A stretch of DNA of 7,238 nt. Source: a virus. The stretch covers positions 1 to 7,238 of IMG/VR virus record IMGVR_UViG_3300035530_000070; one strand, 5' to 3'. This document shows positions 1 through 7,238 of the stretch, one piece after another. The notes under the pieces were generated by a model. That model was not told the origin of the DNA, ran no database searches, and worked only from the letters and a program-made list of their open reading frames with translations. The translations under genes were made by a program, and so were the position numbers. How positions within the stretch are numbered: position 1 is the stretch's first letter; every line of letters begins with the position of its first letter.

Positions 1-127
1 AAGAGGTGACGCTTTCAGCCAGTGAAGGAAGCCAAGCGTTTATAGGTTTATTGTTAGCAGACATTTTGAACACTCCAGAATAGTGTAAGATTAAATTAAC
101 AAATATATGATTAATTGGAACAACTCA
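1..127. repeat. Terminal redundancy copy A, identical to 7112-7238. Bases 1-64 duplicate the 5' part of the minus-strand 60-aa ORF.
   Basis: Base-by-base comparison of 1-127 with 7112-7238 shows no mismatch. The repeat is direct and ends exactly at both window edges. Confidence 0.97.
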
Positions 128-172
128 GATAATATTGGAATTATTCAAATTAAGCAAGCATAGGAGAACGCC
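65..172. promoter_or_regulatory. Divergent control (switch) region between the plus-strand HTH regulator (ATG at 173) and the minus-strand phage operon (ATG at 64, equivalent to 7175).
   Basis: This is a 108-bp AT-rich non-coding gap between divergent start codons. The direct repeat ATTGGAA occurs at 114-120 and 134-140 (20-bp spacing), flanking the candidate -10 boxes of both strands. GAAT-T-ATTC is a small palindrome at 138-146. AGGAG at 162-166 is the Shine-Dalgarno sequence for the regulator. Confidence 0.55.
129..157 (-). promoter_or_regulatory. Candidate sigma70-type promoter for the minus-strand operon.
   Basis: On the minus strand the sequence reads TTGCTT (157-152), a 17-nt spacer, then TATTAT (134-129). 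This would give a leader of roughly 55-60 nt before the ATG at 64/7175. It was found by pattern match only. Confidence 0.35.
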
Positions 173-535
173 ATGAAACTAGAAATGCTCATAGCAAGAG
201 CTAAATTTTACGAGAAAACACAAAAGGCAATAGCTAAAAAATTAGCTATATCTGAAACTAAATTTAGCGACTGGAAAAAAGGAAAGACAAAACCAACACC
301 GTTTGAAATATTCCAAATGGCAGAATTAGCAAGGCTTGAGCCAGAAAAGACATTCTATGATGTGATGACAGAAATTGATAAAGAAAACGAGAAATATTGG
401 TGCGCTCGACTGGAATCGAACCAGCGACCCTCGGCTTCGGAAGTCGTGAGCTTACAATTATTATTTACATTTATTTACAATGTAATCCAAAATTTGAAAA
501 TTAAAAGGGTATTATTTACTGAAGTAAACGTATAA
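173..535 (+). CDS. XRE/Cro-C1-type helix-turn-helix transcriptional regulator, the putative phage repressor. The C-terminal 45 codons run through the attP/tRNA fragment and the adjacent arm.
   Basis: AGGAG lies 6 nt upstream of the ATG. Residues ~15-55 (TQKAIAKKLAISETKFSDWKKGKTKPTPFEIFQMAEL) fit the HTH_3 pattern (helix, turn, recognition helix, W..G...P). The gene is divergent from the replication/structural operon, as rstR is in CTXphi-type phages. From codon 76 (TGG at 398-400) the ORF is tRNA-derived sequence read on the opposite strand. Confidence 0.75.
   Translation: MKLEMLIARAKFYEKTQKAIAKKLAISETKFSDWKKGKTKPTPFEIFQMAELARLEPEKTFYDVMTEIDKENEKYWCARLESNQRPSASEVVSLQLLFTFIYNVIQNLKIKRVLFTEVNV
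398..447 (-). other. 3' portion of a tRNA-Arg(CCG) gene (anticodon loop through CCA). It is the probable attP core for the phage integrase and is not an intact tRNA.
   Basis: The reverse complement reads ACGAC-TTCCGAA-GCCGA-GGGTC-GCTGG-TTCGATT-CCAGT-CGAGCGC-A-CCA. That gives an anticodon loop with U33 and CCG, a 5-nt variable loop, a T arm with the GGTTCGAnTCC box, a 7-nt acceptor 3' strand, discriminator A and CCA. The 5' anticodon-stem strand pairs at only 3 of 5 positions. No D arm and no GCGCTCG acceptor 5' strand follow. Confidence 0.8.
461..519 (+). repeat. Three copies of TTATTTAC beside the attP core: a tandem pair at 10-bp phase (461-468, 471-478) and a third copy at 512-519.
   Basis: The sequence reads ttatttacat ttatttacaa at 461-480 and attatttact at 511-520. 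The copies lie 14-70 bp from the tRNA-derived core on the integrase side. Confidence 0.5.
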
Positions 536-558
536 TCATACTCATACCAGGAAGAAAT

Positions 559-813
559 ATGAAATCAATAAAAGTAAATTATATTAATTCATGCGATGTT
601 AGAACGAGCACTACGCTATCAAGAAATATTTGCATTTTCTATTGTGAAAAAGTCTTAGGAATGAAAAGGCACCCACTTGATAGCGATAGATTTATAATTA
701 TGGAAATTAACAACTTTGCACTGATGGGAAGATACAAAGGAAAAGATGAAATAGAAAGAGCATTACTAGAAAAAATACATCAATCAAGCAAAGAAACAGA
801 TTCGACATACTGA
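559..813 (+). CDS. Hypothetical 84-aa protein. It converges on the integrase gene and overlaps its 3' end by 34 nt. A recombination directionality factor role is possible but unsupported.
   Basis: AGGAAG lies about 5 nt upstream of the ATG at 559. No motif was recognised. The ORF lies in the attP-int interval, which could equally be non-coding arm DNA. Confidence 0.3.
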   Translation: MKSIKVNYINSCDVRTSTTLSRNICIFYCEKVLGMKRHPLDSDRFIIMEINNFALMGRYKGKDEIERALLEKIHQSSKETDSTY

Positions 814-1607
814 GCATAATCCAAATGGACATAGCGCATCGTACTTTCAATATCGCCATGCCCTAACAAATCTTTAATGGTATAAATACCAACTCCTTTT
901 TGAATGAGCCATGACGCGTAAGTATGGCGTAAATCATACATAGTACAATTCACATTAGCCCTTTTTTTACACCTTGCAAATGATTTTGTAAATGTGGTGT
1001 ATGGCTTGCCTGTTTTTGGATTTATGAAAACGTGAGTGCCTAGCCGCTCCTTACTCTCCAATAGGGCAAAGGCTGTGTCATTGAGATATTTATATAAGGT
1101 CTTTTTGGTTTTACTGTAGTGATTTCTCACTATGAATTGTCTTTTATCAAGATGGACGTTAGACCATTCTAAGGTTAATAATTCAATGGGACGGCAGCCA
1201 GTCATTGTTAATAAGACAATGAAGTCATGCAATTCATGATGACCAGTAAGTAAGGTTGCAGACAAAAGCCGCTCATATTCTAAGCGGCTTAAATAGTTTG
1301 GGATATGGTCAGATTCTATGAACTTCACTTTCTCAAAAGGGTTATTCAGTGTTATTTCATAATCTGACATAACACAATTAATGGCAGCCCTGGCAAATGA
1401 TAATTCTCTATTGATGGTCGCATTGGATACAACAAGACGCCTAACTTTTGCATATTGTTTGACATGAATTTTGCGTAAGTCTTTGAGCAAGAAAGCATCA
1501 AAATAGCCTAAGCTATCCGCCCTATACTGATAACGATGTTTACCAGTCAATCCATAATCTTGATAATACGCAATAACTTCCGATAGTTTATAAAACATGA
1601 TTTTCAC
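780..1607 (-). CDS. int: Tyrosine recombinase / phage integrase. It is small (272-275 aa, Xer-like size). The start is GTG at 1607 or ATG at 1598.
   Basis: Catalytic signature read by eye: TGCRPIELLTLEW (Arg I), SKTKKT (beta-hairpin Lys), DLRHTYASWL (His-x-x-Arg), LLGHGDIESTMRYVHL (His and the nucleophilic Tyr). It lies next to the tRNA-derived attP candidate. Confidence 0.9.
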   Translation of the reverse strand: MKIMFYKLSEVIAYYQDYGLTGKHRYQYRADSLGYFDAFLLKDLRKIHVKQYAKVRRLVVSNATINRELSFARAAINCVMSDYEITLNNPFEKVKFIESDHIPNYLSRLEYERLLSATLLTGHHELHDFIVLLTMTGCRPIELLTLEWSNVHLDKRQFIVRNHYSKTKKTLYKYLNDTAFALLESKERLGTHVFINPKTGKPYTTFTKSFARCKKRANVNCTMYDLRHTYASWLIQKGVGIYTIKDLLGHGDIESTMRYVHLDYAQYVESVSLLD

Positions 1608-1637
1608 TCTATAAGGGCAAAATTACCCGAGTGAACT

Positions 1638-2681
1638 CTATTTGACTTTTGACAACATTCCAGCGTTCTCTAAGAGATAGGTACATTCAGCAGCAGAAAT
1701 ATTATGTAAACGATTGCCATTTTTATTGAAAGCAACGCAAGCGTTGCCTTTCATCATGGCATTGACAGGCGCAAGATTGGCATCTTGGTAATAACCTCCA
1801 GTAACAGGATTAAAGACTTGTTGATTGTCATTGGTATTATTACCACCTACAGTGACAGGCTTTATATTGTCGGCATTGGAGGATTGAGTGGGCGTTAATG
1901 GGTTAGGTGATTGCTCATTACCACCGACTACGACAGGCGTTACATTATCTGTTAATAACTTTTTGCTGTCTGATTTTCCTAGACTGGCATCAATCTTGGC
2001 TTGTTGTTCAGCAGCCGCTTTTTCAGGATTGATAAATTTATCCGTTTCTGATGACATGGCGAATTTCATTATTAAGCCAATAATTACAATCAGCGCACCG
2101 ACCATGATAAATAACTTTTTAGGTACTTTTAGCTTAACAGTATGCTCGACAGCAGAATTATAGAATTTATACAAGTCTTTGCGATAGTTAAAGATATATT
2201 GGTTTTCGGCGCGGTCTTTTGCAGTGCGACCGTCAGGTGTTTTTTCAACTTGTCGCCAAAAGTAACAGCTTGCTAAGTTTGCACCGTAAGGCCTTACAAG
2301 GTGAATATGCTCATTGGTCACATCAAGTACATCATTATGAAGCAATCTAGGCATCTGAGTAATAAACCATATATCACGGTTACCGTGTCTATGAATGGTC
2401 AAGTCTCTAACTATTTGTTCTTTAGATGCGCCACGATTGGCAGCGAATACATCACGCAACTGGGCTTCGTCATAAATAATGGTGCTACCTTCGGGCGTGT
2501 CTCTCCAATCGTCAGGACTAGGCAAAACGCCATCTATTTTTAAGCCATTAATATCAGCATAAAAATTGCGTTTTTTGTTAATGTCTTTTTCCTTCTCACT
2601 AGCTTCAATCGCTGCTACTAAATCAGAAACGGCTTTTAATGTTTTGCCAGTGCCTGGACGACCCGTGTAAAGACGAATCAT
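1638..2681 (-). CDS. Inovirus assembly ATPase of the pI/Zot family (347 aa).
   Basis: The N-terminal Walker A is GRPGTGKT and the Walker B is IIYDEAQ. The Zot-family block LTIHRHGNRDIWFITQ is present. A single transmembrane helix (LFIMVGALIVIIGLIMKFAM) is followed by a ~140-aa C-terminal domain. The ATG lies 1 nt after the stop of the upstream pVI-like ORF (TGAtATG). Confidence 0.92.
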   Translation of the reverse strand: MIRLYTGRPGTGKTLKAVSDLVAAIEASEKEKDINKKRNFYADINGLKIDGVLPSPDDWRDTPEGSTIIYDEAQLRDVFAANRGASKEQIVRDLTIHRHGNRDIWFITQMPRLLHNDVLDVTNEHIHLVRPYGANLASCYFWRQVEKTPDGRTAKDRAENQYIFNYRKDLYKFYNSAVEHTVKLKVPKKLFIMVGALIVIIGLIMKFAMSSETDKFINPEKAAAEQQAKIDASLGKSDSKKLLTDNVTPVVVGGNEQSPNPLTPTQSSNADNIKPVTVGGNNTNDNQQVFNPVTGGYYQDANLAPVNAMMKGNACVAFNKNGNRLHNISAAECTYLLENAGMLSKVK

Positions 2682-2682
2682 A

Positions 2683-2967
2683 TCAAGCCCCTTTTTTAAT
2701 TAAGGACAGTTTCATACTATTCATAGTGACCCGAGCAATCAACGCCCCAATGACAACAGATAACGCAATATCAAAGCCCGATAAATGGAGAAATGAAGCC
2801 ACGACAGCATCAAAACCTTGCATTTGTTGTAATGCCTGATTTATATATCTTTCAAGTACAGTTTTCATAACAACAGCAGACGCAAGACCAAGACCAGCAC
2901 CAAGCAAAGCCGTTTTAACTGAACCCTGCAAAAGAAATCCGCCAACCAAGTATAATAACTTACCCAT
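2683..2967 (-). CDS. pVI/Ace-position small membrane protein (94 aa), a putative minor coat protein.
   Basis: A strong AGGAG lies 8 nt upstream of the ATG. The protein has Gly/Ala-rich hydrophobic segments. It sits immediately upstream of the pI/Zot gene, as gVI does in Ff and ace in CTXphi. The assignment rests on position and composition only. Confidence 0.55.
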   Translation of the reverse strand: MGKLLYLVGGFLLQGSVKTALLGAGLGLASAVVMKTVLERYINQALQQMQGFDAVVASFLHLSGFDIALSVVIGALIARVTMNSMKLSLIKKGA

Positions 2968-2984
2968 TGTTATAACTCCTATTT

Positions 2985-3048
2985 AAAGTGCTTCATGCTG
3001 CGTGTACGTCCGTCCGTGGGGCGGGCGTCACGCATCACAAAGCACTTT
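2985..3048. other. A 64-nt imperfect hairpin with a GC-rich core in the pIII-like/pVI-like intergenic gap.
   Basis: Pairings: 2985-2993 AAAGTGCTT with 3040-3048 AAGCACTTT (9 bp); 2999-3004 TGCGTG with 3029-3034 CACGCA (6 bp); 3006-3014 ACGTCCGTC with 3020-3028 GGCGGGCGT (9 bp including 2 G-T). The loop is CGTGG. There is a 5x5 internal loop and one bulged T. The core is strikingly GC-rich in an AT-rich genome. Confidence 0.65.
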
Positions 3049-3056
3049 CTATATTA

Positions 3057-4229
3057 TTATTCTTTTGAAGTGCTTCGACCAACGCCCGAGATTATGTAAG
3101 CAGCGGACAAGTAACCAGCACCGACAATAAAAGGCTTTAAGGCTGACATAACGGTACAAATAGGCGCATAGTCAAAAGAAAACGGAACAGTGTTACCCAT
3201 GATTGACAATGAAGCGGTATAGTTTGGAGGGCATGAACCAGTAAACGTTATATAACTTTTATCGCTATCGAAATCATCAAGAGGACTATCAATAATAACT
3301 TCGGTATCAGTGGGAGTAGGTTCGGCAGGCGGTTCAGATTGAAAAAAGTCAGACAAACCAGTAATAGAAGATAGAATGCCCGCAAGCAAGGCTTTAAGCG
3401 CATTGATAGCGGAAATAATACCAGCAGGGTCAAAAGGTTCAGCAGGTGCGTCGGGGTCTTTGGGAGGATTTTCAGTATCAGGCGGATTTTCTGTGCCAGT
3501 TTCAGTAGCAGCAGCGTCTAGCGCAGCGTCATGTTCACCAGCAGCAAAACCCTCTAAAGCGGTAGCTTTTACAGCTTCTTGGCTTGGAGCATGACCAGCT
3601 TCAGCATTGGCAATGACTTTTGCAGCAACGGTGTCAATAGGTATGGTTTTCCAATTCTCAGAGGGAGCAGGAGGATTGGCAGGACTGGAAGTGGGAGCGT
3701 AATAACAAGCAATTTTAGTAGAAGTTTTATATTCAAAGCCCACATACTTATAAGATGGGCTAACATACTGGTTACAACCAACATTAGGACTAGCGTAATA
3801 CTGACTGCTCCATGACCACATTTTTCTATCTTCATTCCAAACTAACTCGTAATTTTCAAAAGCGCCAGCTGGAATAGTGTCAAGAGGAGTATCGGAAACG
3901 GTTTTATACTTAACAGCATTATTGGCAGGGTCAAGAACCCAATCAATACCAGCATCTAATAACTCAACCATTGCAAAAGCAAGAGCAGCAGCACCACCGC
4001 CTTTTATTAAATGCTTACCGACTTTAGCAGCAGACGGCGCAACAGTAATAGCAGAGTTTAAGACTTTACCGCCAGCCGTTTTGGTTGCGTTAATTGTGTT
4101 AGTAGCACCAGCAGTGATTGTATCAAGAGCAGTCCAACCGCCAACGGAGGTGTTAGCATATGCCATTGGAGGCGAAAGGATAAGCAGCGCAGATAATGCG
4201 AATATCAAAAAGCGTTTGAAATAGCTCAT
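3057..4229 (-). CDS. pIII-like adsorption / minor coat protein (390 aa from the ATG at 4229).
   Basis: The signal peptide is MSYFKRFLIFALSALLILSPPMAYA, followed by NTS. An N-terminal domain is followed by a Pro/Asp/Glu-rich linker (TGTENPPDTENPPKDPDAPAEPFDPAG). The C-terminal hydrophobic anchor ends in basic residues (GAGYLSAAYIISGVGRSTSKE). It is the largest structural ORF and lies between the major coat gene and the pVI-like gene. The track's TTG start at 4247 has no Shine-Dalgarno sequence. Confidence 0.7.
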   Translation of the reverse strand: MSYFKRFLIFALSALLILSPPMAYANTSVGGWTALDTITAGATNTINATKTAGGKVLNSAITVAPSAAKVGKHLIKGGGAAALAFAMVELLDAGIDWVLDPANNAVKYKTVSDTPLDTIPAGAFENYELVWNEDRKMWSWSSQYYASPNVGCNQYVSPSYKYVGFEYKTSTKIACYYAPTSSPANPPAPSENWKTIPIDTVAAKVIANAEAGHAPSQEAVKATALEGFAAGEHDAALDAAATETGTENPPDTENPPKDPDAPAEPFDPAGIISAINALKALLAGILSSITGLSDFFQSEPPAEPTPTDTEVIIDSPLDDFDSDKSYITFTGSCPPNYTASLSIMGNTVPFSFDYAPICTVMSALKPFIVGAGYLSAAYIISGVGRSTSKE

Positions 4230-4288
4230 TTTAGTATCAGCCAGCAAGCAGCAACAAAGACTAAAGCAGGAATAATATTAACTAACAT
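4226..4288 (-). CDS. Candidate 20-aa hydrophobic micro-ORF (MLVNIIPALVFVAACWLILK), translationally coupled to the pIII-like gene.
   Basis: My own translation of the minus strand. AAGGA lies upstream of the ATG at 4288. Its TGA stop overlaps the pIII-like ATG as ATGA (4229-4226), and that ATG otherwise lacks a Shine-Dalgarno sequence. It is below the ORF-track length cut-off. Confidence 0.3.
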   Translation of the reverse strand: MLVNIIPALVFVAACWLILK

Positions 4289-4317
4289 AATCTCAATTTC
4301 CTTAAATCATCTTAGTT

Positions 4318-4344
4318 AATAGAATGGGAGCGAGTAACCGCCCC
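4318..4344 (-). terminator. Possible weak intrinsic terminator or attenuator just downstream of the major coat gene.
   Basis: The minus strand reads GGGGCG-GTTACT-CGC(T)CCC followed by ATTCTATT. That is a 6-bp GC stem with one bulge and a U-rich but interrupted tail. The position matches the terminator after gVIII in Ff phages. Confidence 0.3.
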
Positions 4345-4370
4345 CACTAGTACAACTAACGAGAGGTTGC

Positions 4371-4610
4371 TTACACCACACCGCGAATAACTTTCCAACC
4401 ACGGATTGCAACACGTACACCAAGATATGCAGCACCAACAACACCAACAGGAACGATTAGACCAGTTAATGACGCAGCAACGTCAGATACATCAATAGCC
4501 AAAGGTTCAGCAAATGAAGCAGCAGAAGTAGCAACCAAAGCACCAGCAGCAGCAACTTTACCTAAAAAAGTCATGCCATTTTTTTCACGTACAACGATTT
4601 GATTTTCCAT
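4371..4610 (-). CDS. Major coat protein precursor (pVIII-like), 79 aa from the ATG at 4610.
   Basis: AAGGA lies 8 nt upstream of the ATG at 4610. The signal peptide ends ...ATSAASFA, before EP. The predicted 45-aa mature part, EPLAIDVSDVAASLTGLIVPVGVVGAAYLGVRVAIRGWKVIRGVV, has an acidic N-terminus, a hydrophobic core and a basic C-terminus. This is the classic inovirus coat architecture. Confidence 0.85.
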   Translation of the reverse strand: MENQIVVREKNGMTFLGKVAAAGALVATSAASFAEPLAIDVSDVAASLTGLIVPVGVVGAAYLGVRVAIRGWKVIRGVV

Positions 4611-4620
4611 TTGGAAATCC

Positions 4621-4806
4621 TTATTTTTTAATGAAGCCACCAATGGCTCGAAATCCCCACGCAGTAACCAAGACTAGCACCACCAATGAACCAAGATAAT
4701 TCCATTCAGCGATAGTGAAGTCGGGTAGCATAGGCGCAGGAGAATCTATAACTACCCATTCCATGCACGTTTGACTAGCTTCGTCTAAAGTTTGACAAGC
4801 GTACAT
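4621..4806 (-). CDS. 61-aa small membrane protein in the gVII/gIX position, a candidate minor coat or assembly-initiation protein.
   Basis: AAGGA lies 7 nt upstream of the ATG and overlaps the upstream TAA. The C-terminus has a transmembrane helix (LGSLVVLVLVTAWGFRAIGGF) and ends in IKK. It lies between the ssDNA-binding candidate and the major coat gene. Confidence 0.5.
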   Translation of the reverse strand: MYACQTLDEASQTCMEWVVIDSPAPMLPDFTIAEWNYLGSLVVLVLVTAWGFRAIGGFIKK

Positions 4807-4817
4807 AGCGGAATCCT

Positions 4818-5102
4818 TTATTTATTAACGATTGGCTGAACGTCAGTGACAATCATTTTTGTGTTTTTGCCTGATGTTACGATTTCCATTTCAATATTTG
4901 CTTGAATTGGAAATTTAAGCATTTTGATTTTTTCAAAATTGTCAGACAAACCCCAGTTATATTCAGCGCCAGCAAAGCCGACCATTTCACCTGAATCAGA
5001 GTTCATTTTGGTCTGCACGTAAATTTTAGTGCTGTCATAGGGACGACCTTCCATTTCACCCTTTGAACGTTTTGCACCAGTGATAACGACTTGTTGTAAC
5101 AT
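4818..5102 (-). CDS. Candidate ssDNA-binding protein (gV/RstB position), 94 aa.
   Basis: AGGAG lies 8 nt upstream of the ATG and overlaps the rep TAG stop. The ORF is of the right size and sits immediately after the replication initiator, as in Ff and CTXphi-like phages. The sequence looks beta-rich. No motif was recognised, so the call is positional. Confidence 0.5.
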   Translation of the reverse strand: MLQQVVITGAKRSKGEMEGRPYDSTKIYVQTKMNSDSGEMVGFAGAEYNWGLSDNFEKIKMLKFPIQANIEMEIVTSGKNTKMIVTDVQPIVNK

Positions 5103-5113
5103 GGTTTATACTC

Positions 5114-6289
5114 CTAGAATGGTATAGCGCACTTTTGATGATTGTCCGACCACGGCGCATAACTTGGCGGATTTTTGATAAACTTTTCATGAACTCTTAA
5201 ACGTTTTGGATAGAAGTCTTTTTTCTCTGTTTGGAGAAGGTCAAGAATCTTGCTATCGTCAGGCACTAGATGACCGTTGCTGTCTTTTTTCACAAACAAT
5301 TCACGATAAGCAGCGATATAGCGTCCAGCTTGACGTTTCCATATTTCAATAGATTTATTTAGGCTGATTTCAGCTTCTTTTTGTGTGCAAGGGATACGGC
5401 TCACCGTGTCCAATATCTCACCTTTTGCGTGCTCGATAAGCTCCAAGCAGTAAGGATAAGCACCAGCAAAGTATTCAGTCGGACTGATTAACATTTCAAA
5501 GGGCAGATGACGACCAGCAGAGCCAAATTCTATTTCACTTCTGAACCAGGGGCTTTCAGCATCGCCGAACTTTTTGCCTTTTTCATAGCCACGGTATAAT
5601 TTGCCATTCTCACGTTTGCCTATTTGGAGCGTACGACCCGCACCAGTGGGACGTTTCCAGTCGCCTAAGTGCTGGACAGTTGGTAGCTTGTTAGTTAGGG
5701 CAAACATACCTTGACTGTCAGCAGTGTCAGCGATTTCAGGCGATGAGTAAGAGCCTTCAAAGTCGTCATGTGCTAAATCAATGCGCGTTAGCTTTGGATT
5801 GACAGCATCACACTTTAAAAAGTTATAAAGGTTATGTTCCCAGTAGTTATCAGCGTATTGGCAGCCAGTACCAGTAACCATAATCAGCACAGTGTTAGCT
5901 TGGCCACCGATGCCAATAGTTCCGAGCTTTGCGTCATTGCTTCCAATGGTGAAGCCATACTTATAAAAGTGAATACCTTTACCGTTATAGGTGACGTTTG
6001 AGAAGTCAGAGCCGAAAATGTCAGATAAAACGGTACTTACATCGAATATAAATTCTTTAATTAGTTCTAATTTTTCAGCTTCGGGCATTTCTGTGTCATT
6101 CAACACGCCTTCAAAATCGCCATAGGTTTCAACATGGGTGACGAAGTTGACAGCATCAATGATGACTTGTTCATGGCCGACTGGCACACGTATAGGTATA
6201 AGCTCAACGCCTTTTGAAGTTCGGACAGTGAGCTCTTGCTTAGATGCAATGGCAGAAATCTTTTTTCTATAGTCAAGTGTCGTTTTCAT
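5114..6289 (-). CDS. Rolling-circle replication initiator of the Rep_trans (pT181 RepC / CTXphi RstA) type, 391 aa from the ATG at 6289.
   Basis: Blocks typical of the family as recalled: LTRIDLAHDDFEG, GKLYRGYEKGKKFG (candidate catalytic Tyr context) and WFRSEIEF. It is the first large gene of the operon. The track's TTG start at 6415 would overlap the upstream ORF by 53 nt and read through a hairpin, so the ATG at 6289 is preferred. Confidence 0.85.
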   Translation of the reverse strand: MKTTLDYRKKISAIASKQELTVRTSKGVELIPIRVPVGHEQVIIDAVNFVTHVETYGDFEGVLNDTEMPEAEKLELIKEFIFDVSTVLSDIFGSDFSNVTYNGKGIHFYKYGFTIGSNDAKLGTIGIGGQANTVLIMVTGTGCQYADNYWEHNLYNFLKCDAVNPKLTRIDLAHDDFEGSYSSPEIADTADSQGMFALTNKLPTVQHLGDWKRPTGAGRTLQIGKRENGKLYRGYEKGKKFGDAESPWFRSEIEFGSAGRHLPFEMLISPTEYFAGAYPYCLELIEHAKGEILDTVSRIPCTQKEAEISLNKSIEIWKRQAGRYIAAYRELFVKKDSNGHLVPDDSKILDLLQTEKKDFYPKRLRVHEKFIKNPPSYAPWSDNHQKCAIPF

Positions 6290-6308
6290 GTCAAATATCC
6301 GTCCCGTT

Positions 6309-6336
6309 ACCCCCGTGTTACAAATGGGGGTTTTTT
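6309..6336 (+). terminator. Terminator-like hairpin plus T6 run on the PLUS strand, antisense to the rep leader.
   Basis: ACCCCCGT (6309-6316) pairs with ATGGGGGT (6324-6331) around the 7-nt loop GTTACAA. It is followed directly by TTTTTT (6331-6336). It lies in the 73-nt gap between the 80-aa ORF and rep. Confidence 0.35.
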
Positions 6337-6362
6337 CGTTCCCACGATTTATACGTCTAGTT

Positions 6363-6605
6363 TCATTTATCGAAAAATAATCTGATATTTTCGTTTTCAC
6401 TGCGGATAATGTCAAGGTAAGTTGAAATCATGACGGCAGATAGATTATTATCAGCAGCGATGTATTCAAGATATTCCAAGCACTCCTCTCCAATGTCGGC
6501 AACGTTACCAGTAGAGATAACAGAGCTTGCACGCTCAGAGATAAGACGAGCGGCAAAGTTAATAGCTGCTTGATTAAATTCTATTTCATTCGAGTAAAAA
6601 ATCAT
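6363..6605 (-). CDS. Hypothetical acidic 80-aa protein immediately upstream of rep.
   Basis: It is an ATG-initiated ORF co-oriented with the operon, and its AT-rich codon usage resembles that of its neighbours. No motif was recognised. Confidence 0.55.
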   Translation of the reverse strand: MIFYSNEIEFNQAAINFAARLISERASSVISTGNVADIGEECLEYLEYIAADNNLSAVMISTYLDIIRSENENIRLFFDK

Positions 6606-6627
6606 GAGCTACCGCCCTTCGGTTGCT

Positions 6628-6687
6628 GGGTCAATCATTAATAATTGATAACTAAAAAGACAGTTATCAATGATTAATGATTCGACC
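6628..6687. repeat. Long AT-rich inverted repeat (hairpin/cruciform) in an intergenic gap.
   Basis: Arm 6635-6653 (TCATTAATAATTGATAACT) pairs with arm 6662-6680 (AGTTATCAATGATTAATGA) at 18 of 19 positions. The loop is AAAAAGAC. The stem extends with one bulge to GGTCAA (6629-6634) and TTCGACC (6681-6687). A separate small GC hairpin lies at 6607-6627 (AGCTACCG-CCCTT-CGGTTGCT). Confidence 0.75.
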
Positions 6688-6688
6688 T

Positions 6689-6778
6689 CTAAATCTTGTT
6701 AAAAATCATTGCTACACCATAAGCAGCAAGAGACATAATGAAAAAGATGGTAGAAAATACAGCTATGAAATCAAGCAT
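6689..6778 (-). CDS. Candidate 29-aa hydrophobic micro-ORF (MLDFIAVFSTIFFIMSLAAYGVAMIFNKI).
   Basis: My own translation of the minus strand. Its ATG overlaps the stop of the upstream 69-aa ORF as TAATG (6780-6776). It forms a single transmembrane-length hydrophobic stretch with a basic end, similar in size to Ff pVII/pIX. It is below the ORF-track cut-off. Confidence 0.35.
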   Translation of the reverse strand: MLDFIAVFSTIFFIMSLAAYGVAMIFNKI

Positions 6779-6987
6779 TAGATTAAGTCCTTAACGTTGC
6801 CATTGGAGACACTGACAGGACGAAAGAAGTAAGAACGCAAAACATGATGAATGGCATAAGCTAGAAAATAAAACACAAACAACGTCATCAATATTAATAA
6901 GGCAATAGCTAGTTTTTGTTGCTGTAGTTCGAGTAATAATTGGTCAGAGACTAAAAGATTGACGCCAAAGAAAGGTTGATAGTTCAT
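6778..6987 (-). CDS. Hypothetical 69-aa membrane protein (from the ATG at 6987).
   Basis: GGAG lies 8 nt upstream of the ATG at 6987, within TTGGAGTGACTACTATG. The upstream ORF's TGA stop lies inside this spacer. A central transmembrane helix is present (LAIALLILMTLFVFYFLAYAI). The track's GTG start at 6996 adds 3 codons. Confidence 0.55.
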   Translation of the reverse strand: MNYQPFFGVNLLVSDQLLLELQQQKLAIALLILMTLFVFYFLAYAIHHVLRSYFFRPVSVSNGNVKDLI

Positions 6988-6992
6988 AGTAG

Positions 6993-7175
6993 TCACTCCA
7001 AGTTCAAAGGCTGATTGCAGCCATTAACAGGAGGGCAGAAAAAGATGCCCCCATCCGTTTCTGCCTCATCCGTATCAGGGATATGCTCGGAAACTTCTGG
7101 AGGACAGGGGCAAGAGGTGACGCTTTCAGCCAGTGAAGGAAGCCAAGCGTTTATAGGTTTATTGTTAGCAGACAT
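6993..7175 (-). CDS. Hypothetical 60-aa acidic, Pro-rich, 4-Cys protein. It is the first gene of the minus-strand operon.
   Basis: GGAG lies 8 nt upstream of the ATG at 7175, within CTGGAGTGTTCAAAATG. The sequence is MSANNKPINAWLPSLAESVTSCPCPPEVSEHIPDTDEAETDGGIFFCPPVNGCNQPLNLE, with a CxC...Cx5C cysteine pattern. Its 5' end lies in the terminal redundancy and is therefore also present at 1-64. Confidence 0.55.
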   Translation of the reverse strand: MSANNKPINAWLPSLAESVTSCPCPPEVSEHIPDTDEAETDGGIFFCPPVNGCNQPLNLE

Positions 7176-7238
7176 TTTGAACACTCCAGAATAGTGTAAG
7201 ATTAAATTAACAAATATATGATTAATTGGAACAACTCA
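7112..7238. repeat. Terminal redundancy copy B, identical to 1-127. It marks circular closure.
   Basis: Same comparison as for copy A. Position p here equals p-7111 in the unique unit. Confidence 0.97.

Follow-up and report, generated by a model that had tools for sequence, protein, structure and literature searches.

To our knowledge, integration-dependent immunity, an unusually simple genetic switch, has so far been described only in phages of Actinobacteria. The only parallel that we know of in a filamentous phage is phiRSS0, which uses XerCD at dif and for which the idea is a hypothesis. At classical tRNA attP sites the phage copy restores the tRNA, the integrase gene is adjacent, and attP is normally intergenic. 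Tyrosine integrases that target tRNA genes and cross over in the anticodon stem-loop reportedly form a class, which Williams is said to have described in NAR in 2002 and to which those of P4, HP1 and L5 belong. Among inoviruses, CTXphi carries a small HTH repressor gene, rstR, divergent from its Rep_trans replication module (RstA), and several divergent repressor alleles occur on a conserved backbone. CTXphi has no integrase and enters dif via XerCD, and rstR is not interrupted by attP.

Integration-dependent immunity has been reported for mycobacteriophages BPs, Brujita and Charlie, for phages of Clusters G, I, N and P, and for some Gordonia phages (Broussard et al. 2013; PMC4557955, PMC3694055, PMC9262239). 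BPs uses a tRNA-Arg gene as attB and an attP situated within its repressor gene; the repressor, gp33, measures 136 aa when encoded by the virus and 103 aa when encoded by the prophage, mismatches in the core keep tRNA pairing, and arm-type sites are absent (PMC4557955, PMC9262239). A stabilised gp33 mutant, A135E, is reported to show raised lysogeny or immunity and a reduced output of virions. In Ralstonia phage phiRSS0, ORF13 changes from 156 to 130 aa on integration, and Yamada (2013) proposed that the full-length protein regulates host genes and that the truncated form gives immunity (PMC3816273). Because the architecture described here matches mycobacteriophage immunity and phiRSS0 ORF13, the principle is already known; what is new is its occurrence in integrase-encoding inoviruses of Gammaproteobacteria. 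The original prediction, made from the letters of this DNA, had called the arrangement unusual; it has precedents in BPs and its relatives, established by experiment, and in phiRSS0, described as a proposal.

The window analyzed is the whole 7,238-nt stretch of an IMG/VR virus record (IMGVR_UViG_3300035530_000070, positions 1 to 7,238). Positions 1..127 are identical to 7112-7238, which shows that the window is an episomal circle of 7,111 bp in which attP is intact. A Pfam search identified the inovirus gene set in conserved order (Rep_trans, Phage_Coat_B, Zot and the pVI-like DUF2523), Rep matches CTXphi-like, Ralstonia and other inoviruses, and the match of the core to tRNA-Arg(CCG) indicates Psychrobacter as the host genus. 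Judged by its repeat and gene content, the window is a complete Psychrobacter inovirus genome of 7.1 kb in its circular form, whether replicative or virion. No match to the genome (megablast) or to the regulator (tblastn) was found among 50,697 deposited phage records; the family is absent from the sequenced phages of that collection. Exact look-up of the integrase in the assembly collection returned no record. An identical regulator ORF is present on other contigs of 2.7-7.1 kb, and the two contigs displayed carry phage genes only.

The regulator gene (173..535, plus strand) encodes, in its viral (episomal) form, a cI/Cro-type HTH protein of 120 aa, as identified from the ORF list, PHROG, AF2 and Foldseek. 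Codons 1-75 encode the HTH domain, codons 76-90 are supplied by the attP core, and codons 91-120 form a phage-specific tail. Pfam matches to HTH_3 and HTH_31 were sub-threshold (18 bits for HTH_3 vs a gathering cutoff of 23). Precomputed HTH_3 matches are listed in the database for many homologues, and the protein matches PHROG transcriptional regulator and repressor families. The AF2 model places helices at residues 3-68, 70-82 and 88-119 and is confident over residues 1-80, with means of 86-93 for 10-residue blocks. The best Foldseek matches were P22 c2, ImmR, DdrO and TP901-1 CI; these and 434 Cro were found with a probability of 1.0 and TM values of 0.6-0.7, normalised by target length. 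We assign the regulator to the cI/Cro type (XRE, HTH_3), with a five-helix lambda-repressor-like domain that would bind DNA. The regulator and the small-ORF/Rep module are divergent, and the region between them (74..172) contains two ATTGGAA-containing repeats 20 bp apart; it is presumed to be a promoter/operator region. A promoter and terminator scan of positions 1-1000 yielded nothing exceeding the shuffle background.

The attP common core (398..441, minus strand) is the block common to attP, attB and both prophage junctions. It corresponds to the 3' 44 nt of tRNA-Arg(CCG), tRNA positions 33-76, from the anticodon loop to CCA. The reverse complement of 398-447 reads ACGAC TTCCGAA GCCGA GGGTC GCTGG TTCGATT CCAGT CGAGCGC A CCA. 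It includes the CCG-containing anticodon loop, the 3' anticodon-stem strand and a 5-nt variable loop, followed by the T arm, the acceptor-stem 3' strand, the discriminator A and CCA; the T stem pairs as G-U, C-G, U-A, G-C and G-C. The D arm and the acceptor 5' strand are missing, and the 5' anticodon-stem strand matches at only three of five positions. That the minus strand here carries the 3' portion of tRNA-Arg(CCG) had been proposed from the sequence, and is borne out by 44/44 identity of 398-441 with the ARAGORN-called tRNA-Arg(CCG) adjoining the related prophages L006, L140 and L142. The proposed span of 398-447 was slightly too long: the host shares it only as far as 441 (442 where the host has T32), and 442-447 are phage-specific. 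The core equals regulator codons 76-90. The ORF enters the fragment in frame and on the opposite strand, as was noted at the outset, and meets it exactly at codon 76 because 173 + 225 = 398 (TGG, encoding W, is the complement of CCA). The expected lack of an intact tRNA was also seen: ARAGORN called none in the window, where only positions 33-76 of the cloverleaf are present, and a Rfam search of the window gave no tRNA match. The only Rfam match near the core, HPnc0260, was dismissed (45.9 bits vs a gathering score of 59), because the 3' end of that model is itself antisense tRNA.

The bacterial tRNA-Arg(CCG) and host that the original prediction proposed to look for were found in Psychrobacter, whose native tRNA-Arg(CCG) is identical to 398-441 at 39 of 44 positions. 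The five differences are confined to the T stem, which still pairs. The exact 44-mer of the window had no match in 185,579 species-representative genomes, and this T-stem variant, not found there as a native tRNA, appears to be phage-borne. A relaxed 44-mer search combined with junction comparison indicates that the variant is installed in lysogens. MFE folding of the chimeric tRNA gave no cloverleaf, which we took as uninformative; ARAGORN accepts the chimeric tRNA. The lack of any called intact tRNA in the window, and of the exact 44-mer in the species-representative genomes, would also be expected if the tRNA-like stretch were a decayed tRNA gene or a chance resemblance within a coding region and not a functional attP. 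However, exactly this block bounds related prophages at tRNA-Arg(CCG), empty sites exist in other genomes, and the phage-type T stem sits in chromosomal tRNA genes of lysogens. The junction comparisons and empty sites rule this explanation out, and we attach next to no likelihood to it.

Integrated copies with attL and attR had been anticipated, and related prophages in Psychrobacter genomes show both junctions at the tRNA-Arg(CCG) gene. Lysogens include the P. urativorans ACAM311 and P. faecalis assemblies. Sequences were recovered for attP, the empty attB, each of the two prophage junctions and a tandem junction. All align on one 44-bp block, and similarity among the att sites stops immediately on either side of it. 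In 66 Psychrobacter loci the two flanks of prophage L005 adjoin with a single tRNA between them, and these loci represent empty sites. At the regulator-side junction ARAGORN calls an intact tRNA-Arg(CCG), and the regulator gene thus comes to adjoin a reconstituted tRNA, as predicted, which is itself partly phage-derived. The crossover was mapped in two independent prophages, of which one came from two samples, by means of polymorphisms in the T stem. Lysogens L140/L141 and L142 have the phage-type T stem (ACT..AG) beside the regulator flank and the host-type T stem (GCG..CA) beside the downstream flank of the host. These differences place the crossover within 425-441, that is, within regulator codons 85-90. 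The strand-exchange segment, CGACCCTCGGCTTCGGA, spans G49 (the first T-stem base), the variable loop, the 3' anticodon-stem strand and the anticodon loop, and the cleavage sites probably lie on either side of the anticodon loop. A crossover at these codons means that integration exchanges the phage-encoded tail for a host-encoded one. The tRNA match, the tRNA-Arg(CCG) site and the location of the crossover inside the ORF are each as the original prediction had them, and none of the outcomes it had named as refuting was seen.

In the prophage, the regulator reads antisense into the 5' half of the host tRNA, where a D-loop TGA ends it. The viral protein (120 aa here, 136 aa in most relatives) is converted into a 96-aa prophage protein ending in (T/A)DTLSN, the host-encoded replacement of the C-terminal tail that had been foreseen. 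Among 74 clusters of homologues, 20 have the (T/A)DTLSN tail and 54 have phage tails; prophage forms range from 96 to 101 aa and viral forms from 120 to 168 aa. In three pairs (P0066/72, P0067/73 and P0070/74) a long and a short form share the same N-terminus, and the tandem dimer in L004 carries 160-aa and 96-aa copies of the regulator in one genome. As read from these alignments, the architecture can be regarded as shown: a copy of the core lies inside the regulator, the convergent 275-aa integrase recombines attP and the tRNA gene within 425-441, the tRNA is reconstituted and the regulator is shortened.

The P' arm (442..535, plus strand), delimited by junction alignment, tail classification and an arm codon alignment, encodes the phage-specific tail VVSLQLLFTFIYNVIQNLKIKRVLFTEVNV and the stop codon, and becomes separated from the regulator gene upon integration. 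It contains three TTATTTAC(A) direct repeats (TTATTTACA repeats) at 461-469, 471-479 and 510/512-520 on the plus strand. TTACANNNNNTTACA occurs once in the window, compared with 0.01 occurrences expected by chance, and TTACA-N5-TTACA is kept in most related arms with a varying spacer. The repeats (461..520) are probably a protein-binding site, with the integrase or an accessory factor as the putative ligand. The tyrosine integrase gene (780..1607, minus strand; 275 aa) was identified by Pfam (Phage_integrase, E = 3e-24; catalytic domain at residues 106-264) and by matches to PHROG integrase families. At only 275 aa the protein is unlikely to include a lambda-type arm-binding domain; the conserved TTACA repeats are present in the P' arm nonetheless. 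The regulator (plus strand) and int (minus strand) are convergent in the window and in all relatives, and a homologous int adjoins the distal junction in every prophage examined. The distance from the int stop codon to the core is 338 nt here vs 44-46 nt in relatives (146 nt in L004). A lineage-specific insertion at about 491-800, between attP and int and without counterpart in relatives, includes ORF84 (559..813, plus strand), for which there was no Pfam or PHROG match. This insertion is the reason why the tail here departs from the commonest type, which has 46 aa and extends into int in antisense.

The locus resembles the actinobacteriophage systems in having the attP core inside a repressor ORF, attB over a tRNA gene, and a small tyrosine integrase. 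No RDF or arm-binding domain is obvious either, a likeness that is less certain given the TTACA repeats of the P' arm and ORF84 with its lack of Pfam and PHROG matches. As in BPs, the prophage repressor is the shorter form, with a stop supplied on or close to the core's host side (136 to 103 aa in BPs; 120 or 136 to 96 aa here), and the mismatches between phage and host cores leave tRNA pairing undisturbed. The features of integration-dependent immunity found here are the core in the ORF, the shorter prophage form, and a tyrosine integrase with a reconstituted tRNA attB; those not found are a repressor-int operon and C-terminal tags on the regulator and Int. Regulator and int are convergent, whereas they form a co-transcribed operon in BPs, and in most relatives of this phage the viral tail overlaps the 3' end of int in antisense. 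Unlike in BPs-type systems, neither Rep nor Int has an ssrA-like -LAA tag, and the Int C-termini (-SVSLLD, -ALALID, -VELIN, -VEKIS) carry no tag. The host is a gammaproteobacterium, Psychrobacter, the phage is a 7-kb ssDNA inovirus and not a 40-50-kb siphovirus, and its proteins have no detectable sequence relationship to those of BPs.

Among filamentous phages, phiRSS0 is similar in that an HTH regulator ORF has attP at its 3' end and is truncated via a new stop, and a functional difference before and after integration has been proposed there too, as a hypothesis only. It differs in its dif-like attP, recombination by host XerCD, an unrelated regulator and the absence of tRNA reconstitution. 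Ralstonia phages phiRSM1 and phiRSM3 are likewise inoviruses with their own recombinase, and their attP is a reversed tRNA 3' end between recombinase and repressor-like genes (PMC3816273). There, however, the recombinase is a small serine recombinase, the core is 13 nt of tRNA-Ser(UCG), and attP is described between ORF14 and ORF15, outside the repressor ORF (PMC3816273). Our regulator is divergent from a Rep_trans module and has diverse alleles, as in CTXphi RstR/RstA, but the phage has its own integrase, a tRNA target and attP inside the regulator gene. In contrast to classical tRNA attP sites, the core is translated, as regulator codons 76-90.

The best explanation, in our view, joins the attP-in-regulator architecture to a tail swap that would couple regulator activity to integration state, the sensor suggested in the original prediction, as in mycobacteriophage immunity; we judge the chances of this to be evenly balanced. 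In such a switch the prophage's short form would act as a stable, active repressor of the divergent Rep module, and the long episomal form may be destabilised or less active owing to its hydrophobic tail. Once the phage is integrated, the regulator and int transcription units would also no longer overlap convergently. Taken in full, this would be an independently evolved integration-state switch in Psychrobacter integrase-encoding inoviruses, in which a long unstable or inactive episomal form alternates with a stable 96-aa prophage form, int is uncoupled and the phage T arm is installed in the host tRNA. We propose this fuller version tentatively, at somewhat less than an even chance.

The tails themselves can be read in two ways. 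Phage tails are 7-78 aa long, and neither their sequence nor their length is conserved; the tail is 30 aa here, and the commonest length in relatives is 46 aa. Over its first 18 residues the tail is hydrophobic in nearly every viral form. No ssrA-like -LAA or -AA-like tag was found at the viral C-termini (-EVNV, -APANL, -APINP, -EALG, -QATT and others), and the viral tail might yet hold another degron, e.g., the hydrophobic stretch. One conserved portion of the tail is the DNA motif TTACA-N5-TTACA, the spacer of which varies freely, and the other is antisense to the conserved integrase C-terminus, with the stop opposite TIKDLLGH. Since these two elements make up the conservation, constraint on sequence at the protein level could not be shown. 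Two of the 54 viral-type clusters (P0056, P0061) have tails of just 7-8 aa. The unconserved, untagged tails, with conserved parts explicable without protein constraint, speak against a switch, as do these two clusters and the convergent arrangement with an untagged Int, unlike BPs.

The same observations would fit a functionally neutral version of the architecture, a substantial possibility although one we would not favor, in which HTH residues 1-75 suffice, any tail is tolerated, the isoforms act alike and integration is not sensed. In a 7-kb genome the regulator would simply abut attP without a stop of its own, and the antisense of the tRNA is open in three frames. The widely varying tails without a recognisable degradation tag are as expected under neutrality, the DNA motif and int antisense account for their conservation, and two clusters have viral tails as short as the prophage tail. 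Moreover, the HTH fold is complete before residue 70 in the AF2 model, and the core is open in all three frames.

The reading frame bears on the same question, and among the tests of tail conservation frame openness alone stands out. All 74 clusters, which comprise at least four regulator allele types with identity down to 33%, share one frame at the entry into the core, and no cluster has a stop before it. Under neutrality, pre-core stops would be expected in such a set; Y75 (TAT) is one substitution away from a stop. The regulator frame has the earliest stop in the tRNA antisense, after 6 codons vs 11-15 and 14-37 in the other frames. Early stops would also be expected in the AT-rich phage arms (22-47% G+C), but beyond the core the median open stretch is 45 codons in the regulator frame vs 6 and 14 in the other frames. 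These medians come from 22 distinct phage arms of about 10 sequence types that are not mutually alignable; the arms share common ancestry, and the frame statistics are therefore not independent tests. Per-arm shuffle P values ranged from 0.009 to 0.24. Stop density antisense to int in the regulator phase is 4-7% per codon, which argues that openness is not intrinsic to this frame. A metagenome scan for regulator-core junctions found four contigs only, too few for dN/dS. That the same design is functional, as established experimentally in BPs and its relatives (PMC4557955, PMC9262239), also counts against neutrality. Frame conservation across relatives gives moderate support to a functional difference between the isoforms.

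Such a difference could have the opposite polarity to that proposed above. The long viral form would then be the competent one, with helix 88-119 serving in oligomerisation or membrane association; the episomal form would control copy number or host genes, and the prophage form would be weaker or of other specificity. AF2 does predict a continuous helix at 88-119 (pLDDT 72-80), Yamada's proposal for phiRSS0 ORF13 is of this kind (PMC3816273), and BPs gp33-136 may activate Prep (PMC4557955). However, an interaction surface should be conserved, and tails of different arm types are unalignable and partly set by the int antisense. Regulator alleles are also shuffled relative to tail/int modules, with P0064 combining a divergent N-terminus with the tail of P0008, and long single helices are a frequent AF2 output for hydrophobic stretches. 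We consider the reversed polarity improbable.

If a switch in which integration activates the regulator does operate here, the principle extends to Gammaproteobacteria and to ssDNA inoviruses with their own tyrosine integrase. The unrelated proteins and different gene orientation argue for convergent evolution, and the switch would then be a general solution at which unrelated virus lineages have arrived separately, not a peculiarity of actinobacteriophages. Since attP, attB, both junctions, the tandem junction and both isoforms are at hand in natural sequences, the proposal is directly testable. There are consequences for annotation: gene calls for the regulator in these prophages routinely differ in length, and metagenomic contigs break at the core. 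Lysogens, for their part, can bear a chimeric tRNA with a phage-derived T arm.

Since positions 1-127 are identical to positions 7112-7238, the window represents a circular molecule of 7,111 bp. The majority of its genes lie on the minus strand, and include a Rep_trans initiator, major coat protein B, a DUF2523 (pVI-like) protein and a Zot-like assembly ATPase, all matched by Pfam, as well as an ORF of ssDNA-binding size and a large minor-coat ORF. A tyrosine integrase gene, int (780-1607, minus strand, 275 aa; Pfam E = 3e-24), adjoins the Zot gene. The 120-aa HTH regulator ORF (173-535, plus strand) converges with int on one side and diverges from the Rep module on the other. The Rep protein matches those of CTXphi-like, Ralstonia and other inoviruses, and the window is the episomal form of a filamentous phage (inovirus) genome. 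Neither the whole genome nor the regulator had a match among 50,697 deposited phage records. Two strong hairpins may represent a packaging signal or replication origin, one between the DUF2523 and minor-coat genes (2980-3053; 25-nt arms, 80% complementary, 24-nt loop) and one upstream of the Rep module (6633-6682; 21-nt arms, 95% complementary, 8-nt loop). An Rfam microRNA match at 2980-3053 was spurious, being produced by the hairpin.

The regulator ORF reads through part of a tRNA gene. As originally predicted, the minus strand of 398-447 is a tRNA 3' portion. From the anticodon loop TTCCGAA (CCG) it runs through the 3' anticodon-stem strand, a variable loop of 5 nt and the whole T arm to the 3' strand of the acceptor stem, discriminator A and CCA; nothing in the fragment matches a tRNA 5' half, and no intact tRNA was called in the window by ARAGORN or Rfam. 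This content stands as described, but the extent does not, as the block shared with the host stops at 441 rather than 447 and thus comprises 44 bp (398-441). The first codon of the regulator ORF within the fragment is exactly codon 76 (TGG, complementary to CCA), and the fragment is translated as WCARLESNQRPSASE. A match to Rfam HPnc0260, a Helicobacter antisense RNA, at 300-436 was rejected (45.9 bits, below the gathering score of 59; no sRNA evidence); it is explained by the model itself, whose 3' end is antisense to the 3' end of a tRNA.

When species-representative genomes were searched with a relaxed pattern, the matching bacterial tRNA-Arg(CCG) was found almost exclusively in Psychrobacter. 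We aligned every copy of the 44-bp block. In the attP of the window, the regulator flank is followed by the block and the phage arm (agtcgtgagc...). At the regulator-side prophage junction, the regulator flank and block are followed by the host tRNA 5' half (..ccgatactctatccaactgagctacgagcgc), and at the distal junction the order is host downstream flank, block, phage arm and int. The empty attB is represented by 66 Psychrobacter loci in which both flanks of the P. faecalis prophage (L005) are contiguous around a single 77-nt tRNA. Inovirus prophages with bacterial flanks were found in P. urativorans ACAM311 (L003), a 3.4-Mb genome (L004), P. faecalis and four metagenome contigs (L006, L140-L142), always with the same gene order and with a SIR2-family gene on one side and a cytochrome c gene on the other. 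At these prophage loci ARAGORN called an intact tRNA-Arg(CCG) overlapping the regulator 3' end on the opposite strand. Natural attP, attB and prophage-junction sequences thus confirm both the predicted attP and its structural interpretation, and our confidence in the architecture is very high.

Differences in the T stem locate the crossover. In the loci compared, 95 block copies are intact tRNA genes without a regulator beside them, and all 95 share one T stem (GCG..CA on the plus strand). The window block departs from it by five compensatory differences that keep the pairing (ACT..AG; 409-424), and its exact 44-mer occurs in none of 185,579 representative genomes. Among chromosomal tRNA genes, the phage-type T stem is confined to those abutted by a prophage regulator (L006, 2971-3047; L140, 10229-10305; L141; L142, 10241-10317), and in L140/L141 and L142 the host-type stem is found at the distal junction of that prophage. 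The variants therefore stayed with their original flanks, which places strand exchange between the T stem and the end of identity, at 425-441. This interval covers the variable loop, the 3' anticodon-stem strand and the anticodon loop, and corresponds to codons 85-90, so that the crossover lies inside the regulator ORF and the phage T arm ends up in a chimeric tRNA-Arg(CCG) of the lysogen.

The viral and prophage regulators are identical up to E90. Beyond this, the episomal form in the window has 30 further codons (VVSLQLLFTFIYNVIQNLKIKRVLFTEVNV), while the prophage frame runs antisense through the host anticodon stem and D arm, encoding (T/A)-D-T-L-S-N and stopping at a TGA that is antisense to the conserved D-arm sequence GCUCAG; the predicted exchange of the C-terminal tail for host-encoded residues is borne out. 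The other two frames antisense to the tRNA stay open for 11-15 and 14-37 codons past the core. An AF2 model (mean pLDDT 84) shows a five-helix HTH domain at residues 3-68, a sixth helix (70-82) that crosses the junction into core-encoded residues, and a long helix of lower confidence (88-119). Foldseek grouped the N-terminal 60 residues with P22 c2, ImmR, DdrO, TP901-1 CI and 434 Cro. The DNA-binding fold is predicted to be complete before the core.

A protein search recovered 74 clusters of regulator homologues, every one with W-C-A-R-x-E-S-N-x-R-P-S-A-S-E or a single-residue variant in the same place. The prophage-type end is found in 20 of these (total 96-101 aa) and diverse phage tails of 7-78 aa in 54, the modal tail of 46 aa giving a total of 136 aa. 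The two classes are explained by their context, since the short forms sit in the bacterial-flanked prophages and the long forms mostly on contigs of ~7-9 kb, several with the core at both ends as a terminal redundancy. The window's 120-aa ORF occurs identically on other contigs of 2.7-7.1 kb, two of which are shown to carry phage genes only. For three regulator alleles, both long and short forms with identical N-termini were recovered.

In L004, a head-to-tail tandem prophage dimer (3020-17508) has an intact attP form at its internal junction, which encodes a 160-aa regulator side by side with the 96-aa form at the terminal junction. In L005 (10226-10545), only a run of N parts an attP-type junction from the tRNA junction, which suggests that the prophage forms a tandem array or that both episomal and integrated forms are present. 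Several contigs from IMG/VR and metagenomes (L144, L149, L150, L156, L157) start or stop within a few bases of the block, which would be expected if assemblies break at the point of divergence between the two forms; such ends offer a practical signature for finding attP sites of this kind. The N-terminal part of the regulator comes in at least four highly divergent types (33-60% identity) that differ in their sequence signatures, and the same or nearly the same tail/int modules are joined to divergent types (clusters P0064-P0074 vs P0002/P0008). This pattern indicates module shuffling at the core, and the types may be heteroimmune alleles of the repressor, comparable to those of CTXphi rstR.

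The principle is already known, and the present case is a variant in a new virus group. Mycobacteriophage BPs and its relatives show integration-dependent immunity, with attP within the repressor gene and an attB that overlaps a tRNA gene (tRNA-Arg for BPs), tRNA pairing being kept despite core mismatches. The viral BPs repressor (136 aa) bears an ssrA-like tag and is degraded, and the 103-aa prophage form is stable and active; Rep and Int are transcribed together, Int is tagged too, and the group is without an RDF or arm-type sites (PMC4557955, PMC3694055, PMC9262239). The Psychrobacter inovirus has the same architecture, tRNA target, isoform switch and small integrase, but is without co-transcription and tags, and belongs to an unrelated virus type with a host of a different phylum. 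In the filamentous phage phiRSS0, a dif-type attP lies at the 3' end of ORF13, an HTH gene whose product is shortened from 156 to 130 aa by XerCD integration, a functional difference being a proposal only; phiRSM phages have a tRNA-Ser-derived attP between the serine recombinase and repressor genes (PMC3816273). In the full-text literature we found neither a tRNA-derived attP inside a regulator gene of an integrase-encoding filamentous phage nor a relevant paper on Psychrobacter filamentous phages. From frame conservation and the analogy with BPs, integration would swap the regulator tail and so report integration state, as originally predicted, with the short prophage form acting as a stable repressor; we give this an even chance. 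The system is well suited to experimental testing.

The main rival holds that the tail swap is a neutral by-product of genome compaction, and the make-up of the tails is in keeping with it. In a codon alignment of 22 distinct arms, the first ~15 tail codons derive from an AT-rich arm with a TTACA-N5-TTACA direct repeat; in the window, TTATTTACA occurs twice at 461-479 and a third time at 510-520. The pentamers are conserved and the spacer varies at all codon positions, which by this alignment is a signature at the DNA rather than the protein level. In most relatives ~31 further codons are antisense to the integrase C-terminus, with the regulator stop opposite its conserved TIKDLLGH motif, so that the convergent genes overlap by ~95 nt in the episome (L005, 2559-2656; equivalents in L140, L152, L143 and L069) and integration abolishes the overlap. 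In the modal 136-aa forms this segment includes the catalytic-Tyr region, and the stop is TAA. Because its conserved parts are a DNA motif and the antisense of int, selection on the tail sequence itself at the protein level is not demonstrable. None of the viral tails classified has an ssrA-like C-terminus.

The length of the tail speaks for selection. Over the 22 arms (~10 mutually unalignable types), the regulator frame is open for a median of 45 codons past the core, against 6 and 14 for the other two, and is the longest in all arm types but one; per-arm shuffling gave P = 0.009-0.24. The antisense frame of int is not intrinsically open, since elsewhere in int the same phase shows stops at 4-7% of codons. 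No stop precedes the core in any of the 74 clusters, though identity among alleles falls to 33% and a single substitution would turn Y75 (TAT) into a stop. In nearly all viral forms, tail residues 1-18 are hydrophobic. These observations argue, albeit only moderately because the arms share ancestry, that selection favours a long read-through in the episome and a minimal one in the prophage. Viral tails of only 7-8 aa in two clusters, of one contig each, weigh against a strict long-tail requirement.

The window's own tail is shorter and different because a lineage-specific insertion of ~300 bp (491-813) with ORF84 separates attP from int. ORF84 (559-813, 84 aa) has a good ribosome-binding site, overlaps the int 3' end by 34 nt and has no match in Pfam or PHROG. 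In relatives, int lies 44-46 nt from the core or other small cargo is found there (a 90-aa ORF in L142), and the spacer appears to be a cargo hot spot.

At least 10 representative genomes of Psychrobacter (L025, 7517; L029; L042, 5617; L057, 5922; L065, 2396; L082, 7027; L083; L096, 6162; L114, 7720; L123) have a second, unrelated element integrated at this tRNA-Arg(CCG) block, with a variant in L013 (5876). Its arm starts GGCTAGAACCACCATATTTCGTTAAAT, and the regulator frame there closes after 7 codons. This arm (L042) and an arm of the inovirus type (L043) occur together on one contig, NZ_JBJDOS010000007.
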